This document shows, one piece after another, positions 1 to 64,000 of a stretch of 64,000 bases of DNA. The translations under genes were made by a program, and so were the position numbers. Under the pieces are notes generated by a model, which did no database searches, was not told where the DNA came from, and saw only the letters and a program-made list of their open reading frames with translations. Position 1 is the stretch's first letter. Each line of letters starts with the position of its first letter. The stretch is from Phaeacidiphilus oryzae TH49. GTDB taxonomy: Bacteria; Actinomycetota; Actinomycetes; Streptomycetales; Streptomycetaceae. The stretch covers positions 4,729,801 through 4,793,800 of the forward strand of contig NZ_JQMQ01000005.1 of assembly GCF_000744815.1 (NCBI RefSeq), in the 5' to 3' direction.

Positions 1-48
1 CGTTCCGAACTCAGCCCCGAGGACCGGGCCCTGCCCTTCCCGGGGCTG

Positions 49-1212
49 GTGGTCTGGCTCCGGAAGCGGCCGTTGGTGCGCTGGGCCTGGGTGTCCTTCT
101 GGTTCCTGGGACTGCTGTCCGGGGTTCGCCCGCTATGGCAGCCCGGGCAGTCGAGAGGCACGGCCGTGCTGGTCACGGCGGGGGCCGCGGTGTTCATCGC
201 GGCCGCTGTCTGCGCCTTCGCCTTCGTCACCTACCAGCGGCCGGTACGGCAGCGGCTGGTCCCGCTGGTCGCCGCCGGCGTGCTGGCCTTCCTCTACAAC
301 GGGTGGCTGGGCAGCGACTGGACGCCGATGTTCATCTACCTGGTGGTCGTCTCGGCGATGACGCTGCCGCTGCGGGCCGCGCTGGCCACCAACATGGCGA
401 TCGTCGCCGCCGCGTTCCTGCTGGAGGTGGCGATCGGCGAACCCGTCAAGCACTACGGATGGGTCCTGGTGAGCTCCGCCCTCAGCGGACTGCTCTGCGC
501 GTACGCCGCCGAGCGCGGGCGGATCAAGGAGCGGCTGCAGCGCGGGGAGAAGGCCATGGCGCAGCTCGCGGTGAACGAGGAGCGGGTGCGGTTCGCCCGC
601 GACCTCCACGACCTGCTGGGGCATTCGCTGTCGCTGCTCTCCCTCAAGGCGCAGCTGGCCGGCCGGCTGGTGCACGCCGATCCGGACGCCTGCGCCAAGC
701 AGATCGCCGAGATGGAGGAGATCAGCCGGCAGGCGCTGGCCGAGGTCCGGGACTCGGTCACCGGCTACCGCCGGCCGACCATCGCGGTCGAACTCGCCCG
801 CGCCCACACGACGTTGACCTCGGCCGGGATCGATCCGCTGATCGACCCCCAGGCGACGGACCGGGCGCGGGACCTCTCCTCCGGACGCGAGGCGGCGCTG
901 GCGTGGGCGCTGCGGGAGTCGGTGACCAACGTGGTACGGCATGCCGCCGGGGCCCGGAGCTGCCGGATCCGGCTGGAGCGGGCGGGGGCGGGCGGCTTCG
1001 TGCTGACCGTCCAGGACGACGCGCCGGCCGCGGAGGCGGGGGCGCATACGGCGGGCAACGGGCTCACCGGGCTGGGCGAGCGGCTGGCGCTTGAGGGCGG
1101 CCGCCTGGAGGCCGCGCCGACCGGCTCCGGCTTCCGCGTCCGGGCGTTCGTCCCCGCGGCGGACCCGGAGGAGCCGGGGCCGACGCAAAAGATCCCGGCC
1201 GCGGCCGGCTAG
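49..1212 (+). CDS. Two-component sensor histidine kinase, HisKA_3/NarX-DesK type; the frame is open to the window edge, so it may be 5'-truncated
   Basis: Translation contains RFARDLHDLLGHSLSLLSLKAQLA (HisKA_3 H-box) and a C-terminal HATPase_c region (ESVTNVVRHA...GNGLTGLGERL), with several N-terminal transmembrane segments. GTG start at 49, but no stop lies between position 1 and 49 in this frame. Confidence 0.8.
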   Translation: MVWLRKRPLVRWAWVSFWFLGLLSGVRPLWQPGQSRGTAVLVTAGAAVFIAAAVCAFAFVTYQRPVRQRLVPLVAAGVLAFLYNGWLGSDWTPMFIYLVVVSAMTLPLRAALATNMAIVAAAFLLEVAIGEPVKHYGWVLVSSALSGLLCAYAAERGRIKERLQRGEKAMAQLAVNEERVRFARDLHDLLGHSLSLLSLKAQLAGRLVHADPDACAKQIAEMEEISRQALAEVRDSVTGYRRPTIAVELARAHTTLTSAGIDPLIDPQATDRARDLSSGREAALAWALRESVTNVVRHAAGARSCRIRLERAGAGGFVLTVQDDAPAAEAGAHTAGNGLTGLGERLALEGGRLEAAPTGSGFRVRAFVPAADPEEPGPTQKIPAAAG

Positions 1213-1317
1213 CGGCGGCCCAGCGGAGATCGGCGCCTCCGGCACGAGGTACGGACGGCCTGGACGGCTCAGGAAGGCTTTCCCTGCCGAGGAGCGCAGA
1301 ACGACCCGCGCCGCGGC

Positions 1318-2097
1318 TCAGACCCGCTCGACCAGGTCCGCGATGGAGTCGACGACCTTGGAGGGGCGGAAGGGGTAGGCGTCGATGTCCGCGTCCGAGG
1401 TGAGGCCGGTGCGGACCAGGTAGGTGGTCATCCCGGCCTCCAGGCCGGCCAGCACGTCGGTGTCCATCCGGTCGCCGATCATCGCGCTGGTCTCCGAGTG
1501 GGCGCCGATCTTGTTCAGCCCGGCCCGCATCATCAGCGGGTTCGGCTTGCCCACGAAGTACGGCTTCTTGCCGGTCGCCGCCGTGATCAGGGCCGCCGCG
1601 GAGCCGGTCGCCGGCAGCGCGCCCTCTAGGCTGGGCCCGGTCACGTCCGGGTTGGTGGCGATGAACCGGGCGCCCTTGTTGATCAGGCGGACGGCCTTGG
1701 TCATGGCCTCGAAGGAGTAGGTGCGGGTCTCGCCGAGCACCACGAAGTCCGGCACCGCGTCGGTCAGCACGTACCCGACGTCGTGCAGCGCCGTGGTCAG
1801 CCCGGCCTCGCCGATGACGTACGCGCTGCCGCTGGGCCGCTGGTCCGCCAGGAACTGGGCGGTGGCCAGCGCGGAGGTCCAGATGTTCTCCTCGGGCACC
1901 ACGAGGCCCATCCGGGACAGCCGCGCGTGGAGGTCGCGCGCGGTGTAGATGGAGTTGTTGGTGAGCACCAGGAAGGGCTTGCCGGAGGCGCGCAGCTTGT
2001 TGATGAAGTCCTCGGCGCCCGGGATCGGCACCCCTTCGTGGATCAGCACGCCGTCCATGTCGGTCAGCCACGAATCGATGGGCTTCCGCTCGGTCAC
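1318..2097 (-). CDS. HAD-IIA family hydrolase (NagD-like sugar phosphatase)
   Basis: WLTDMDGVL motif (HAD motif I DxDG), then FLVLTNNS, KPNP and GDRMDTDV (motifs II-IV). ORF is open to 2499, but GGGGAG lies 6 nt before the GTG at 2097; an alternative ATG is at 2148. Confidence 0.75.
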   Translation of the reverse strand: MTERKPIDSWLTDMDGVLIHEGVPIPGAEDFINKLRASGKPFLVLTNNSIYTARDLHARLSRMGLVVPEENIWTSALATAQFLADQRPSGSAYVIGEAGLTTALHDVGYVLTDAVPDFVVLGETRTYSFEAMTKAVRLINKGARFIATNPDVTGPSLEGALPATGSAAALITAATGKKPYFVGKPNPLMMRAGLNKIGAHSETSAMIGDRMDTDVLAGLEAGMTTYLVRTGLTSDADIDAYPFRPSKVVDSIADLVERV

Positions 2098-2272
2098 GAC
2101 GTACTCCCCTGTCTGAGTGCTCACCCGGTACCCGGCACGGCCGATCATGCCACACGCCGCGCGGCGCGGCGGTGGTGCGTACGGCGTACGCGCGGCGGTA
2201 GGGTGGGGGCGGGGTGCGCCGGCCGAAAGCTCGGGCCGGCGGCCTGAGCGGAGCCGACCTGGAGGTGCTGAC

Positions 2273-3079
2273 GTGCGCGAGCCGTCGTCCCACTCGGAGG
2301 ACCGAGTGCGGCAGCGGTCGCGTCCACCCGTCTGGGCCAGGCCGGAACGGGCGCGTGGACGCGGGCGTGCCGCCCGTGGCCCGCAGCCCTCGCTGACCGT
2401 CGAGGCCATCGTCGAGGCGTCGATCGCCATCGCGGACGCCGAGGGCGTGGACGCGGTGTCGATGCGCCGGATCGCCGCCAGCCTGGGCGCCGGCACCATG
2501 TCGCTCTACCGCTACGTCTCCACCAAGGACGACCTCCTCGACCTGATGGCCGATCAGATCGCGGGCGACTGCGGCCCGTCGGAGCCGCCCGAGCCCGGCG
2601 CCGACTGGCGCGCGGGGCTGCGCGCGGACGCCGTCCGGACCCGCGAGGTGCTCCTCGCCCACCCCTGGGCCGGTCCGCTGCTGGCCGGCCGCCCGCCGCT
2701 GGGGCCCAAGTCGCTGCGTCGGCACGAGTACCTGCTGCGTCTGCTGGATGGCCGCGGCCTGGGGATCGACGAGATGGCGGCCACCGTCGGCATCGTCACC
2801 GGCTACGTCCGCGGCGTGCTGCTGCGCGAGCTCGCCGAGCGCGCGGTCGCCTGCCGCACCGGCCTGGACGAGGACGAGTGGCGGGCCTACGTCGGCCCGT
2901 ACGTCCGCGACCTGATGGCGGACGGCGACTTCCCGCTGATGGAGCGGTTCATGGTGGAGGCCGACGACCACCCGGACCCGGACGCCTCCTTCCTCTCCGG
3001 TCTGGAGACCGTCCTGGACGGCATCGCCGTCCGGCTCAGGGACGCGGCCGGACCTCCCCGGGGCTCCGCCGACCGCTGA
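2273..3079 (+). CDS. TetR/AcrR family transcriptional regulator
   Basis: N-terminal HTH reads LTVEAIVEASIAIADAEGVDAVSMRRIAASLGAGTMSLYRYVSTKDDLL, followed by a TetR C-terminal-like domain. GGAGG precedes the GTG at 2273. Divergent from the HAD gene. Confidence 0.75.
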   Translation: MREPSSHSEDRVRQRSRPPVWARPERARGRGRAARGPQPSLTVEAIVEASIAIADAEGVDAVSMRRIAASLGAGTMSLYRYVSTKDDLLDLMADQIAGDCGPSEPPEPGADWRAGLRADAVRTREVLLAHPWAGPLLAGRPPLGPKSLRRHEYLLRLLDGRGLGIDEMAATVGIVTGYVRGVLLRELAERAVACRTGLDEDEWRAYVGPYVRDLMADGDFPLMERFMVEADDHPDPDASFLSGLETVLDGIAVRLRDAAGPPRGSADR

Positions 3080-3145
3080 GCCGGGCCGGCTCCGTCGCCG
3101 CCTGCGCCTCCGCCCCTGGCCGCCGGCCCGCACCCGCCGCCCCGC

Positions 3146-4237
3146 CTACCCGCGCGCCGCGGCCAGCTCCGCGCTCAGCACGGCCACCAACTCGGCCGCC
3201 GGCAGCGGCCGTACCCGGTCCTGTCCGGTGCCGGCCCACAGCGCCATCGCGCCCGGGTCGCCGGCCGCCGCGGCGGCGCGCCGCAGGCCGGAGGTGAGGT
3301 GGTGGACCCGCGGGTAGCAGTCGCGCGGAGCCGTCGGCTGGTGCTCGGCGATGAAGCGGTTGGCGATGCCGCGCGCCGGGCGGCCGGAGAAGGCGGTGGT
3401 GACGGTGGTGGTCGCGGCGGGATCGCCGAGCGCCGCCTTGTGCAGCGGATGCGCTCCCGACTCCGGGGCGGCCAGGAAGGCCGTGCCGAGCTGGGCCGCG
3501 TCCGCCCCGGCGGCCAGCGCGGCGGCGACGTCCGCGCCGTCGGCCAGCCCCCCGGCCGCGAGGACGGCGGGCCGCACGCCCTCCGCGGCCACCGACTCGC
3601 CGACCTCGCCGAGCAGCCCGAGCAGCGAGGGCTCCGGCCGGCCGGCCCCGGCGGCGGTGAACGACCCGCGGTGCCCGCCCGCCTCCGGCCCCTGCACGAC
3701 CAGGATGTCCGCCCCGGCGCGGACCGCCTCCAGCGCCTCCTCCGCCGAGGTCACGGTGACCGCGACCTCGCTGCCGGCGGACTGCAGCAGCACCAGGTCG
3801 TCCGGGTCGGGGCAGCCGAAGGTGAAGCCGACCACCGGGACGGCCAGTTCGGCCAGCAGGTCCAGCTTCGCCCGGTAGTGGTCGTCGTCCCAGCCGGCCG
3901 CCGCCGGCAGTTCGACGCCGTAGCGTTTCGCCTCCCCGGCGCGCTCCAGCTCCGCGCGGTATCCGGCGGCCACCCCGGCCGCGCCCGCCGGATCGGGGCC
4001 GGGGCAGAAGACGTTGATCCCGAACGGTTCGCCGGTCAGCTCGCGGGTGCGGGCGATCTGCCGGCGCACCTCCTCCGGAGTGCGGTAGCCGGCGGCCAGG
4101 AACCCGAGGCCGCCCGCACAGGACACAGCGGCGGCCAGCTCCGGGGTGGAACCCCCGCCCGCCATCGGCGCCTGCACGATCGGCTGCCGGAGCTCGGCGA
4201 TCAGGGACGGCGCGGGCTCGGGGAAGTGCGCGGTCAC
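3146..4237 (-). CDS. Nitronate monooxygenase (NMO / 2-nitropropane dioxygenase family, FMN-dependent)
   Basis: Motifs QAPMAGG, FGINVF and ILVVQGPEAGGHRG are typical of the NMO TIM-barrel. GGAGG lies 9 nt upstream of the GTG start at 4237. Confidence 0.85.
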   Translation of the reverse strand: MTAHFPEPAPSLIAELRQPIVQAPMAGGGSTPELAAAVSCAGGLGFLAAGYRTPEEVRRQIARTRELTGEPFGINVFCPGPDPAGAAGVAAGYRAELERAGEAKRYGVELPAAAGWDDDHYRAKLDLLAELAVPVVGFTFGCPDPDDLVLLQSAGSEVAVTVTSAEEALEAVRAGADILVVQGPEAGGHRGSFTAAGAGRPEPSLLGLLGEVGESVAAEGVRPAVLAAGGLADGADVAAALAAGADAAQLGTAFLAAPESGAHPLHKAALGDPAATTTVTTAFSGRPARGIANRFIAEHQPTAPRDCYPRVHHLTSGLRRAAAAAGDPGAMALWAGTGQDRVRPLPAAELVAVLSAELAAARG

Positions 4238-4357
4238 GGGGGTGGACCTCCGTAGGCTTCGGCATCGCGTACCGGACCGACGCTACCCGCCGGCCGGGTC
4301 CGGCCTGTCAGTGGGCGCGGCTACGGTGTTCCCAGCGGATGACGGAGGAGAGGCGCG

Positions 4358-5071
4358 GTGTCGGAGACAGCAGTGCAGCAGGATGCCCAAGAGGCGGACG
4401 TGCTGGGAGAGTTCGAACTTCCGGAGAGCTGGCGGCGGGTGCTGGAGGCGGAGACGGAGGAGCCGTACTTCCACCGCCTGGCCGAGTACGTCGCGGCCGA
4501 GCGCGCGGCCCACCAGGTCTTCCCGCCGGCCGGCGAGGTCTTCGCGGCGCTGGCGGCGACGCCGTACGAGAAGGTGCGGGTGGTCGTCCTCGGCCAGGAC
4601 CCGTACCACGACGACGGGCAGGCGCACGGCATGTGCTTCTCCGTCCGGCCGGGCACCAGGATCCCGCCCTCCCTGCGCAACATCTACAAGGAGCTGAACA
4701 CCGACCTCGGCCTGCCGGTCCCGGCCACCGGGTATCTGATGCCCTGGGCCGAGCGCGGGGTGCTGCTCCTCAACACCGTCCTCACCGTGCGGGCGCACGA
4801 GGCCGCCTCGCACAAGGGCCAGGGCTGGGAGCGGTTCACCGACGCGGTGATCCGCGCCGTGAGCGCCCGCGAGACTCCGGCGGTGTTCGTCCTCTGGGGC
4901 AACCACGCGAAGAAGAAGCTGCCGCTGATCGACACCGACCGGCACGCGGTGGTGCAGGGGGCGCACCCCTCGCCGCTCTCCGCCAAGAAGTTCCTCGGCA
5001 GCCGCCCGTTCTCGCAGATCGACGAGGCCCTGGAACGCCTGGGCCAGCCGCCGATGGACTGGACGCTGTAG
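4358..5071 (+). CDS. ung: Uracil-DNA glycosylase, family 1
   Basis: Conserved VVVLGQDPYH water-activating loop, FTDAVI and the HPSPLS leucine loop. RBS GGAGGAGAGG precedes the GTG start. Confidence 0.9.
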   Translation: MSETAVQQDAQEADVLGEFELPESWRRVLEAETEEPYFHRLAEYVAAERAAHQVFPPAGEVFAALAATPYEKVRVVVLGQDPYHDDGQAHGMCFSVRPGTRIPPSLRNIYKELNTDLGLPVPATGYLMPWAERGVLLLNTVLTVRAHEAASHKGQGWERFTDAVIRAVSARETPAVFVLWGNHAKKKLPLIDTDRHAVVQGAHPSPLSAKKFLGSRPFSQIDEALERLGQPPMDWTL

Positions 5072-5114
5072 GCAGGGGCGCGGCGCCGCGGGCGGCGCGC
5101 TGCCCCCTGCGGGG

Positions 5115-5774
5115 TCAGACCCGCTCGCCCGCGCCCGCGCGGTCGCCGGAGGGCTCGCGCCGGGGCGCGGGAACGGCCGCCGCGCGGGCGCGCCGCCGCC
5201 CGCGGCGGACCCCCGAGGCCACCAGCCCGCTCACGCCGAACGCGGCCACGCAGGAGACCAGGAAGCTGAGCCAGCCGACGTCCAGCCACCGCTCGTCGAC
5301 CCAGCTCAGGCCGACCATGTAGACCGCCCACACCAGCGCGCTCAGTGCGCTCCAGTGGAGGAACCGCCGCATCGGCACCGGCGAGGTGCCGACCGCGAGG
5401 TCGAGGACGGTCCGCCCGCCCGGCACGAAACGCGCCGTGATCACCGTCCGGGCCGGCTTGGTGCGGATGGTCTCCAGCACATACCCGGTCGCCTCGGCCC
5501 ACTTCGGCTTGCGGGCCAGTCGCCGCTGGGCCCAGCCCGCGCCCCGGCGCGCGCACTGCAGCAGCACCAGGTCGCCGGCGAAGGAGGCCGCCGCGACCAG
5601 CAGTACCAGGGGAAGCGGGGAGTGGTGGTCCTCGGTGCTCTGCATGCCCGCGGCGATCACCACGGAGCCGCTCGGCACGAAGGGCAGGAAGCCGTCGGAG
5701 AGAACGGCGAGCACGGCGCCGAGCGCCAGCCAGGAGATTCCGGAAGGCTCAAGGAGCGCGGTCCAAGCGCTCAT
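5115..5774 (-). CDS. DedA/SNARE-associated (VTT domain) family membrane protein
   Basis: Multi-pass membrane protein with the ARFVPGGRTV-type DedA signature. GGAAGGA RBS precedes the ATG at 5774. Confidence 0.8.
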   Translation of the reverse strand: MSAWTALLEPSGISWLALGAVLAVLSDGFLPFVPSGSVVIAAGMQSTEDHHSPLPLVLLVAAASFAGDLVLLQCARRGAGWAQRRLARKPKWAEATGYVLETIRTKPARTVITARFVPGGRTVLDLAVGTSPVPMRRFLHWSALSALVWAVYMVGLSWVDERWLDVGWLSFLVSCVAAFGVSGLVASGVRRGRRRARAAAVPAPRREPSGDRAGAGERV

Positions 5775-5949
5775 AGCGTTCCGTCCTTCCGGGTTCCGTC
5801 GACTCGGCTAATGATCACACCAATCGGCGGCGTCCGCCCCGTTCCGGAGGCGTGATTCTTACCTCACCCCTGGGTGTTCCCCCCGCGAATCCGCCCCTAC
5901 GGTGTGCCGTTGAAGGCTTCCCCGCCCGCCGGGAGATATCAATCGGTAG

Positions 5950-6579
5950 GTGTCCGTGATCAGCCTGAACAGTACCTTCATCATGTTCCTGGCCGTCGTC
6001 GGCCCGCCCAAGGTGCTGCTGGCCTACGCCCAGGTGGCCGCCCGGATGACGGTGCGGGAGGCGCATCGGACGGCCGCGGCCGCCTCCGGGGTGGCCGCGG
6101 TCCTGGGCGTCGCCGAGGCGTACACCGCCCACTATGTGACGGACTTCTTCCACATCACCGACCAGTCGCTCGAACTGGCCGGCGGGGTGATCTTCTTCGT
6201 GTACGCGATGGGCCTGGTGCTGGGGCTGCACCTGGGCGGGCCGAGCGAGACCGAGTTCGAGGCCGACCACCCGGTCACCAGCGGCTTCCGCGCGCTGCTG
6301 CTGCCGTACGTGGTCAGCCCGCTGGGTGTGACCGCGATCCTGGTGGAGTCGCTGAGCCGGCACGACTGGAGCTGGCGGACCGAGGTGGCCGCCGGCTTCG
6401 TCTCGGTGGTGGCCATCGACCTGATCTGCATGGTGCTGCTGACCCGGTTGTTCAAGCGGACCCACCACACCACCCTGGAGGTGCTGTCCCGGCTGCTCGG
6501 CCTGCTGCTCGCCGCGGTCGGCGTCGAGCTCTTCCTCCAGGGGCTGAAGGAGCTCGGCGTCCACCTGCCCGTGCACTGA
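5950..6579 (+). CDS. MarC family integral membrane protein (UPF0056)
   Basis: About 209 aa with six predicted transmembrane segments and the typical MarC N-terminus (FLAVVGPPKVLLAY). High-GC codon usage. Confidence 0.8.
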   Translation: MSVISLNSTFIMFLAVVGPPKVLLAYAQVAARMTVREAHRTAAAASGVAAVLGVAEAYTAHYVTDFFHITDQSLELAGGVIFFVYAMGLVLGLHLGGPSETEFEADHPVTSGFRALLLPYVVSPLGVTAILVESLSRHDWSWRTEVAAGFVSVVAIDLICMVLLTRLFKRTHHTTLEVLSRLLGLLLAAVGVELFLQGLKELGVHLPVH

Positions 6580-6735
6580 GCCCTGGTCCCTGCGCCCCGC
6601 GCTCTGCGCCCTGCGCACCCTGTCAAGACCGCGTAAATCGGCGGCCGGACCGCGCAAGGAAAGCGTTAACGCCGAAGCTCCGGGCTCCGGCGTGGGGTTG
6701 TCTGACGGGGAAGCAGGCGAGAGAGGGCAGCCAGC

Positions 6736-9423
6736 GTGTCCCAGCAGTACGACACCGCCGCCGGCCGGCCGGCCTCCGGGCCGCCGGGACGGGGCAGGCT
6801 CAAGGTCTTCCTGGGCGCGGCGCCCGGGGTCGGCAAGACGTACCGGATGCTGGACGAGGCGCACCGGCGCCTGGAGCGCGGCACCGACGTGGTGGTGGCG
6901 TACGCCGAGTGCCATCACCGCCGCCGCACCGAGGACCGGCTGCACGGCCTGGAGGTGGTCCCGCGGCTGCACCGCGACTACCGCGGGTCCGCGTTCACCG
7001 AGCTCGACGTGGACGCGGTGCTGGCCCGCCGCCCCGAGGTCGCGCTGGTCGACGAGCTCCCGCACACCAACGTCCCCGGCGGGCGGAACGCCAAGCGCTG
7101 GGAGGACGTCGAGGAGCTGCTGGCCGCCGGCATCGACGTGCTGACCACCGTCAACGTCCAGCACCTCGAGTCGCTGAACGACGTGGTGGAGAAGATCACC
7201 GGCGTTCCGCAGCGGGAGACCATCCCGGACGAGGTGGTCCGCCGGGCGGACCAGATCGAGCTGGTCGACATGGCCCCCGAGGGCCTGCGCCGGCGGATGG
7301 CGCACGGCAACGTCTACGCCGCGGAGAAGGTGGACGCCGCGCTCTCCAACTACTTCCGGGTCGGCAACCTCACCGCGCTGCGCGAACTGGCGCTGCTCTG
7401 GCTGGCCGGACGGGTCGACGAGGGGCTCCAGCGGTACAAGGCGGAGCACCGGATCGGCAAGGTCTGGGAGACCAGGGAGCGGGTCGTGGTCGCCCTCACC
7501 GGTGGGCCGGAGGGCGGGACGCTGATCCGCCGCGCCGCCCGGATCGCCGACCGGGCCGGCGGCGGCGAGCTGCTGGCCGTGCACGTGGCGCGGAGCGACG
7601 GGCTCGCGGACGCCTCGCCGGCGGCGCTGGCCGAGCAGCGGCGACTGGTGGAGAGCCTGGGCGGGACGTACCACTCGGTGGTGGGCGACGACATCCCCGT
7701 CGCGCTCCTCGACTTCGCGCGCGGGGAGAACGCCACCCAGCTGGTGCTGGGCACCAGCCGGCGCGGGCGGGTGCTGCGCTCGCTCACCGGGCGGGGGATC
7801 GGCGAGACCACCACGGAGCTCTCCGGGGACATCGACGTCCACATGGTCACCCACGAGCGGTCCGGGCGGGGCCGACGGCTGCCGGTGCCGGACCGGCTGC
7901 ACTCGCCCGCGCGCCGGGCGGCCGGGGCGGCGGCGGGGCTGCTGACGCCGGTCGTGCTGACGGTGGCCCTCACCCAGACCCGGGCGCCGGTCAACCCGCT
8001 GAGCGACGCGCTGATCTTCCTCCTCGGCGTGGTGGCGGTGGCCACCCTGGGCGGCGTCACCTCCGCCCTGCTGGCCTCGGTCGTCGCCTCGACGCTGCTC
8101 AACTTCTACTTCATCCCGCCGATCCACTCGCTGACCATCGGCTCGCCCAACAACATCATCGCGCTGGGGGTGTTCGCGGTGGTCGGCGTGGTCGTGGCGC
8201 TGATCGTCGACCGGGCGACCCGGCTCTCCCGCCGGGCGGCCAGGGCGACCGCCGAGGCCGAGACCCTCTCCGCCCTCACCGGCTCGGTCCTCGGCGGCGA
8301 CCAGGCCGTCCCCGCCCTGCTGGCCCGCCTCCGCGAGACCTTCGGCATGCAGTCGGTGGAACTCCGGCACCGCGACGGCCCCGCCGCCATCGGTCCCGCC
8401 GCTGGTCCCGCCGCCATCGGTCCCGCCCCCGAGCCGCTGCCGCCGCCCCCCTCCGGCGCGCCCGCTGCGGAGTCCGGGGCGGAGGCCGTCGAGGAGGTGC
8501 AGATCGGGGGAGGGGAGACGCTGATCCTCCGGGGGCGGCCGCTGCCGGCCGCGGATCGGCGGGTGCTGGCGGCCTTCGCCGCGCATGTCGCCGCCGCGCT
8601 GGAGCGCGACCGGCTGGCCACCGTCGCCGCCGAGGTGGAGCCGGTGCGCGCCGCGGACCGGCTGCGTACCGCGCTGCTCGCGGCGGTCAGCCACGATCTC
8701 CGCACCCCGCTGGCGGTGGCTCTCGCCTCGGTCTCCTCGCTCCGCTCCGAGGACGTCGAGTTCTCCACCGAGGACCAGGACGAGCTGCTCTCCACCGCCC
8801 AGCTCTCGCTGGAGAAGCTGACCAGACTGGTGGAGAACCTGCTGGACATGAGCCGGCTGCAGGCCGGCGCGCTCACCCTGCACCTCCAGCCGGTCGGTGT
8901 GGACGAGGTCCTCGCCGCCGCCCGCGACTCGCTCACCGGCGGTCCGGAGAGCGCCGCGGGCCCGGTGCTGGCCCAGGGCCTGGCCGAGGCCCCGGAGGTG
9001 CTGGCGGACCCGCCGCTGCTGGAACGGGTGCTGGCCAACCTGTGCGCCAACGGCCTCCGCCACACTCCGGCCGGGGTGCCGGTGGTGGTCACCGCCAGCA
9101 CCCTCGGCGACCGGGTCGAGCTGCGGGTGATCGACCGCGGCCCGGGCCTGCCCGAGGCCGACCGGGACCGGGTCTTCCAGCCCTTCCAGCGCCTCGGCGA
9201 CACCGACAACGGCAGCGGCGTGGGCCTCGGCCTCGCCCTCTCCCGCGGGCTCGCGGAGGCGATGGGCGGCAGCCTCGAACCGGAGGACACCCCCGGTGGC
9301 GGCCTCACCATGGTCCTCTCGCTGCCCGCCGCGCCGGTCGGCGGCACCGGTGCGGCCGACGACGGCACGTCCGGCCGCGCCGCCGGCTCCGGCGCCGGCG
9401 CGGAAGTCGGGACCGGCCGATGA
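6736..9423 (+). CDS. kdpD: Osmosensitive K+ channel sensor histidine kinase KdpD
   Basis: N-terminal KdpD domain with Walker A (LKVFLGAAPGVGKTYRML), a Usp-like region, four transmembrane segments, GAF-like linker, HisKA H-box (AVSHDLRTPL) and HATPase_c (GVGLGLALSRGLAEAMGG). Strong RBS precedes the GTG. Confidence 0.9.
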   Translation: MSQQYDTAAGRPASGPPGRGRLKVFLGAAPGVGKTYRMLDEAHRRLERGTDVVVAYAECHHRRRTEDRLHGLEVVPRLHRDYRGSAFTELDVDAVLARRPEVALVDELPHTNVPGGRNAKRWEDVEELLAAGIDVLTTVNVQHLESLNDVVEKITGVPQRETIPDEVVRRADQIELVDMAPEGLRRRMAHGNVYAAEKVDAALSNYFRVGNLTALRELALLWLAGRVDEGLQRYKAEHRIGKVWETRERVVVALTGGPEGGTLIRRAARIADRAGGGELLAVHVARSDGLADASPAALAEQRRLVESLGGTYHSVVGDDIPVALLDFARGENATQLVLGTSRRGRVLRSLTGRGIGETTTELSGDIDVHMVTHERSGRGRRLPVPDRLHSPARRAAGAAAGLLTPVVLTVALTQTRAPVNPLSDALIFLLGVVAVATLGGVTSALLASVVASTLLNFYFIPPIHSLTIGSPNNIIALGVFAVVGVVVALIVDRATRLSRRAARATAEAETLSALTGSVLGGDQAVPALLARLRETFGMQSVELRHRDGPAAIGPAAGPAAIGPAPEPLPPPPSGAPAAESGAEAVEEVQIGGGETLILRGRPLPAADRRVLAAFAAHVAAALERDRLATVAAEVEPVRAADRLRTALLAAVSHDLRTPLAVALASVSSLRSEDVEFSTEDQDELLSTAQLSLEKLTRLVENLLDMSRLQAGALTLHLQPVGVDEVLAAARDSLTGGPESAAGPVLAQGLAEAPEVLADPPLLERVLANLCANGLRHTPAGVPVVVTASTLGDRVELRVIDRGPGLPEADRDRVFQPFQRLGDTDNGSGVGLGLALSRGLAEAMGGSLEPEDTPGGGLTMVLSLPAAPVGGTGAADDGTSGRAAGSGAGAEVGTGR

Positions 9424-10112
9424 CCCGGGTCCTGATCGTCGACGACGAGCCCCAGATGCTGCGCGCCCTCCGGATCAACCTGAAGGCGCGCCGGTACGCG
9501 GTGGCCACCGCCGCGGACGGCTCCGCCGCGCTGCGGTCGGCGGCCCGGCAGCCGCCGGAGGCGGTGATACTCGACCTCGGTCTGCCGGACCTGGACGGCG
9601 TGGAGGTGATCCACGGGCTCCGGGTCCGGAGCGCCGCCCCGATCATCGTCCTGTCCGGTCGCTCGGGCGCGGCGGAGAAGGTCGCCGCGCTGGACGCGGG
9701 CGCCGACGACTACGTCACCAAGCCGTTCTCGATGAGCGAGCTGATGGCGCGGCTGCGCGCGGTGCTGCGCCGGCCGGCCCCGGAGGCCGGCGCGGTGACC
9801 GCGGTGGTCGGCGACCACGTGGTGGACCTGGCGAGCTGCACCGTCCGCAGCCTTCCGGGCGCCACCGCCGGCGACCGGCCGGTGCGGCTGACGCCGACCG
9901 AGTGGCACCTGGTCTCCGTCCTCCTCCGCAACCCCGGCCGACTGGTGACCAGCCGTCAGCTGCTGGACGAGGTGTGGGGACCAGGGCACGAGGAGAAGAC
10001 CAACTACCTCCGGGTCTACATGGCCGGGCTCCGCCGCAAGCTCGAACCGGACGCGGCCAGCCCCCGTCACTTCATCACCGAGCCGGGCATGGGCTACCGC
10101 TACGCACCGTGA
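9420..10112 (+). CDS. kdpE: OmpR-family response regulator KdpE
   Basis: ATGA start/stop overlap with kdpD. Receiver domain (LIVDDEPQMLRAL...DLGLPDLDG) plus winged-helix trans_reg_C (LTPTEWHLVSVLLRNPGRLVT...YRY). Confidence 0.9.
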   Translation: MTRVLIVDDEPQMLRALRINLKARRYAVATAADGSAALRSAARQPPEAVILDLGLPDLDGVEVIHGLRVRSAAPIIVLSGRSGAAEKVAALDAGADDYVTKPFSMSELMARLRAVLRRPAPEAGAVTAVVGDHVVDLASCTVRSLPGATAGDRPVRLTPTEWHLVSVLLRNPGRLVTSRQLLDEVWGPGHEEKTNYLRVYMAGLRRKLEPDAASPRHFITEPGMGYRYAP

Positions 10113-10234
10113 GCGATCCTCTCGTCTTCCGTCACGTTCGGTAGTGTGACCCATTCGTCGATTGATGATCGATCAAACGGCGTTACTGTGGTGCCCACCG
10201 ACGAGTCCCGCACCGGCGAGAGGAAGGCGTTCCC

Positions 10235-11434
10235 ATGGCTCAGGCGCCCGAGATCCACGGCACGGCCGCCGAGGGCTTCGAGGAGCTCCGCGCGGTCTTC
10301 GCGGAGAACTTCGCGCTCCGCGGCGAGCGCGGCGCGGCCCTCGCCCTCTACCGGGACGGGGAGCGGGTCGTCGACCTGTGGGGCGGCACCGCCGACGCGG
10401 ACGCGGAGGAGGGCGCCGGACGCCCGTGGACCGGGGACACCCCTGTTCTGCTCCGCTCCGCCACCAAGGGCGTCGCCGCCACCGTGCTGCTGCTCCTGGC
10501 CCAGCGCGGACGGATCGACCTCGACGCGCCGGTCGCCGAGTACTGGCCGGAGTTCGCCGCCCGCGGCAAGGAGCGGGTCACCGTGCGGCAGCTGCTCTCC
10601 CATCAGGCCGGCGTGGCCGCGCTGGACCGTCCGCTCACCGCCGCCGAGGCCGCCGACGGGGTCAGCGGCCCGGCCGCGGTCGCCCGCCAGCGCCCGCTGT
10701 GGGCGCCGGGGGAGACGCACGGCTACCACGCGCAGACCTTCAGCTGGCTGCTCGGCGAACTGGTCCGCCGGGTCGACGGCCGCACCCTCGGCGGGGTGCT
10801 CGCCGAGGACGTCACCGAGCTCCTCGGTCTGGACCTGTGGATCGGCCTGCCCGAGGAGGCCCAGCCGCGGGCCGCCCGGATCGCCGAGGTGGCCGCCCCC
10901 GAGCCGGGCCCCGGCGCGCTGCGGATGCGCCCGCGCCGCGAGGTCGCCGCCGCGTACGCCGACCCGGGGTCGCTGACCCGGCGGGCGTTCGGGACGGTCG
11001 CGCCCCAGCCGGACGAGAACGACCCGGCCTGGCGGGCCGCCGAGCTGCCCGGCTCCAACGGTCTGGCCACCGCCCGCGGACTGGGCGGCTTCTACGCCGC
11101 CTTGGGCGCCGGGCACATTCTGGAGCGGCCGATGCTCCGCCGCGCGGCCGCCGTCCACGCCGAGGGCACCGACCGGGTGCTGCTCACCCGCACCCGCTTC
11201 GGCCTCGGCTTCATGCTCCACGGATCGGCCTGCCCGATGACCTCCCCGGGCGCCTTCGGCCACCCCGGCCGCGGCGGGTCGCTCGCCTTCGCCGACCCGG
11301 AGACCGGTCTGGCCTTCGCCTACGTCACCAACGGGATGCAGCCGAGCGTCACCTCGGACCCCCGCGCGCAGGCGCTGGTCCGCGCCGTCCGCTCGGCGAT
11401 CGCGCGGGGCGCGGGCGCCCGGATGGCGGCGTAG
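10235..11434 (+). CDS. Serine hydrolase, beta-lactamase/transpeptidase-like superfamily (class C beta-lactamase/esterase family)
   Basis: S-x-x-K active-site motif (SATKGV) about 75 aa from the N-terminus, YHA motif (HGYHAQ) and a HPGRGGS-like box. RBS GAGAGGAAGG lies upstream. Confidence 0.85.
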   Translation: MAQAPEIHGTAAEGFEELRAVFAENFALRGERGAALALYRDGERVVDLWGGTADADAEEGAGRPWTGDTPVLLRSATKGVAATVLLLLAQRGRIDLDAPVAEYWPEFAARGKERVTVRQLLSHQAGVAALDRPLTAAEAADGVSGPAAVARQRPLWAPGETHGYHAQTFSWLLGELVRRVDGRTLGGVLAEDVTELLGLDLWIGLPEEAQPRAARIAEVAAPEPGPGALRMRPRREVAAAYADPGSLTRRAFGTVAPQPDENDPAWRAAELPGSNGLATARGLGGFYAALGAGHILERPMLRRAAAVHAEGTDRVLLTRTRFGLGFMLHGSACPMTSPGAFGHPGRGGSLAFADPETGLAFAYVTNGMQPSVTSDPRAQALVRAVRSAIARGAGARMAA

Positions 11435-11461
11435 CGGAGTACGCGGGCGGCGTGGGCTGCC

Positions 11462-11510
11462 CGCGCTCCTCGCGCTCCTCGCGCTCCCCGCGCTCCTCGC
11501 GCTCCCCGCG
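11462..11510. repeat. Tandem 9-bp repeat (CGCGCTCCT, about 6 copies) between convergent gene ends
   Basis: Direct reading of 11462-11515: cgcgctcct cgcgctcct cgcgctccc cgcgctcct cgcgctccc cgcgcttt. It abuts the stop codon of the minus-strand LtrA gene. Confidence 0.8.
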
Positions 11511-11513
11511 CTT

Positions 11514-12816
11514 TCAGTGCCCCGGGGCGGCGATCCGCTCCAGCATCTCCCGCTGGTGCCGGTGCCCGACCGTCTCGTAGCCGAGCACCGTGACGAGCGG
11601 GGCGGCCATCACCACGATCAGGCAGACCGCGACGGCCACCCCGGCCGCCGAGAGGAGCACCGCGGCCACCAGGACGGCGAGGGTGGCGGCGAGCAGCAGC
11701 AGGTGGAACCGGTCCGTGGCGGACAGCAGCAGGGCGTGGAGGGTGTACACGGCCAGCAGGTACAGCCCCACCGGGAGGGCCAGCGCCAGCACGACCGTGG
11801 TGTCCCCGATCTCCGAGTGGTGCTCCAGCTGGAGCCCGGCCAGGTGGAGCCCGGCCCCGGCGCCCGCCACGGCCATGAAGACCGCCATGTGCCCGAAGCC
11901 GAAGACGTAGCCCAGATTGCGGCGGTGGACGAGGAGTTCGCCGAAGGGCGTGGCGAAGTAGACCCACCACATGCCGAAGGTCAGCCCGACCCCGGCGACG
12001 ACGATCGCGACGGCGTTGCCGGTCCACTGGGTGCCGTCCGGGCCGCCGAGGAGCGCACCGGACGAGGCGACCGTGCCGACCACGCCCTCGCCGAGGGTGA
12101 TGATGGCGAAGAGGCTGTACCGCTCGGCGATGTGGTGCGGATGCCAGGGCGTGCCGCCGGCCCACCCCTGGGTGAGCCGGGGAAGCACCACCTCCAGGGT
12201 GCCGAAGAGGACGAAGCCGGCGAGCGCGGCGCCCAGCGGCAGCGGGGCGAACCCGATCACGATCCAGCCGAGCTGGGCGATCGCGATCCAGCGGATGTTG
12301 GCGATCCCGACGTCGTGGTAGGCCGCCGACTGCCGGGCCGCGCGCCACCACTGGAGCCCCATGGCGATCCGCATCACCACGTAGCCGATCACGATGGCGC
12401 GCAGTTCGAGGTGGTCGCCCTGCCGGACGGAGTGGAACATCGCCGGCAGGCCGAGCGCCAGCACCACCACCCCGATCATCTGCACCATCGTCAGCACCCG
12501 GTACAGCCAGTCGTCGGTGTCGAAGGCCGAGGCGAACCAGGAGAAGCTGATCCAGGCGTTGGTGATGGCGAACATGGCCATCAGGAAGGCGATGACCGCC
12601 TGCCCCGGGTCGCCCTCCGCCAGCAGCTCCGAGAACTGCGTGGCCGAGGTACCGACCGCCACCACGAAGGTCAGATCGAACAGCAGCTCCAGGGGCGAGG
12701 ACACCCGCCCTCTTTCGCCCGGGTCCCGCCCGGCCATCGGCAGCAGCCGGTGGGCCGGCCGCAGTCCACCGGCCGGCCCCCCGCTGACCGGCCCCGTCTC
12801 TTCGGCGTCGCTCATG
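11514..12816 (-). CDS. Low-temperature-requirement A (LtrA) family membrane protein
   Basis: ELLFDLTFVVAV near the N-terminus is an LtrA signature; about 10 transmembrane segments. ATG at 12816 (MSDAEETG...). ORF is open further upstream, but that part is low-complexity. Confidence 0.75.
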
Positions 12817-13013
12817 CGCGCCAGGCTGCCACACCGGCGCAGGCCCGCGCGCGCAGCACGCGCGCGGGGGCCGGCGCGCCCCTCGCGGCGGGCGTGCCGC
12901 CGCACCGGCCGGCGGCGGAGCGGCGGAACACCCGCCGACTGTCGGTGGGGCCCGGTAGCGTTCCTCGGGTCGGCTGGGGATCGGCCGACCAGGACCGGAA
13001 GGGGTGGGGAGCC

Positions 13014-14027
13014 ATGGCCGGACCCGCGGCCGCAGCGCCGGAAGCAGCCGAACTCGAGCAGTACCGACGGGAGTTGACCGGGTACTGCTATCGCATGCTC
13101 GGTTCCGCCTTCGAGGCGGAGGACGCCGTGCAGGAGGCGATGGTCCGGGCCTGGCGCGGCCTGGAGCGGTTCGAGGGGCGCTCCTCGCTGCGCTCCTGGC
13201 TGTACCGGATCGCCACCAACGTCTGCCTGGACATGCTGAACGGCCGTCAGCGCCGGGCCAGGCCGATGGATCTGGAGGAGGTCGGCTCCGCCACCGGCCC
13301 GCTCAAGCCACCGCTCCCGGAGGAGGCCTGGCTCGGCCCGATACCGGACTCCCGGATCCTCGACGACCGGGCGCTGGACGAGCGGGCCGACCCGGCCGCC
13401 CAGGCCGTGCTGCGCGACTCGGTGCGGCTCGCGCTGGTCGCCGCGCTCCAGGAGCTGGCGCCCAAGCAGCGCGCGGTGCTGATCCTGCGCGAGGCGCTGG
13501 GCTGGTCCGCGGCCGAGGTGGCGGAGCTGCTGGAGACCACCGTGCCGGCGGTCAACAGCGCCCTCCAGCGGGCCCGCGCGGTGCTCGCCGAGAAGCGGCC
13601 GCAGGAGTCCGAGCCGTACCGCCCGATGGACGCCGGGCAGCGCGAGTTCCTGGCCCGCTACGTCGACGCCTTCCAGCGCTACGACCTGGAGACGCTGGCC
13701 TCGCTGGTGCACGAGGACGTGGTGATGCAGATGCCGCCGCTGCCGCTGTGGCTGCGCGGCCGGGACGAGGTCACGGCCTGGCTGAGCGGTATCGGGCAGG
13801 AGTGCGAGGGATCGGTGGTGGTCCCGGTGGGTGCCGCCAACGGCCTGCCGGCCTTCGGGCAGTACCGGGACGGCGGGGCCACGCCCTGGGCGCTCCAGGT
13901 GCTGGAGATCGAGGACGGCCGGATCACCGGGCTCAACAGCTTCCTCGACGTCGACCGCCTCTTCCCGCTCTTCGGCCTCCCGGAGAAGTGGACCGCCGGC
14001 GGCGGCCCGGATCAGGCGGAGGGGTGA
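13014..14027 (+). CDS. ECF-type RNA polymerase sigma-70 factor with C-terminal SnoaL-like extension (ECF41/ECF56-like, SigJ-type)
   Basis: Sigma-2 region (YRRELTGYCYRMLGSAFEAEDAVQEAMVRAWRGLERFEG), sigma-4 (LQELAPKQRAVLILREALGWSAAEVAELL) and a roughly 150-aa C-terminal extension. RBS GAAGGGGTGGGGA precedes the ATG at 13014. No adjacent anti-sigma gene. Confidence 0.85.
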   Translation: MAGPAAAAPEAAELEQYRRELTGYCYRMLGSAFEAEDAVQEAMVRAWRGLERFEGRSSLRSWLYRIATNVCLDMLNGRQRRARPMDLEEVGSATGPLKPPLPEEAWLGPIPDSRILDDRALDERADPAAQAVLRDSVRLALVAALQELAPKQRAVLILREALGWSAAEVAELLETTVPAVNSALQRARAVLAEKRPQESEPYRPMDAGQREFLARYVDAFQRYDLETLASLVHEDVVMQMPPLPLWLRGRDEVTAWLSGIGQECEGSVVVPVGAANGLPAFGQYRDGGATPWALQVLEIEDGRITGLNSFLDVDRLFPLFGLPEKWTAGGGPDQAEG

Positions 14028-14054
14028 ACGGCGAACGATCGGGTTGACGGCCCG

Positions 14055-14738
14055 TCAGCGGGCGGCGTGCGCCGCCCTGGTGGGGGCGGAGGTGAGGAGC
14101 GGGCGGAGCACCCCCTCGCTCAGCCGCCCCACCAGGGGGGTGGCCACCCGCCCGAGGAGCGCGCTGACCGCGAAGGCCACCGGGAGGGCGAGGACGAAGG
14201 CGCCCAGCACGTCGTGGGGGTAGTGGGCGCCCACGTACACCCGGGTGAAGCCCTCCAGGAGGGCGAAGAGCGCGGCCACCGCGCAGAGCCGCCGGCTGAC
14301 CAGGTACAGTCCGGCGACGGTGGCCGCGGCGGTGGTGGAGTGGCCGCTGGGGAAGGCGTAGTCGTTGAGCGGGGGGCAGGCCTCGACGATGAAGGCGTGC
14401 GGCACGGAGCGGCACGGCCGCACCTCCGCCACCAGCTTCTTGGCCACCTCGGCCACCGCGAAGGCGAACACCACGGCGACCGGGGCGGCCAGCGCGGTGG
14501 TCATCGCCCGCGGGTCGTTCGCCTTCCGGGCGCCCCACCAGCCGAGCACCATCAGCAGGGCGAAGACCAGCAGTCCGATGTTGGTCCAGGACTCCAGCGG
14601 GCCGTTCAGCCAGCGGGTGTCCCGGGCCAGGTCGGTGACCGAGCGGAAGAGCGAGCCGTCGATCCCCGAGCCGTCGAAGGCGAGCTGCGGGTGGACGCTG
14701 TGCGGCGGGCCGGGCGGCGGCGGGGGGAAGGCTGGCAT
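14055..14738 (-). CDS. PAP2 superfamily phosphatase (phosphatidic acid phosphatase type 2 / undecaprenyl-PP phosphatase-like)
   Basis: PSGHS and SRVYVGAHYPHDV motifs (PAP2 motifs II/III) with transmembrane segments. ORF is open to 14777; start taken at the internal Met (MPAFPPP) at 14738. Confidence 0.75.
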   Translation of the reverse strand: MPAFPPPPPGPPHSVHPQLAFDGSGIDGSLFRSVTDLARDTRWLNGPLESWTNIGLLVFALLMVLGWWGARKANDPRAMTTALAAPVAVVFAFAVAEVAKKLVAEVRPCRSVPHAFIVEACPPLNDYAFPSGHSTTAAATVAGLYLVSRRLCAVAALFALLEGFTRVYVGAHYPHDVLGAFVLALPVAFAVSALLGRVATPLVGRLSEGVLRPLLTSAPTRAAHAAR

Positions 14739-14842
14739 CCTGTCATTCCTGACTGCCCGCCCGGCTGCTGCGGGCATGGCACACTGAGGGACGGCTGAGC
14801 TTCTACAAGACTGTAGATGAAGGAACGGACGGCAGAGTAGCA

Positions 14843-15244
14843 GTGCGAGGAGAGCGGCGGCGGGGACAGGGCGTGCTGGAGGCGGAGGTGCTGGCCCAGC
14901 TGCAACAGGCGGCCGAGGTCTGCCCGCTGACGCCGGCCCAGGTCCGGGAGCGCCTCCCGGCCGGGTCGGACGGCGAGGAGCTGGCCTACAGCACGGTGGT
15001 CACCGTCCTCTCCCGGCTCTACGAGAAGGGCCTGCTGGCGCGGGTCCGGCAGGGCAGGGCGTACGCCTACACGCCGGTCGCCGACCGGCACGGGCTCACG
15101 GCCCGCCGGATGCACCGGATGATGGACGCCGACCCCGACCGGGAGGCCGTCCTCAGCCGCTTCGTCGACGACCTCTCGGCCCGGGACGAGGACCTGCTGC
15201 GCCGCCTCCTCGGCGGCCCGGAGGCCCCGGGGGAGGGGGGCTGA
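14843..15244 (+). CDS. BlaI/MecI/CopY family transcriptional repressor
   Basis: 133 aa; winged-helix N-terminus (EAEVLAQLQQAAEVCPLTPAQVRERL...YSTVVTVLSRLYEKGLLAR) typical of penicillinase-repressor family proteins. Directly followed by an M56 peptidase gene. Confidence 0.8.
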   Translation: MRGERRRGQGVLEAEVLAQLQQAAEVCPLTPAQVRERLPAGSDGEELAYSTVVTVLSRLYEKGLLARVRQGRAYAYTPVADRHGLTARRMHRMMDADPDREAVLSRFVDDLSARDEDLLRRLLGGPEAPGEGG

Positions 15245-15245
15245 C

Positions 15246-16289
15246 GTGCTCTCCCTGGTCTACCTGGTCTATCTGCCGCTGCTGCTCCCGGTGCTCGCGG
15301 CCGGCACCGCCCGGCCGATCGCCGAGCGGGTCGAACCCCGGCTCGCCACCTGGCTGCTGACCCTCTCCGCGCTCGCCCTCGCGGCCGGCAGCGGGATCTC
15401 CCTCGGGGTGCTGGCGGTGGCCGGGGTGGCCCGGCTGCCGCTGGCCGGGCTGATCGGCGACTGGTCGGTCGGCACGGTCCGCACCGGCGACCCGGTCGGC
15501 CTGGCCGAGGCGGCGCTCGCCGGGCTCCTCTTCACGGTGGCGCTGGGCGCGGCACTGCGGATGCTGTGGCGGCGGATGCGGGCGCTGGTCGCGGCCGGCT
15601 TCGAGGCGTACTGCCTGCCGGGCGCGGGCGAGCTGGCGGTGGTCGAGGACGAGCGGCCGGAGGCGTACGCGCTGCCCGGGCTGCCGAACGGTGGCTCGCC
15701 GCCGGACCCGGGCCGTTCCAGGTCCTGGGGGCGGATCGTGGTCTCCACCGGGATGCTGCGCAGCCTCGACCAGTCCGAGCGCGAGGTGCTCTTCGCCCAC
15801 GAGCGGGCCCATCTCGCCTGCCACCACTACGCGTTCGTCGCGGCGGCGCATCTGGCCTCGGCGGCCAACCCGCTGCTGCGGCCGGTCGCCGCGGCGGTGG
15901 CCTACACCGTCGAGCGCTGGGCCGACGAGCGGGCCGCGACGGCCTGCGGCGACCGGCGCCGGGTGGCGCAGGCGGTGGGCAAGGCGGCGCTGGCCGCCAA
16001 GCGGCACCGGCGGCGGCGCGGATCCCGGCTGCCGGCGGCGGCGCTCGGTCTGGTCGCGGGGCGGCACGGCCGGAACGGCCGGAAGGACCGGAAGGACCGG
16101 AAGGACCGGCGGGATCCGCTGCGCGGTGCCGGTCCGGTTCCGCGCAGGGTGGCGGCGCTGCTGACGCCGCCGGCGTACCTCAGGCTGGTGCCGCAGTCGG
16201 TGACGGCCCTGCTGGTCGGCGCCAGCGTGCTGTGCGCGACGGCGGCGGCGCGGGACCTCCACCATCTGCTGAAGATCGCCCACGGCTGA
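15246..16289 (+). CDS. M56-family (BlaR1-like) zinc metallopeptidase membrane protein
   Basis: HExxH motif (FAHERAHLACHH) after N-terminal transmembrane segments. GTG at 15246 overlaps the BlaI-like stop. Contains an internal KDRKDRKDR tract encoded by a 9-bp tandem repeat. Confidence 0.75.
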   Translation: MLSLVYLVYLPLLLPVLAAGTARPIAERVEPRLATWLLTLSALALAAGSGISLGVLAVAGVARLPLAGLIGDWSVGTVRTGDPVGLAEAALAGLLFTVALGAALRMLWRRMRALVAAGFEAYCLPGAGELAVVEDERPEAYALPGLPNGGSPPDPGRSRSWGRIVVSTGMLRSLDQSEREVLFAHERAHLACHHYAFVAAAHLASAANPLLRPVAAAVAYTVERWADERAATACGDRRRVAQAVGKAALAAKRHRRRRGSRLPAAALGLVAGRHGRNGRKDRKDRKDRRDPLRGAGPVPRRVAALLTPPAYLRLVPQSVTALLVGASVLCATAAARDLHHLLKIAHG

Positions 16290-16313
16290 GGCCGGCGCGC
16301 GCCCCGGCCGCGG

Positions 16314-16808
16314 TCAGCGGGCGAGCCGCACCACCGCGCGCCCCAGCGTCGCCCGGCGGCCGTCGGCGGACTCCGTCCACAGCTCGATCTCCGCGACGGG
16401 GCCGGCGGCTTCGCCGACCTCGGCGACCCGGCCGACCCCGCCGGCCTGGTCGACCTCACCGACCTGGCTGGCCTGGCCGACCTCACCGACATCGCCGACC
16501 TCGGTGACCCGGCCGCCGCAGGCGATCGGCTCGCCGCAGTAGTCCATCCCCCGGTAGGAGGCCTCCAGTGACAGCAGCCGGTCCCCGGGGCGCAGCCACC
16601 CCGTCACCAGCTGCCCGAGCCAGGCGGTCTTGAGCAGCCCCTGCACGGGGAAGCCGGGGAAGCCCTGCTCCGCCGCGAACTCCCGGTCGTAGTGCAGCGG
16701 GTAGAAGTCCCCGGAGGAGGACGCGTACCGCACCAGGCGGGTGAGGTCCGGCGTCACCGTCCACCCCGGCAGCTCGGCCCCCGCGGCCACCTTCTCGGGC
16801 CTCATCGC
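16314..16808 (-). CDS. MaoC-like (R)-specific enoyl-CoA hydratase/dehydratase hot-dog protein (HadB-like)
   Basis: YASSSGDFYPLHYDREFAAEQGFPGFPVQG is a MaoC dehydratase signature. Internal Met at 16808 of a longer spurious ORF. Contains a repetitive EVGDVGEVGQ...VGEVDQAGGVGRVAEVGE insertion. Confidence 0.7.
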   Translation of the reverse strand, partial: AMRPEKVAAGAELPGWTVTPDLTRLVRYASSSGDFYPLHYDREFAAEQGFPGFPVQGLLKTAWLGQLVTGWLRPGDRLLSLEASYRGMDYCGEPIACGGRVTEVGDVGEVGQASQVGEVDQAGGVGRVAEVGEAAGPVAEIELWTESADGRRATLGRAVVRLAR

Positions 16809-16810
16809 GG

Positions 16811-17299
16811 TCACCGCCGGATCCGGGTGCCGACGTGCCGGGCGACGACCTCGCCGGTGTCGTCCCGGCGGAACTCGGTGCGGAAGGTCAGCACCGCCAT
16901 CCGCCCGGAGCGGCCGGCCTTCTCCACCGCCTCCACCAGCTCGGTCCGCGAGCGCAGCACGTCGCCGAGCCGCAGTTCGGGCGCCGCCTCCGGGTACTCG
17001 AAGCGGTCGCCGCCGTTGAGCCAGCCCTGCCCGTACGCCAGTGCGGCGGGGCACTCGGGCGGCTCGTCCACGAAACCGCAGAGCAGCGTCGGCGGGACGG
17101 CCAGGTCGTCGGGGACGGCCCCCGGCGCGGGCGCGGCGGCGGTCCGCCCGTCCACCGCGATCGCGGTGAGGAAGTCGCCGAGATGCCGGTGCTCGACGCG
17201 GTCCACGCGCTCCCGGCCCTGCCAGCCGACGGCCGCGGCGAGCCGCGCCATCTCCTCGGATACCTGCGGTGCCGCCGCACCCGGAGTCGCTGAAGTCAC
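16811..17299 (-). CDS. MaoC N-terminal-like hot-dog protein (HadA-like non-catalytic dehydratase partner)
   Basis: About 160-aa hot-dog fold protein immediately upstream of, and 2 nt from, the MaoC dehydratase gene. The pair arrangement resembles HadA/HadB. GTG start at 17299. Confidence 0.7.
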   Translation of the reverse strand: MTSATPGAAAPQVSEEMARLAAAVGWQGRERVDRVEHRHLGDFLTAIAVDGRTAAAPAPGAVPDDLAVPPTLLCGFVDEPPECPAALAYGQGWLNGGDRFEYPEAAPELRLGDVLRSRTELVEAVEKAGRSGRMAVLTFRTEFRRDDTGEVVARHVGTRIRR

Positions 17300-17479
17300 C
17301 GTTCTTCTCTATCACGGGCTACCTCTGCCGACGTACCGCGGCCGGGTTCGCCGGGGATTGTCAGACCCCTCCGCCAGAATGCGGACAGGAGCCGATTCTG
17401 ACGGGCCATCAGAGCGTGATCCCCCAGCGTGATCCCCCAGCGTGATCCCACAGCACGACCGATCCGAGGAGTTGAAGTC

Positions 17480-18253
17480 ATGCACATGGACAAACCGACC
17501 ACCCACACCCCCTGCTGGGTGGAGCTCGGCACCTCCGACCCGGAGGCGGCCAAGCGGTTCTACGCCGCCGTCTTCGGCTGGCGCGCGGCCACCGACCCCC
17601 GCCCCGAGGCGGGCGGCTACACCATCCTCCATCTCGGCGAGAGCACCGCCGACGCCCCCGTGGCCGCGCTGATGGGGCTGATGGGCGAGGGCCAGCCGAC
17701 GGCCTGGTCGATCGCCTTCTCGGTGACCGACGCGGACGCCGCCGTCGCCGCCGTCCGCAAGGCCGGCGGCAGCCTGATCGTGGACCCGATGGACGTCTTC
17801 GAGGAGGGCCGCTACGCGGTCGTCGCCGACCCCTCCGGCGCCGCCTTCGCGCTCTGGCAGCCGCGCGCCTTCGACGGCTTCACCTCGTACGAGGCGAACG
17901 GCGGGATGTGCTGGGCCGAGCTGCACACCGACGACACCGCCGGCGCCGAGCGCTTCTACCCGGCGGTCTTCGGCTGGACCGTCCGGCGGTCGGTCGACTT
18001 CTACGCCATGTTCTCCCTCGGCGAGGCCGACTTCGGCGGCCTGGCCGGGATCGACGAGGAGCACACCCCGGGCGCCCGCCCCCACTGGCTGCCGTACTTC
18101 GGTGTGGAGGACGTGGACGCCGCTGTGGAGCGGGCCGCGGCGGCCGGCGGCCGGGCGGTGATGGGCCCGGTTCAGGTCCCGGACGGCCCCTACATCGCGG
18201 TGGTGAGCGATCCGCAGGGGGCCGTCTTCGGCCTGCTGCGAGGCGCCGCCTGA
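17480..18253 (+). CDS. VOC (glyoxalase/bleomycin-resistance/dioxygenase) family protein, two tandem VOC domains
   Basis: Repeated half-domains (PCWVELGTSDPEAAKRFYAAVFGW... / MCWAELHTDDTAGAERFYPAVFGW...). GAGGAG RBS precedes the ATG at 17480. Paralogous to the gene at 44668-45465. Confidence 0.8.
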   Translation: MHMDKPTTHTPCWVELGTSDPEAAKRFYAAVFGWRAATDPRPEAGGYTILHLGESTADAPVAALMGLMGEGQPTAWSIAFSVTDADAAVAAVRKAGGSLIVDPMDVFEEGRYAVVADPSGAAFALWQPRAFDGFTSYEANGGMCWAELHTDDTAGAERFYPAVFGWTVRRSVDFYAMFSLGEADFGGLAGIDEEHTPGARPHWLPYFGVEDVDAAVERAAAAGGRAVMGPVQVPDGPYIAVVSDPQGAVFGLLRGAA

Positions 18254-18279
18254 CGGCACGCCGGTCCCGGGCCGGCCGG

Positions 18280-19494
18280 TCAGTAGCGCGGTCGCACGAC
18301 CCCCGGGGACGGCATCCGGTCCAGGGTGGTCACCCGGACCACCGTCCCCGGCCGGGGTGCGTGCACCACCAGCCCGTCGCCGATGTACATCCCCACATGG
18401 GTCGCCCCGGGGAAGTAGACGACCAGGTCCCCGGGGCGCAGCGGCTGCCCCGCCGGCACCCGGGGCAGGCCCGCGAACTGCGCCTGGCTGGTGCGCGGGA
18501 TCCGCACCCCGGCCGCCGCCCAGGCCTGCGAGGTCAGGCCCGAGCAGTCGTATCCGGAGGGCGAGGTGCCGCCCCAGACGTAGGGGGTGCCGATGTGCGC
18601 CAGCGCGAAGAGGACCGCCCGCAGGGCCTTGCCGTCCGGCTGGAGGTCTGGACCGGCGGCCCGGCCGGGCAGCGCCCGCAGCAGGCCGGAGGCCGCGCTG
18701 CCGTCCCCGAAGCGGGCGGCGATCCCGGCCAGCAGGGCGTCCCGGCGGGCGGTGAGCGCGGGGCGGGAGGCCGCGACGGCGTCCCGGCGCCGCTCGGCCG
18801 CGGTGGCCGCGGCGGCGGCCCGGGCCGCCTGCGCGGCGCGCAGTGCGGCGACCCGGCGGGCCTCCTGGTAGGCCACGGTGTAGGCGTGCCGGGCCTGGTA
18901 CTCGGCGCTCTGCCGGTCGGCCAGCCGCTGGGCTCCGCCGCGCCCGGTGAGGAGGTCGGTGAGCCCGGCCAGCGGGCCGTCGGCGTACTGGTAGCCGGCC
19001 AGCCGGGCCATCGCGTCGCCCATCAGCTCGCGGCGGACCCGCTGCCAGGCGGCCTTGGCGGCCAGCTGCCCGGCCTGCGCGCGCAGCGCCGAGGCCTGCG
19101 CGGAGAGGGCGTCCACCCGGGCCTGCAGACCGGAGAGTTGACGGAACGTCCGGTCCAGGGCGTCCAGGGTGGACGGGGCCGGCGCGTTCCCGCGTGCGGC
19201 CACCGGCCCGGGGCCGGTGCCGACCGCCGCCGAGTCGGGGTCGGCGTCGGCGTCAGGCCCGGGGCCGGGGGCCGGCGTCGCGGCACCCGCCAGGGGCCGG
19301 GCAGCCGACCCGGCGGCAGGGGCGAGGAGGAGGTTGGCACCCGGCAGCGCGGCCGGCCCGAGTGCCGCGAGGGGGCCCGTACCCGGGCGGGTGCCCGGCC
19401 GGGCGCCCGGACCCGGCGCTCCCGCGACCGCCGTCACCGCCGCCGCCCGCTCGGCGCCGAAGGCGACCCCCGCCGCCCCGCGGAGCCCGCGCAC
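18280..19494 (-). CDS. NlpC/P60 family peptidoglycan endopeptidase with N-terminal coiled-coil (RipA-like)
   Basis: C-terminal NlpC/P60 domain (HIGTPYVWGGTSPSGYDCSGLTSQAWAAAGVRIPRTSQAQF...GDLVVYF...HVGMYIG) carrying the Cys-His catalytic residues. GTG at 19494 is the first start in frame, but the N-terminus has no signal peptide. Confidence 0.75.
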   Translation of the reverse strand: MRGLRGAAGVAFGAERAAAVTAVAGAPGPGARPGTRPGTGPLAALGPAALPGANLLLAPAAGSAARPLAGAATPAPGPGPDADADPDSAAVGTGPGPVAARGNAPAPSTLDALDRTFRQLSGLQARVDALSAQASALRAQAGQLAAKAAWQRVRRELMGDAMARLAGYQYADGPLAGLTDLLTGRGGAQRLADRQSAEYQARHAYTVAYQEARRVAALRAAQAARAAAAATAAERRRDAVAASRPALTARRDALLAGIAARFGDGSAASGLLRALPGRAAGPDLQPDGKALRAVLFALAHIGTPYVWGGTSPSGYDCSGLTSQAWAAAGVRIPRTSQAQFAGLPRVPAGQPLRPGDLVVYFPGATHVGMYIGDGLVVHAPRPGTVVRVTTLDRMPSPGVVRPRY

Positions 19495-19815
19495 GCGGCG
19501 GCGGCCACCGCCGCGGCCAGCGCCGCCGTCAGTCCGCTCCGTCCGGTCCGCACAGGTACCCGTACCAACTGACCCATGGGGTCAGGCTGCTCCGGGCGGC
19601 CGTCCCGGGCCGCGGAACACGCCTGGGCGGGACCTCCACGTAGCCCGGACGGCCGAGGACTGAGGAGGTCGAATCAGGGTACGTGCAGTCTGCAATCAAC
19701 CGTCTCGAGAGGACTGACGCGCTGTCATATCGACGCAAGGTGTACGCCCCGACGGCGTTCTGCTGCCCCGTCAGCCCTCTCCGACCCGACCCCCCAGGAA
19801 GGACCGGACCCCCAG

Positions 19816-21267
19816 ATGACGTCCGCAGCTCCGCCGTCGCCCAGCCAACCCGCGCCTGCCACCGGTAGACCCGCCGACCCCCGCCGCTTCCTCCGCCGGC
19901 TCACCCTGGCCACCGGCGGCGGGATGTTCATCGACGGCTTCGTCTTCGCCTCGGTGGCCTCGGCGCTCGCCGGCAGCGCGATGTCCCGGCAGATCGGCGT
20001 CACCCTCACCTGGTCGACGCTGATCTCCTCGTCCACCCTGATCGGCACCTTCTTCGGCGGGCTCTTCCTCGGCTATCTGACCGACCGCCTCGGCCGCCGC
20101 CCGATGTTCACCATCGACCTGTCGGTCTTCCTCGCCTGCGCGCTGCTCATGCTGGCGGTGGACGCCCCCTGGCAGGTGATGGTGCTGGGCCTGGTGATGG
20201 GCCTCGCCGTCGGCGCCGACTACTCGATCGGCTCCCCGCTGCTCGCCGAGTTCTCCCCGCGCGCCAAACGCGGCAACTACCTCGGCGTCCTGGAGATCCT
20301 CTGGAACGTCGGGTACGTGGTGGCCTACCTGGTCGGTTACGTGATCAACAGCAACTGGCCGAACGCCTGGCACATCACCCTCGCGGCCAGCGCCGTACCG
20401 GCGGTGGCCTGCCTGGTGCTGCGGCACGGACTGCCCGAGTCGCCGCGCTGGCTGATGTCCAAGGGCCGCCGGGAGGACGCGGAGCGGGTCCTCGCCGAGT
20501 CGCTCGCCGTCCGCTCCGGCGCCGGCTCCGCGGACCCGGCGAGTGCCGCGATCGCCCGCGACCTCGCCGTGGAGGCCGCCGACATCCAGGCCGAGGAGGC
20601 CGCGCCCACCCGGTACGCGATGCTCTTCTCCCGGGACTACCTGCTGCGGACGGTCTTCGCGTCCACCTTCTGGATCTGCATCGTCCTGCCGTACTTCGCG
20701 CTGACCTTCTTCCAGCCGACCGTCCTCACCGCGATAGGCCTGGGCAGCTCCGCGCTGGCCGGCGCGCTCCTCGGCACGGTCATCGCGCTGGTCGGCGCCT
20801 GCACCGGATGGTGGCTGGTGGACCGGGTCGGCCGCCGGACCATCCTGGTCTGGCCGATGTTCGGCTGCGCGCTGGCGCTCTTCCTGGTGGCCCTGGGGCA
20901 TCTGCTGCCGGTCTGGCTGGGGACCGTCTGCTTCTTCGGCTACCTCTTCTCCTACGGGATCATGAGCATCCTGCCGGGGATCTATCCGGAGGAGGTCTTC
21001 CCGACCCCGATCCGGACCTCCGGCGTCGGCTTCGCCTCGGCCGCCAGCCGGATCGGCGCCGCCATCGGCACCTTCCTGCTGCCGCTCTCCCTCGACCATC
21101 TCGGCCTCGGCTGGTCGATGTTCATCATGGGCGTGGTCTCGCTGGTCGGCGGGGTCACCGCGATCGCCTGGGCGCCGGAGACCAACGGCAGGCTGCTGAG
21201 CGACACCGGCCACCGGCGGAACCGCGGCCGCGAGGCGGTCGTCCACGCCGCGGCGACCACCGGCTAG
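19816..21267 (+). CDS. MFS transporter (sugar porter / metabolite:H+ symporter-like)
   Basis: 12 transmembrane segments, GYLTDRLGRRP (MFS motif A) and PESPRWL (sugar-transporter motif). RBS GGAAGGACCGGA precedes the ATG at 19816. Confidence 0.85.
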   Translation: MTSAAPPSPSQPAPATGRPADPRRFLRRLTLATGGGMFIDGFVFASVASALAGSAMSRQIGVTLTWSTLISSSTLIGTFFGGLFLGYLTDRLGRRPMFTIDLSVFLACALLMLAVDAPWQVMVLGLVMGLAVGADYSIGSPLLAEFSPRAKRGNYLGVLEILWNVGYVVAYLVGYVINSNWPNAWHITLAASAVPAVACLVLRHGLPESPRWLMSKGRREDAERVLAESLAVRSGAGSADPASAAIARDLAVEAADIQAEEAAPTRYAMLFSRDYLLRTVFASTFWICIVLPYFALTFFQPTVLTAIGLGSSALAGALLGTVIALVGACTGWWLVDRVGRRTILVWPMFGCALALFLVALGHLLPVWLGTVCFFGYLFSYGIMSILPGIYPEEVFPTPIRTSGVGFASAASRIGAAIGTFLLPLSLDHLGLGWSMFIMGVVSLVGGVTAIAWAPETNGRLLSDTGHRRNRGREAVVHAAATTG

Positions 21268-21462
21268 CGCGACGTCCCCCGACGCGACGGGGGCGCTGTC
21301 CGTCACCGGGACCCGGCGGAGGATTTCGTCGCGACTTCCCATCCCTGTCCTGCGTGTGTTATTGACCTGTACACGCGCTGCGGTGAGGATGTGTCCATAT
21401 GACGTGGATGCGACAGTTGAGAGTCCCGACATCCCAGCGCCCCCAGCGCCGCAGGCGCGCCC

Positions 21463-23988
21463 ATGGCACCCCCGGAGACGGGGGAGGCGGCCGTGGCTGA
21501 GTTCTCCCGGCGCCGTTTCCTCAAGCGCGCCGCGGGCACCGGCGCCGCGGCGGCCGCCGCGGCCCTGCTGCCGCCCAACCTCCGGCAGGCGGTCGCCGCC
21601 GAGCCGGCCCGCCGACTCGGCTCCCTCGACGAGATCGAGCACGTGGTGATCCTGATGCAGGAGAACCGCTCGTTCGACCACTACTTCGGCACCATGCCGG
21701 GGGTCCGCGGGTTCGACGACCCGAACGCGGTCCAGCTCTCCACCGGCCGCTCGGTCTTCTACCAGCCCGACCCGGAGAACCCGGACGGCTACCTCCTCCC
21801 GTTCCACCTCGACACCCGCACCACCAGCGCGCAGGCGATCCCCTCGACCAGCCACGCCTGGTCGGTCCAGCACTCCGCGGTGAACGGCGGACGGATGGAC
21901 AACTGGGTCCCCGCCCACCGCAAGGCGGACGGCGAGGCCCGCGGCCCCTACACGATGGGCTACTACGAGCGGGACGACATCCCCTTCCACTGGGCGCTGG
22001 CCGAGGCCTTCACCCTCTGCGACGGCTACCACTGCTCCCTGCTCGGCCCGACCTGGCCCAACCGGCTCTACCACTGGACCGGCACCATCGACCCGAGCGG
22101 CACCATGGGCGGCCCGGTGACCAGCAACACCATCCCGTCCCCGTTCCGCTGGACCACCTATCCCGAGCGGCTGACCGCGGCCGGCGTCTCCTGGCACGTC
22201 TACCAGCAGGAGGACGACTACGGCTGCAACCCGCTCGAGTTCTTCGCCAACTTCCAGAACGCCGAGCCCGGTTCGGCCCTCCACGAGCACGGCCTGACCA
22301 TCGGCCCGGCCGACCGCTTCGAGCAGGACGCCCTCAACGGCCGCCTGCCCACCGTCTCCTGGATCATTCCGACCTCCGGCCAGTCCGAGCACCCGGACTA
22401 CCTGCCGGCCTCCGGCGCCGACTTCCTGGCCCGGCAGCTGGACGCCGTGGCCGCCAACCGCGACCTGTGGCGGAAGACCGTCTTCATCCTCAACTACGAC
22501 GAGAACGACGGCCTCTTCGACCACGTGGTCCCGCCACTGCCGCCGGCCGGCACCCCGGACGAGTTCGTCGGCGGCCTGCCGATCGGCGCCGGGGTGCGGG
22601 TGCCGTGCGTCATCGTCTCGCCGTGGACCCGGGGCGGGCTGGTCGCCACCGAGAACTTCGACCACACCTCGGTGCTGCGCTTCCTGGAAAGGCTGACCGG
22701 CGTCCAGGAGACCAACATCAGCGCCTGGCGCCGCTCCACCTTCGGCGACCTCACCTCGGCCTTCGGCCTCCCGGGCGGCGGTTCGGACGGCTCCTTCCCG
22801 CAACTCCCGGAGACCAAGGGCGAGCTGCGGCTGGCCGAGTACGAGGTGGCGACACTGCCGCCGGCCACCTTCCCCGGCGCCGACCAGACGCCGCCGCACC
22901 AGGGCAGCGTGAGCAGCCGCAGTGCGAGCCCCTCCGCGATTCCGTCCGCCCCCGAGCGCTACCCCGGCAGCAGCCACTGGTTCCGCAACCGGATCGCCGA
23001 GGACCCGACGGCCCGTCAGAAGAAGGCCACCGAGTTCCCGGGACCGGCCGTCCGGGTCCCCACCGCCGCCCCCGCGGGCGCCGGCCGGCTGGCCTACGCG
23101 GCCTGCCCGGCGGGGAGCATCCTCGCCATGGTCGACACGGCCACCAGGACCCTGGTCGCCGCCTCCTACAGCGGAGTCACCAACCCCTACGGCGTCGCCG
23201 CCCTGCCGGACGGCGGCAAGCTCTACATCGCCAACTCGGGGGAGAGCGACGTCGCGGTCTACGACACCGCCAAGCGGGCGGTGACCTCCTCCGTCACGGT
23301 GGGCCTCTACCCCCACGGCGTCGCCGTGTCGCCGGACGGCGGGCTGGTCTATGTGGCCAACACCGGCTCGGACACCGGGCCCGGCTCCTCGAACAGCCTC
23401 TCCGTCATCGACACCGGCTCCGACGAGGTCGCGGACACCTGGCGGGTCGGCACCTCCCCGCACACCGTCGCCCCCCTCCCGGACGGCCGTTCGCTCCTCG
23501 TCACCTGCTACGACGGCCTGGTCGTGGTGGACGCCGAGAGCGGCCGGGTGCGCGGCCGGCTGCCCGACCAGTCCCGGGCCGTCGGCGTCTCCGTCCACCC
23601 CGACGGCCGCCGCGCCTACGTGGCCAACCCCTCCCGGAACACCGTCTCGGTGATCGACCTGGCGGCCGGCCGGACGGTCTCCCGTATCCCCGTCGGCCGC
23701 ACCCCGTGGCGGACGGCGGTGACCGGGGACGGCAGCCGGGTGCTGGTCACCAACTCCGGCGAGGACACGGTCACCGCGCTGGACGCGGCCACCGGCCGGG
23801 TCCTGGGCCGGGCGGCCGTCCACCACATCCCGACCGGCCTCTCCATCGACCCGGTGACCGGGCTCGCCTGGGTCGCCACCAACGTCTCCAGCACCCTCGA
23901 CGTCATCGACCCGGCGACCATGCGGGTGCTGTCCAGCACCCTGATCGCGCTCTCCGCCGAACCGGCCACCATCGCCTTCGCGCCCTGA
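21463..23988 (+). CDS. Tat-secreted phospholipase C (phosphoesterase family, PlcN-like) fused to a C-terminal YVTN-type beta-propeller repeat region
   Basis: Tat signal SRRRFLKRAAG; phosphoesterase core (VVILMQENRSFDHYFGT...NYDENDG). The C-terminal 330 aa or so carry roughly 40-residue YVTN-like repeats (YGVAALPDGGKLYIANSGESDVAVYD..., GVAVSPDGGLVYVANTGSD..., SVHPDGRRAYVANPSRNTVSVID...). Confidence 0.85.
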   Translation: MAPPETGEAAVAEFSRRRFLKRAAGTGAAAAAAALLPPNLRQAVAAEPARRLGSLDEIEHVVILMQENRSFDHYFGTMPGVRGFDDPNAVQLSTGRSVFYQPDPENPDGYLLPFHLDTRTTSAQAIPSTSHAWSVQHSAVNGGRMDNWVPAHRKADGEARGPYTMGYYERDDIPFHWALAEAFTLCDGYHCSLLGPTWPNRLYHWTGTIDPSGTMGGPVTSNTIPSPFRWTTYPERLTAAGVSWHVYQQEDDYGCNPLEFFANFQNAEPGSALHEHGLTIGPADRFEQDALNGRLPTVSWIIPTSGQSEHPDYLPASGADFLARQLDAVAANRDLWRKTVFILNYDENDGLFDHVVPPLPPAGTPDEFVGGLPIGAGVRVPCVIVSPWTRGGLVATENFDHTSVLRFLERLTGVQETNISAWRRSTFGDLTSAFGLPGGGSDGSFPQLPETKGELRLAEYEVATLPPATFPGADQTPPHQGSVSSRSASPSAIPSAPERYPGSSHWFRNRIAEDPTARQKKATEFPGPAVRVPTAAPAGAGRLAYAACPAGSILAMVDTATRTLVAASYSGVTNPYGVAALPDGGKLYIANSGESDVAVYDTAKRAVTSSVTVGLYPHGVAVSPDGGLVYVANTGSDTGPGSSNSLSVIDTGSDEVADTWRVGTSPHTVAPLPDGRSLLVTCYDGLVVVDAESGRVRGRLPDQSRAVGVSVHPDGRRAYVANPSRNTVSVIDLAAGRTVSRIPVGRTPWRTAVTGDGSRVLVTNSGEDTVTALDAATGRVLGRAAVHHIPTGLSIDPVTGLAWVATNVSSTLDVIDPATMRVLSSTLIALSAEPATIAFAP

Positions 23989-23998
23989 CCGGCCCGGC

Positions 23999-24745
23999 TC
24001 AGTCCCGCAGCAGGCCGCCCAGCACCCCGCCCAGGCCGCCGGCCTCGACCGCCTCCCGCTCGCCACCGAGCGGGAGGTACGGCACCAGGGCGTGCGCCAG
24101 GTTCGGCAGCGGCATGGACTGGAGCCAGATGTCGCCGGGCCCGGTGAGCGCGACCAGGTAGTAGCCGTCGCCGCCGAAGAGGCGGTTGGTCACGCCCGGC
24201 ACCCGGGTCATGGTGAACCGCACCCGCTCCTCGAACATCCCGATGTGCCCCGGGTGGACGAGCATCGTCCGCCCGGCCGGGAGCTGGTAGTGGCACAGCT
24301 CTCCGGAGAGCTCGATCCAGGCCCGGCCGCTGCCCTCCAGCCGCTGGAGGAGGAAGCCGTCCCCGCCCCACAGCCCCCCGCGGAAGCTCTGCTGCAGCCC
24401 GACCGTCGGCGTCACCCCGGGGGTGCCGGCCAGCCAGCCGTGCCGGTGCACCAGGTAGCCGCGGTCCCGGTCGACGTCGACCGGCACGATGTGGCCGGGC
24501 ACCTTCGAGGCGAAGGCGACCATCCCCGGGCCGCCCTCGGGCTGGTAGCGGGTGAGGAACAGCCCCCCGCCGCCGGCCAGCCGCTTCAGCGTCCGCAGCA
24601 GGCCGCCGCCAGCCTGGGCGGACTGGCTCATCGTCATGTTCTCGGACATCCAGGAGAGCTCGCCGTGCGGCGTGACCAGGCTCTCCCCGACGTTCATGGT
24701 GACTTCGAGCACCGGCATGGTGCTCCCCTTGACCACGGCTTCCAT
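23999..24745 (-). CDS. AIM24 family protein (TIGR00266 / DUF124)
   Basis: N-terminus PVLEVTMNVGESLVTPHGELSWMSENMTMS matches the AIM24-family N-terminal pattern, and the protein is Gly-rich and mostly beta in character. Confidence 0.75.
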   Translation of the reverse strand: MEAVVKGSTMPVLEVTMNVGESLVTPHGELSWMSENMTMSQSAQAGGGLLRTLKRLAGGGGLFLTRYQPEGGPGMVAFASKVPGHIVPVDVDRDRGYLVHRHGWLAGTPGVTPTVGLQQSFRGGLWGGDGFLLQRLEGSGRAWIELSGELCHYQLPAGRTMLVHPGHIGMFEERVRFTMTRVPGVTNRLFGGDGYYLVALTGPGDIWLQSMPLPNLAHALVPYLPLGGEREAVEAGGLGGVLGGLLRD

Positions 24746-24889
24746 CGCCGCCCCCTTCGCCTACCCGTGGGTATGGACGCAGCTCCCGGGCCCGCCGTTC
24801 CCGGTCGGCGGGGGTTTGATCGCGCGCGGCCGGGCTAGGCGCGCTGCCGGGAACCATCGAGGCCCACCCCCGACCTACCGAAGGGTGGA

Positions 24890-25462
24890 GTGACCGTGAG
24901 CACCGAACTCCAGAACAAGACCATCGCCTTCCTCGTCGCGCCCGAAGGAGTGGAGCAGGTCGAACTGACCGATCCCTGGCAGGCCGTCCACGACGCGGGC
25001 GGGACGCCGCGCCTCCTCTCCACGGGCGCCGAACGCGTCCAGGCCTTCAACCATCTGGACAAGGCGGACACCTTCCCGGTCCACCAGCAGGTCGCGGACG
25101 CCGACCCGGCCGACTACGACGCGCTGGTCCTGCCCGGCGGCGTGGCCAACCCCGACTTCCTGCGGACCGACTCCGACGCGGTGGCCTTCACCAAGGCCTT
25201 CTTCGACGCCCGCAAGCCGGTCGCGGCGATCTGCCACGGCCCGTGGACCCTGGTCGAGGCCGGCGTGGTCCGCGACCGCACGCTGACCTCCTGGCCGAGC
25301 CTGCGCACCGACATCGAGAACGCCAGCGGCCACTGGGTCGACGAGGAGGTCTTCGTCTGCCCCGGCGGGCCCAACGTGCTGATCACCAGCCGCAAGCCGG
25401 ACGACCTGCCGGCCTTCGACAAGGCCCTGATCACCGAGTTCGCCAAGGGCCCGAAGGGCTGA
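24890..25462 (+). CDS. DJ-1/PfpI family protein (type-1 glutamine amidotransferase-like)
   Basis: IAFLVAPEGVEQVEL, nucleophile-elbow Cys (AAICHGPW) and VVRDRTLTSWPS are DJ-1/PfpI signatures. Confidence 0.85.
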   Translation: MTVSTELQNKTIAFLVAPEGVEQVELTDPWQAVHDAGGTPRLLSTGAERVQAFNHLDKADTFPVHQQVADADPADYDALVLPGGVANPDFLRTDSDAVAFTKAFFDARKPVAAICHGPWTLVEAGVVRDRTLTSWPSLRTDIENASGHWVDEEVFVCPGGPNVLITSRKPDDLPAFDKALITEFAKGPKG

Positions 25463-25540
25463 CCGGGCGGCCCGCCTGACCGGGCGCCCCTCCTGACCGG
25501 GCGCGCCCCCTCCTCACCGGCCTCCCCTCCCCGCCGCGGA

Positions 25541-28500
25541 TCAGCGCGGGTGCCGTGGGGCGTGCGACTCGCGCTCCGCGGTACGGAGGATGGCGGATTC
25601 GATGGCCGCGGCCCGGTCGGCCAGGAGGGAGAGGGCGGCCGCCGCGCGATGGGCGGGATCGGCCTCCGGGCCGCCGCCCGCGCCGGTGAGCGCGCGGGCC
25701 CGGACGTGGGCGGCCCGGATCTCCTTGAGACGGACGCCCTCCTCCGGGGTCAGGGCGCCGCGCAGTTCGGCCAGGCGCAGGAGGTTGAACTCCGCGCCGG
25801 TGGCGAGAGTCTGGGCGGCGGCCGTGTAGTGGTCGTCGACGACCGCCGCGGCCTCGGCCGGGTTCATGGCGGGGTCCAGGCGGGCGGCGACGGCGTTCAT
25901 GTCCCGATAGGAGCCCTGGAGGAGGAACGGCGGCTCCGTGCGGGTCTCCGGCGACTGCGCGGCCGAGGCGATGTAGGCGGCGTTGACCGCCAGCACCGTG
26001 TCCCGGGCTGCCAGCAGATGGCGCAGGACGCTCTCGATCCGGGCCAGGTCGGCGGGCGGGCAGGCGGCCCGGAGGGGCTCCCGGCGGGCGGCGGGATCGC
26101 CGGCGGCGAGGCGGAGGAGAGTGGTCAGGTCCGACCGGTCGAAGGCGGCCGCGGGAGCCAGGACCGGGTTGGCGGCCAGGGCGTTCTCGATGAAGCTGAG
26201 CGAGAAGGCGTCCTCGCGGCCGGAGAGGACCTCGCCCAGGTTCCAGACGTCGGCGCGGCTGGCCAGCATGTCGGGGATGCGGAAGCGGCCGCCGGACTCG
26301 GTGTACGGGTTGGCGGTCATCCACACCGCGAAGCGCTTGCCGCGCAGGTCGTAGCGGCGGGCCGCGCCGTTCCACACCCCCTCGACGCCGCGCTGCGCGT
26401 CGCACAGCGGGATGAAGCGCTGCAGCAGCTCGGGGGAGGCGTGCTGGACGTCGTCGAGGTGCAGAAGCACGTTGCCGCCCGCGGCCAGCGCGAAGTTGAC
26501 CTTCTCGATCTCGCGGCGAGCGGCCGCGTCCGGGGCCCGGGCCGGATCGAGGGAGGTCGTGCCCTCGCCGAGGGCCGGCCCGTCCACCCGGACCAGCAGC
26601 AGGCCGAGGCGGTCGGCGACGTAGTCGATCAGGCTGGTCTTGCCGTAGCCGGGCGGCGACACGAGGAGGAGCAGGCCCTGCTGGGCGACGCGCGGGCCCT
26701 CGGCCGTACCGAGCTGGCGGGCCAGGCTGTCCCCGACGAGGGGCAGGTACACCTCCTCGATCAGGCGGTTGCGGACGAAGCCGGCACTGACCCGCGGACG
26801 GTGCTCGTCCAGGCGCAGCTGGGCTCGGGCGGCGGCGACCAGGTCGGCACGGCGGTGCTGGTAGGCGCGGAAGGCCGGGACCTCGACGGCCTCGAACCTG
26901 GCCGTGCGGTCGAGGAGTTCGTCCAGGCGGACCTCCAGCCGGCCGTGGTCGATGCGCGGGTGGCTGCCGCGGAGGCCCTCCACCGTGTGGGAGAGCGGGG
27001 CCTCGACCAGGCGACGGGGGAGTCCGGGGGTGAGCTCGGCGGCGACGGCTTCGGCGATCGAGGCCGGGACGGCGTCGAGAGCCGAGTCGGCCTCGGTGGA
27101 GGCGGCGCTCGCGTCGGCGTAGGCGCTGAGCCAGGTCTCGACGAGCTGGCGGCGGGCGGGGAGGTCGTCGGCGAGGGAGGAGAGGGCGTCCGGGTAGGAG
27201 GCCCGCGCGTCCTCGCTCATGGCGCGGTGGAAGCCGTCCAGGAAGGTGCGGGCGCCGGCGCTGAGGGCGAAGTCGTCGGGGGTCTCGGTCAGCTCCTCGA
27301 AGAGGTACTCGGCGGCGGCGGGCGAGGAGCCGTCCCCCGGCGTGAACTCCTCGATGGCGCGGGCGAGTTCGGCGCACCAGGCGGCGATCCCGGCGGCACC
27401 GCCCGGCGTCGGGCCGAAGTCGGCGCGGGCCCGGGACAGGGAGGCGGCGCGCAGGGCCCAGACGGCGCGCGACTCGGGGGTCGCGCCGTGCGCCCAGAAG
27501 AGCTGGGCGGAGGCCCGCGCCCGCGCGGGGAAGCGCAGCACGCCCGCCCCGGCGCGGAGCCGCAGGAGGGCGGCGAGGATGAGCGCGGCGTCGTGGTCGT
27601 GCACACCCTGCTCGTAGCCCTCGTCGTAGGCGGATCGGGCGGCGGCGGAGGCGAGTTCGGTGAGTTCGACGAGGTCGTCCGGATCGGAGCCGAGGGCGTT
27701 GGAGCCGAGCGCGTCCGGGCCGTTGTCGCGTAGCAGGCGGGCGGCCAGGTACTCGGCACGGTAGACGGCCGGTGACTCCGAGGGGAGCGTGCGGCCCCAG
27801 CAGTCGCAGGTGCTGAGGAAGTCCGGGTCGGTGACGGGCTCGCGGTAGTCGGTGCCGGTGACGGCGAGGTCCAGGCCTCCGTCGGCGCCCGGGACCAGGG
27901 CGAGGTCGAACGGCTGGGTGGTGACGGTGAAGCGGCGCCGGCCCAGGCGGACCACGCGGCCGCCCTCCGTGTACAGATCGGCGCGGTCGCGCAGGGCACG
28001 GGCGGCCGCCTGCCCGGCCTCGGCCAGCCGGCCTTCCAACTCCTCGGCGCGCAGCGGCTCGTCGAGCCCGCGCAGGTCGGCCGCCGCCCTGCGGATCCGG
28101 GCCACCACCGGGTCGGTGGCGAAGTAGGCGGCGGCCGCGGTGGCGTCCGGCAGCGCGGAGACCCGGAGGCCGACCGTCCGCAGCGCCTGCTCGGCGGCGC
28201 GGAGCAGCCGCTCGGCCCGGCGGGCGCGCTCGTCCAGCAGGTTCTGGCGGCGGGCCGCGAAGGCGTCGGTGATCTCCGCGCGCAGTTCCGCGGTACGGGC
28301 CAGGGCCTCCTCGGAGGCGCCGAAGCGGGACTCCAGGTCCTCCAGCCGGAAGAGCAGGCGTGCCGACTGCTCCTCGCACGCGGCGGGGGTCCCCGCGGAG
28401 GCGAGGGCGGTCGCGGTGGTCTGGCGCAGCAGGGCGAGTTCGGCCGCGGACTCGGCCCGGCTCTCGTCCTCGCCGAGCTCGGCCAGGCGCGCAGCGAGCG

Positions 28501-30676
28501 CCGCCCGGGCGGCGTTGGCGGAGGCGAGCACCCGGCCTACGCGCTCCAGGATGCCGGTGCGGACGGCGGCGTCGCCGATGTCCAGCTCGGTGACGACGTC
28601 GGTGACGGTGCGCAGTCCGCGCTGCAGCTCGTCCAGGCGGGCGGAGAGCGGCGCGGAGTCGGCCGTCCGGTCCAGGGCCCCGGCCCGGGCGGTGAGCGCG
28701 GACAGGTCGGCGAGGAGGCCGTCGAAGGCGTCGGGACGGGCCAGGTGCTCGACGGCCCGCCGGGCGAAGGAGGCGATGTCCGACTCCAGGCCGGCGGCCA
28801 GGGCGAGTGCCGACTCGCGTTCCACGTACGGGAGTTCGGCCAGGGGGAGGACGGCGGCGTGCGCGGTGCGCAGGGCTGTCAGGCGCTCCACCCATTCGGC
28901 GGCGGTGGCCGGGGCCTCGCCGCGGGCGCGCCGGACCAACGCGGTGACCTCCCGCTCGGCCTCGGCGAGCGCGTCGGCGGCACGGCGGGTGAGGTCGTCC
29001 ACGCGGTCGAACTCGGCGAGGGTCTGCGCGGCGGTGGCCCGCAGCGCCTCCAGGATCGTCAGGACGTCCCGGAGCGGGCTCCCCGTGGCCTGGGCCTCTT
29101 CGGCCTCTTCGGCTGCTTCGGTCTCTTCGGCCTCCGCAAGCCATGGGTGGGCGCTGACGGCGTGGGTGCAGGCGGCGGCCAGCCGCCGGTAGCCCTCGGC
29201 GGTGTGCTCGGGCTCGGTGGCCGAGCGGGCGATCGCGAAGAGCGTGGAGACCCCGCGCACCAGATCGGCGTTGCCGATCCGGGCCAGCGCCGGGTCGGGG
29301 GCGTCGGTGGTACGGGAGTGGGCGTCGGCCCACGTGTCCGACGCGTAGGGCGAGTTCCAGAACTGGACGGTGTGGACGCGGGCGGGCTCGCCGGCGGCGT
29401 CCGCCCGCAGCAGGGCGAGGGTGCCGTCGTCGAGCAGCGTGTAGTCCCGGCAGAGCAGCGGGGCCGCGAACTCCTGGCGCACCAGGTTGTAGGAGAGCAG
29501 CAGGGCGTGGCCGGTGGCCCGGCAGCGGAAGGCGTAGAGGACGTCCTCGCCGCCGGGCGCGCGGTGCTCGCGTTCGAATTCCGGCTCGCGGATCACTGCG
29601 GGGTCCGGTTCGAAGGCGCCGTGCCGGCCGCCGGCCAGGCAGTAGCCGCCGGGGAAGACGACGCCCTGCTGGTCGGGCAGCGAGCGGCAGGCCCGGCCGA
29701 TGCCGTCCAGGCGGACGACGGCCCGGGTGGTGGTGTCGAAGACCAGATGGCGGGCGACCGGCTCCCGGTAGGGGCGGACGCGCAGCAGGATCAGCGCGCC
29801 CACGCGGGCGTGCGCGACCTCGGCGTCGTCCAGGGACTGCAGCGGCTCGTCGACCGGCTCGCTGTACACGCCGTCGCCGGTGGCGGTGTCGTCCTCGGTC
29901 TTGACGGTGAGGGTGCCGCCGAGGGTGTCGACGAACAGCTCGCCGCGGACGGCGATGTGCGGGTGCCGGCCGGCCCGCTGGTCCTCCCGGACCGCCTCGG
30001 TCCAGTCGAAGTCGTACGCGGGGGCGGGGGAGAGCTCGCGGTCGCCGTGGGCGTCCAGGAACTCGGCGGAGTCGTCCTTGACGGCCCAGCGCAGCCCGCG
30101 GACGTCGGTGGCGCGCTCGCCCGTACGGAAGAGGGCGAGGACGCCGTCCTCGCCGCCGCGCAGGCGGACCAGCCGGGCGTCGCGGAAGTAGCGGTGCAGC
30201 TCGTCGAAGGCCTGCCGGAAGCCCGGCGCGTCCAGCAGGCCGGGCACGGCGTCGGCGGGCAGCGGGGCCAACTCGCGATCGTGGAGGGCGAGTACGTCGG
30301 CCGGGCGGACGCCGGCGCCGTCGCCCGGGCCGGAGACGGGGCTGGAGCCGGGGACGGGGACGGGGCTGGAGCCGGGCACGGGGGCGAAGCCCAGCAGCAG
30401 CCGGTCGCCCACCCTGGCGATCCCGCTGGGGAGGGCGGCACGCTCGGTACGGACGCGGGCGGTACGGGCCGGCGCGAGACGCGCGGAGCCGAAGGCGGCT
30501 GTCCGGCGCGTGTTCAACTCCTCGGTGAGCGAGCCGAGTTCGGCCGCCTGCGCGGCGAGTCTGCGGCGCAGGACGGCGTAGGCTCCGGCATCCGGCCCGG
30601 AGTGCGGACCGGCTCCGATGGCCGCCCCCGCGGTCGCGTCCGCCCGCGGCTCCCTCTCCTCACCTGCTGCGTTCAC
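25541..30676 (-). CDS. Giant (1711 aa) MoxR-like AAA+ ATPase with a long N-terminal region and coiled-coil segments; last gene of the NfeD-flotillin operon
   Basis: Single uninterrupted frame. C-terminal AAA domain has Walker A LLLLVSPPGYGKTSL, Walker B VLLHLDDVQ and a MoxR-like sensor region (FAVWMTANPYTESGGRFRIPDMLASRADVWNLG). Long Ala/Glu/Arg-rich coiled-coil stretches upstream. GTG start at 30676 overlaps an upstream in-frame TGA (GTGA). Confidence 0.8.
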   Translation of the reverse strand: MNAAGEEREPRADATAGAAIGAGPHSGPDAGAYAVLRRRLAAQAAELGSLTEELNTRRTAAFGSARLAPARTARVRTERAALPSGIARVGDRLLLGFAPVPGSSPVPVPGSSPVSGPGDGAGVRPADVLALHDRELAPLPADAVPGLLDAPGFRQAFDELHRYFRDARLVRLRGGEDGVLALFRTGERATDVRGLRWAVKDDSAEFLDAHGDRELSPAPAYDFDWTEAVREDQRAGRHPHIAVRGELFVDTLGGTLTVKTEDDTATGDGVYSEPVDEPLQSLDDAEVAHARVGALILLRVRPYREPVARHLVFDTTTRAVVRLDGIGRACRSLPDQQGVVFPGGYCLAGGRHGAFEPDPAVIREPEFEREHRAPGGEDVLYAFRCRATGHALLLSYNLVRQEFAAPLLCRDYTLLDDGTLALLRADAAGEPARVHTVQFWNSPYASDTWADAHSRTTDAPDPALARIGNADLVRGVSTLFAIARSATEPEHTAEGYRRLAAACTHAVSAHPWLAEAEETEAAEEAEEAQATGSPLRDVLTILEALRATAAQTLAEFDRVDDLTRRAADALAEAEREVTALVRRARGEAPATAAEWVERLTALRTAHAAVLPLAELPYVERESALALAAGLESDIASFARRAVEHLARPDAFDGLLADLSALTARAGALDRTADSAPLSARLDELQRGLRTVTDVVTELDIGDAAVRTGILERVGRVLASANAARAALAARLAELGEDESRAESAAELALLRQTTATALASAGTPAACEEQSARLLFRLEDLESRFGASEEALARTAELRAEITDAFAARRQNLLDERARRAERLLRAAEQALRTVGLRVSALPDATAAAAYFATDPVVARIRRAAADLRGLDEPLRAEELEGRLAEAGQAAARALRDRADLYTEGGRVVRLGRRRFTVTTQPFDLALVPGADGGLDLAVTGTDYREPVTDPDFLSTCDCWGRTLPSESPAVYRAEYLAARLLRDNGPDALGSNALGSDPDDLVELTELASAAARSAYDEGYEQGVHDHDAALILAALLRLRAGAGVLRFPARARASAQLFWAHGATPESRAVWALRAASLSRARADFGPTPGGAAGIAAWCAELARAIEEFTPGDGSSPAAAEYLFEELTETPDDFALSAGARTFLDGFHRAMSEDARASYPDALSSLADDLPARRQLVETWLSAYADASAASTEADSALDAVPASIAEAVAAELTPGLPRRLVEAPLSHTVEGLRGSHPRIDHGRLEVRLDELLDRTARFEAVEVPAFRAYQHRRADLVAAARAQLRLDEHRPRVSAGFVRNRLIEEVYLPLVGDSLARQLGTAEGPRVAQQGLLLLVSPPGYGKTSLIDYVADRLGLLLVRVDGPALGEGTTSLDPARAPDAAARREIEKVNFALAAGGNVLLHLDDVQHASPELLQRFIPLCDAQRGVEGVWNGAARRYDLRGKRFAVWMTANPYTESGGRFRIPDMLASRADVWNLGEVLSGREDAFSLSFIENALAANPVLAPAAAFDRSDLTTLLRLAAGDPAARREPLRAACPPADLARIESVLRHLLAARDTVLAVNAAYIASAAQSPETRTEPPFLLQGSYRDMNAVAARLDPAMNPAEAAAVVDDHYTAAAQTLATGAEFNLLRLAELRGALTPEEGVRLKEIRAAHVRARALTGAGGGPEADPAHRAAAALSLLADRAAAIESAILRTAERESHAPRHPR

Positions 30677-30704
30677 GTCCGGCGTCTCTCACTTCCCGGC
30701 TTGT

Positions 30705-30872
30705 ACCGCGTGTGCTGTGTGTACTGCGTCTGCCGCGTGCCTTGCGTGCCTCGCGTGGCCTGCGTGCTCCGCGTGCCTCGCGTGCCCGGCGTGCCTCGTG
30801 TGCCCCGGGGGCCTCGCGTGCCCTGCGTGCCTCGCGTGGCCCGGGGGCCCGCGTGCCCTGTCCGCCCCGCGT
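30705..30872. repeat. About 18-copy tandem 9-bp repeat array (consensus CYCGCGTGC) filling the flotillin to AAA-ATPase intergenic region
   Basis: Direct reading gives ...gccgcgtgc cttgcgtgc ctcgcgtgg cctgcgtgc tccgcgtgc ctcgcgtgc ccggcgtgc ctcgtgtgc cccgggggc ctcgcgtgc cctgcgtgc ctcgcgtgg cccgggggc... Because the unit is 9 bp, all three frames stay open. A 96-aa minus-strand ORF (30673-30963) spans it. Confidence 0.85.
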
Positions 30873-30959
30873 GTGCCGGCGCCCCGGGCCCCCGGCCCGT
30901 CCGGCCCGGTGCCGCGCCTGTCGGGCCCGACCCCTGTGCGGGCCCGACAGGAAGCGCGG

Positions 30960-33041
30960 TCACGCCGAGGCGTCGCCGCCGTTCGCCGCCGCCAGCGGCA
31001 TCTGGGCCAGGCCCAACCGCTCGGCCTGCTCCATCAGACGGCGGACCTGGCCGGCCTGCGCCCCGCCGTCCTTGGCCAGCCGCGTCAGCAGTGCCGACAC
31101 CGTGAGGTCGCGCACGTCCCCGGCGGAGACCGAGCCGACCATCCTGGTCAGGTCCTCCGGGAAGCTCGCGCTGCCGTTCAGCCAGGGGCCGATCAGCGCC
31201 TGCGCCGTCTCGGAGTGCTGGACGAAGCCGTCGACGCCCTTGCCCATGCCGATCGCCGAGACCAGCCGGTCGAAGAAGGCGCTCTCGCCGCCGACGATGT
31301 CGATGTCGGCGTGCTCCAACCCGGTGGCCAGCACGGTGGCCTGGGCCTCCGCGAGCCGGCGCTGCATGTCCAGGCCGGCCAGCCGGACCTCCTTCTCCGC
31401 GGCCAGGCGCAGCCGGTACTCCTCGTGGCCGCGGGAGGCGTCGTCCAGCGCGGCCATCGCCGCAGCCTTCTCGGTGAGCCCCTCGGCCTCGGCCTTCAGC
31501 TTCTCGCCGATCATCGCGGCCTCCGCGGTGGCCAGTGCCGCCGTCCCCTCGGCCTCGGCGAGCGCCTTGAGCCGCGCCCCCTCCGCCTCGGCCCGCAGCC
31601 GCGCGGCCGTCGCCTCGGCCTCGGCCCGGCCGGCCTTCTCCACTACCTCCGCCTCCTTGTCCCGCACCTGCACGGAGGCGAGGCCGCCGGCGGCCTCCTC
31701 GGCCTGCACGGCCTCGGCGAGCCGCAGCTTGGCCTTGGCGTCCAGGTCGGCGGCCTTCAACCGGGCCTCGGCCAGGGTGAGTTGCTCGGCCGCCCGGTGA
31801 GTGGCCGCGGCCTCGGCGGCCTCCGCCGCCTTGATGTCCTTGACCAGCCGCTCCTGGGCCTCCGCCTCGGCGGCGATGATCACGGACTGGCGGGTGCGCT
31901 CGGCCTCCTCGACCACGCGCAGCTTCTTGATGGACTCCTCCTGCTCGGCGACCGTCCGGTCGACCGCGACCCGCTCGCGTACCACGTCCGCCATCTCCCG
32001 GCGCTCGGTCTCGACCTCGCGCTGGGCGGCGATCCGGGACAGCTCGGTGGCACGGTCCCGGGCGATGGCCTCCAACTGGCGGTCCTTCTCGATCCGTTCG
32101 TTCTCCACGGCGATCACCCGCTCGCGGTTCTTCTCCGCGGCGGCGATCTCCCGCGCCTGGTTCTCGCGCTGCACGCCGAGCAGCTCCTCGGTGCGGATGA
32201 ACGCGGTCTGCGCCTCCAGCCGCTGCTCCTCCTGCGTCTTGGCGGTGACCGCCTCCTCGCGGGCCCGCAGCGTCTCCACCTCGCGGCGCTGCTTGATCTC
32301 GGCCTCCGCCTGCCGGCGCTCCAGCTCCAGGATGGTCTCCCGGGCGTCGACGTCCTGGCGGGTGATCTCCTTCTGCTCGGTGCGCTGGTACTCGTTGGTG
32401 CGCACGTGCTCGGTCGTCGTCAGCTCGGTGATCTTGCGGATGCCCTGGGCGTCCAGGATGTTCGACGGGTCGAGCTGCGACATCGAGGTCTGCTCGAGGA
32501 AGTCGATGGCCGCGTCGTCCAGGTGGTAGCCGTTCAGGTCGGTGCCGATGACCTGGATGATGCGGTCCCGGAACTCCTCGCGCTTGGTGTAGAGATCGAC
32601 GAAGTCCAGCTGCTTGCCGACGGTCTTGAGCCCCTCGGAGAACTTCGCCGCGAAGAACTCCTGGATCGCCTTCGGGTCGCTGGCGGTGGCCGTGCCGATG
32701 GACTGCGCGACCTTGACGACGTCCTCGACGGTCTTGTTCACCCGCACGAAGAACGAGATGTGGATGTCCGCGCGGATGTTGTCCCGGCAGATCAGCCCCT
32801 CCCGGCCGGTGCGCCGGATCTCGATGGTCTTCACCGAGATGTCCATGTACTCGGCCTTGTGGACGACGGGCAGCACGATCGCGCCGGTGAAGGTCACGTC
32901 GACCTTCTTGGCCTTGGAGATGATCAGCGCCCGCCCCTGCTCCACCTTGCGGAACAGCCGGCTGAAGAGCACCAGCACCGTGAGCGAGATGAGCAGCACG
33001 ACGGCGACGAGCACACCGATGGCCAGGGATACGGCATCCAT
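30960..33041 (-). CDS. Flotillin family (SPFH/band-7) protein, YqiK/FloT-like, with an extended coiled-coil
   Basis: N-terminal transmembrane anchor, SPFH domain (ALIISKAKKVDVTFTGAIVLPVVHKAEYMDISVKTIEI...) and a long EA-rich coiled-coil (AEAEIKQRREVETLRAREEA...). GAAGGA RBS precedes the ATG at 33041. Confidence 0.9.
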   Translation of the reverse strand: MDAVSLAIGVLVAVVLLISLTVLVLFSRLFRKVEQGRALIISKAKKVDVTFTGAIVLPVVHKAEYMDISVKTIEIRRTGREGLICRDNIRADIHISFFVRVNKTVEDVVKVAQSIGTATASDPKAIQEFFAAKFSEGLKTVGKQLDFVDLYTKREEFRDRIIQVIGTDLNGYHLDDAAIDFLEQTSMSQLDPSNILDAQGIRKITELTTTEHVRTNEYQRTEQKEITRQDVDARETILELERRQAEAEIKQRREVETLRAREEAVTAKTQEEQRLEAQTAFIRTEELLGVQRENQAREIAAAEKNRERVIAVENERIEKDRQLEAIARDRATELSRIAAQREVETERREMADVVRERVAVDRTVAEQEESIKKLRVVEEAERTRQSVIIAAEAEAQERLVKDIKAAEAAEAAATHRAAEQLTLAEARLKAADLDAKAKLRLAEAVQAEEAAGGLASVQVRDKEAEVVEKAGRAEAEATAARLRAEAEGARLKALAEAEGTAALATAEAAMIGEKLKAEAEGLTEKAAAMAALDDASRGHEEYRLRLAAEKEVRLAGLDMQRRLAEAQATVLATGLEHADIDIVGGESAFFDRLVSAIGMGKGVDGFVQHSETAQALIGPWLNGSASFPEDLTRMVGSVSAGDVRDLTVSALLTRLAKDGGAQAGQVRRLMEQAERLGLAQMPLAAANGGDASA

Positions 33042-33070
33042 GACAGAGACAGTCCTTCGAGGATCAACAG

Positions 33071-33095
33071 GTGAGGTGAGGTGAGATGAGGTGCG
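33071..33095. repeat. Hexamer tandem repeat (GGTGAG x4 on plus strand, CTCACC on minus strand) in the flotillin 5' leader
   Basis: Plus strand reads caggtgaggtgaggtgagatgaggtg, located 30-55 nt upstream of the flotillin ATG on the minus strand. Confidence 0.7.
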
Positions 33096-33195
33096 CCGAG
33101 CGGGCCGCGGACACGCACGCGGGCATGCGGGCCCGCGAGTCGGTGGCCGGGCGTCGCGGAGACTCTTCCCGGAACCCGGCAGCTTCGGCTCGCCG

Positions 33196-33252
33196 CCGCT
33201 ACGTCTGCAGCGCTACGTCTGCGCCGCTACGTCTGCGTCACTACGTCTGCGG
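33196..33252. repeat. Tandem 14-bp repeat x4 (CGCTACGTCTGCGN) between the NfeD-like gene stop and the flotillin start
   Basis: ccgctacgtctgcag cgctacgtctgcgc cgctacgtctgcgt cactacgtctgcgg; each unit has an ACGT core. The last copy overlaps the NfeD-like stop. Confidence 0.8.
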
Positions 33253-33885
33253 CGCGCCCGGCGGCCCGGTTTCGGGTCGCAGTACGGGGTCGAAGGGCGC
33301 GACCCAGAAGAACTCGCCCTGCTCGTCGTAGTCGTAGAGCAGACCGGTGGTCCCCGCGGCCCCCGCGGCCAGCAGCTCGGCGTCCCTCGGCTGGGCGCGG
33401 ACCGGCACCACGGCGCTCGACCCGTCCTCGGCGCCGACCTCGGCCTGGCCGAATTCGGCCGTGACCCGCCCGGTGCGGATCCGGCAGGTGAGTCCGACGA
33501 AGTCGCGCCGGGACGGGGCGGATTGCTCGGGCAGCACCCGGCGCAGCCGCCGGACCAGCGCCAGGGTGGACACCCAGGACAGCAGCAGGGCGGCGAAGAG
33601 CACCGCCGTTTCGAGGACGGTCCGCAGGGGCCCCGCCGCGACCGCGGCGCGGACCAGCAGCGCGCCGGTCAGGCTGGTGAACCAGGCGATCAGGACCAGG
33701 AAGGACACCGGCACGGTGACCGGTACCGAGCCGCCGCCGAGCGTCTCGGGGAGGTGGTGGGCGTGCAGCGCGTCGTGGTCCGCCGCCCCGACCAGGACCA
33801 GCAGCCAGAACACCACCACGACGATCAGGGCTGCGCCGAACAGCACGGCCGGGAAACCGAGCGCGGCACGCAGGAACTCTCCCAC
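33241..33885 (-). CDS. NfeD-like / YqiJ-family (DUF1449) membrane protein; first gene of the flotillin operon
   Basis: N-terminal transmembrane helices (FPAVLFGAALIVVVVFWLLVLVGAA, FLVLIAWFTSLTGALLV) and a C-terminal beta-rich OB-like region, in the position of yqiJ/nfeD upstream of the flotillin. GGAGGGGGAGGG lies 3 nt upstream of the GTG at 33885. ORF is open to 34191. Confidence 0.65.
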   Translation of the reverse strand: MGEFLRAALGFPAVLFGAALIVVVVFWLLVLVGAADHDALHAHHLPETLGGGSVPVTVPVSFLVLIAWFTSLTGALLVRAAVAAGPLRTVLETAVLFAALLLSWVSTLALVRRLRRVLPEQSAPSRRDFVGLTCRIRTGRVTAEFGQAEVGAEDGSSAVVPVRAQPRDAELLAAGAAGTTGLLYDYDEQGEFFWVAPFDPVLRPETGPPGAPQT

Positions 33886-34141
33886 CTGCCCTCCCCCTCC
33901 GAAACCGGCCCTGCGGCCCTCGCTTTCCGGGCGTGGCCTCGTGCCACTCCCCTGCGAGACAGCATCCTGAGGGGAGGGAGGGGCCCACCGCATTGCCCGT
34001 TTCCGGCAATCTTTACCGGCTCCCCATGCCGGTTGCACGACAACCGGACCCACCTGCGATTCTTGATTGGTTCTTGACGACGGGCGCTGAGCCGCCGTTG
34101 ACGGCACCGCGTGACGGTCGGGAGGGGTGGGGTGGGTGTCG

Positions 34142-35230
34142 ATGTCCGATGCCGTGGTCGCCGCGGACTGGAGCGCCGGCGAAGGCGCCACCGGCCCCGA
34201 CGGCTACGCCCGGCTGCTCGCCGAGGTCGCGGCGACCGGCCGCCGCCTCACCCGCGGGGAACTCGACGAGCATCGCGCCCGTGGCGAGGCCGCCGCCGGC
34301 TCCGGTCGCTCGCTCCGTGAACTCGTCGGCCGCTACCTGGCCGCGACCAGGGCCGCCTGGCCGGAGAACGCCCCCTCGGCGGACCCAGTGCTGGCCGCGA
34401 TGGCCATGGCCGTGGACGCCTTCGCCGACGGCTACGAGCGCGCTCAGCGGATCGCCGTCCGCCAGGAGGAGAACGCCCGCCGGGAGTTCATCGACGACCT
34501 GCTGTACGGCCGCGGGGACCTCGGCCGGCTCGCCCAGCGCGCCGAGCGCTTCGGCCTCCGCCTCGCCCACGCGTACGTCGTGGCCGTGGCGGCGGCCGCG
34601 GACCTCGCCGCGTACGACGCCGTGCACCCCGTCACGCGACAGGTGGAACTCGCCCTGCGCGGCCGGTTCGGCACCCGCAGCATCCTCCTCACCACCAAGG
34701 ACGCCCGGCTCGTCTGCATCGCCCCCGCCGATCACACCGACGTGCTCGACCACTTCGCCGCGCTGGTCCGCGGCGCGGACCGCACGGCGCGCGTCGCCGT
34801 CGGCCGCCCGCACCCAGGCGCGGGCGGCGTCGTCCACTCGTACGAGGAGGCGCTCAACGCCCTCGACCTGGCCGACCGCCTCGACCTGCCCAGCCCTCTG
34901 CTGCACGCCGCCGACCTGCTGGTCTACCCCGTGCTGACCCGCGACCGGGACGCCATGGCCGACCTGGTGCGGCACGCCCTCGGCCCGCTGGAGCGGGCCC
35001 GCGGCGGAGCCGGGCCGCTGCTGAGGACGCTCAGCGTCTACTTCGACAGCGGCTGCGTCTCGGCGGAGGCGGCCCGCAGGCTCGCACTCAGCGTCCGCGC
35101 CCTCACCTACCGCCTGGCCCGAGTCCGGGACCTGACCGGCGCCGACCCGGCCGACCCGGCCCACCGCTACACCCTCCAGACCGCCGTCATCGGCGCCCGC
35201 CTACTGGACTGGCCCGCCCGGGCGCTGTGA
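34142..35230 (+). CDS. PucR/CdaR family transcriptional regulator
   Basis: C-terminal PucR-type HTH (RTLSVYFDSGCVSAEAARRLALSVRALTYRLARVRDLTGADPADP). Transcribed divergently from the NfeD-flotillin operon. Start could be GTG 34127, GTG 34136 or ATG 34142. Confidence 0.75.
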   Translation: MSDAVVAADWSAGEGATGPDGYARLLAEVAATGRRLTRGELDEHRARGEAAAGSGRSLRELVGRYLAATRAAWPENAPSADPVLAAMAMAVDAFADGYERAQRIAVRQEENARREFIDDLLYGRGDLGRLAQRAERFGLRLAHAYVVAVAAAADLAAYDAVHPVTRQVELALRGRFGTRSILLTTKDARLVCIAPADHTDVLDHFAALVRGADRTARVAVGRPHPGAGGVVHSYEEALNALDLADRLDLPSPLLHAADLLVYPVLTRDRDAMADLVRHALGPLERARGGAGPLLRTLSVYFDSGCVSAEAARRLALSVRALTYRLARVRDLTGADPADPAHRYTLQTAVIGARLLDWPARAL

Positions 35231-35258
35231 CGGCTCGGCGGGGGCCGGGAGGTCCACG

Positions 35259-35798
35259 GTGATCATCAGCAGAGGCGGCCGTCGTGCCGCGATCCGAACA
35301 GACGAGTCTTCTGCCGTCTACGTCGGCACACATGTCGCTCGCTGCGAGCGCGCCGGCCCGGCCGAGCCGGTACGTGCGGTGCGGGCGGTCGTGGAACTGA
35401 GCCGAGCGCTCGGCGGGATGACGATGCGGGCCCTTCTCGGGGCCGAGTTCTCACCGGATCCATCGGGGTCGGCGACTGAGTTCGAGGTCCCGTTCGATGA
35501 GCCTCTGGGGCTCGGCGCGGTTGCCCATGCCCACTGCCGCAGCGAGCTCGGACGCTCGCTCGTGGCTGGGTTGCCAGGCGACTTCGCCGCTGCGGTGCTC
35601 GACGGACTGGCAGGAGAGGCCGCGGCCAGGACGTTGCCGAGGGGGCTGCTGCGGATCGACCGCGCGGGCTTCGACGAGGCAGGCTCCTCTGAGATGGCCT
35701 TCAAGCTCGCTGGGGGCCTGTTGCGGTGTGTCGTGGAGGCCCTGCTGCATGGCGACGATCCGCTCGTGGCGGCCCAGGCCGTCGTGAGCGGATGGTGA
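35259..35798 (+). CDS. Hypothetical protein with atypical (lower GC3) codon usage
   Basis: 179-aa ORF with protein-like composition but many A/T-ending codons (tca, gat, cca, act, gtt, ttg, tct, tgt) compared with its neighbours. Lies between the PucR gene and the tRNA-Lys 3' end. Confidence 0.3.
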   Translation: MIISRGGRRAAIRTDESSAVYVGTHVARCERAGPAEPVRAVRAVVELSRALGGMTMRALLGAEFSPDPSGSATEFEVPFDEPLGLGAVAHAHCRSELGRSLVAGLPGDFAAAVLDGLAGEAAARTLPRGLLRIDRAGFDEAGSSEMAFKLAGGLLRCVVEALLHGDDPLVAAQAVVSGW

Positions 35799-36015
35799 CG
35801 TGGGAGTCAGGCCGAAGAATAGGCAGCGCCGATGGCAGCCGGGGGCCCCCGGTGAACAGCCTCACCAAGGCGTCCAGATGGCCGATGCCGTGTAGTCGTG
35901 TGTGCGCGGACGCCCCACGCAGGGGGAGTGAGCCTGCGCACTGGGACCTGCCTCCGGCGAGCTGATCGGACGCGTGCGGTTCTTGTGCAGGCGTTCCCGC
36001 TCTGCTCCCACCGCA

Positions 36016-36064
36016 AATCAAAAACGGCCTGGGGCCTCCCGTCGAAACGCGAGGCCCCAGGCCG
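36016..36064 (-). terminator. Intrinsic terminator downstream of tRNA-Lys
   Basis: Minus strand has a 13-bp perfect stem GGCCTGGGGCCTC/GAGGCCCCAGGCC with loop gcgtttcgacgg, then GTTTTTGATTTG. It starts 22 nt after the tRNA 3' end. Confidence 0.75.
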
Positions 36065-36085
36065 TTGTACTGCATGTCTTGCTTG

Positions 36086-36159
36086 TGCGCCGCCAGGGAC
36101 TCGAACCCCGGACCCGCTGATTAAGAGTCAGCTGCTCTAACCAACTGAGCTAGCGGCGC
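36086..36159 (-). tRNA. tRNA-Lys: tRNA-Lys (anticodon CTT)
   Basis: Minus strand GCGCCGCTAGCTCAGTTGGTTAGAGCAGCTGACTCTTAATCAGCGGGTCCGGGGTTCGAGTCCCTGGCGGCGCA folds as a cloverleaf: 7-bp acceptor stem, TAGCTCAGTTGGTTAGAGC D-arm, anticodon loop CTCTTAA, GGTTCGAGTCC T-arm. CCA is not encoded. Confidence 0.9.
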
Positions 36160-36267
36160 GGGCGTCGTCGCCTCGGGCGAGCTGGTCGCCGTCGCGTTGA
36201 CGGAAGTAATCATAGCGGACCTTCGCCGGTGCTCCGACCACCGTCGGCCACCGTCCGGCCGCGCGGT

Positions 36268-37077
36268 TCAGCGGCTGGAGGCGGCCGCCGCGGTGCTGGT
36301 GGTCTGGTCGGTCTCGACCAGGCGGCGGACGGCGTCCGCGATCTCGTCCCGGGCGACCAGCAGCTGGAGCCAGATCCGCGGCTCCCGGCCGTCCCAGCCC
36401 GGGTAGAGGCGGGCGCTGAGGCAGCCGGCGGCGGCCAGCGCGGCCAGCCGCCGGTCGTGGACGGAAGCGCCCTGAACAGCGGGCGCGCCGGGGGGCACGC
36501 CGCCCCCGCCGCGGGCCCCGCCGACCGCCCGTACCGCCGCGTCCACCTCGGCCGCCAGCCGCCGGTGGGCGTCCGCCGACTCGGCGTAGTACCCGGTGCG
36601 CGGGAAGAGGCCCAGCACCCGCCGCTGCTCGACCCGCAGCAGCCCCCGCGAGACCAGCGCGTCCAGATACGGCCGGTCCGCGTTTCTGGCCAGCCGGCGC
36701 AGCGCCGCCTGCAGCGGCAGCCCGCGCGGGTTCTCGGCGGCCGCCTCGGCCACCCAGGCCAGCGCCGCGTCAAGGCCCGGCTCCCCGCGCGGTGCCGGCG
36801 AGGCGAGCCCGACCCGTCCGCCGCCGACCCGGACCGACCGGTTCAGCTGCAGCTCCGCCAGTACCGCCCCGGCCAGCGCGTACCGGAAGAACTGCGGCTG
36901 CCGTACCCGCAGGCTGCGCGGGTCGAGGCAGAGGAGCAGCAGCTCCTCGGGCAGCGGGAGCCGGTACGCGGCACGCGAATCGAAGCCGGTTTCTGGGGTC
37001 GTCGCTCCGTCCACCCGACCACGTTCGCACGGCCGAGCGGGCATCCGGCAGGCTCGCGGGGACGACCGGCCGCTCAT
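36268..37077 (-). CDS. GPP34/GOLPH3 family protein
   Basis: LPLPEELLLLCLDPRSLRVRQPQFFRYALAGAVLAELQL matches the GPP34-family N-terminal signature. The longer ORF to 38034 is antisense to the peptidase gene, so the start is taken at ATG 37077; ATG 37044 is an alternative. Confidence 0.7.
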   Translation of the reverse strand: MSGRSSPRACRMPARPCERGRVDGATTPETGFDSRAAYRLPLPEELLLLCLDPRSLRVRQPQFFRYALAGAVLAELQLNRSVRVGGGRVGLASPAPRGEPGLDAALAWVAEAAAENPRGLPLQAALRRLARNADRPYLDALVSRGLLRVEQRRVLGLFPRTGYYAESADAHRRLAAEVDAAVRAVGGARGGGGVPPGAPAVQGASVHDRRLAALAAAGCLSARLYPGWDGREPRIWLQLLVARDEIADAVRRLVETDQTTSTAAAASSR

Positions 37078-37152
37078 GGGGCGGATGTCGGTGCGCCGTG
37101 ATACGTCTGACGGCGTATCGGAACCGACGGTCGCGGCCAGCGGAGGTAGGCG

Positions 37153-38326
37153 ATGGCATCCAGGGCGGGGCGGCTGAACGCGCTGACGGACGTCCCCGGG
37201 CTGAGGGTGGGGCACGCCCAGCGGATCGGGGAGGGCTGGCTCTCCGGCACGACGGTCGTCCTCGCCCCACCCGGCGGCGCGGTCGCCGCGGTGGACGTCC
37301 GCGGCGGCGGTCCGGGCACCCGCGAGACCGACGCCCTCGATCCGCGCAACCTCGTCCAGCGGGTCGAGGCGGTGGTGCTGACCGGCGGCAGCGCCTTCGG
37401 CCTGGCCGCCGCGGACGGGGTGATGGCCTGGCTGGAGGAGCGCGAGCGGGGCTTCCCGGTCGGGCCCGGCCGGGTCGTCCCGGTCGTCCCCGCGGCGGCG
37501 CTCTTCGACCTCGGCCGCGGCGGGGACTGGCGGGCCCGCCCGGGCGCCGCCCTCGGGCGCACGGCGGCCGAGGCCGCCTGGGCGGCGGGGGAGGGGGTGC
37601 CGGTGCCGCAGGGCGCGGTCGGCGCGGGCACCGGCGCGCACACCGAGGGCGGGCTCAAGGGCGGGATAGGCACGGCGAGCGCGGTGGTCCCGCTGCCGGC
37701 CGCCGAGGGGCGGGAGGCGTGCGAGGTGACCGTCGCCGCCCTGGTCGCGCTGAACGCGGCCGGCTCCCCGGTGGACCCGGCCACCGGGCTGCCGTACGGA
37801 GCCTTCGCGGAGGTGGAGGGCGAGTTCGGCCGGCTGGGCGGGCTGGCCGGCGCGGAGGCGCGCGGCCCGCTGCCGGAGGCGGTACGCCGGCGGGCGGCCG
37901 AGCGGCTGGCGGAGGCGGCGGGCGCCCCGGCCCCGGCAGCCCGGCCTCCGGCAGCCCGGCCCCGGCGGCACGGCCTCCGGCGGCACGGCGGCCGCCGCCC
38001 AGCCGCTCAACACCACCCTCGCCGTCGTCGCCACCGACGCCGAGCTGACCCGCCCTCAACTCCACAAGCTGGCCGGCACCGCCCATGACGGCCTGGCCCG
38101 CGCGGTCCGCCCGGTGCATCTCCTCAACGACGGGGACACCGTCTTCACCCTCGGCACCGGCACCGGCACCGCCCCGGCGCCGGCCGACGCCCTCGCGGTG
38201 AACGCGATCCTCGCCGCCGGCGCGGACGCGGTCACCCGCGCGGTGGTGCACGCCGTGTTGAGCGCGGAGTCGGTCCGCACCCCGGCCCGCTCCTTCCCCT
38301 GCTACCGCGAGCTGTACCTGGAGTGA
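37153..38326 (+). CDS. P1 family peptidase (DmpA/S58-type aminopeptidase) with an apparent frameshift inside a short tandem repeat at about 37930-37990
   Basis: N-terminal 260 aa or so (NALTDVPGLRVGHAQR...VDVRGGGPGTRETDAL...VLTGGSAFGLAAADGVMAWLEE) read in frame 1. The conserved C-terminal region (NTTLAVVATDAELTRPQLHKLAGTAHDGLARAVRPVHLLNDGDTVFTLGTG) reads in frame 2 (ORF 38114-38326). The join lies within ccggcagcccggcct ccggcagcccggccc cggcggcacggcct ccggcggcacggcggcc. Confidence 0.7.
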
Positions 38327-38454
38327 GCCTCCGCACCCGGCGGCGGGAACATCTGCTCGGGGCGCGCTGTTGACGCGGGTCGGACCATCCAGGTCAGACC
38401 CGTCCAGGGCAGACCTCAGAACCACCTGCGCAGCCGAATGAGGAGAGCAGCCCG

Positions 38455-39549
38455 GTGAGCAACAGCAGCGCCGACCCCGAGACCCCCCTCTCGATCCTCG
38501 ATCTGGCCACCGTCGGCGAGGGATACACCCCCACCGAGGCGCTCGCCGCCACCACCCGGCTCGCGCAGGACGCCGAGCGCTGGGGGTACCACCGCTTCTG
38601 GGTGGCCGAGCACCACGGGATGCCCGGGGTGGCCAGCTCCAGCCCGGCCGTCCTCCTCGCCCACCTCGGCGCCGCCACCAGTACCATCCGGCTCGGCAGC
38701 GGCGGCGTCATGCTGCCCAACCACGCCCCCCTCGTGGTCGCCGAGCAGTTCGGCCTGCTGCACGCGCTGCATCCGGGGCGAATCGACCTGGGTCTGGGCC
38801 GCGCCCCCGGCACCGACCCGGCGACCGCCGCCGCCCTCCGCCGGAACACCGGCGACCCGCACGCCGACGACTTCCCGCAGCAGCTCGCCGAGCTGACCCA
38901 CTTCCTGGACGCCGACTTCCCGCCCGGCCACCCGTACGCCCGGCTGAAGTCGGTGCCCGGCGAGGCCAGCGCGCCGGGCACCGGGCGGCCGCCGATCTGG
39001 CTGCTCGGCTCCTCCGGCTTCAGCGCCCAGCTGGCCGGCCGGCTCGGCCTGCCGTTCGCCTTCGCCCACCACTTCAGCGCGCAGAACACCGTCCCGGCGC
39101 TGGACCTCTACCGGCAGACCTTCCGCCCCTCCGAGGTGCTGGAGAAGCCGTACGCGCTGATCGGCGTGGGCGCGATCGCCGCCGACGACGAGAAGCAGGC
39201 CCGCCGGCTGGCGCTCTCCGGAGCGCTCAACATGCTGCGGCTGCGCCGGGGCGCCCCGGGCCTGGTGCCCACCCCGGAGGAGGCGGAGGCCTATCCGTAC
39301 TCCGAGCTGGAGCGGGACTTCATCGACTCCTGGCTCGCGAACGTGGTCCTCGGCGACCGCGACCAGGTCCGCCAGGGCCTGGCCGCGCTGCGCGAGCGCA
39401 CCGGCGCCGACGAGCTGATGATCACCAGCAATGTCCACGGCCACGCGGCCCGCAACCGCTCCTACCGGCTGATCGCCGAGGCCCACGGCCTGGTCGAGCC
39501 GAGCGAGCCGAGCGAGTCGGGCGAGCCGGAGGCGCCCGGCGGGGCCTGA
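38455..39549 (+). CDS. LLM-class flavin-dependent oxidoreductase (luciferase-like monooxygenase, MsnO8-like)
   Basis: LSILDLATV...[29 protein letters not shown] is characteristic of the luciferase-like TIM-barrel family. RBS GAGGAGAG precedes the GTG. Confidence 0.85.
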
Positions 39550-39570
39550 CCCGGCCAGAGCCCCGACCTC

Positions 39571-39597
39571 CGCCACGACGCCACGACGCCACGACGC
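39571..39597. repeat. Tandem 9-bp repeat (CGCCACGAC x3) immediately upstream of the ACC-deaminase-family gene start
   Basis: cgccacgac gccacgacg ccacgacgcc ATG; there is no canonical SD between the repeat and the ATG at 39599. Confidence 0.7.
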
Positions 39598-39598
39598 C

Positions 39599-40558
39599 AT
39601 GACACTCCATCAGGACCCGCCCCCGGACCCGGACCCCGCCCCGCGCTTCGCCCTGGACGAGCCCCTAGCCCCCACTCCGCTCCAGGAGCTGGTGGACGAG
39701 CGGCTGCGCCGGGCCGGCGTCCGGCTGCTGCTCAAGCGGGACGACCTGATCGACCCGGGCGTCCCCGGCTCCGGCACCAAGTGGCGCAAGCTGCTGCCGA
39801 ACGCCCGGGCCGCCCGCTCCGCCGGCCACGACACCCTGCTGACCTTCGGCGGCGCCTACTCGCACCATCTGCGGGCGACCGCCGCGGCCGGCCGCCGCTT
39901 CGGCCTGCGCACGGTCGGCGTGGTCCGCGGCGAGGAGCTGCGCGACCGCCCGCTCAACCCCGGCCTGGCCCGGGCCGCCGCCTATGGGATGCGGCTGGAC
40001 TTCATGGACCGGGTGACCTGGCGGCTGCGCGACACCCCCCGGGTGCTGGAGGAGCTCCACGAGCGGCACGGCCCGGCGTACGTCCTCCCCGAGGGGGGCT
40101 CCAACGCCCTCGGCGTACGCGGCTGCCGGACGGTGACGGAGGAGCTCAACTCCCAGGCGCCGGAGGTCGATGTGATCTGCTGCTCGGTCGGCACCGGCGG
40201 GATGCTGGCCGGACTGGCCGCGGGCCTGCGCCCGGGGCAGCGCGCGCTGGGCTTCGCCGCGCTCAAGCCCGGACCCTCGCTGGACCTGGACGCCGAGACG
40301 GCGGCCCTCCAGCGGCTGGCCTTCGGCGCCCGCCGCGGCTCCTGGTACATCGACCACCGCTACCATTTCGGCGGCTACGGCCGCAGCACCCCCGAGCTCA
40401 AGGCCTTCGCCGCCGGGGTGGCCGACCGCCAGGACGGCGAGGCCGCCCTCGACCTCGACCTCACCTATGAGGCCAAGGCCCTCTACGGCCTTCTCGACCT
40501 GGTCGAACGCGGGGCGTTCCGCCGTGGGACGACCCTCGCGCTGATCATCGCCGGCTGA
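39599..40558 (+). CDS. PLP-dependent 1-aminocyclopropane-1-carboxylate deaminase/D-cysteine desulfhydrase family protein
   Basis: LLLKRDDLIDPGVPGSGTKWRKL (PLP-lysine region), the Gly-rich loop VGTGGMLAGL and the C-terminal YEAKALYGLLDL are typical of the ACCD/DcyD family. Confidence 0.8.
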   Translation: MTLHQDPPPDPDPAPRFALDEPLAPTPLQELVDERLRRAGVRLLLKRDDLIDPGVPGSGTKWRKLLPNARAARSAGHDTLLTFGGAYSHHLRATAAAGRRFGLRTVGVVRGEELRDRPLNPGLARAAAYGMRLDFMDRVTWRLRDTPRVLEELHERHGPAYVLPEGGSNALGVRGCRTVTEELNSQAPEVDVICCSVGTGGMLAGLAAGLRPGQRALGFAALKPGPSLDLDAETAALQRLAFGARRGSWYIDHRYHFGGYGRSTPELKAFAAGVADRQDGEAALDLDLTYEAKALYGLLDLVERGAFRRGTTLALIIAG

Positions 40559-40677
40559 GCCGGCGTCAGTTCCCTTTCCGCTGAAGGAAACTGGTCCAGA
40601 CCATACCCTTGACTGCGCTCGGCCACAGGACTAGACCATAGGCACCAAGTCTCCGTCTTCCCCCACAAGGAGATCCG

Positions 40678-41973
40678 GTGCCAACAGAAAACGGCAGACA
40701 CCGAACCCCCGCTAGCCGCCGGGCCCGCGGCCTCTTCGCCGGCCTCGCCACCGCCGCGCTCGCCGCCACCGGCCTGTTCGCCGCGGCCCAGTCCGGCAAC
40801 GCGGCCCCCGCGACCGCCCCCGCCGCGGCCACCAGCGCCGCCCTCGGCAGCAACTGGTACGCCGCGGCCCCGTACCTGATGCCGCTCGACAACAACCCGC
40901 CCAACCCCGTCGACGTGATGAACGCCAGCGGGATCAAGGCCTTCCAGCTCGCCTTCATCCTGGCCGACGGCAGCTCCTGCGCGCCGGCCTGGGACGGCAC
41001 CGCCGCGGTCTCCTCGGACTCCGCGGTGGCGAGCACGATCAGCTCGATACGGGCGGCCGGCGGCGACGTCTCGGTCTCCATCGGCGGCTACAACGGCACC
41101 AAGCTGGGCCAGGTCTGCGGCACCCCGGCCGCCACCGCCGCCGCGTACCAGCAGGTGATCGACAAGTACGGGCTGCACGCCATGGACTTCGACCTGGAGG
41201 AGCCGGAGTACGAGAACAGCTCCGCGATCGCCAACGAGATCGGCGCCGCGCAGATCCTCCAGAAGAACAACCCGGGCCTGTACATCTCGGTGACCACCGC
41301 CGGTACCTCGGCCGGCACCGGCTGGTTCGGCCAGCAGATGCTCAACCAGGCCAAGACCGACGGCTTCGTTCCGGACAACTTCTCCATCATGCCGTTCGAC
41401 GGCGGCTTCAACGGCGCGGCCTCGCAGATCAGCGCCCTCCAGGCGTTCAACGGGCTGCTCCAGTCGACCTTCGGCTGGGACTCCGCGACCGCCTACGCCC
41501 ACGAGGGCGTGTCGATGATGAACGGCCGCAGCGACAGCGGCGAGTTCTTCTACCAGTCCGACTTCCAGTCGGTGCTGAACTTCGCCGAGAGCAACCACAT
41601 GGCCAGGTACACCTTCTGGTCGGTCAACCGCGACCGCGAGTGCAGCCCGCCGGACAACAACGGCACCACCTCCGGCACCTGCTCCAGCGTGACCCAGAAC
41701 GCCTGGGACTTCACCAAGTACGACACCCAGTTCGCCGGGGCGACCCCGCCCAGCGGAAGCGGCGGCGGCACCGGCACCCCGACGCCCACCCCGACCCCGA
41801 CCCCCACGCCCACCCAGGGCGGCTGCACCGCCGCGGCCTGGTCCAGCACCACCGCGTACACCGGCGGCCAGCAGGTCAGCTACAACGGCCACACCTGGAC
41901 CGCCAAGTGGTGGACCGAGGCCGACGTCCCCGGCGGAAGCGCCGGAGTCTGGACCGACGACGGCCCCTGCTGA
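40678..41973 (+). CDS. Secreted GH18 chitinase with C-terminal CBM5/12 chitin-binding domain
   Basis: Signal peptide (RRARGLFAGLATAALAATGLFAAAQSGNA); GH18 catalytic motif MDFDLEEPEY (DxDxE) and SIGGYNG; Thr/Pro linker (TPTPTPTPTPTPT); CBM5/12 (AWSSTTAYTGGQQVSYNGHTWTAKWWT). AAGGAG RBS. Confidence 0.85.
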   Translation: MPTENGRHRTPASRRARGLFAGLATAALAATGLFAAAQSGNAAPATAPAAATSAALGSNWYAAAPYLMPLDNNPPNPVDVMNASGIKAFQLAFILADGSSCAPAWDGTAAVSSDSAVASTISSIRAAGGDVSVSIGGYNGTKLGQVCGTPAATAAAYQQVIDKYGLHAMDFDLEEPEYENSSAIANEIGAAQILQKNNPGLYISVTTAGTSAGTGWFGQQMLNQAKTDGFVPDNFSIMPFDGGFNGAASQISALQAFNGLLQSTFGWDSATAYAHEGVSMMNGRSDSGEFFYQSDFQSVLNFAESNHMARYTFWSVNRDRECSPPDNNGTTSGTCSSVTQNAWDFTKYDTQFAGATPPSGSGGGTGTPTPTPTPTPTPTQGGCTAAAWSSTTAYTGGQQVSYNGHTWTAKWWTEADVPGGSAGVWTDDGPC

Positions 41974-42160
41974 GCCGGCCCGCCGGCCCGGCGCAGGCCC
42001 TTAGGGTCCAGCAAGGGGCAAGGGGCAAGGGGCCCGGGGAGCTGCATCGCCCGCCCACGGCGCCGCCGCCCTCGGCAAAGGTCACCGGGTCGCGACCCGA
42101 GGTCCGTCGCCGAGTGCGGCAGCCCGTGCCGCTGGGCGCGCGGCTCCCCCGGCCCCTCAT

Positions 42161-42203
42161 GAGCCCTTCGGGCTCAGCGGGGCCGCTGCGGGCCGGCGGC
42201 CCC
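42161..42203. terminator. Two consecutive GC-rich hairpins between convergent chitinase and GGDEF-EAL genes (candidate bidirectional terminator)
   Basis: gagccc-ttcg-gggctc (42161-42175) and ggggccg-ctgcgggc-cggcccc (42179-42203), the second abutting the minus-strand stop codon. No U-tract, as is common in high-GC actinobacteria. Confidence 0.35.
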
Positions 42204-44024
42204 TCAGCCGCCGTGCCGGCGCTGCGCGACCAGTTCGGCCACCGCCTCCGCCGGGCCCGGGCGGGCGAAATGCCAGCCCTGGGCGACGTCGCAGCCTGTC
42301 TCGCGCAGCCGCTGCGCCTGCTCGGGGCCCTCGACGCCCTCGGCGGTGACGCTCAGCCCCAGTACGTGGGCCAGCCGGACCAGCGCGCTGACGATCTCGG
42401 CGTCGACCTCCTGGCGTCCGGCCGGCGCCCCCGGACCGGCGGCCGCCTTGCCGCCGGCTCCGAACCCGGAGACGAAGGACGAGTCCAGCTTCAGCGCGTG
42501 CACCGGCAGCCGGCTGAGGTAGGAGAGGTTGGAGTACCCGGTACCGAAGTCGTCGATGGCGATCCTGATCCCCATCGCGGAGAGCGCGTGGAGCGCCTCC
42601 ACCGGCCGCCCGGCGGGGCCCAGCACGGCGCTCTCGGTGAGCTCCAGTTGCAGCAGCCGGGCCGGGAAGCCGGTCCGCTTGAGCACCTCGGCGACGTCCG
42701 CGACCACGTCCGAGTCCCAGATCTGCCGCGCCGCCAGGTTGACCGAGACGAACAGCTCCGCCTCCGGGAACTCCCGCATCCAGCGCCGCCCCTGACGGCA
42801 CGACTCCTCCAGCACCCACATCCCCAGCGGGACGATGGCCCCGGTCTCCTCGGCGATGTCGATGAACCGGTCCGGGGAGAGCCGCCCGAACTGCGGGTGG
42901 GCCCAGCGCACCAGCGACTCGACGCCCACCGCCGCGCCGTCCGCGAGCCGCACCAGCGGCTGGTAGTCGAGGACGAACTCACCGCGGTCCAGCGCCGGCC
43001 GCATCGTGGTGGCCAGCACCTGCCGGGTGAGCTGGTCCGCGTGCCGCTCCGGGTCGAAGAGCGCCCAGCGGCCCCGGCCCTCCCGCTTGGCCCAGTGGAG
43101 GGTCGCGTCCGCGTCCGTGACCAGCTCGGACGGGTCGGTACCGGCGACGGCCCGCTCCACCACCCCGACGCTGGCCGAGGCGCTGACCCGTCGGCCGTCC
43201 AACTCGTAGTCGGTGTCGAGCAGTTCGAGCAGTTCGGTGGCGAGGGCGGTGAGCTCCTGCGGGCCGGCGCTGCGCGGGACGACGACCGCGAACTCGTCCC
43301 CGCCGGTCCTGGCCACCAGGTGGCCGCGCGGGGTGAAGCGCTCGGTGAGCCGCCGTGCCACCGCGCTGAGCAGCTGGTCGCCGACCAGATGGCCGAGGGT
43401 GTCGTTGACCGCGTGGAAGCCGTCCAGGTCGAGGTAGCACAGGCCGATCCGGCTGCCGGGGCCGGCGGCGGCGAACGCCTCGCCGAGCCGGTCGAAGAAG
43501 AGCGAACGGTTCGGCAGCCTGGTCAGCGGGTCGTGCTTGGCCTGGTAGTGCAGCCGGGCGCCGAGCCGGCGCCGATGGGAGACGTCCTCCACCATCGCCA
43601 GGGTGTAGCCGGGGGACCCGTCGGCGGGGTGCACCAGGGTCAGGGTGATCTGGGTCCACACCGGGTGCCCGGCGCGGTGGTCGAGCCTCCGCTCCAGCCG
43701 GACCCGCTCCCGCCCGCTCGCGGCCAGTGCGCTGTGCAGGGGGCCTGACGGCCCGTCAGGGTGCAGCAGCCGCTGCACCCGCGTCCCGGTGAGCTCGGCC
43801 GGCTCGTAGCCGAGCATCCGGGCGAGCGCGGGGTTGGCCTCCAGCAGGACGTCCTCGGCGGAGATCACGGCCATGCCGATCCCGGCGTGCTGGAAGGCGG
43901 CCCGGAAGCGGGCATCGGCGCCCTCCGCGGCCGCCGGTGCCGCCGGCTGCTCGCCGCAGCAGGGGCACGGGTCGGCCACGGCGAGGCTTCGGGCGCTTTC
44001 GGCGCCTCCTGTGGGGCCGGGCAC
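42204..44024 (-). CDS. PAS-GGDEF-EAL domain protein (c-di-GMP diguanylate cyclase/phosphodiesterase)
   Basis: PAS (AFQHAGIGMAVISAEDVLLEANPALARMLGY), GGDEF domain (RTGGDEFAVVV) and EAL domain (QPLVRL...ELTES...DDFGTGYS, LKLD). Confidence 0.85.
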   Translation of the reverse strand: MPGPTGGAESARSLAVADPCPCCGEQPAAPAAAEGADARFRAAFQHAGIGMAVISAEDVLLEANPALARMLGYEPAELTGTRVQRLLHPDGPSGPLHSALAASGRERVRLERRLDHRAGHPVWTQITLTLVHPADGSPGYTLAMVEDVSHRRRLGARLHYQAKHDPLTRLPNRSLFFDRLGEAFAAAGPGSRIGLCYLDLDGFHAVNDTLGHLVGDQLLSAVARRLTERFTPRGHLVARTGGDEFAVVVPRSAGPQELTALATELLELLDTDYELDGRRVSASASVGVVERAVAGTDPSELVTDADATLHWAKREGRGRWALFDPERHADQLTRQVLATTMRPALDRGEFVLDYQPLVRLADGAAVGVESLVRWAHPQFGRLSPDRFIDIAEETGAIVPLGMWVLEESCRQGRRWMREFPEAELFVSVNLAARQIWDSDVVADVAEVLKRTGFPARLLQLELTESAVLGPAGRPVEALHALSAMGIRIAIDDFGTGYSNLSYLSRLPVHALKLDSSFVSGFGAGGKAAAGPGAPAGRQEVDAEIVSALVRLAHVLGLSVTAEGVEGPEQAQRLRETGCDVAQGWHFARPGPAEAVAELVAQRRHGG

Positions 44025-44179
44025 GACGCGATCATAGAGGCGGCCCGGAACGGCCCACCACCGCCGACCGAGCGATTCCCCCGCTCCGGTGGCCGCCCCC
44101 CGGTCCTCCGGCGGGCGCCCGAACAGGCGTACGCCCGGCCCGCGCGCCTGCGCCCGGGCCGGGCGTACCGGCGAACCGC

Positions 44180-44608
44180 TCAGGCCAGCGAGGCGTCCAG
44201 GGCGACCTCGACATTGCCCTTCATCAGCTGGCTGACCGGGCAGTTCGCCTTGGCGTCCTGCGCCGCCTCGGTGAACCCGGCGGCGTCCAGCCCCGGCACC
44301 TCGCCGCGCACGGTGAGCTTCACCGCGGTGATCCCCGTGCCCGGCTGGAAGGTCACCTCGGCCTGGGTGTCCAGCCGCGTCGGCGGATGCCCCGCCTGGG
44401 TGAGCCCGTGCGAGAGCGCCATCGAGAAGCAGCTCGAATGCGCGGCCGCGATCAGCTCCTCCGGACTAGTCTGCCCGTTCGGCTGCTCCGCCCGGGAAGG
44501 CCAGGAGACCTGGTAGTCCCCGATCCCGGAGGAGGCGAAGGTGACGGTACCCTTCCCGTCCTGCAGCCCGCCCTCCCAGGCGGTACGGGCGACACGCGTC
44601 GTGGCCAT
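44180..44608 (-). CDS. OsmC family peroxiredoxin
   Basis: 142 aa; the two conserved Cys regions (ELIAAAHSSCFSMAL and AKANCPVSQL) typical of OsmC. GAGGGAGAGG RBS precedes the ATG at 44608. Confidence 0.85.
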   Translation of the reverse strand: MATTRVARTAWEGGLQDGKGTVTFASSGIGDYQVSWPSRAEQPNGQTSPEELIAAAHSSCFSMALSHGLTQAGHPPTRLDTQAEVTFQPGTGITAVKLTVRGEVPGLDAAGFTEAAQDAKANCPVSQLMKGNVEVALDASLA

Positions 44609-44667
44609 GGCGATGACCTCTCCCTCTCTGATCCTGTGTCCTGTGTCCTGTATTCGAACGACTGTAC

Positions 44668-45465
44668 TCAGCCGGGCAGTTGGCAGATCTGCAGATGCGC
44701 GCCGAAGGGGTCGAGGATGGCGCACATCCGACCGTAGGGGGAGTCCTCGGGACCGTGGACGATCTTCCCCCCGCCGTTCGCCACGATCCGCGCCGCCGCG
44801 TCCGCGTCCTGGACCGTGAAGAAGGCGTCCCAGGAGGGCCGCCCGCCGGGCAGCTGCTCGGCGGGCACCCGCCAGCGCCCGGCGACCTGCGCGGGCTCGC
44901 CCTCCGGGATCCCGGCGGCCTGCCACACGGCGTAGTCGAAGTTCGAGCCGTCACCGAGCTGGTCCACGCCCGCGTAGCCGAAGACCTCGCGGTAGAAGGC
45001 GTCCACGTCGGAGCCGCCGGTGGTGGCCAGCTGGTTCCAGCACATCGCGCCCGGCTCGGCCCACAGCTTGGACCCGATGTGCCCGGCCGCCTGCCACAGG
45101 CCGAACGAGCCGCCGGCCGGGTCGACCGCGAAGGCCATCGTCCCCGCGCCGGGCACCTCCTGGGCGGCCAGCGCCACCTGGCCGCCGGCGGCCGCCACCC
45201 TCTCCAGCGCGCCGCCGATGTCCGAGGTGGCGAGGTAGACGTTCCACTCCGGCGACATCCCCTCCATCTCCGGAGTCGGGGCCATCATGGCGGCGACCGG
45301 CTGCCCCTTCACGAGGCACATCGTGTAGTGCCCCATCTCCTCTCCGAGGTCCTGGAACTCCCAGCCCAGGACGGCGGAGTAGAAGCGCTGGGCGCCCTCC
45401 GGGTCCGGGGTGAGGATGTCCGCCCAGCAGGGCGCTCCCTCGGCGTACGAACTGCGTTCCGGCAT
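44668..45465 (-). CDS. VOC (glyoxalase/bleomycin-resistance) family protein, two tandem VOC domains
   Basis: PCWADILTPDPEGAQRFYSAVLGWEF and MCWNQLATTGGSDVDAFYREVFGY half-domains. GGGAGGA RBS precedes the ATG at 45465. Confidence 0.8.
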   Translation of the reverse strand: MPERSSYAEGAPCWADILTPDPEGAQRFYSAVLGWEFQDLGEEMGHYTMCLVKGQPVAAMMAPTPEMEGMSPEWNVYLATSDIGGALERVAAAGGQVALAAQEVPGAGTMAFAVDPAGGSFGLWQAAGHIGSKLWAEPGAMCWNQLATTGGSDVDAFYREVFGYAGVDQLGDGSNFDYAVWQAAGIPEGEPAQVAGRWRVPAEQLPGGRPSWDAFFTVQDADAAARIVANGGGKIVHGPEDSPYGRMCAILDPFGAHLQICQLPG

Positions 45466-45604
45466 CGGGTCCTCCCGTGGTCGGCCGGTGCACCGGCGGC
45501 CCGGCGCACCCAGGCTTCCCCCGACCGCCCGCCCCCGCAACCACCGCGCCGCGTGTCGCAGCCCGCCGTACGGCGACTGGCCCAGCAGGCTCGGCGGGCG
45601 GCCG

Positions 45605-46741
45605 TCAGGAGGCCGCAAGACCCAGCCGGTACGCCGAGAACCGCCGCACCTCGCGGAAGCCGAGCCGCTCGTTGACCGCCAGCATGTGCCGGTTCTCCGC
45701 GGCGCACTCCGTCCACACCTCGGAGACCTCCGGGTGGGCCCCGGTCAGCCACTGCAGCATGGCCGCCTTGAGCCACAGCCCGAGCCCGTGCCCGCGGTGC
45801 TCCGGCACCACCGCCGTGGTGTAGGTCCAGGCGTGCCGCTCGCCGCCGTCCACCGGGTCGGCGAAGAGCGGCCGGCCGGAGGTGTCCGCGCCGGGGATCG
45901 CCACCTCGCTGAACCCGGCCACCAGCTCCCCGCCGGCCCCGCCGGCCGCGTCGATCCCGCCTCCGGCCCCGCCGCCTGCCTCCTCGCCCGCGCCCGCGTC
46001 CTCGTCGGCCAGCGCGGCCACCGTGAGCAGCGCGTCCCCGCGGCCCCGCACCACCTCGGCGAAGCGGTGCAGCCGCTCGGCGTCCCAGGCGGCGGTGCCG
46101 CGGGTCACCCCGCGCATCGGCAGCTCGTCCATCGCCGACCGGGCGGCCGCGTACGCCTCGGCCAGGTCCGGCGGCACCACGCCGGGCCAGCGGGCCAGCC
46201 GGTATCCGCCGGCGCCCGTGCGGACGATCTCCCGCAGCCCGGCCGCGTCCAGCCCGTCCACGGTGAGCCGCAGCGCCACCATGTCGAGCACCGGGGTGAA
46301 GCCGAGGGCGCTCAGCAGCCGCGCACCCGGGGTCTCCGCGCCGGCCTCGGCGAGCAGCTCGGTACGCCCCTCGGCCCGGGCCGCCGCCACCGCCTCGTCG
46401 AGGAGCCGGCGTCCGACGCCCTGCCCGCGGTGCTCGGGGTGGACGCAGAGTTCGAGTTCCGCCGCGTGCCGCAGATCGGCGTCGTCCGGCAGCCGGAGCT
46501 CGGCCAGTCCGACCGGCGTCGACTCGCCTTCCACCGCCAGCCAGCGCAGTACCCGCTCGCCGTCCGGGCGGGGCGCCGTCGCGGACGACGCCGGCTCTCC
46601 GGGCCGGTCCGCCGCCCGCGCTGCGGTGAGCACCTGCTGCCAGCCCTCCACCGCCGCGCTGTCCAACTGCTCCGGCTTGTCCCAGTGGAGCAGCCGAACG
46701 GTCTCGTTGACAGCGTTCCCGGTGTTCACCTCGTGGTCCAA
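45605..46741 (-). CDS. GNAT family N-acetyltransferase with two tandem GNAT domains
   Basis: Two acetyl-CoA binding cores (VHPEHRGQGVGRRLL and VVPEHRGHGLGLWLK). TTG start at 46741, 6 nt after GGAGG. Confidence 0.8.
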   Translation of the reverse strand: MDHEVNTGNAVNETVRLLHWDKPEQLDSAAVEGWQQVLTAARAADRPGEPASSATAPRPDGERVLRWLAVEGESTPVGLAELRLPDDADLRHAAELELCVHPEHRGQGVGRRLLDEAVAAARAEGRTELLAEAGAETPGARLLSALGFTPVLDMVALRLTVDGLDAAGLREIVRTGAGGYRLARWPGVVPPDLAEAYAAARSAMDELPMRGVTRGTAAWDAERLHRFAEVVRGRGDALLTVAALADEDAGAGEEAGGGAGGGIDAAGGAGGELVAGFSEVAIPGADTSGRPLFADPVDGGERHAWTYTTAVVPEHRGHGLGLWLKAAMLQWLTGAHPEVSEVWTECAAENRHMLAVNERLGFREVRRFSAYRLGLAAS

Positions 46742-47016
46742 CGCGCGCCTCCGCGGTCAGGGCGCTCCCCCCGGCAGCGCCGTCCTGCGCACAGCTTGCG
46801 CCGACACGCTGTGTGTTCGGAAGGCGGCCCCCGCCGCGGATTCGCGTTCCCGTCCGAGTTCCGGGTCCCCGGCATGACACAGATCACAATCCGGCCGCCC
46901 GCCCCTCTCCGCCGGGGACTTTCGCCGACGGTCCCTTAGCCTTTAAGGAGACAAAAGTCCTCTATGTCCCGTTCTGCGGGTCTACCCGGATCCGTCTAGC
47001 GCCCGGAGGTAGTGGA

Positions 47017-48714
47017 GTGATCCCGCAGCCGCACCCCGCGCGGATCTCCCCGCTCGGGGAGTCCCGCTCGCCCGACCTGGCCCGCGCGCTGGCCGCCGGC
47101 GGGATCGGCGCCTTCGAGTGGGACCTGGTCCACGGCGAACTGCGCTGCGACCCGCTCTCGGCCCGCATCCTCGGCCTCACCGCGGACCACGGCGGAGCGG
47201 GCTTCGAGGGGCCCGCCGACGCCTTCTTCGACCGCGTCCACCCCGCCGACCTGCCGGTGCTCCAGGCCGAGGCCGCCGAGGCGCTGGACCGCGGCGGCTC
47301 GTACCACTCCGCGTACCGGGTCCGGCACGCCGACGGCTCGGTGCACACCGTCCACGAGCGGGGCAGCGTCGAGCTCGCGGCCGACGGGACCCCGGTCCTG
47401 GTCAGCGGGGTGATGGTGGACCGCGGCCGGGCGGCCGAGCGGGACTCCTGCGCGGCCGAGCGGACCGGCTTCGGCGGCGAGGCCCGCAACGCCTTCCTCC
47501 TCACCCTCACCCGGGCACTCTCCCGCGCGATCACCGTCCACGACCTGGCCACCGTGCTGAACGGCCTGGTCCGGCCGACCCTCGCCGCGGACGCCGTGCT
47601 GCTCCACGTGCTGGACGAGGCCGGCCAGGGCGAGGAGCACAGCAGCACCTACTACCAGGGCGAGCGCACCACCTGCGAGGGCGACCAGCGGCTGCGCGAG
47701 ACCGCTCACGAGGCCATGCACCGGGCGCTGCGCGACGAGCGCCCGCTCTTCCTCTCCGAGGTCTCCGACGGCCAGGAGGACCGCGCCTGGGCGGTCCTCC
47801 CGCTGATCGTCTCCGGCCGGCCGGTCGGCGCCTGCCTGATCGCCTTCCGCGGCCCGCGCGAGTTCAGCGGCTCGGAGCGGGCCCTGTGCACCGCGCTCAC
47901 CGGCATCATCGCCCAGTCCGCCGAGCGGGCCCGGCTGCACGACCTCGAGCACCGGCACGCGATGGACCTCCAGCGGATGATGCTGCCCCGGCAGATCGCC
48001 GCGGTCCCCGGCCTGGAGACCGCCGCCCGCTACCTCCCGGGCACCGCGGGCCTGGAGGTCGGCGGCGACTGGTACGACGTCCTCAGCCTGCCCGGCGGCC
48101 GGATCGGCCTGGTCGTCGGCGACGTCCAGGGGCACAGCGCCGAGGCCTCCGCGACCATGGGCGTGCTGCGGGTGGGGCTCCGCGCCTACGCCCGCGAGGG
48201 CCTGCCGCCGGACCAGGTGCTGTCCCGTACCAGCGGGCTGCTGGCGGACCTGGACAGCGAGCTCTTCGCCACCTGCTGCTACCTCGAACTGGACCCGGCC
48301 GGCGGCCTCCTCCGCGGCGTCCGGGCGGGCCATCCGCTGCCGGTCCGGCTGGCCCCGGACGGTTCGGTCACCGAGCTGGCGCTGCCCGGCGGCCCGCCGC
48401 TCGGCGTGGAGCCGCGGGCCGGCTACGAGGTGCGGGAGACCCGGCTGGGCTGTGGAGAATCGCTTCTGCTGTACACCGACGGCCTGGTGGAGCGCCGCGA
48501 CGAGGATCTGGACCTCTCCGTGGCCCGGCTGCTGGACCGGATCCGCGGCTGGTCCGGCCCGTGGATACCCGGCGGGCGGGCCCCCGGGGCGGCCGACGCG
48601 CCGGGATTGGAGGAACTGGCCGACCGGCTGATCGCACCACATCGTGACGCTGTGCGCCGTTATCCGGACGACATCGCGTTGCTCCTGGTCAGGCGACTTC
48701 AGCGGGCAGCGTAG
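47017..48714 (+). CDS. PAS/GAF-containing PP2C-family (SpoIIE/RsbU-like) serine/threonine phosphatase
   Basis: PAS-like N-terminus (FEWDLVHGELRCDPLSARILGL), GAF-like middle region, C-terminal PP2C (VGGDWYDVLSLPGGRIGLVVGDVQGHS...LLLYTDGLVE). GGAGG precedes the GTG at 47017. Confidence 0.8.
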   Translation: MIPQPHPARISPLGESRSPDLARALAAGGIGAFEWDLVHGELRCDPLSARILGLTADHGGAGFEGPADAFFDRVHPADLPVLQAEAAEALDRGGSYHSAYRVRHADGSVHTVHERGSVELAADGTPVLVSGVMVDRGRAAERDSCAAERTGFGGEARNAFLLTLTRALSRAITVHDLATVLNGLVRPTLAADAVLLHVLDEAGQGEEHSSTYYQGERTTCEGDQRLRETAHEAMHRALRDERPLFLSEVSDGQEDRAWAVLPLIVSGRPVGACLIAFRGPREFSGSERALCTALTGIIAQSAERARLHDLEHRHAMDLQRMMLPRQIAAVPGLETAARYLPGTAGLEVGGDWYDVLSLPGGRIGLVVGDVQGHSAEASATMGVLRVGLRAYAREGLPPDQVLSRTSGLLADLDSELFATCCYLELDPAGGLLRGVRAGHPLPVRLAPDGSVTELALPGGPPLGVEPRAGYEVRETRLGCGESLLLYTDGLVERRDEDLDLSVARLLDRIRGWSGPWIPGGRAPGAADAPGLEELADRLIAPHRDAVRRYPDDIALLLVRRLQRAA

Positions 48715-48870
48715 ATCCCTCCGGGGGGTGTCCGGCTGTCCATGGTGACCAGGGATTCGACCGCCGTCTTGTATGAAGTCGACGCATCGTGGGGGGTTCC
48801 GGAAACGTAAGGTCGATGCCAGAGCTGGTTCGCTGCCCGCGCAACCGGACAGACTGGGAGTTCTTTCGAC

Positions 48871-50475
48871 ATGACCGTTCTGCAGGATTCGGATGCCGCC
48901 GCGGCCGGTGCCGCCGACCCCTCGGGGGACACCCGCAGCCGGGTGGCGGAGCTGCACGACATCCGCGAGCAGGTTGTGGCGGGTCCGAGTGAGAGGGCGA
49001 CCGAGGCGCAGCATGCCAAGGGCAAGCTGACGGCGCGGGAGCGGATCGCGTTGTTGCTGGACGAGGGGTCCTTCAACGAGGTGGAGCCGTTGCGGCGGCA
49101 TCGCGCCTCGGGGTTCGGGCTGGAGAACAAGAAGCCCTACACCGACGGGGTGATCACCGGCTGGGGGACCGTGCACGGGCGGACGGTGTTCGTCTACGCC
49201 CATGACTTCCGGATCTTCGGCGGGGCGCTGGGCGAGGCCCACGCCACCAAGATCCACAAGATCATGGACATGGCCATCGCCGCGGGCGCGCCGCTGATCT
49301 CCCTCAACGACGGGGCCGGCGCCCGGATCCAGGAGGGCGTGACCGCGCTGGCCGGCTACGGCGGGATCTTCCAGCGCAACACCAGGGCCTCCGGGGTCAT
49401 CCCGCAGATCTCGGTGATGCTGGGCCCGTGCGCGGGCGGCGCGGCCTACTCCCCGGCGCTCACCGACTTCGTCTTCATGGTCCGCGAGACCAGCCAGATG
49501 TTCATCACCGGCCCGGACGTGGTCCAGGCCGTCACCGGCGAGCAGGTCTCCCAGAACGGCCTGGGCGGCGCGGACGTGCATGCCGAGGTCTCTGGGGTGT
49601 GCCACTTCGCCTACGACGATGAGGAGTCCTGCCTGGAGGAGGTGCGCTACCTCCTGTCGCTGCTGCCGGCCAACAACCGGGAGATGCCGCCCGCGCAGGT
49701 CACCGAGGACCCCGCGAGCCGGCGCTGCGAGGACCTGCTGGACCTGGTGCCCGCGGACGGCAACCGGCCGTATGACATGCGCGCGGTGATCGAGTCCCTG
49801 GTGGACGAGGGCGAGTACCTGGAGATCCACGAGCGCTGGGCGACCAACGTGATCGTGGCCCTGGCCCGGATGGACGGCCAGGTGGTGGGGATCGTGGCCA
49901 ACCAGCCGCAGGCCCTGGCCGGGGTGCTGGACATCAACGCCAGCGAGAAGGCCGCCCGCTTCGTGCAGATGTGCGACGCCTTCAACATCCCCATCCTCAC
50001 CCTGCTGGACGTGCCCGGCTTCCTGCCCGGGGTGGACCAGGAGCACGGCGGCATCATCCGGCACGGCGCCAAGCTGCTGTACGCCTACTGCAACGCCACC
50101 GTGCCGCGGATCTCGCTGATCCTGCGCAAGGCCTACGGCGGCGCCTACATCGTGATGGACTCCCGCTCGGTGGGCGCGGACCTGTCCTACGCCTGGCCCA
50201 CCAACGAGATCGCGGTGATGGGCGCCGAGGGCGCGGCCAACGTCATCTTCCGCCGCCAGATCGCCGCCGCCGACGACCCCGAGGCCATGCGCCAGCGCAT
50301 GGTCAAGGAGTACAAGGCCGAGCTCATGCACCCCTACTACGCGGCCGAACGCGGACTGGTCGACGACGTGATCGACCCCGCCGAGACCCGCGAGGTCCTC
50401 ATCCGCTCCCTGCACATGCTGCGCACCAAGCACGCCGACCTGCCCCAGCGCAAGCACGGCAACCCGCCGCAGTAA
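48871..50475 (+). CDS. pccB: Acyl-CoA carboxylase carboxyltransferase beta subunit (propionyl-CoA carboxylase beta chain, PccB/AccD5-like)
   Basis: 534 aa with the CoA carboxyltransferase N and C domains (GKLTARERIALLLDEGSFNE...MLGPCAGGAAYSPALTDFVFM...YAWPTNEIAVMGAEGAANVIF). Confidence 0.9.
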   Translation: MTVLQDSDAAAAGAADPSGDTRSRVAELHDIREQVVAGPSERATEAQHAKGKLTARERIALLLDEGSFNEVEPLRRHRASGFGLENKKPYTDGVITGWGTVHGRTVFVYAHDFRIFGGALGEAHATKIHKIMDMAIAAGAPLISLNDGAGARIQEGVTALAGYGGIFQRNTRASGVIPQISVMLGPCAGGAAYSPALTDFVFMVRETSQMFITGPDVVQAVTGEQVSQNGLGGADVHAEVSGVCHFAYDDEESCLEEVRYLLSLLPANNREMPPAQVTEDPASRRCEDLLDLVPADGNRPYDMRAVIESLVDEGEYLEIHERWATNVIVALARMDGQVVGIVANQPQALAGVLDINASEKAARFVQMCDAFNIPILTLLDVPGFLPGVDQEHGGIIRHGAKLLYAYCNATVPRISLILRKAYGGAYIVMDSRSVGADLSYAWPTNEIAVMGAEGAANVIFRRQIAAADDPEAMRQRMVKEYKAELMHPYYAAERGLVDDVIDPAETREVLIRSLHMLRTKHADLPQRKHGNPPQ

Positions 50476-50510
50476 CGCAGAGACCCCCCTCTTCAAGGAG
50501 ACGTGACCCG

Positions 50511-50735
50511 GTGACCACCGTCATCGAACCCCGCACCACCGAGCAGCCCCTGGTCCGTGTCGAGCGCGGCACCCTCGCCGACGACGAGCTCGCCGCGCTG
50601 ACCGCCGTCCTCCTCACCCGCGCGACCGCCGGTGCGGACGCGCCGGAGGACCGGCCCACCACCCCGGTCGTCCCGCTGTGGGACCGCCCGGAGCGCCACG
50701 CCCCTTACCGCTCCCCGGTCAGCTGGCAGCGCTGA
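50511..50735 (+). CDS. Acyl-CoA carboxylase epsilon subunit
   Basis: 74-aa ORF 35 nt after pccB. VIEPRTTEQPLVRVERGTLADDELAALTAVLLTRA matches the small epsilon subunits that follow actinobacterial pccB/accD5. Confidence 0.7.
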   Translation: MTTVIEPRTTEQPLVRVERGTLADDELAALTAVLLTRATAGADAPEDRPTTPVVPLWDRPERHAPYRSPVSWQR

Positions 50736-50754
50736 CGCCGGCTCCCTGGCCGGT

Positions 50755-51210
50755 TCAGCCCGCTGCCAGCGGCTGGGCCGCTTCGACCACGCGGACCAGG
50801 GGCGCCAGCTCCGGCAGCTGCTCGGCATCGGCGAGAGCCTCCCGCAGCGCCCCGTCGTGGGTCGGCCGCGCGGCCGCGAGGAGTTCCCGGCCGGCCGGGC
50901 TGACCTCGGTGTAGATCCCGCGCCGGTCGTCCGCGCAGAGGTAGCGGGTGAGCAGGCCCTGCTGCTCCAGGCGGGTCACCAGCCGGGTCGTCGCGCTCTG
51001 GCTCAGCACGACCGCGTTGGCCAGCTGCTGCATCCGCATGTGCCAGTCCTGCTGGCGGCTCAGCACGTCGAGCACGGCGTACTCGGTGACGCTCAGGTCG
51101 TGCTCGGCCTGCAGGGCCTTCTCGATCCGGTTCTCGATCCGGGAGTGCAGCGCGGCCAGCGCGCGCCAGCCCTGCGCGCGGGCCTCGGCGGCGTCGTCCG
51201 GCAGCGACAT
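50755..51210 (-). CDS. MarR family transcriptional regulator
   Basis: Winged-helix LSVTEYAVLDVLSRQQDWHMRMQQLANAVVLSQSATTRLVTRLEQQGLLTR. Start taken at the internal Met (MSLPDD) at 51210 of a longer ORF. Confidence 0.8.
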   Translation of the reverse strand: MSLPDDAAEARAQGWRALAALHSRIENRIEKALQAEHDLSVTEYAVLDVLSRQQDWHMRMQQLANAVVLSQSATTRLVTRLEQQGLLTRYLCADDRRGIYTEVSPAGRELLAAARPTHDGALREALADAEQLPELAPLVRVVEAAQPLAAG

Positions 51211-51313
51211 GGTGGCCTCCTCGCCGATGGTGCCGCCCAGTATAGGGCTGCGCTCGGTGAATACAGGCGGCTGCAAGGATCCAGGGCCCCGCGCCGCGCG
51301 ATCGGCGCGCGGG

Positions 51314-51898
51314 TCAGTGCGCGGTGCGCACCTCCAGGTGCACCAGACCGGTCACGGCGAACTCGATCATCAGCTTCTCGCTGGAGCCCGCGCCCACCGG
51401 CTCCGGCAGCCGCACCACCGGCTGGCCGCTGCCGCCGACCGAGGTGCTGGAACCTGGCGCGAGCAGCACGCCGGCGGTCGACACGATGCCGGCCTTGGCG
51501 CCGCCCTGGCTGATCGTCGCGTTCCTGCCGTCCGGCGCGGTGACCGCGGCCAGGTGCTCGGGGATGCCGCTGGTGTTCCTGATCGTCGCGGAGAGCAGCG
51601 AGGTGCCGCCCGGCCCCGGCTTGAGCTCGGCGCCGGAGATCTGGAGATCCATCGCCGAGGTCTGGATGTCCATGCTGCCGAGGGAGCTCCGGACGGTGGC
51701 CTGGCCGCTGGGGAAGGCCTGTCCCGAGCCCTGCTTCTGCGAGCCGGATGACCCGGTCGAGTCGCCCGAGGAGGACGACGTGCCGGAGCAGCCCGCCGCG
51801 AACGCGGTCAGGGCTGCTGCCAGCACGGAGGAACAGGCGATCCGGGAGATACGGGTCCGATTCACCCTCGCATTATGCCGAGGGCTCCGGCTTCTCAT
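51314..51898 (-). CDS. Putative secreted lipoprotein of unknown function, Ser/Gly-rich
   Basis: Positively charged n-region, hydrophobic core and lipobox-like AFAAGC, followed by an SGTSSSSGDSTGSSGS linker. The start is uncertain (ATG 51898 overlaps the aqpZ 3' end; GTG 51865 is an alternative). Confidence 0.5.
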   Translation of the reverse strand: MRSRSPRHNARVNRTRISRIACSSVLAAALTAFAAGCSGTSSSSGDSTGSSGSQKQGSGQAFPSGQATVRSSLGSMDIQTSAMDLQISGAELKPGPGGTSLLSATIRNTSGIPEHLAAVTAPDGRNATISQGGAKAGIVSTAGVLLAPGSSTSVGGSGQPVVRLPEPVGAGSSEKLMIEFAVTGLVHLEVRTAH

Positions 51899-52595
51899 CC
51901 GGCAGGGGGGCCGTCCGCGGGTGGGTCACCTCCGCGACCAGGGCCGCGATCACCCCGCCGATCAGCGGCGCCACGATGAACAGCCACAGCTGGGAGAGCG
52001 CCCCGCCGCCGGCGAAGATCGCCGGGCCGAGCGAGCGGGCCGGGTTCACCGAGGTGCCGGTCAGCGGGATGCCGACCAGGTGGATCACGGTCAGCGAGAC
52101 GCCGATGGCGAGGCCGGCGAACTTGTACAGCGAGACCCGGTGGGTCACCGACAGCACCACCCACACCAGCAGGAAGGTGAGGACGACCTCGGCGAGGAAG
52201 GCGCCGCCCTGGCTGAGGTGGACCGAGGAGCGGTCCCCGTAGCCGTTGCTGCCGAAGGCGTCATGGGTGGTCAGCCCCGGGACCTGGTGGGCCAGCAGGT
52301 AGAGCAGCGCCGCTCCGGCGATGCCGCCGACGAACTGCGCGACCCAGTAGCAGGCGGCGGTGATCAGGTCGATCCGGCGGGCCACCAGGGCCCCCATCGT
52401 CACCGCGGGGTTGACGTGGCAGCCGGAGACCGGACCGATCGCGTACACCAGGGCCATCAGCACGAAGCCGAAAGCCAGGGCGATGCCGAAGGTTCCGATG
52501 AACTGAGCGGAGATGACGGCGGATCCCACGGCGAAGAAGACCAGGAGTGCCGTTCCCAGGAATTCGCAGAAGATCGCTCGGATCTTGTCGTTCAT
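51873..52595 (-). CDS. aqpZ: Aquaporin Z (MIP family water channel)
   Basis: Two NPA boxes (GCHVNPAVT and GTSVNPARS) and six transmembrane segments. Start at the internal Met (MNDKIRAIFCEF) at 52595. Confidence 0.85.
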   Translation of the reverse strand: MNDKIRAIFCEFLGTALLVFFAVGSAVISAQFIGTFGIALAFGFVLMALVYAIGPVSGCHVNPAVTMGALVARRIDLITAACYWVAQFVGGIAGAALLYLLAHQVPGLTTHDAFGSNGYGDRSSVHLSQGGAFLAEVVLTFLLVWVVLSVTHRVSLYKFAGLAIGVSLTVIHLVGIPLTGTSVNPARSLGPAIFAGGGALSQLWLFIVAPLIGGVIAALVAEVTHPRTAPLPDEKPEPSA

Positions 52596-52692
52596 GCCAG
52601 GCCCTTCTCGCGACGGCGTCCCCCTCCCCACCACGCTGGTGAGGGGGTGGAGGGCGCTGCGAGCCGGAGTGGGCCGGACGGGTGAGTCCGGG

Positions 52693-53082
52693 TCAGCCGT
52701 TCAGGGCGAACCTGGGGTCGCGGGCGCCGCCGGCCGCCCGCGCGTAGCCGACGAAGCGTACGGGGGTGCCGACGGGGGCCGCGCCCGGCAGCAGTCCGTC
52801 CAGCCAGGAGCGGATCCGGAAGCCCTCGACCAGTTCGACGACCACCGGCAGGGAGGGCTCGGCGCCGCGCGCCGAGGTCGCCTTGAGGGCCCTGTGCACC
52901 CGGCCGACGCCCGAGCTGCGCTCGACGGTCAGCCGGTCGGAGCCGCAGGCCGGGCAGAGCTCGGCGATGGCCTGCACCGGGGTGGTGCAGAAGGTGCAGC
53001 GGTGGAACCGCAGGCTCTCGGCGGCGGCGAGCGGGTTCCCGTGCACCGGGCTTCCCCCGTGCACCGGGCTTCCCCCGTTCAC
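52693..53082 (-). CDS. Zn-ribbon/OB-fold protein (DUF35 family, ChsH2 C-terminal-like)
   Basis: RFHRCTFCTTPVQAIAELCPACGS (rubredoxin-like zinc ribbon) followed by an OB-fold region. Start overlaps the acyl-CoA synthetase stop (ATGA). The N-terminus carries a duplicated GGSPVHG encoded by a 21-bp direct repeat. Confidence 0.7.
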   Translation of the reverse strand: MNGGSPVHGGSPVHGNPLAAAESLRFHRCTFCTTPVQAIAELCPACGSDRLTVERSSGVGRVHRALKATSARGAEPSLPVVVELVEGFRIRSWLDGLLPGAAPVGTPVRFVGYARAAGGARDPRFALNG

Positions 53083-54780
53083 CGGGCCTCACCCCGGCTC
53101 CGGGAGAGCTCCTCGCGGAGCTCGCGCTTGAGGACCTTGCCGGTGGCGTTCCGGGGCAGCGGGCGGCCTCGCGGCACGACCAGCGCGGGCACCTTGAAGC
53201 CGGCCAGCCGGGCGGCGACGAAGGCGCGCACCTCCTCCGGGTCCAGCGGGCGGCCGTCCTTCGCCACCACCAGGGCGGCGACCTCCTCGCCGAGCTGCGG
53301 GTGCGGGATCCCGACCACGGCCGCGTCGGCCACGTCCGGATGGGCGAAGAGGACCGACTCGACCTCCACGCAGTAGACGTTCTCGCCGCCGCGGATCACC
53401 ACGTCCTTGATCCGGTCGACGATGCACAGCTCGCCGTCCCGGACGCAGGCGAGGTCGCCGGTGCGGAACCATCCCCGGTCGAAGGCCGCCTCGGTGGCCT
53501 CCGGGTTGTTCCAGTAGCCGCCGAACACGGACTGGCCGGTGATCTGAAGCTCGCCGATCTCGCCGTCGGGGCATTCGGCGCCGTCCGCGCCGACGATCCG
53601 GATCCGGGTGGCCGGGCTGGGGGCGCCGACCGCGTCCGGGTGCTTGCGGTAGCGGTCTCCGGCGATGGAGATCACGCCGCCGACGGTCTCGGTGAGCCCG
53701 TAGCCGTTGCGCGGCTCGACGCGGTCGCCGAAGCGCTCCTCGATCAGCCGGACCAGCTCCGGCGGGGCCGCCGCCCCGCCGGTGTTCACCACGCTGAGGG
53801 TGGCCAGCCGGGGGTCGTCGGCGGAGCCGTGGAGCAGTTGGAGGGCGGTGGTGGGGACGCCGGCGAAGGCGGTGACGCCGTTGGCGGCGATGGCGTCCCT
53901 GGCCGCCTCGACGTCCCACTTGTGCAGCAGGACGACGGTGGAGCCGGCGGTCATCGCGGTGAGCACCCCGGTGAAGGCGGCCACGTGGAAGAACGGGAAG
54001 GTCACCATGGCGGTGATGGCGGGCGGGTCGGCGAGGATGTCGACGCCCGCCTCGACGGCGGCGCGAACCCCCGCCCAGCGGCCGTTGAGGGCGGCGCCCA
54101 CGATGTTGCGATGGGTCAGCACCACGCCCTTGGGCTCCCCGGTGGTGCCGGAGGTGTAGATGATCGCGGCCAGGTCGTCCGCCGACAGCCCGACCTCGGG
54201 CGGGGTGCCGGGGCCGCCCGGGAGGTCCTCGAAGCGCTCCCGGCGTCCGTCGGCCTTCTCGCCGGCCGGCTCGGCCTCGTCGGCGACGGTGAGCAGCCAC
54301 GGGCGCTCGGCGGCGTCCTGCCGCTCCCGCCAGGGCGCGAGCCGGGGCACCCGCTCGCCGTCCGCCACCAGCAGCCGCGGGGAGCAGTGGTCCAGCGCCC
54401 GGGCCAGCTCCTCCGCCGACCACCAGGCGTTCAGCGGTACGGCGACGGTGCCGGCCAGCTGGCAGGCCCAGAAGGCGACCTGCCACTCGGGGTGGTTGCG
54501 CATCGCGATCGCCACCCGGTCGCCCTTGCGCAGCCCGTACCCCTCGACCATCCGCCGGGCCAGGTCGGCCGCGGCGGCGTAGTGGCCGGCGTAGCCGTAG
54601 CCGCCGCGCGGGCCGACCAGGAACGGCTTGTCGCCGTGCGCCCGGGTGGCCGCCAGCAGCTGCCCGAGGTGCTCGGGCACCCCCGGCCCGGGCCCGTACA
54701 CCGGGACGCGGCGGCCGCCGACCGCGGTCTCGGTGGTGTGGAACGGTGAGCCGGGGGCGGTCAGAGCGGCGAGCGACATT
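53079..54780 (-). CDS. AMP-dependent acyl-CoA synthetase/ligase (fatty-acid-CoA ligase family)
   Basis: AMP-binding motifs YTSGTTGEPKGV, GYGLTET, WFRTGDL and PRNATGKVLKRELR. ATG at 54780 with a GAGAGG RBS. The upstream part of the 995-aa ORF is a spurious extension. Confidence 0.85.
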
Positions 54781-54847
54781 GCGAACCTCTCGGGGGGCGG
54801 TGCTGTGCTGTGCTGGCGGTACGGGCGGCCTGAGGAGGCGAACTCCC

Positions 54848-56005
54848 TTACAGGCCCATGGACTTGGCGATCACGCTCTTCATGATCTCGCTGGTGCCGC
54901 CGTAGATCCGGTACACCCGGTTGTCCGTGTAGAGGCGGGCGATCGGGTACTCCAGCATGTAGCCGTAGCCGCCGTGGAGCTGGAGGCAGCGGTCCACCAC
55001 CCGGGAGCAGACCTCGGTGGTGAAGAGCTTGGCCTTGGCCACGTCGGAGGCGGTGAGCTCGCCCTTCTCGAAGGACTCCAGGCACTCGTCGACCAGCGCC
55101 TGGGCGGCCACCGCCTCGGCCTCGCAGGCGGCCAGCTCGAACTTGGTGTTCTGGAAGGTCGAGACCGCCTTGCCGAAGACCTTGCGGTTCTGGGTGTACT
55201 CGACGGCCAGGTCGATCGCGGCCCTGGTGACGGCGACCGCGTTGACGGCGATGCCGAGGCGCTCCTGGACCAGGTTCTGGCCGAGGTAGTAGAAGGCCTT
55301 GCCCTCCTCGCCGAGGAGGTCCTCGACGGGGACCTTGACGTCGGTGAAGGACAGCTCGGCGGTGTCCGAGACGCGCAGGCCGATCTTCTCCAGCTTGCGG
55401 CCGACCGCGTAGCCCTCGGAGGTGGTGTCCACGGCCAGGATGGAGAGGCCGGCCCGGCGGTCCTCCGGGTCGTACGGGGAGGTGCGGGCGATCACCAGCA
55501 CCCGGTCCGCCTGCACGCCGCCGGTGATGAAGGTCTTGGCGCCGTTCAGCACGTAGTGGGTGCCGTCCGCGGAGAGCTTCGCCGTGGTCGACATGCCGGC
55601 CAGGTCGGAGCCGGTGCCGGGCTCGGTCATGGCGATGGCGGTCATCATCTCGCCGGAGACGAAGGGCGGCAGCCAGCGCTGCTTCTGCTCCTCCGTGGCG
55701 TAGGCCATCAGATACGGCAGGACCAGGCCGACGTGGACGCTGGAGCCGCCGAGGGAGACGTTCGCGCGGGCGCACTCCTCGGTCAGCACCACGTGGTAGC
55801 GGTAGTCCTGGATGCCCGCGCCGCCGTACTCCTCGGGCACCTCGATGCCCCAGACGCCGAGCTCGCCGAGCTTCCGGTAGATCTCCTTCGGCACGTAGCC
55901 CTGCTGCTCCCACTCGGGGAAGACCGGCACGACCTCTTTCGCGAGGAAGTCGCGGACGGTCTGGCGGTAGGCCTCGTGATCCTCGTTGAAGACGGTGCGC
56001 CGCAT
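54848..56005 (-). CDS. Acyl-CoA dehydrogenase
   Basis: 385-aa ACAD, N/M/C domains, with catalytic region YPIARLYTDNRVYRIYGGTSEIMKSVIAK and GSDLAGM. Confidence 0.9.
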   Translation of the reverse strand: MRRTVFNEDHEAYRQTVRDFLAKEVVPVFPEWEQQGYVPKEIYRKLGELGVWGIEVPEEYGGAGIQDYRYHVVLTEECARANVSLGGSSVHVGLVLPYLMAYATEEQKQRWLPPFVSGEMMTAIAMTEPGTGSDLAGMSTTAKLSADGTHYVLNGAKTFITGGVQADRVLVIARTSPYDPEDRRAGLSILAVDTTSEGYAVGRKLEKIGLRVSDTAELSFTDVKVPVEDLLGEEGKAFYYLGQNLVQERLGIAVNAVAVTRAAIDLAVEYTQNRKVFGKAVSTFQNTKFELAACEAEAVAAQALVDECLESFEKGELTASDVAKAKLFTTEVCSRVVDRCLQLHGGYGYMLEYPIARLYTDNRVYRIYGGTSEIMKSVIAKSMGL

Positions 56006-56188
56006 GGCCTGGTCCCTTCGATAGCGCGGGCGTACTGCTCGGTATGTCGGCGGGCAGCACGGCCAAGTTAATCCGCGCTAGCCACGATGTCCATAGGTTG
56101 CCGGATACAACCTGCCATGCCGGGCTGGACGGCGACCGGTCGGTGCGGGCAGAGTGAAGGCGGGTTAGCCGAAGAAGGCGAGGACGAG

Positions 56189-57430
56189 GTGGGCAGGGCG
56201 CGGACCGGGACCGACCGGCGGGCGGAGATCCTCCGCGCGGCCGGCGAGCTGTTCCAGCGCCGCGGCTTCCACCAGGTGTCGATGAACGAGGTCGCCGCCG
56301 CGGTGGAGATCACCGCGCCCGCCCTCTACCGGCATGTGCGCGGCAAGCAGGAGCTGCTGCGGCAGACCGTGACGGCGGTGCTGGACGGCTTCGAGGCGGC
56401 GCTTGCGCCCGCCCTGGCCCCCGCGCGGGCCGGCGGCCGCCCCTCGCTGGACTCCCTGGCCGAGGCGCTGGCCACGGCCACCCTGGACAACCGCACCCTC
56501 GGGGCGCTGCTCCACCGCGAGGTGCGCTACCTGGAGCCGGAGCGCCGGGCCGAGGCGGAGGACCGGCTGCGGCGGATCGCCGAGGAGATCGCCGCCGCGC
56601 TGGACGCCGCCGGGGCGCCGGGCGAACCCCGGCTGCGTGCCTGGGCGGCGCTGTTCGCCTACGGCAGCGTCTCGCTGCACGGGGCCTCGCTGCCCCGGGC
56701 GAGGTTCGAACGGCAGCTGGCCGGACTCGGGCGGGCGCTCTTCACCGTGCCGCTCGGAGCGGCCACCGACCGGCCCCGGCCGCAGCCGGCCGAGAGCGGC
56801 GGGCCCGCGCCCTCCCGGCGGGAGGAGCTGCTGCGGGCCGCCGTCCGCCTCTTCCACCAGCGCGGCTTCGAGGCGGTCAGCGTCAACGAGCTGGGCGCGG
56901 CGGTCGGGATCGCCGGGCCCAGCGTCTACAAGCACTTCGGCGGCAAGGCCGAGATCCTCGCCGCGGCCTCGGCGCGCACCCGGGAGCGGGTGCGGCTGGC
57001 GATGGAGGGCGCCCTCGCGGCGCCCGGCGGATCCGGCACGCCGGGGGAGACCCTGGAGCGGATGCTCGACGCGTACATCGACTACGCCGTGGGCAACCCC
57101 GACAACCTGGGGCTGGTCCCCACCGGAACGGTCCACCTCCCGGAGCCGGACCTGCGGGAGTCGCTGGCCTTCCGGCGGGAGTTCGTCGGCGGCTGGGCCG
57201 GGCTGCTCGGCGAGAGCCGGCCCGGGCTGGAGCCCACCGCCGCCAGGATCACCGTGCAGGCGGCGGTCACCCTGATCAACGACGCGGTCAGCCTGGCCCC
57301 GCTGCGCGACCGGCCCGATCTGGGGCCGCGACTGCGCGAGTTGGGGCGCGCGGTGTTGCAGATCACCCCGGCCCATCGGGCCCCGGCGGCCGGCCGAACG
57401 TCCCTGGACAGCGGAGATAAAGACGGCTAG
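56189..57430 (+). CDS. TetR/AcrR family regulator with two tandem TetR domains
   Basis: Two HTH regions (RRAEILRAAGELFQRRGFHQVSMNEVAAAVEITAPALYRHV and RREELLRAAVRLFHQRGFEAVSVNELGAAVGIAGPSVYKHF). Divergent from the ACAD/ACS cluster. GTG at 56189 follows GAAGGCGAGGACGAG. Confidence 0.75.
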   Translation: MGRARTGTDRRAEILRAAGELFQRRGFHQVSMNEVAAAVEITAPALYRHVRGKQELLRQTVTAVLDGFEAALAPALAPARAGGRPSLDSLAEALATATLDNRTLGALLHREVRYLEPERRAEAEDRLRRIAEEIAAALDAAGAPGEPRLRAWAALFAYGSVSLHGASLPRARFERQLAGLGRALFTVPLGAATDRPRPQPAESGGPAPSRREELLRAAVRLFHQRGFEAVSVNELGAAVGIAGPSVYKHFGGKAEILAAASARTRERVRLAMEGALAAPGGSGTPGETLERMLDAYIDYAVGNPDNLGLVPTGTVHLPEPDLRESLAFRREFVGGWAGLLGESRPGLEPTAARITVQAAVTLINDAVSLAPLRDRPDLGPRLRELGRAVLQITPAHRAPAAGRTSLDSGDKDG

Positions 57431-57510
57431 TACCGCGGTACTGGTGGCGGGCGCGGTTTGGGTGCCGTGGTACCGGATCCGGTCCCGCCGCCGCACCTAG
57501 GGTCGTTCGC

Positions 57511-58491
57511 ATGATCGAGATCCGGAATCTGGTCAAGCGCTACGGCGCGAAGACCGCCGTCGACGGCCTGGACTTCACCGTCCGGCCCGGCGTGGTGACC
57601 GGCTTCCTGGGGCCCAACGGCGCCGGGAAGTCCACCACCATGCGGATGATCGTCGGACTGGACACGCCGACCAGCGGAAGCGTCACCGTCAACGGCCGTC
57701 GCTACGACCGGCACCGGGCGCCCCTCCAGGAGATCGGCGCCCTGCTGGAGGCCCGCGCCGTCCACCCCGGCCGCAGCGCCTACGGCCACCTCCGCGCGCT
57801 CGCGCTCACCCACGGCATCTCGCGGAAGCGCGTCCACGAGGTGATCGAGATGACCGGACTCGGCAAGGTCGCCCGCAAGCGCGCCGGCGGCTTCTCGCTC
57901 GGCATGGGCCAGCGGCTGGGCATCGCCGCCGCCCTCCTCGGCGACCCGCACACGGTGATGCTGGACGAGCCGGTGAACGGGCTGGACCCGGAGGGCGTCC
58001 TCTGGATCCGCAACCTGCTGCGCGGGCTGGCCGAGGAGGGCCGCACGGTCTTCATCTCCTCCCACCTGATGAGCGAGATGGCGCTGACCGCCACCGACCT
58101 GATCGTGATCGGCAAGGGCCGGCTGCTCGCCGACACCACCGTCGAGCGGTTCGTCGAGGAGGCCGGCGGGCGCCGGGTCACCGTCGCCAGCGCCGACCCG
58201 GCGCGGCTGCGCACGGCGCTGCTGGAGGCCGGCGGCCGGGACGGCGCCGCCGCCACCGTCACCGGTGTGCCCGGCTCCGAGGAACTGGAGGTCACCGGGC
58301 TGTCCGCGCGGCGGATCGGCACCGTCGCCGCCGAGCACGGCATCGCCCTCTACGAACTCTCGCCCAAGTGCGTCTCGCTGGAGGAGGCGTTCATGTCCCT
58401 CACCGGCGAGTGCGTCGAGTACCAGGGCAGCTGCACCGCCGGCGCCGCCCCCACCACCGAGAACGTCGAGCACCTCCGGAGCCTCGCATGA
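57511..58491 (+). CDS. ABC transporter ATP-binding protein
   Basis: Walker A GPNGAGKST, Q-loop, ABC signature FSLGMGQRLGIAAAL, Walker B VMLDEP and an H-loop. Confidence 0.9.
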   Translation: MIEIRNLVKRYGAKTAVDGLDFTVRPGVVTGFLGPNGAGKSTTMRMIVGLDTPTSGSVTVNGRRYDRHRAPLQEIGALLEARAVHPGRSAYGHLRALALTHGISRKRVHEVIEMTGLGKVARKRAGGFSLGMGQRLGIAAALLGDPHTVMLDEPVNGLDPEGVLWIRNLLRGLAEEGRTVFISSHLMSEMALTATDLIVIGKGRLLADTTVERFVEEAGGRRVTVASADPARLRTALLEAGGRDGAAATVTGVPGSEELEVTGLSARRIGTVAAEHGIALYELSPKCVSLEEAFMSLTGECVEYQGSCTAGAAPTTENVEHLRSLA

Positions 58492-59351
58492 CCACCGTCA
58501 CCCCCGCCCTCGGCGGACTCCCGCGGCAGCGCGGCCCCCGCGAGGCGGCCCCGCTCCGCAAGGCGCCCGCGGCCGCCCTCCGGGTCAACGGGCTGCGCGT
58601 GCTGCGCGCCGAGTGGGCCAAGTTCTGGTCGCTGCGGTCGAGTTGGACGACCCTGCTGGCAGCGTTCGGGATCCTGGCCGCCCTCGGCCTGGTCGCCGCG
58701 GCCGGCCACAAGCCGACCTCCGCGATGTACACCCCCGGCCTGGGGCGGAACGCGGTCACCATCGCCCTCAGCGGCGTGGACTTCGCACAGCTGGCCTTCG
58801 GCGTCCTCGGCGTCCTCCTCACCGCCGGCGAGTACGCGACCGGGACGATCCGCTCCACGCTGTCGGCGGTGCCGCGGCGGCTGCCGGTGCTGTGGTCCAA
58901 GGTGGCGGTGATCACCGCGATCGCGGCGGGGGTCTCCGGAACCTCGATCCTCACCGCGTTCCTCGGCGGGGCGGGCTTCCTCCACGGCACCGGGATGGGC
59001 CTGTCGCTCGGCGACCCCGGCGTCCTCCGCTCGCTGCTCGGCGCGGTGGGCTACCTGGCGCTGGTGGGCGTCCTCGGGGTGGCGCTCGGCGCGCTGCTGC
59101 GGTCGGTGGCGGGGGCGGTCGCGCTGCTGATCGTCGGCGTGATGCTGATGCGCCTGGTGATCCAGGCGCTGCCGACCTCGCTGCAGAACCTCCTGGGCCC
59201 GTTCATCCCGGGCAACGCGGGCAACTCGATGTACTCTCTCCACCAGATCCCGCACACCCTCTCGCCCGGCGCCGGCGCGGCGGTACTGGCCGGTTGGGCG
59301 GCCCTCGCCCTGGCCGGCGCGGCCTGGCGGCTGCGCCGTACGGACGTCTAG
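58488..59351 (+). CDS. ABC-2 family transporter permease
   Basis: ATGA overlap with the ATPase gene; six transmembrane segments, about 287 aa, typical ABC-2 permease. Confidence 0.8.
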   Translation: MTTVTPALGGLPRQRGPREAAPLRKAPAAALRVNGLRVLRAEWAKFWSLRSSWTTLLAAFGILAALGLVAAAGHKPTSAMYTPGLGRNAVTIALSGVDFAQLAFGVLGVLLTAGEYATGTIRSTLSAVPRRLPVLWSKVAVITAIAAGVSGTSILTAFLGGAGFLHGTGMGLSLGDPGVLRSLLGAVGYLALVGVLGVALGALLRSVAGAVALLIVGVMLMRLVIQALPTSLQNLLGPFIPGNAGNSMYSLHQIPHTLSPGAGAAVLAGWAALALAGAAWRLRRTDV

Positions 59352-59397
59352 GCCGCCCGCGGCCGCTCCCGGGCCCAGGTCCGTCCGCGGTCGTATC

Positions 59398-60801
59398 GTG
59401 ACAAGCGTGACGTCCGCACAACGCACCGCCTGGGCGCTTACGCACCCGCGTGCCCGCGCCTGGCTGCGCCGCTACCGGCGGCTGCGGCGCGCGGACCTGC
59501 GCCACCCCTGGCGGCTCGACCTGCTGCTGGTGGTCCTGGTGGTGATCCTCGGGGTCAGCGGGCTCGGCTATCCGCACCGGGCCCCGTTCGGCCCGTCCAC
59601 CGGGACGGTGCCGACCACGGTGGCCTTCGCCACCATCGCCGGCCAGGGGATCGCGCTCTTCTGGCGGCGACGGGCCCCGCTCGCGGTCTTCTACGTGGTG
59701 CTGGCGCTCTGCACGGCGCAGTGGCTGGGGGGCGCCTTCTACCGCAGCGACGTGGCGCTGATGGTGGCGCTCTACGGGGTCGCCCGGCACAGCCGGGTCG
59801 GGCAGCTGCCGTGGGTGGCCGGGGCGACCCTGGTCGCCCTGGTGGTTCCCGCCGTACGGGCGAATCCGCTGGTCAGCACGCCCGACTCGCTCTTCTTCCT
59901 GATCTCGGCGGCGACCGCGGCGGCCGCGCTCGGACTCGCCGCGAGGATCCGCGAGGCGCAGCTCGCCGTGCTGGCGGAGCGGGCGGCCCGGCTGGAGATC
60001 GAGCGCGAGCAGCGGGTCCAGCTCGCCACCATCGCCGAACGGGAGCGGGTCTCCCGGGAGATGCACGACATCATCGGCCACAACCTGGCCGTCATCATCG
60101 GGCTCGCGGACGGCGGGGCGTCCATCGCCGCAGCCGACCCCGGCAGCGGCGCCGAGGCGATGCGGATCATCTCCGAGACCGGCCGGCACGCCCTGGCCGA
60201 GCTGCGGGCCACCCTCGGCGCGCTGCGCGACCGGCCCGAGAACGGCCGCCTGGACGCCGCGGAGCTCTCGCCGCAGCCCGGGATCGCCGAGCTCCACGGG
60301 CTGCTGGAGCGGCTGCGGGCGGCCGGGCCCGAGGTCGTCTACACCACCTCGGGCGACCCGGAACGGGTCGCGCCCAGCGTGCAGTTGGCGGTGTACCGGA
60401 TCGCCCAGGAGGCGCTGACCAACGCGCTGAAGCACAGTGGATCGGGTACCCGGGTACGGGTGGCGCTGCGGATCACCGACCGCGAGGTGAGGCTCGGCAT
60501 CTGGGACAGCGGGCCGGTCGGCGCGGAGGCGGCGGCCCCGTCGAGGTGGAGACCGGGGCGGGCGGCCGAAGCGGCGGAGGCCGGGGAGGCGGAGCGGCGG
60601 GGCCTCGGGCTGGTCGGCATCCAGGAGCGGGCCGGGCTGATCGGCGGCCGGGCCGGCGCCGGGCCGCGGCCCGGCGGAGGCTGGAAGGTGTGGGCGGTCC
60701 TGCCGCCGCACCCCGATCCGTTCACCGAGGAGTCGGGCGACCCCGAGGAGGACGGGGAAGACCGAGAGCGAGCACCCGACCACGAGGAGGGGCACCGGTG
60801 A
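59398..60801 (+). CDS. Two-component sensor histidine kinase (HisKA_3, NarL-family partner)
   Basis: Transmembrane N-terminus, H-box ERERVSREMHDIIGHNLAVI, HATPase_c (EALTNALKHS...GLGLVGIQERAGLIGG). Confidence 0.85.
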   Translation: MTSVTSAQRTAWALTHPRARAWLRRYRRLRRADLRHPWRLDLLLVVLVVILGVSGLGYPHRAPFGPSTGTVPTTVAFATIAGQGIALFWRRRAPLAVFYVVLALCTAQWLGGAFYRSDVALMVALYGVARHSRVGQLPWVAGATLVALVVPAVRANPLVSTPDSLFFLISAATAAAALGLAARIREAQLAVLAERAARLEIEREQRVQLATIAERERVSREMHDIIGHNLAVIIGLADGGASIAAADPGSGAEAMRIISETGRHALAELRATLGALRDRPENGRLDAAELSPQPGIAELHGLLERLRAAGPEVVYTTSGDPERVAPSVQLAVYRIAQEALTNALKHSGSGTRVRVALRITDREVRLGIWDSGPVGAEAAAPSRWRPGRAAEAAEAGEAERRGLGLVGIQERAGLIGGRAGAGPRPGGGWKVWAVLPPHPDPFTEESGDPEEDGEDRERAPDHEEGHR

Positions 60802-61481
60802 CCACCGTGCTGATCGTCGACGACCACCCGTTGCAGCGGATGGGCTTCCGCATGCTGCTGACGGGCAGTCAGGAGACCACGGTGGTCGGCGAGGCCGAGA
60901 ACGGCGCGGAGGCCGTCCGGAAGACCGCGGAGCTGCGGCCGGACGTGGTGCTGATGGACGTGCGGATGCCGGGGATGGACGGGATCGAGGCGACCCGGCG
61001 GATCGTCGCCTCCGGCGGGCGGTCCCGGGTCCTGGTGCTGACCACCTTCGACCTGGACGAGTACGTCCACGCCGCGCTGCGGGCGGGGGCCAGCGGGTTC
61101 CTGCTGAAGGACGCGCTGCCGGACGAGCTGCTGGCGGGGATCCGGGCGGTCGCGGGCGGCGACGCGGTGGTCGCCCCGGCGCTGACCCGGCGGCTGCTGG
61201 CCAGGTTCACCTCGACGGAGGGGAGCGAGGGGGTGGCGCCGGCCTCCTCGCCCGAGCGGCGGGACGACGTGCGGCTGGCGTCGCTGAGCGGGCGGGAGCG
61301 GGAGGTGCTGGAGGCGGTCGCGGCGGGGCTGACGAACGGTGAGATCGCGGAACAGCTGGTGCTGTCGGAGTCCACCGTCAAGAACCACGTCAGCCGCGTG
61401 ATGACGAAGCTGGGGGCGCGGGATCGGGTGCAGCTGGTCATCTACGCGTACGACGCGGGGCTGGTCCGGCCGTCCGGCTGA
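60798..61481 (+). CDS. NarL/LuxR-family response regulator
   Basis: GTGA overlap with the kinase; receiver domain (VLIVDDHPLQRMGF...DVVLMDVRMPGMDG) and LuxR HTH (LSGREREVLEAVAAGLTNGEIAEQLVLSESTVKNHVSRVMTKLG). Confidence 0.9.
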   Translation: MTTVLIVDDHPLQRMGFRMLLTGSQETTVVGEAENGAEAVRKTAELRPDVVLMDVRMPGMDGIEATRRIVASGGRSRVLVLTTFDLDEYVHAALRAGASGFLLKDALPDELLAGIRAVAGGDAVVAPALTRRLLARFTSTEGSEGVAPASSPERRDDVRLASLSGREREVLEAVAAGLTNGEIAEQLVLSESTVKNHVSRVMTKLGARDRVQLVIYAYDAGLVRPSG

Positions 61482-61508
61482 CGCCCTTTCAGCGCCGCAG
61501 GCGCAACG

Positions 61509-61640
61509 AAGGGGCGCGGGGAACTGCGCGCCCGGCCGGTTACGGTCTGTCAGTCGGCAGCGGAGTTCGGGTTGCAACCCATTGCCCGATGCCGGGTGCG
61601 GCGCCGCAAGTGGCTGGGCGCGCAGTTCCCCGCGCCCCTT
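61509..61640. repeat. Perfect 24-bp inverted repeat pair (AAGGGGCGCGGGGAACTGCGCGCC / GGCGCGCAGTTCCCCGCGCCCCTT) flanking an 84-nt spacer with a central 12-bp palindrome
   Basis: Read directly: IR-L 61509-61532, IR-R 61617-61640, central GGGTTGCAACCC at 61569-61580. Lies in the 180-nt gap between the convergent response-regulator and dnaE genes. Confidence 0.8.
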
Positions 61641-61660
61641 ACTCGGCCCTTCGGGCCTGC

Positions 61661-64000
61661 TTACGCGGCGCCCATCCAGCAGTTGGGGCCGAGGACCGTC
61701 TTCAGTTCGGAGGCGAGGCCGTTCTCGGGGTCGACCGAGAGGCCCAGTTCGAAGAGGACGCTCTTGCGGCGGCCCTGCATCAGCAGCCGGACGGGGACGT
61801 CGCCGGGGTGGGCGCGGAGCGTCCGCTTGAGGTCGGCGATCAGGGGGACGGTGATCCGCGTCTCGGGGACGGCCAGCTGGACCGGCGGGCGGCCGCCGTT
61901 CTCCACCGAGGAGACGTCCAGCGGCTGGATCTCCGAGCCGAAGACGGACAGCGCGCCGTCCCGCTCGTTCAGCCGGCCGCGGACCGACACCACGTTGTCC
62001 TCCACCAGCAGCTGCGAGACCAGCTGGTACGACTTGGGGAAGAAGAGGACCTCCACCGAGCCGTCCCGGTCGGCCAGCTGGATCAGCGCCCACGCGTCGC
62101 CGCGCTTGTTGATCCGCTTGTCGACGGAGGTGATCAGCCCGGCGAGCCGGACCTCGCCCTCGGTCCGCCCGGAGCCCAGCAGCTCGGCCACGGAGGTGTC
62201 CCGGTTGGCGGAGAGGATCTGCTCGGCGCCGTCCAGCGGATGCGCGGAGACGTACAGGCCGAGCATCTCCCGCTCCAGGCCGAGCCGGTGCTTCTTCGGC
62301 CACTCCTGCTCGTCCAGCTGGAAGTCGAGGCCGAAGGACTGGCCGCCGGAGCCGGCCCCGCCGCCCTCCGGTTCGAGGGCGCCGAAGAGGTCGTCCTGGC
62401 CGATCGCCCGCTGCTTCTTGACGCCGGTGACCGCGTCGATCGCGGTCTCCGCGACGGCGGAGAGGCTGCGCCGGGTGTGGCCGAGGGAGTCGAAGGCGCC
62501 GGCCTTGATCAGCGAGTCCATCGCCCGCTTGTTGCAGACCGGGAGCTCGACCTTGTCCAGGAAGTCGGCGAAGGAGCTGTACTTGCCCTTCTCCTTCCGG
62601 GTGGCGACCAGCGACTCGATGACGTTGTCGCCGACGTTGCGGATCGCCCGCAGGCCGAACCGGACGTCCTCGCCGACCGCGGTGAAGTCCGCGACCGACT
62701 CGTTGACGTCGGGGGAGAGGACGCGGATGCCGGCCGAGCGGGCGTCGGCGAGGTAGATCGCGGCCTTGTCCTTGTCGTCGCCGACCGAGGTGAGCAGCGC
62801 GGCCATGTACTCGGCGGGGTAGTTGGCCTTGAGGTAGGCGGTCCAGTAGGAGACCAGCCCGTACGCGGCGGAGTGCGACTTGTTGAAGGCGTAGCCGGCG
62901 AACGGGACCAGCACGTCCCACACCGCCTGGATCGCCTCGTCCGAGTAGCCGCGCTCCTTGCAGCCCGCGTGGAAGGGGATGAACTCCTTCTCCAGGACCT
63001 CCTTCTTCTTCTTGCCCATCGCCCGGCGGAGGAGGTCGGCCTGTCCGAGGCTGTAGCCGGCCAGCACCTGCGCGGCTCGCTGCACCTGCTCCTGGTAGAC
63101 GATCAGGCCGTAGGTGGGGCCGAGGACCTCCGCGAGCGGCTCCTCCAGCTCGGGGTGGATCGGCACGATCTCCTGCTGGCCGTTCTTCCGCAGGGCGTAG
63201 TTGATGTGCGAGTTCATCCCCATCGGGCCCGGCCGGTAGAGCGCCGAGACCGCGGAGATGTCCGCGAACTCGGTGGGCTTCATCAGCCGCAGCAGCGCCC
63301 GCATGGGCCCGCCGTCGAGCTGGAACACGCCCAGGGTGTCGCCGCGGGAGAGGAGTTCGAAGGTCGTCGGATCGTCCAGCGGGATGTCGTCGCAGACGAC
63401 GTCCACGCCCCGGTTGGCCTTGATGATCTGGATGCAGTGGTCGATGATGCCGAGGTTCCGCAGGCCCAGGAAGTCCATCTTGATCAGGCCCATGGACTCG
63501 CAGGACGGGTAGTCGAACCCGGTGATGATGGTGCCGTCCTTGTCCCGCATGTGCATCGGGATCAGGTCGAGCAGCGGGGCCGAGGAGAGGATCACCGCGG
63601 CGGCGTGGACGCCGGTGTTGCGGATCAGGCCCTCGATGCCGAGGCCGGTGTCGATGATCTTCTTGACGTCCGGCTCGTTCTCGTAGAGGGCGCGGATCTC
63701 GGTGCCCTCGTTGTACCGCGGGTGCTCCTTGTTGAAGAGGTCCGCGAGCGGGACGCCCTTGCCCATCACGTCCGGCGGCATCGCCTTGGTGATCCGGTCG
63801 CCCATCGCGAAGGGGTAGCCGAGGATCCGGGAGGCGTCCTTGACGGCGGCCTTGGCCTTGATCGTGCCGAAGGTGTTGACCTGCGCGGTGTACTCGGTGC
63901 CGTACTTCTCCGAGACGTAGCGGACCATCTGGTCGCGCTGGCGGTCGTCGAAGTCGATGTCGACGTCCGGCGGGTTGATCCGCTCCGGGTTGAGGAAGCG
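61661..64000 (-). CDS. dnaE: DNA polymerase III alpha subunit (DnaE), C-terminal part; gene continues beyond the window
   Basis: Pol III alpha finger, beta-binding and OB regions (GLIKMDFLGLRNL, QLDGGPMRALL, LYRPGPMG, QADLLRRAMGKKK, FNKSHSAAYG). The frame is open to the window end. Confidence 0.9.
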   Translation of the reverse strand, partial: RFLNPERINPPDVDIDFDDRQRDQMVRYVSEKYGTEYTAQVNTFGTIKAKAAVKDASRILGYPFAMGDRITKAMPPDVMGKGVPLADLFNKEHPRYNEGTEIRALYENEPDVKKIIDTGLGIEGLIRNTGVHAAAVILSSAPLLDLIPMHMRDKDGTIITGFDYPSCESMGLIKMDFLGLRNLGIIDHCIQIIKANRGVDVVCDDIPLDDPTTFELLSRGDTLGVFQLDGGPMRALLRLMKPTEFADISAVSALYRPGPMGMNSHINYALRKNGQQEIVPIHPELEEPLAEVLGPTYGLIVYQEQVQRAAQVLAGYSLGQADLLRRAMGKKKKEVLEKEFIPFHAGCKERGYSDEAIQAVWDVLVPFAGYAFNKSHSAAYGLVSYWTAYLKANYPAEYMAALLTSVGDDKDKAAIYLADARSAGIRVLSPDVNESVADFTAVGEDVRFGLRAIRNVGDNVIESLVATRKEKGKYSSFADFLDKVELPVCNKRAMDSLIKAGAFDSLGHTRRSLSAVAETAIDAVTGVKKQRAIGQDDLFGALEPEGGGAGSGGQSFGLDFQLDEQEWPKKHRLGLEREMLGLYVSAHPLDGAEQILSANRDTSVAELLGSGRTEGEVRLAGLITSVDKRINKRGDAWALIQLADRDGSVEVLFFPKSYQLVSQLLVEDNVVSVRGRLNERDGALSVFGSEIQPLDVSSVENGGRPPVQLAVPETRITVPLIADLKRTLRAHPGDVPVRLLMQGRRKSVLFELGLSVDPENGLASELKTVLGPNCWMGAA

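Follow-up and report, generated by a model that had tools for sequence, protein, structure and literature searches.

Gene content and the split peptidase gene

In this study, a window of 64,000 nucleotides (64 kb) from Phaeacidiphilus oryzae TH49 with a G+C content of 74% was analyzed. All positions given below are those of this window. A peptidase gene of the DmpA/P1 (S58) family was found in the neighborhood of a GPP34-like gene, a tRNA gene, and genes encoding a luciferase-like monooxygenase and a PALP enzyme. The GPP34-like gene upstream on the opposite strand and the luciferase-like monooxygenase gene downstream were also present at the orthologous locus L001, which encodes the protein P0001.

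Several features of the surroundings were recorded. A region of approximately 0.9 kb (35250-36160) showed no coding signal of high GC3, an uncommon situation in this genome, and contained only a weak ORF of 179 aa (35259-35798). This low-GC3 region adjoins the tRNA gene (36086-36159, minus strand, 68 bits) and is located just upstream of the GPP34-like gene. An antisense ORF of 588 codons (36268-38034, minus strand) covers the whole N-terminal part of the peptidase gene. The 3' third of this ORF (36268-36960) is its only real portion and encodes the GPP34-like protein (E = 4e-31), and the remainder is a long spurious ORF of the kind usual in high-G+C DNA.

The peptidase gene was read in one frame from 37153 to about 37930 and in the +1 frame from about 37964 to 38326 (Table 1). 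Positions 1-197 of the Pfam profile PF03576 (Peptidase_S58; curated cut-off 23.9 bits) matched residues 9-216 of the frame starting at 37153 (E = 1.3e-40, 140 bits), and positions 205-301 matched the +1 frame ending at 38326 (E = 4.8e-20, 73 bits). Together, the two matches span the whole profile, but in different reading frames. The second frame contains NTTLAVVATDAEL...HLLNDGDTVFTLGTG and also PLNTTLAVVATDAEL. NCBIfam gave no match for either half. These data agree with an earlier note on this DNA, which had described one DmpA/P1 gene split by a frame change within a repeat, with its N-terminal part starting at 37153 and its conserved C-terminal core in the +1 frame ending at 38326.

The GC3 frame scan showed that the frame-0 coding signal fades after about 37860-37930 and that the frame-1 signal begins at about 37973-38011. 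The net frame change is +1, which is equal to -2. Homology placed it at 37921-37990 and codon usage at 37921-37965. A Shine-Dalgarno sequence (GGAGG) was found 8 nt upstream of the ATG at 37153. In frame 1, no ATG, GTG, TTG, CTG, or ATH codon occurs between the upstream stop at 37754 and position 38011. The first start codon in this frame is the GTG at 38114, well beyond the nucleophile. The C-terminal part, whose stop codon is 38324-38326, carries the LN|TTL autoproteolysis site and the Thr nucleophile at about 38003-38017. Lacking a start codon, the beta part cannot be produced separately, and the gene is non-functional in its assembled form. A single precursor with alpha and beta parts is absent from the assembled sequence and appears only after sequence repair. 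With the alpha part in frame 0 and the beta part in frame 1, the locus therefore represents either a family pseudogene or a member whose sequence was mis-assembled.

The protein annotated at this locus, P0002 ("P1 family peptidase [Phaeacidiphilus oryzae]", NCBI/UniRef, 311 aa), is identical to the frame-0 ORF 37153-38088. Its out-of-frame tail is not real protein sequence.

Table 1. Positions of the parts of the split peptidase gene, the repeat units, and the proposed error sites. Units were parsed from GGC, and the frame is that of the first base of each unit.
Feature	Position	Strand	Sequence and length	Frame	Evidence or remark
N-terminal (alpha-chain) part of the S58/P1 peptidase	37153..37934	+		0	ATG at 37153; Pfam; 83.7% identity to orthologue P0001
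Tandem array, five units, encoding a low-complexity alpha-chain tail	37921..37993	+			Tandem Repeats Finder, lag statistics, unit phases
Unit U0	37921-37934		GGCGCCCCGGCCCC, 14 nt	0	
Unit U1	37935-37949		GGCAGCCCGGCCTCC, 15 nt	2	
Unit U2	37950-37963		GGCAGCCCGGCCCC, 14 nt	2	
Unit U3	37964-37978		GGCGGCACGGCCTCC, 15 nt	1	
Unit U4	37979-37993		GGCGGCACGGCGGCC, 15 nt	1	
CCCC run, end of U0	37931..37934	+		0 to 2	Proposed first missing base; register, codon usage
CCCC run, end of U2	37960..37963	+		2 to 1	Proposed second missing base; register, codon usage
Assembled sequence across both CCCC runs			GGCGCCCCGGCCCCGGCAGCCCGGCCTCCGGCAGCCCGGCCCCGGCGGCACGG		C4 at both sites
Out-of-frame tail of the annotated 311-aa protein P0002	37935..38088	+	…RPPAARPRRHGLRRHGGRRPAAQHHPRRRRHRRRADPPSTPQAGRHRP	0	Arg/His/Pro-rich; frame-0 coding signal stops before it
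C-terminal (beta-chain) part	37964..38326	+		1	Pfam; ThnT motif alignment; dN/dS 0.211

Tandem array and its register

The frame change lies inside the tandem array. With a period of 15 nt, Tandem Repeats Finder reported the array at 37926-37989 with 4.4 copies, 90% matches, 5% indels, and a score of 86. When the same array was read with a period of 29 nt, there were 2.2 copies, 88% matches, no indels, and a score of 100. The repeat exceeds what chance would give: at lag 29, 31 of 35 positions matched, and when the whole 64 kb was simulated 20 times with a first-order Markov model, the highest count over lags of 7-45 was 26. The array is the sole place of this kind at lag 29 in the window. About 11 loci with a Tandem Repeats Finder score of at least 70 were found in the 64 kb, and the repeat by itself is therefore ordinary. 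What is unusual is that its unit lengths are not all multiples of three. The two pairs of near-identical 15-mers described in the earlier note do belong to a true tandem array, although its units measure 14, 15, 14, 15, and 15 nt rather than 15 nt throughout.

U0 is in register with the upstream part of the gene, and U3 and U4 are in register with the downstream part. The two 14-nt units, U0 and U2, are one base short at the same place (GGCC.CC, versus GGCCTCC in full units), and both CCCC runs sit in the identical 12-nt context CCCGGCCCCGGC, 29 nt apart. Since the frames of the five units are 0, 2, 2, 1, and 1, two single-base deficits account for the shift, with one step for each 14-nt unit. 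When one base was added to each 14-nt unit, a stop-free ORF of 391 aa was obtained, which reads ...AERLAEAA-GAPAP-GSPAS-GSPAP-GGTAS-GGTAA-AAQPLN|TTLAVV....

When a codon-usage search was allowed to place two extra bases at any positions in 37903-37999, it picked 37932/33 and 37961/62 (13.8 bits). The best removal of a single base, at 37934-37938, scored 9.8 bits; this difference is small, and the model with two bases is the more flexible one. Other repairs also left an open frame: the removal of one C (390 aa), the addition of a third 29-nt copy (400 aa), and the removal of both copies (371 aa). A single 29-nt duplication was rejected as the cause, as the gene is still out of frame when one copy is removed. 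The variant bases are shared by U1 and U2 (A4, C7) and by U3 and U4 (G4, A7). This sharing fits 15-nt duplications in a working gene and not one 29-nt event.

Similarity to ThnT and to other family members

In a search of the PDB, the repaired protein matched ThnT in one continuous stretch (query 6-390, chain 50-417, E = 1e-114, approximately 61% identity), which indicates that the halves are not independent genes, a possibility that an alignment to the family had been proposed to settle. The fold assignment is safe because crystal structures at 61% identity exist. The motif PLN|TTLAVVATDA aligned with LNTTL of wild-type ThnT, and the deposited variants LNCTL and LNATL differ at the same residue. 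The first Thr of LN|TTL is presumably the ThnT nucleophile Thr282, in the numbering Asn281/Thr282 that we assume for the scissile bond. From this alignment it follows that the frame change falls within the C-terminal alpha-chain tail, about 20 codons ahead of the scissile bond. Judged by homology, the gene is predicted to be an ordinary ThnT-like self-cleaving N-terminal-nucleophile amidohydrolase of MEROPS family P1 (Pfam S58).

ThnT of Streptomyces (Streptantibioticus) cattleya (PDB 3TM1, 3TM2, 3S3U, 4IHD, 4IHE) is the pantetheine hydrolase of thienamycin biosynthesis. It is described as a cis-autoproteolytic enzyme (PMC13062082). The LN|TTL motif is common to both proteins. In contrast to ThnT, the P. 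oryzae gene lies outside any carbapenem (thn) cluster, carries approximately 16 extra residues of pentapeptide repeat in its alpha-chain tail, and is frameshifted in the assembly.

The closest homologue was P0001 (385 aa, 79% identity), from a soil metagenome, and a search of 5.8 billion proteins returned nothing above 79% identity except P0002. More than 7,900 homologues were found at E ≤ 1e-20, mostly annotated as "P1 family peptidase" of Streptomyces. The genome loci retained in the scan (at least 80) and the full-length relatives from metagenomes all matched the query over nearly its whole length. The Streptomycetaceae orthologues (P0001 and P0003-P0120) belong to the same family and to the same length class (341-468 aa), and their linker before LNTT is also variable in length and of low complexity. 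They differ from the P. oryzae gene in that all are intact and the periods of their linker arrays are multiples of three, whereas the P. oryzae array has two 14-nt units. The comparison with orthologues that the earlier note had recommended thus found the gene intact in every relative examined.

DmpA of Ochrobactrum anthropi, BapA, and NylC with the nylon-oligomer hydrolases share the PF03576 family with this gene. Members of the DmpA, BapA, and NylC types are all self-processing alpha/beta precursors. They are distant relatives that match mainly the N-terminal part and act on different substrates; NylC and the nylon hydrolases appeared in the PDB search with E-values of 1e-37 to 1e-9.

The alpha-chain linker as a variable segment

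Both motifs could be located in 64 of 120 homologues, and in these the distance from LNAAGS to LNTT ranged from 44 to 89 residues. Pro, Ala, and Gly are abundant in the inserts that immediately precede the cleavage site of the homologues, and some of these inserts are clearly repetitive. At the DNA level, tandem arrays also occur at this position in intact homologues, with periods of 15, 18, 21, 24, or 36 nt, all multiples of three. The variation in length fits a disordered segment under little constraint. In ThnT-like enzymes, in-frame tandem duplication has occurred repeatedly in the alpha-chain tail that immediately precedes the self-cleavage site.

At the array, P. oryzae has 52 extra nucleotides relative to L001, a multiple of three plus one. 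U4 (GGTAA) corresponds to GGSAA of P0001, and the array therefore grew upstream from U4. The three or four other coding tandem arrays in the window keep the frame and show indels of whole codons.

Other arrays were also noted. In the same gene, a second, in-frame array at 38152-38184 (CGGCAC, 5.7 copies) encodes the GTGTGT of a beta-chain loop that varies in length among homologues. Among the tandem arrays of the 64 kb, the top Tandem Repeats Finder score (152) was obtained at 30733-30858, where CGCGTGCCT occurs in 13.9 copies or an 18-nt unit in 7.1 copies. This array lies between two minus-strand ORFs, one of 1716 codons ending near 30688 and the other at 30960-33212. Further intergenic arrays adjoin gene ends at 33197-33255 (14 nt, 4.2 copies), 17413-17454 (13 nt, 3.2 copies), and 25459-25530 (17/37 nt, approximately 3 copies).

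Signs of decay

Relative to L001, dN/dS was 0.235 for the N-terminal part and 0.211 for the C-terminal part, and the flanking genes gave 0.16 and 0.51. Replacements were polarized with 118 outgroup proteins. The lineage-specific replacements numbered 12 in P. oryzae versus 19 in P0001, with 5 versus 15 in the N-terminal part and 7 versus 4 in the C-terminal part. At sites conserved in at least 90% of proteins, the N-terminal part had 0 replacements in P. oryzae versus 7 in P0001, and the C-terminal part 2 versus 0. One of the two conserved-site changes in the C-terminal part sits in a poorly aligned Gly-Thr repeat loop. There is thus a faint hint of faster change in the C-terminal part.

A Pro encoded by CCT, a rare codon here, was seen at 38041-38043 in ...LTRPQLHKLAGTAHDG..., where Ala is present in P0001 and in 94% of the 118 homologues. 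Only two P. oryzae-specific changes at highly conserved sites were seen, this one included, and both lie downstream of the frameshift.

Neither a stop codon nor a second frameshift was found in the remainder of the gene. The dN/dS and relative-rate tests revealed no clear relaxation, a result that agrees with a very recent inactivation as well as with an artefact. Any real inactivation must therefore be very recent, which counts against a history of a deletion, then a 29-nt duplication, and then three substitutions by which the copies differ.

Source and quality of the assembly

The draft genome of P. oryzae TH49 (formerly Streptacidiphilus oryzae) contains 6,526 CDS and 272 pseudogenes; it was produced from a PacBio RS 10-kb library with HGAP 2.2.0, and no short reads are mentioned (PMC4481293, PMC7601586). 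A Streptomyces assembly with 73.3% G+C, for which newer chemistry was used at 262x, retained 205 indels after polishing to QV >50, "nearly all" of them in G/C homopolymers (PMC4832174). In comparable PacBio-only assemblies, 70-335 indels were retained, nearly all in G/C runs, and we read these as bases missing from the PacBio-only sequence. From these counts, one such error is expected every 25-110 kb. We estimate that a few percent of genes carry a false frameshift in an unpolished assembly of this kind.

The window contains approximately 140 G/C runs of length 5 and approximately 26 of length 6. The GC3 frame scan of the 64 kb gave no other frameshift candidate, and the window alone therefore offers no independent sign of a sloppy assembly. 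Two ORF junctions were inspected and rejected as frameshifts. The junction at 15244/15246 is an ordinary gene pair of a BlaI-like repressor and a BlaR1/M48-like peptidase, and that at 16811-16844 is an ordinary MaoC-like pair. In the former pair (14843-16289), the BlaI/MecI-type repressor (Penicillinase_R, E = 2e-21) is followed by the BlaR1/M48-like peptidase one base after its stop.

A search for a second assembly of the species found none. Exact-product look-ups for the 311-aa ORF and for P0002 had nothing on record, and scans of genomes and metagenomes gave, among the matches listed, only relatives at ≤65% identity.

Origin of the frame change

The P. oryzae TH49 assembly (PacBio RS/HGAP) is unpolished, and the apparent frameshift is probably a consensus error in it. 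One base would be missing from each of the two C-runs in the shared 12-nt context, within the 15-nt (pentapeptide) array that is predicted to encode the disordered C-terminal tail of the alpha chain. If both bases were restored, an intact precursor of 391 aa would result, which would cleave itself at Asn|Thr and expose the catalytic Thr. We infer that the two deficits are errors rather than mutations.

Among the readings put forward in the earlier note (pseudogene, phase-variable gene, or indel error), an indel error is best supported because the assembly rests on PacBio RS and HGAP only, and this platform is known for exactly such defects. Identical deficits in identical contexts are expected of a context-dependent error, and a second mutation would need an independent event at the same spot. 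The repeat register joins the upstream and downstream frames exactly, and the unconstrained two-base search landed on the same two sites. The gene is otherwise pristine, with its cleavage and nucleophile motif intact, as are the relatives examined.

The likeness to homopolymer indel errors in PacBio-only assemblies of high-G+C actinomycetes is close: the platform, the assembler family, and the G+C content (73.4%) are the same, and a single-base deficit in a C-run splits a conserved gene. The differences are that two deficits are required here and usually one, and that the runs are C4 as assembled (presumably C5), a length near the lower end of those at which errors usually arise. The loss of one base, which is the modal PacBio error, would change the frame from 0 to 2, and the observed change from 0 to 1 needs two such losses within 29 nt or else one extra base, which is rarer. 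Should the true spacer be CCTCC (the sequence in U1 and U3), a T was lost, and this would not be a homopolymer miscall. Other frameshifts were not seen despite many G/C runs, and the other coding arrays keep their frame; errors are therefore locally infrequent. The weak hint of faster change in the C-terminal part also weighs against a consensus error.

A real frameshift, by which the gene would be a recently inactivated pseudogene in TH49, is a serious but distinctly less probable explanation. Two histories can be considered: a single C inserted in the C-run near 37925-37938, or a one-base loss in a repeat unit, which afterwards spread through a 29-nt duplication or through conversion inside the array. 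The sole available assembly contains the shift, and the lack of any other visible frameshift in the 64 kb indicates that this assembly is locally clean. The net change of +1 is the outcome of one real insertion in a C-run, and the removal of a base at 37934-37938 restores the 390-aa ORF. Likewise, the 29-nt periodicity without indels is the trace expected from the duplication of a unit that already carried the deletion. The C-terminal part is slightly richer in P. oryzae-specific replacements, and 272 pseudogenes are annotated in this genome. However, a 29-nt duplication after inactivation, followed by three substitutions that make the copies diverge by approximately 5%, implies a long time as a pseudogene. 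The other 1.1 kb of the gene has neither stop nor second frameshift, with a dN/dS of approximately 0.2 and fewer replacements than P0001. The variant sharing between units, the intact state of every relative examined, and the known defects of the platform speak against a real frameshift as well. If the pseudogene were real, nothing but a truncated alpha-like chain that ends in nonsense sequence would be produced, and the nucleophile and the activity would be absent.

The earlier note had further suggested that slippage in the repeat could switch the gene on and off. Such a phase-variable gene, in which changes in repeat copy number would toggle the frame within the population, has in its favor that the frame change lies within a tandem repeat and that, with a period of 29 nt, the gene is in frame at 0 or 3 copies but out of frame at 1 or 2. 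We consider it very improbable, because slippage by 15 nt never shifts the frame and the 29-nt unit is present in only about 2.2 imperfect copies (88% identity). Known contingency loci consist of many perfect short units, and a long perfect tract of short repeats whose unit is not a multiple of three was not found in this gene. At this spot, the arrays of the homologues are all in frame. The gene encodes a cytoplasmic amidohydrolase and lies between GPP34-like and luciferase-like genes, with no hint of a contingency locus.

Even less credit can be given to a real shift that is bypassed in translation. CCC-C is a known shift-prone quadruplet for tRNA-Pro. The frame-0 codon at 37960-62 is CCC and is followed by C, and a +1 ribosomal slip at this in-frame CCC-C (37960-37963) would enter the C-terminal frame exactly, join ...AARP to GGTAS..., and yield a full-length precursor. 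However, this genome has approximately 80 C4 runs per 10 kb, the CCC-C is not followed by a stop or rare codon, and no stimulatory element was identified. Reading U1-U2 in frame 0 requires the codons GCA, CCT, and GCA, which are atypical where third positions are approximately 95% G+C. The arrangement is absent from the relatives, none of which has a split gene, so that the slippery site with a stimulator, conserved in relatives, of a programmed frameshift was not found. If the slip were true, the gene would encode a recoded Ntn-hydrolase whose expression level is set by the frame maintenance of tRNA-Pro, at a site just upstream of the autoproteolytic site.

The notion that the halves are separate genes for the alpha and beta subunits, to which the closeness of the break to the natural alpha/beta cleavage site, about 20 codons further downstream, might lend some color, deserves the least credence of all: the halves overlap in the repeat with neither intergenic spacer nor ribosome-binding site between them, the homologues are all single precursors, and the lack of a start codon in frame 1 upstream of the NTT motif rules it out. 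Phase variation, translational bypass, and split subunit genes jointly account for a very small part of the probability at most.

Significance of the finding

The family is well characterized and a consensus error of this type is a defect of a well-known kind, and mechanistically there is nothing new. For drafts of high-G+C actinomycetes that were made with PacBio RS only, polishing with short reads is needed before pseudogenes are counted. The RefSeq/UniRef entry P0002 has a wrong C-terminus, with approximately 50 out-of-frame Arg/His-rich residues and no catalytic beta chain. It is not flagged as a pseudogene and would mislead phylogeny, family profiles, and structure prediction.

Follow-up and report, generated by a model that had tools for sequence, protein, structure and literature searches.

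The palindromic element between a response-regulator gene and dnaE of Phaeacidiphilus oryzae is REP-like repetitive DNA of streptomycete gene-end spacers

In Phaeacidiphilus oryzae TH49, a response-regulator gene and dnaE converge on a spacer of 179 nt (61482-61660), which is filled by an element with perfect inverted repeats around a central palindrome. Does this element belong to the two genes between which it lies, or is it a piece of repetitive DNA that occurs elsewhere as well? The original prediction, made from the letters of the locus, considered a bidirectional terminator, a MITE-like or REP-like element, and a structured small RNA. In the following, the window is the whole stretch of DNA that was analysed, i.e., 64,000 nucleotides of the P. 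oryzae genome with a G+C content of 74%, to which the coordinates refer (Table 1), whilst loci from other genomes are given with their L numbers. The response regulator is encoded by the last gene of a kinase-regulator pair, which is preceded by the gene for a HisKA_3 histidine kinase. The DnaE fragment encoded in the window is 100% identical to DnaE of P. oryzae; no other DnaE in the database comes closer to it than 86% identity. As will be discussed below, the element is a REP-like repetitive element rather than a one-off terminator, because copies of it are scattered through streptomycete gene-end spacers, and it is not a small-RNA gene either. Specifically, we consider it probable (roughly 0.7) that the element is one copy of a REP/BIME-like short interspersed repeat of the Streptomycetaceae, which probably is mobile and non-autonomous.

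Table 1. Features of the spacer between the response-regulator gene and dnaE and of the second doublet in the window
Feature	Coordinates	Strand	Description
Response-regulator gene	60798..61481	+	NarL/LuxR-type (Pfam Response_reg and GerE); stop codon TGA at 61479-61481
Left outer hairpin	61492..61504	+	Small; GCGCC-GCA-GGCGC; 10 nt past the response-regulator stop codon
Inverted doublet	61509..61640	.	132 bp; two family units tail to tail, heads outermost
Left head	61509..61533	+	Includes the invariant family core AGGGGCGCGGGGAACTGCGCG
Left tail	61534..61568	+	GGCCGGTTACGG...; diverged form of the family tail ACCAGCC...CCGCAG
Central palindrome	61569..61580	.	GGGTTGCAACCC; tip of the hairpin
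Right tail	61581..61615	-	On the minus strand CAGCCACTTGCGGCGCCGCACCCGG...; near the family tail consensus; better-scoring arm
Right head	61616..61640	-	Exact reverse complement of the left head (25/25 identical)
Right outer hairpin	61645..61657	-	Small; GGCCC-TTC-GGGCC (minus strand: GAA loop); 3 nt past the dnaE stop codon
dnaE, 3' part	61661..64000	-	DNA polymerase III alpha; runs off the window; stop codon TAA at 61661-61663
Second doublet	42027..42158	.	Diverged, also exactly 132 bp; heads 42027-42051 and 42134-42158; centre 42087-42098

The predicted 24-bp inverted repeat was recovered, with AAGGGGCGCGGGGAACTGCGCGCC at 61509-61532 and its exact reverse complement at 61617-61640, and it extends one base pair further than was claimed: C at 61533 pairs with G at 61616, and the repeat is thus perfect over 25 bp. 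In 100 shuffled versions of the window with preserved dinucleotide composition, such a repeat was found 0 times, even when up to three mismatches were allowed. The central palindrome GGGTTGCAACCC lies midway between the arms, as predicted, and exactly on the symmetry axis of the element (61574/61575). Both arms of the doublet are matched by a model of the family unit described below (nhmmer E-values of 4.6e-10 and 3.2e-6). Thus, the 25-bp "terminal inverted repeats" and the imperfect palindrome of 132 bp arise because two units lie tail to tail. The two tails are only 51% identical to each other; the arm on the minus strand (...GCGCGCCCAGCCACTTGCGGCGCCGCACCCGG...) fits the family tail well, and the arm on the plus strand less well.

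Both small outer hairpins, as well as a second copy of the element in the window, had been left out of the original prediction. The hairpin next to the response-regulator gene corresponds to the 5' hairpin module of the family units. Together with a hairpin at 42161-42175, the outer hairpins share GC stems and GCA or TTC (GAA) triloops and a position 3-10 nt after stop codons. Hairpins of this type, i.e., with a variable stem and a GNA loop, also precede the head in many family copies elsewhere.

The halves between the perfect arms had been described as not complementary, and the element, consequently, as not simply one long hairpin. Both statements go too far, as the inner halves are complementary in part. 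In register, 25 of the 42 inner positions form Watson-Crick pairs, as compared with 31% expected from base composition (binomial p = 1.2e-4), and an inverted-repeat search returned arms of 85 nt with 71% complementarity. At minimum free energy, either strand folds into just one hairpin, long and imperfect, with 56 pairs, 32 of which are in the inner part. Fold prediction of both strands, which had been suggested as a check, yielded stable RNA hairpins of -127.6 and -117.6 kcal/mol with z-scores of -8.65 and -7.49 for the two strands; as DNA, the element folds with -73.6 kcal/mol and a z-score of -8.0. The hairpin begins 28 and 20 nt from the two convergent stop codons.

Such a strong predicted structure could indicate that the element encodes a structured small RNA. 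However, the chance of this is close to negligible, as no Rfam family covers the element and its best matches are to miRNA models far below threshold (28 bits for the window element against a gathering threshold of 128 bits). Likewise, none of the single units in 18 loci matched an Rfam family, and a unit in L120 that was scanned permissively reached at best 16 bits versus a gathering threshold of 42.7. In addition, a promoter scan found no promoter-like site at the element, copies of the family are equally frequent in both orientations, and the tails of the arms are no more complementary within than between elements. Thus, with no Rfam match, no promoter-like site and no strand bias, the small-RNA claim is not borne out. 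Unrelated Rfam matches in the family loci are a tmRNA gene (L104, 5913-6299) and a ZTP riboswitch (L011, 3381-3467).

The second copy, at 42 kb, was the second-ranked result of the inverted-repeat scan of the window, and upon alignment it has the same layout as the first. Its heads are outermost (AAGGGGCCCGGGGAGCTGCATCGCC and, on the other strand, GAGGGGCCGGGGGAGCCGCGCGCCC), its centre is GGGTCGCGACCC where the 61.5-kb copy has GGGTTGCAACCC, and it is followed by an outer hairpin, GAGCCC-TTC-GGGCTC. It is also located between convergent genes, in this case for a CBM5/12 protein and a PAS-GGDEF-EAL protein. A profile made of the two copies matched both of them with nhmmer (E-values of 3e-44 and, for the second copy, 3e-37), and no further copy was found in the 64-kb window at E <= 10-20. 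For P. oryzae, only two doublets are thus visible, in 64 kb. The second copy folds as one hairpin as well (-122.9 kcal/mol, z-score -4.5), and its heads have decayed to 72-80% identity with the consensus. At 42013-42033, the heptamer AAGGGGC is present three times in tandem, abutting and overlapping the left head; apparently, the seven bases with which the head starts were multiplied by slippage.

Copies of the arm are found far beyond P. oryzae. The family was sampled by searching a collection of species-representative genomes for exact matches to the 19-mer GGGCGCGGGGAACTGCGCG, which is the core of the arm; in such a sample, the conservation of the head is biased, and copy numbers are lower bounds or biased. 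The 19-mer was present in at least 120 genome stretches holding at least 163 copies. Among the matches listed, all named hosts are Streptomycetaceae, i.e., Streptomyces, Kitasatospora, Streptacidiphilus, Actinacidiphila and 'Streptoverticillium', next to one metagenome-assembled genome of the Actinomycetota, and 13 genomes have the 19-mer at two or three separate loci. The element is also contained in eight large Streptomyces plasmids, with 5-9 places per plasmid of 1.2-1.5 Mb and up to 9 places in 1.47 Mb. No annotated feature underlies the matches in the seven annotated plasmid records, and there was no match in phages.

The unit of the family is ~50-65 nt long and consists of a variable GC hairpin, a pyrimidine-rich linker that ends in AG, an invariant head of ~21 nt, GGGGCGCGGGGAACTGCGCG, and a semi-conserved tail. 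The consensus of 158 copies reads YYYYTNAG-GGGCGCGGGGAACTGCGCG-ACCAGCC(A/C)C(N)AC(N3-5)CCGCAG, and position-by-position counts over the same copies showed that positions from about -8 to +43 relative to the core are conserved and that those beyond are at background level. The GC-rich hairpin lies directly 5' of the head or uses the GGGGCGC of the head as its 3' arm, and its stem sequence varies between copies. A stem of at least 6 bp beside the head was found in 65% of the copies versus 36% when the upstream sequence was shuffled and 28% in flank controls, and GAA and GCA triloops are strongly enriched in these head-adjacent hairpins. Paralogous copies within one genome, i.e., in Streptomyces sp. 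NPDC048172 and in S. griseocarneus, share the hairpin and up to ~175 nt. The hairpin is, therefore, part of the repeat and not a pre-existing terminator. In Streptomyces sp. NPDC048172, three loci (L036, L072 and L113) contain a composite repeat of ~175 nt that is about 76-89% identical among them. AGACTTC is found at or close to either end of this repeat, and its 3' end has a short tandem duplication, GCAGACTTCCCAAGC.

A profile of the unit detected 190 copies in the 938 kb of family loci, or 192 when the two arms in the window are counted, and these form 132 clusters. Single units make up 90 clusters (68%). The remainder are tails-in inverted pairs as in the window (9 clusters), heads-in pairs (12), tandem pairs (11) and longer arrays (10), with periods of ~51 to 134 nt in the tandem arrays. 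CRISPR arrays were considered and rejected: the periods are irregular (51-134 nt), the stretches between the cores are homologous to each other, and no model of a CRISPR direct repeat was matched. On their reverse strand, the type I-E CRISPR repeats of enterobacteria do have GGCGCGGGGAAC(T) in common with the head (e.g., 61514-61526), with the CCCCGC/GCGGGG stem in the same position, and a string search led to papers on CRISPR typing in Salmonella and E. coli. As the arrays of the family are not CRISPR-like, we judge this similarity coincidental.

These arrangements bear on the reading of the window element as a classical MITE, i.e., a deletion derivative of an insertion sequence, 132 bp long and with terminal inverted repeats of 25 bp, both of which would be bound by the DDE transposase that moves it. 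The perfection of the inverted repeats, the presence in the window of a second 132-bp copy whose ends likewise point outward, a size in the range of MITEs and the GGGG at the start of the head, which is also how the ends of the Tn3 family begin, are all compatible with it. However, no direct repeats flank the element, since the 5 bp on either side are ACGAA and TTACT at 61.5 kb and GGGCA and CATGA at 42 kb, and, more generally, no direct repeat of 2-10 bp that could represent a target-site duplication was present at the ends of either window copy or of L100. The predominance of one-ended single units and the occurrence of heads-in pairs and direct arrays do not fit with mobilization through two inverted ends either, and no transposase gene bearing these ends was found in the 938 kb. 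We, therefore, regard a classical MITE as quite improbable. Of the REP-like or MITE-like element originally proposed, the repetitive nature stands, as evidenced by the dispersed arm motif and the second 132-bp copy, but the picture of a MITE bounded by terminal inverted repeats has little support, in view of the lack of a target duplication at either copy, the abundance of units with a single "repeat" and the occurrence of tandem arrays.

Where the copies are located was analysed with gene calls from a simple GC3-based caller, which reproduces the genes around the window element; as this caller is crude and the sample was drawn with an exact 19-mer, the figures on context and conservation are approximate. 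Only 11 of 156 classifiable matches are genic. By cluster, 37 spacers are convergent, 56 tandem and 6 divergent, versus 110, 314 and 103, respectively, in the background (chi-square p = 1.5e-5). The median distance of a unit to the nearest facing stop codon is 45 nt, and to gene starts it is 225 nt. The orientation of single units relative to the upstream gene is unbiased (15 vs. 24, p = 0.2), and in convergent spacers the head and the tail are nearer to the stop codon in 13 and 12 cases, respectively, i.e., without preference. Such a distribution, which resembles that of REP/BIME elements, argues against a strand-specific RNA function. The possibility that the T-rich linker was co-opted as a terminator tail was rejected, as this linker is no commoner where the head faces a stop codon. 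The neighbouring genes are unrelated housekeeping and accessory genes with no common function. A gene for a LysR/OxyR-like regulator, the sole recurrent neighbour, is located just upstream of a unit in four genomes (L031, L073, L091 and L120); this neighbourhood may go back to an old insertion that has been conserved, or the site may be a preferred one.

In five other Streptomycetaceae, i.e., S. monticola (L121), Streptacidiphilus (L123), Kitasatospora (L124 and L125) and Streptomyces (L126), the region 3' of dnaE is without the element, and the neighbouring genes differ. Since these relatives do without it, the element is not a conserved signal of dnaE or of the regulator gene. In Streptomyces sp. 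SP17BM10 (L073), an unrelated, truncated single unit is located ~30 nt from the dnaE stop codon. There, a truncated reverse head and a hairpin-plus-head unit lie between an OxyR-like gene and dnaE (6357-6420), the 3' spacer of dnaE thus being occupied independently for a second time. For the locus itself, the message is, thus, modest: the palindrome is repetitive DNA and not a control element specific for dnaE or the regulator.

The same data weigh on the proposal that the element is a bidirectional intrinsic terminator of the two convergent genes, the repeat structure being otherwise meaningless. The convergence of the genes, the short distances to both stop codons and the very stable hairpins on both strands suit such a function, and stem-loops without U-tracts and bidirectional 3' ends have been reported for transcripts in Streptomyces (PMC8269248). 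However, the sequence recurs in the window, and more than 100 other genome stretches contain it as well. As a sufficient explanation, the terminator is already refuted by this copy number; overall, we deem it highly improbable. The original prediction had reasoned that a unique occurrence would identify a plain terminator, and the element being multi-copy, the outcome is against it. Furthermore, no U-tract follows the hairpin, which makes termination uncertain, and a terminator scan found no site for want of a T-run. The family has no strand preference relative to the upstream gene, each of the two genes has its own small hairpin beside the stop codon, and the site is not conserved 3' of dnaE in relatives. 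What can be retained from the terminator claim is a possible local side effect of a stable hairpin near both stops, but a multi-copy, unoriented sequence without a U-tract is not explained by it.

How copies arise and disappear can be seen from comparisons within and between genomes. Over the 70 nt after the head, copies at different loci of the same genome have a median identity of 0.657, versus 0.60 for copies of different genomes (Mann-Whitney p = 1.5e-4), and the best pairs of tails within a genome reach 0.76-0.89, whereas the 95th percentile across genomes is 0.70. Thus, genome-specific subfamilies exist, since copies of the same genome are more alike than those of different genomes. In the orthologous spacers L071 and L090, the former has an extra unit with a perfect head beside a unit with three substitutions in the head, and the latter has one unit. 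In another orthologous pair, the doublet is intact in L057, whilst the left unit in L027 is without its head. In these few cases of copies that were not picked by the exact core, i.e., the first unit of L071, the left unit of L027 and the 42-kb copy, the heads decay about as fast as their surroundings, which favours the view that perfect heads are recent copies over in-place selection on every head. The family, then, is dispersed and multi-copy, occurs nearly only in spacers at the 3' ends of genes and in either orientation, and its copies are gained, lost and decaying at given sites.

Alternatively, the copies might be host cis-elements under selection at each site, i.e., functional gene-end modules and not selfish DNA, with the head as the binding or processing site of a conserved protein of the Streptomycetaceae. 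Candidates would be a nucleoid protein, a topoisomerase, an RNase or a termination factor. At least five genera have an identical head, but a variable sequence 25 nt beyond it, both heads of the 61.5-kb copy are perfect though its tails have diverged, and there is a strong preference for sites beside stop codons. Binding of host proteins, e.g., IHF and gyrase, is also known for the REP/BIME elements of E. coli. Nevertheless, we consider this explanation unlikely. When not chosen by the exact core, heads decay as neutral sequence would; the flanking genes have no common function, and there is no orientation bias; the occurrence of the element 3' of dnaE is not conserved in relatives; and the genome-specific subfamilies and tandem arrays resemble proliferation. 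As to the 61.5-kb copy, in-place selection on the head or gene conversion could equally explain heads that are 25/25 identical next to tails with 51% identity. Concerted evolution of the arms was rejected as a candidate, as the arms within a doublet are no more alike than those of different doublets.

If, as we prefer, the family is a non-autonomous mobile repeat, an enzyme with its gene elsewhere would copy the units or doublets to new sites, in P. oryzae the entire 132-bp doublet as one piece. This enzyme would recognize the head, probably as a hairpin or as a single strand. Copying via the head would explain why young copies combine perfect heads with drifting tails and why no target duplication is seen. 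The lack of a target duplication, the dominance of single units, the appearance of new units beside old ones and the position of a non-palindromic core beside a structure argue for a mechanism directed by a single strand or a hairpin, as in IS200/IS605-RAYT or IS110, rather than for a MITE that is cut and pasted by a DDE transposase. Among the genes beside the 192 units, no transposase or recurrent protein family was found, and a tblastn search of the 938 kb of sampled loci for a Y1-transposase-like gene gave no significant match, with an approximate query (IS608 TnpA) and with loci in which a single-copy gene is rarely sampled. Since the orthologous spacers recovered contain no clean case of a filled versus an empty site with exact ends, transposition is something we infer rather than demonstrate.

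More tentatively, the 21-nt head may mark a long-lived, vertically inherited replicator that is spread over the Streptomycetaceae, i.e., an actinobacterial counterpart of the REPIN-RAYT system with a putative head-recognizing enzyme or host protein, an extension of the preferred reading which we regard as rather doubtful. If true, it would add a counterpart of REPIN-RAYT that is absent from the searchable literature on REP, RAYT and MITEs, and if a dedicated enzyme recognizes the head, REPIN-type domesticated replicators would extend to Gram-positive bacteria of high G+C content.

Besides being a repeat, the doublet probably has local consequences. Because it lies so close to two convergent stop codons and would form a very stable hairpin in either transcript, the hairpin, when transcribed from either side, would probably act as a barrier that ends or stabilizes the 3' ends of the transcripts of the regulator operon and of dnaE. 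This would occur by blocking or pausing the polymerase or by protecting the 3' end from exonucleases. In E. coli, REP elements protect the 3' ends of transcripts from exonucleases.

No published account of the family was found in the full-text literature, which was also searched with sequence strings and which leaves older subscription literature outside its reach. The papers on REP, RAYT and small repeats that were checked do not mention Streptomyces or Actinobacteria in such a connection. In kind, the family is ordinary; as a family, it apparently is uncatalogued. Antibiotics come mainly from streptomycetes, the genomes of which are heavily mined and engineered. A repeat family at many gene ends bears on the prediction of operon boundaries, on the calling of terminators and small RNAs, on assembly and on strain typing, and its hairpin modules are candidate natural insulators.

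The closest known kinds of elements are REP/BIME and REPIN, followed by MITEs and the mycobacterial MIRUs, strict membership of REP or REPIN not being established. The 'I-shaped' intrinsic terminators of high-GC actinobacteria also are GC-rich stem-loops without a U-tract just after a stop codon that can be used on both strands. These, however, are defined by their function at one site, whereas the family described here is a repeat with an invariant core that is not needed for the hairpin. MIRUs resemble it as actinobacterial intergenic repeats of 40-100 nt that form tandem arrays of variable copy number (cf. L071/L090, L001, L093 and L098). MIRUs are direct tandem repeats within operons, often with short ORFs; they differ from the streptomycete family in that they are not hairpin-centred and lack its motif. 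Bacterial MITEs, such as Correia/NEMIS, RUP and the Tn3-derived TIMEs, are of similar size, are intergenic, have perfect terminal inverted repeats and can fold as RNA. In contrast to these, no target-site duplication was seen for the streptomycete element, no parent insertion sequence was found in the limited sample of genes next to the 192 units, and most members have no second inverted end.

REPINs are hairpin-forming doublets of REPs that are mobilized by RAYT, and the system is defined by a single-copy gene for a Y1 (HUH) transposase that the repeats flank in the same genome. Like a REPIN, the inverted doublet in the window folds into one long hairpin, and it is present twice in the window; the two 132-bp doublets align from end to end and both fold as long hairpins, although two copies are a thin basis for comparison. 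In contrast to REPINs, single units in the family far outnumber tails-in doublets (90 versus 9 clusters), the halves within a doublet are no more alike than the halves of different doublets, and no cognate single-copy transposase was found among the sampled streptomycete loci.

REP elements are conserved imperfect palindromes of 20-40 nt with a conserved tetranucleotide tag, GTAG or CGTC, at the foot, whereas the core of the streptomycete family, AGGGGCGCGGGGAACTGCGCG, is a non-palindromic 21-mer beside a hairpin with a variable stem, and the consensus upstream of it, YYYYTNAG, contains no GTAG or CGTC tag. The streptomycete unit is also longer, i.e., 50-65 nt and in certain genomes as much as about 175 nt, and its host lineage is the Actinomycetota. 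On the other hand, the REP/BIME elements of enterobacteria and pseudomonads are, like the units described here, short, GC-rich and hairpin-forming, and they are found in the spacers at the 3' ends of genes in both orientations. Both occur as singles, inverted pairs and mosaic clusters and in species-specific variants, and neither shows a target duplication. Thus, being extragenic, located mostly downstream of genes, present in either orientation and often clustered, the streptomycete family has the distribution that is characteristic of REP/BIME elements.
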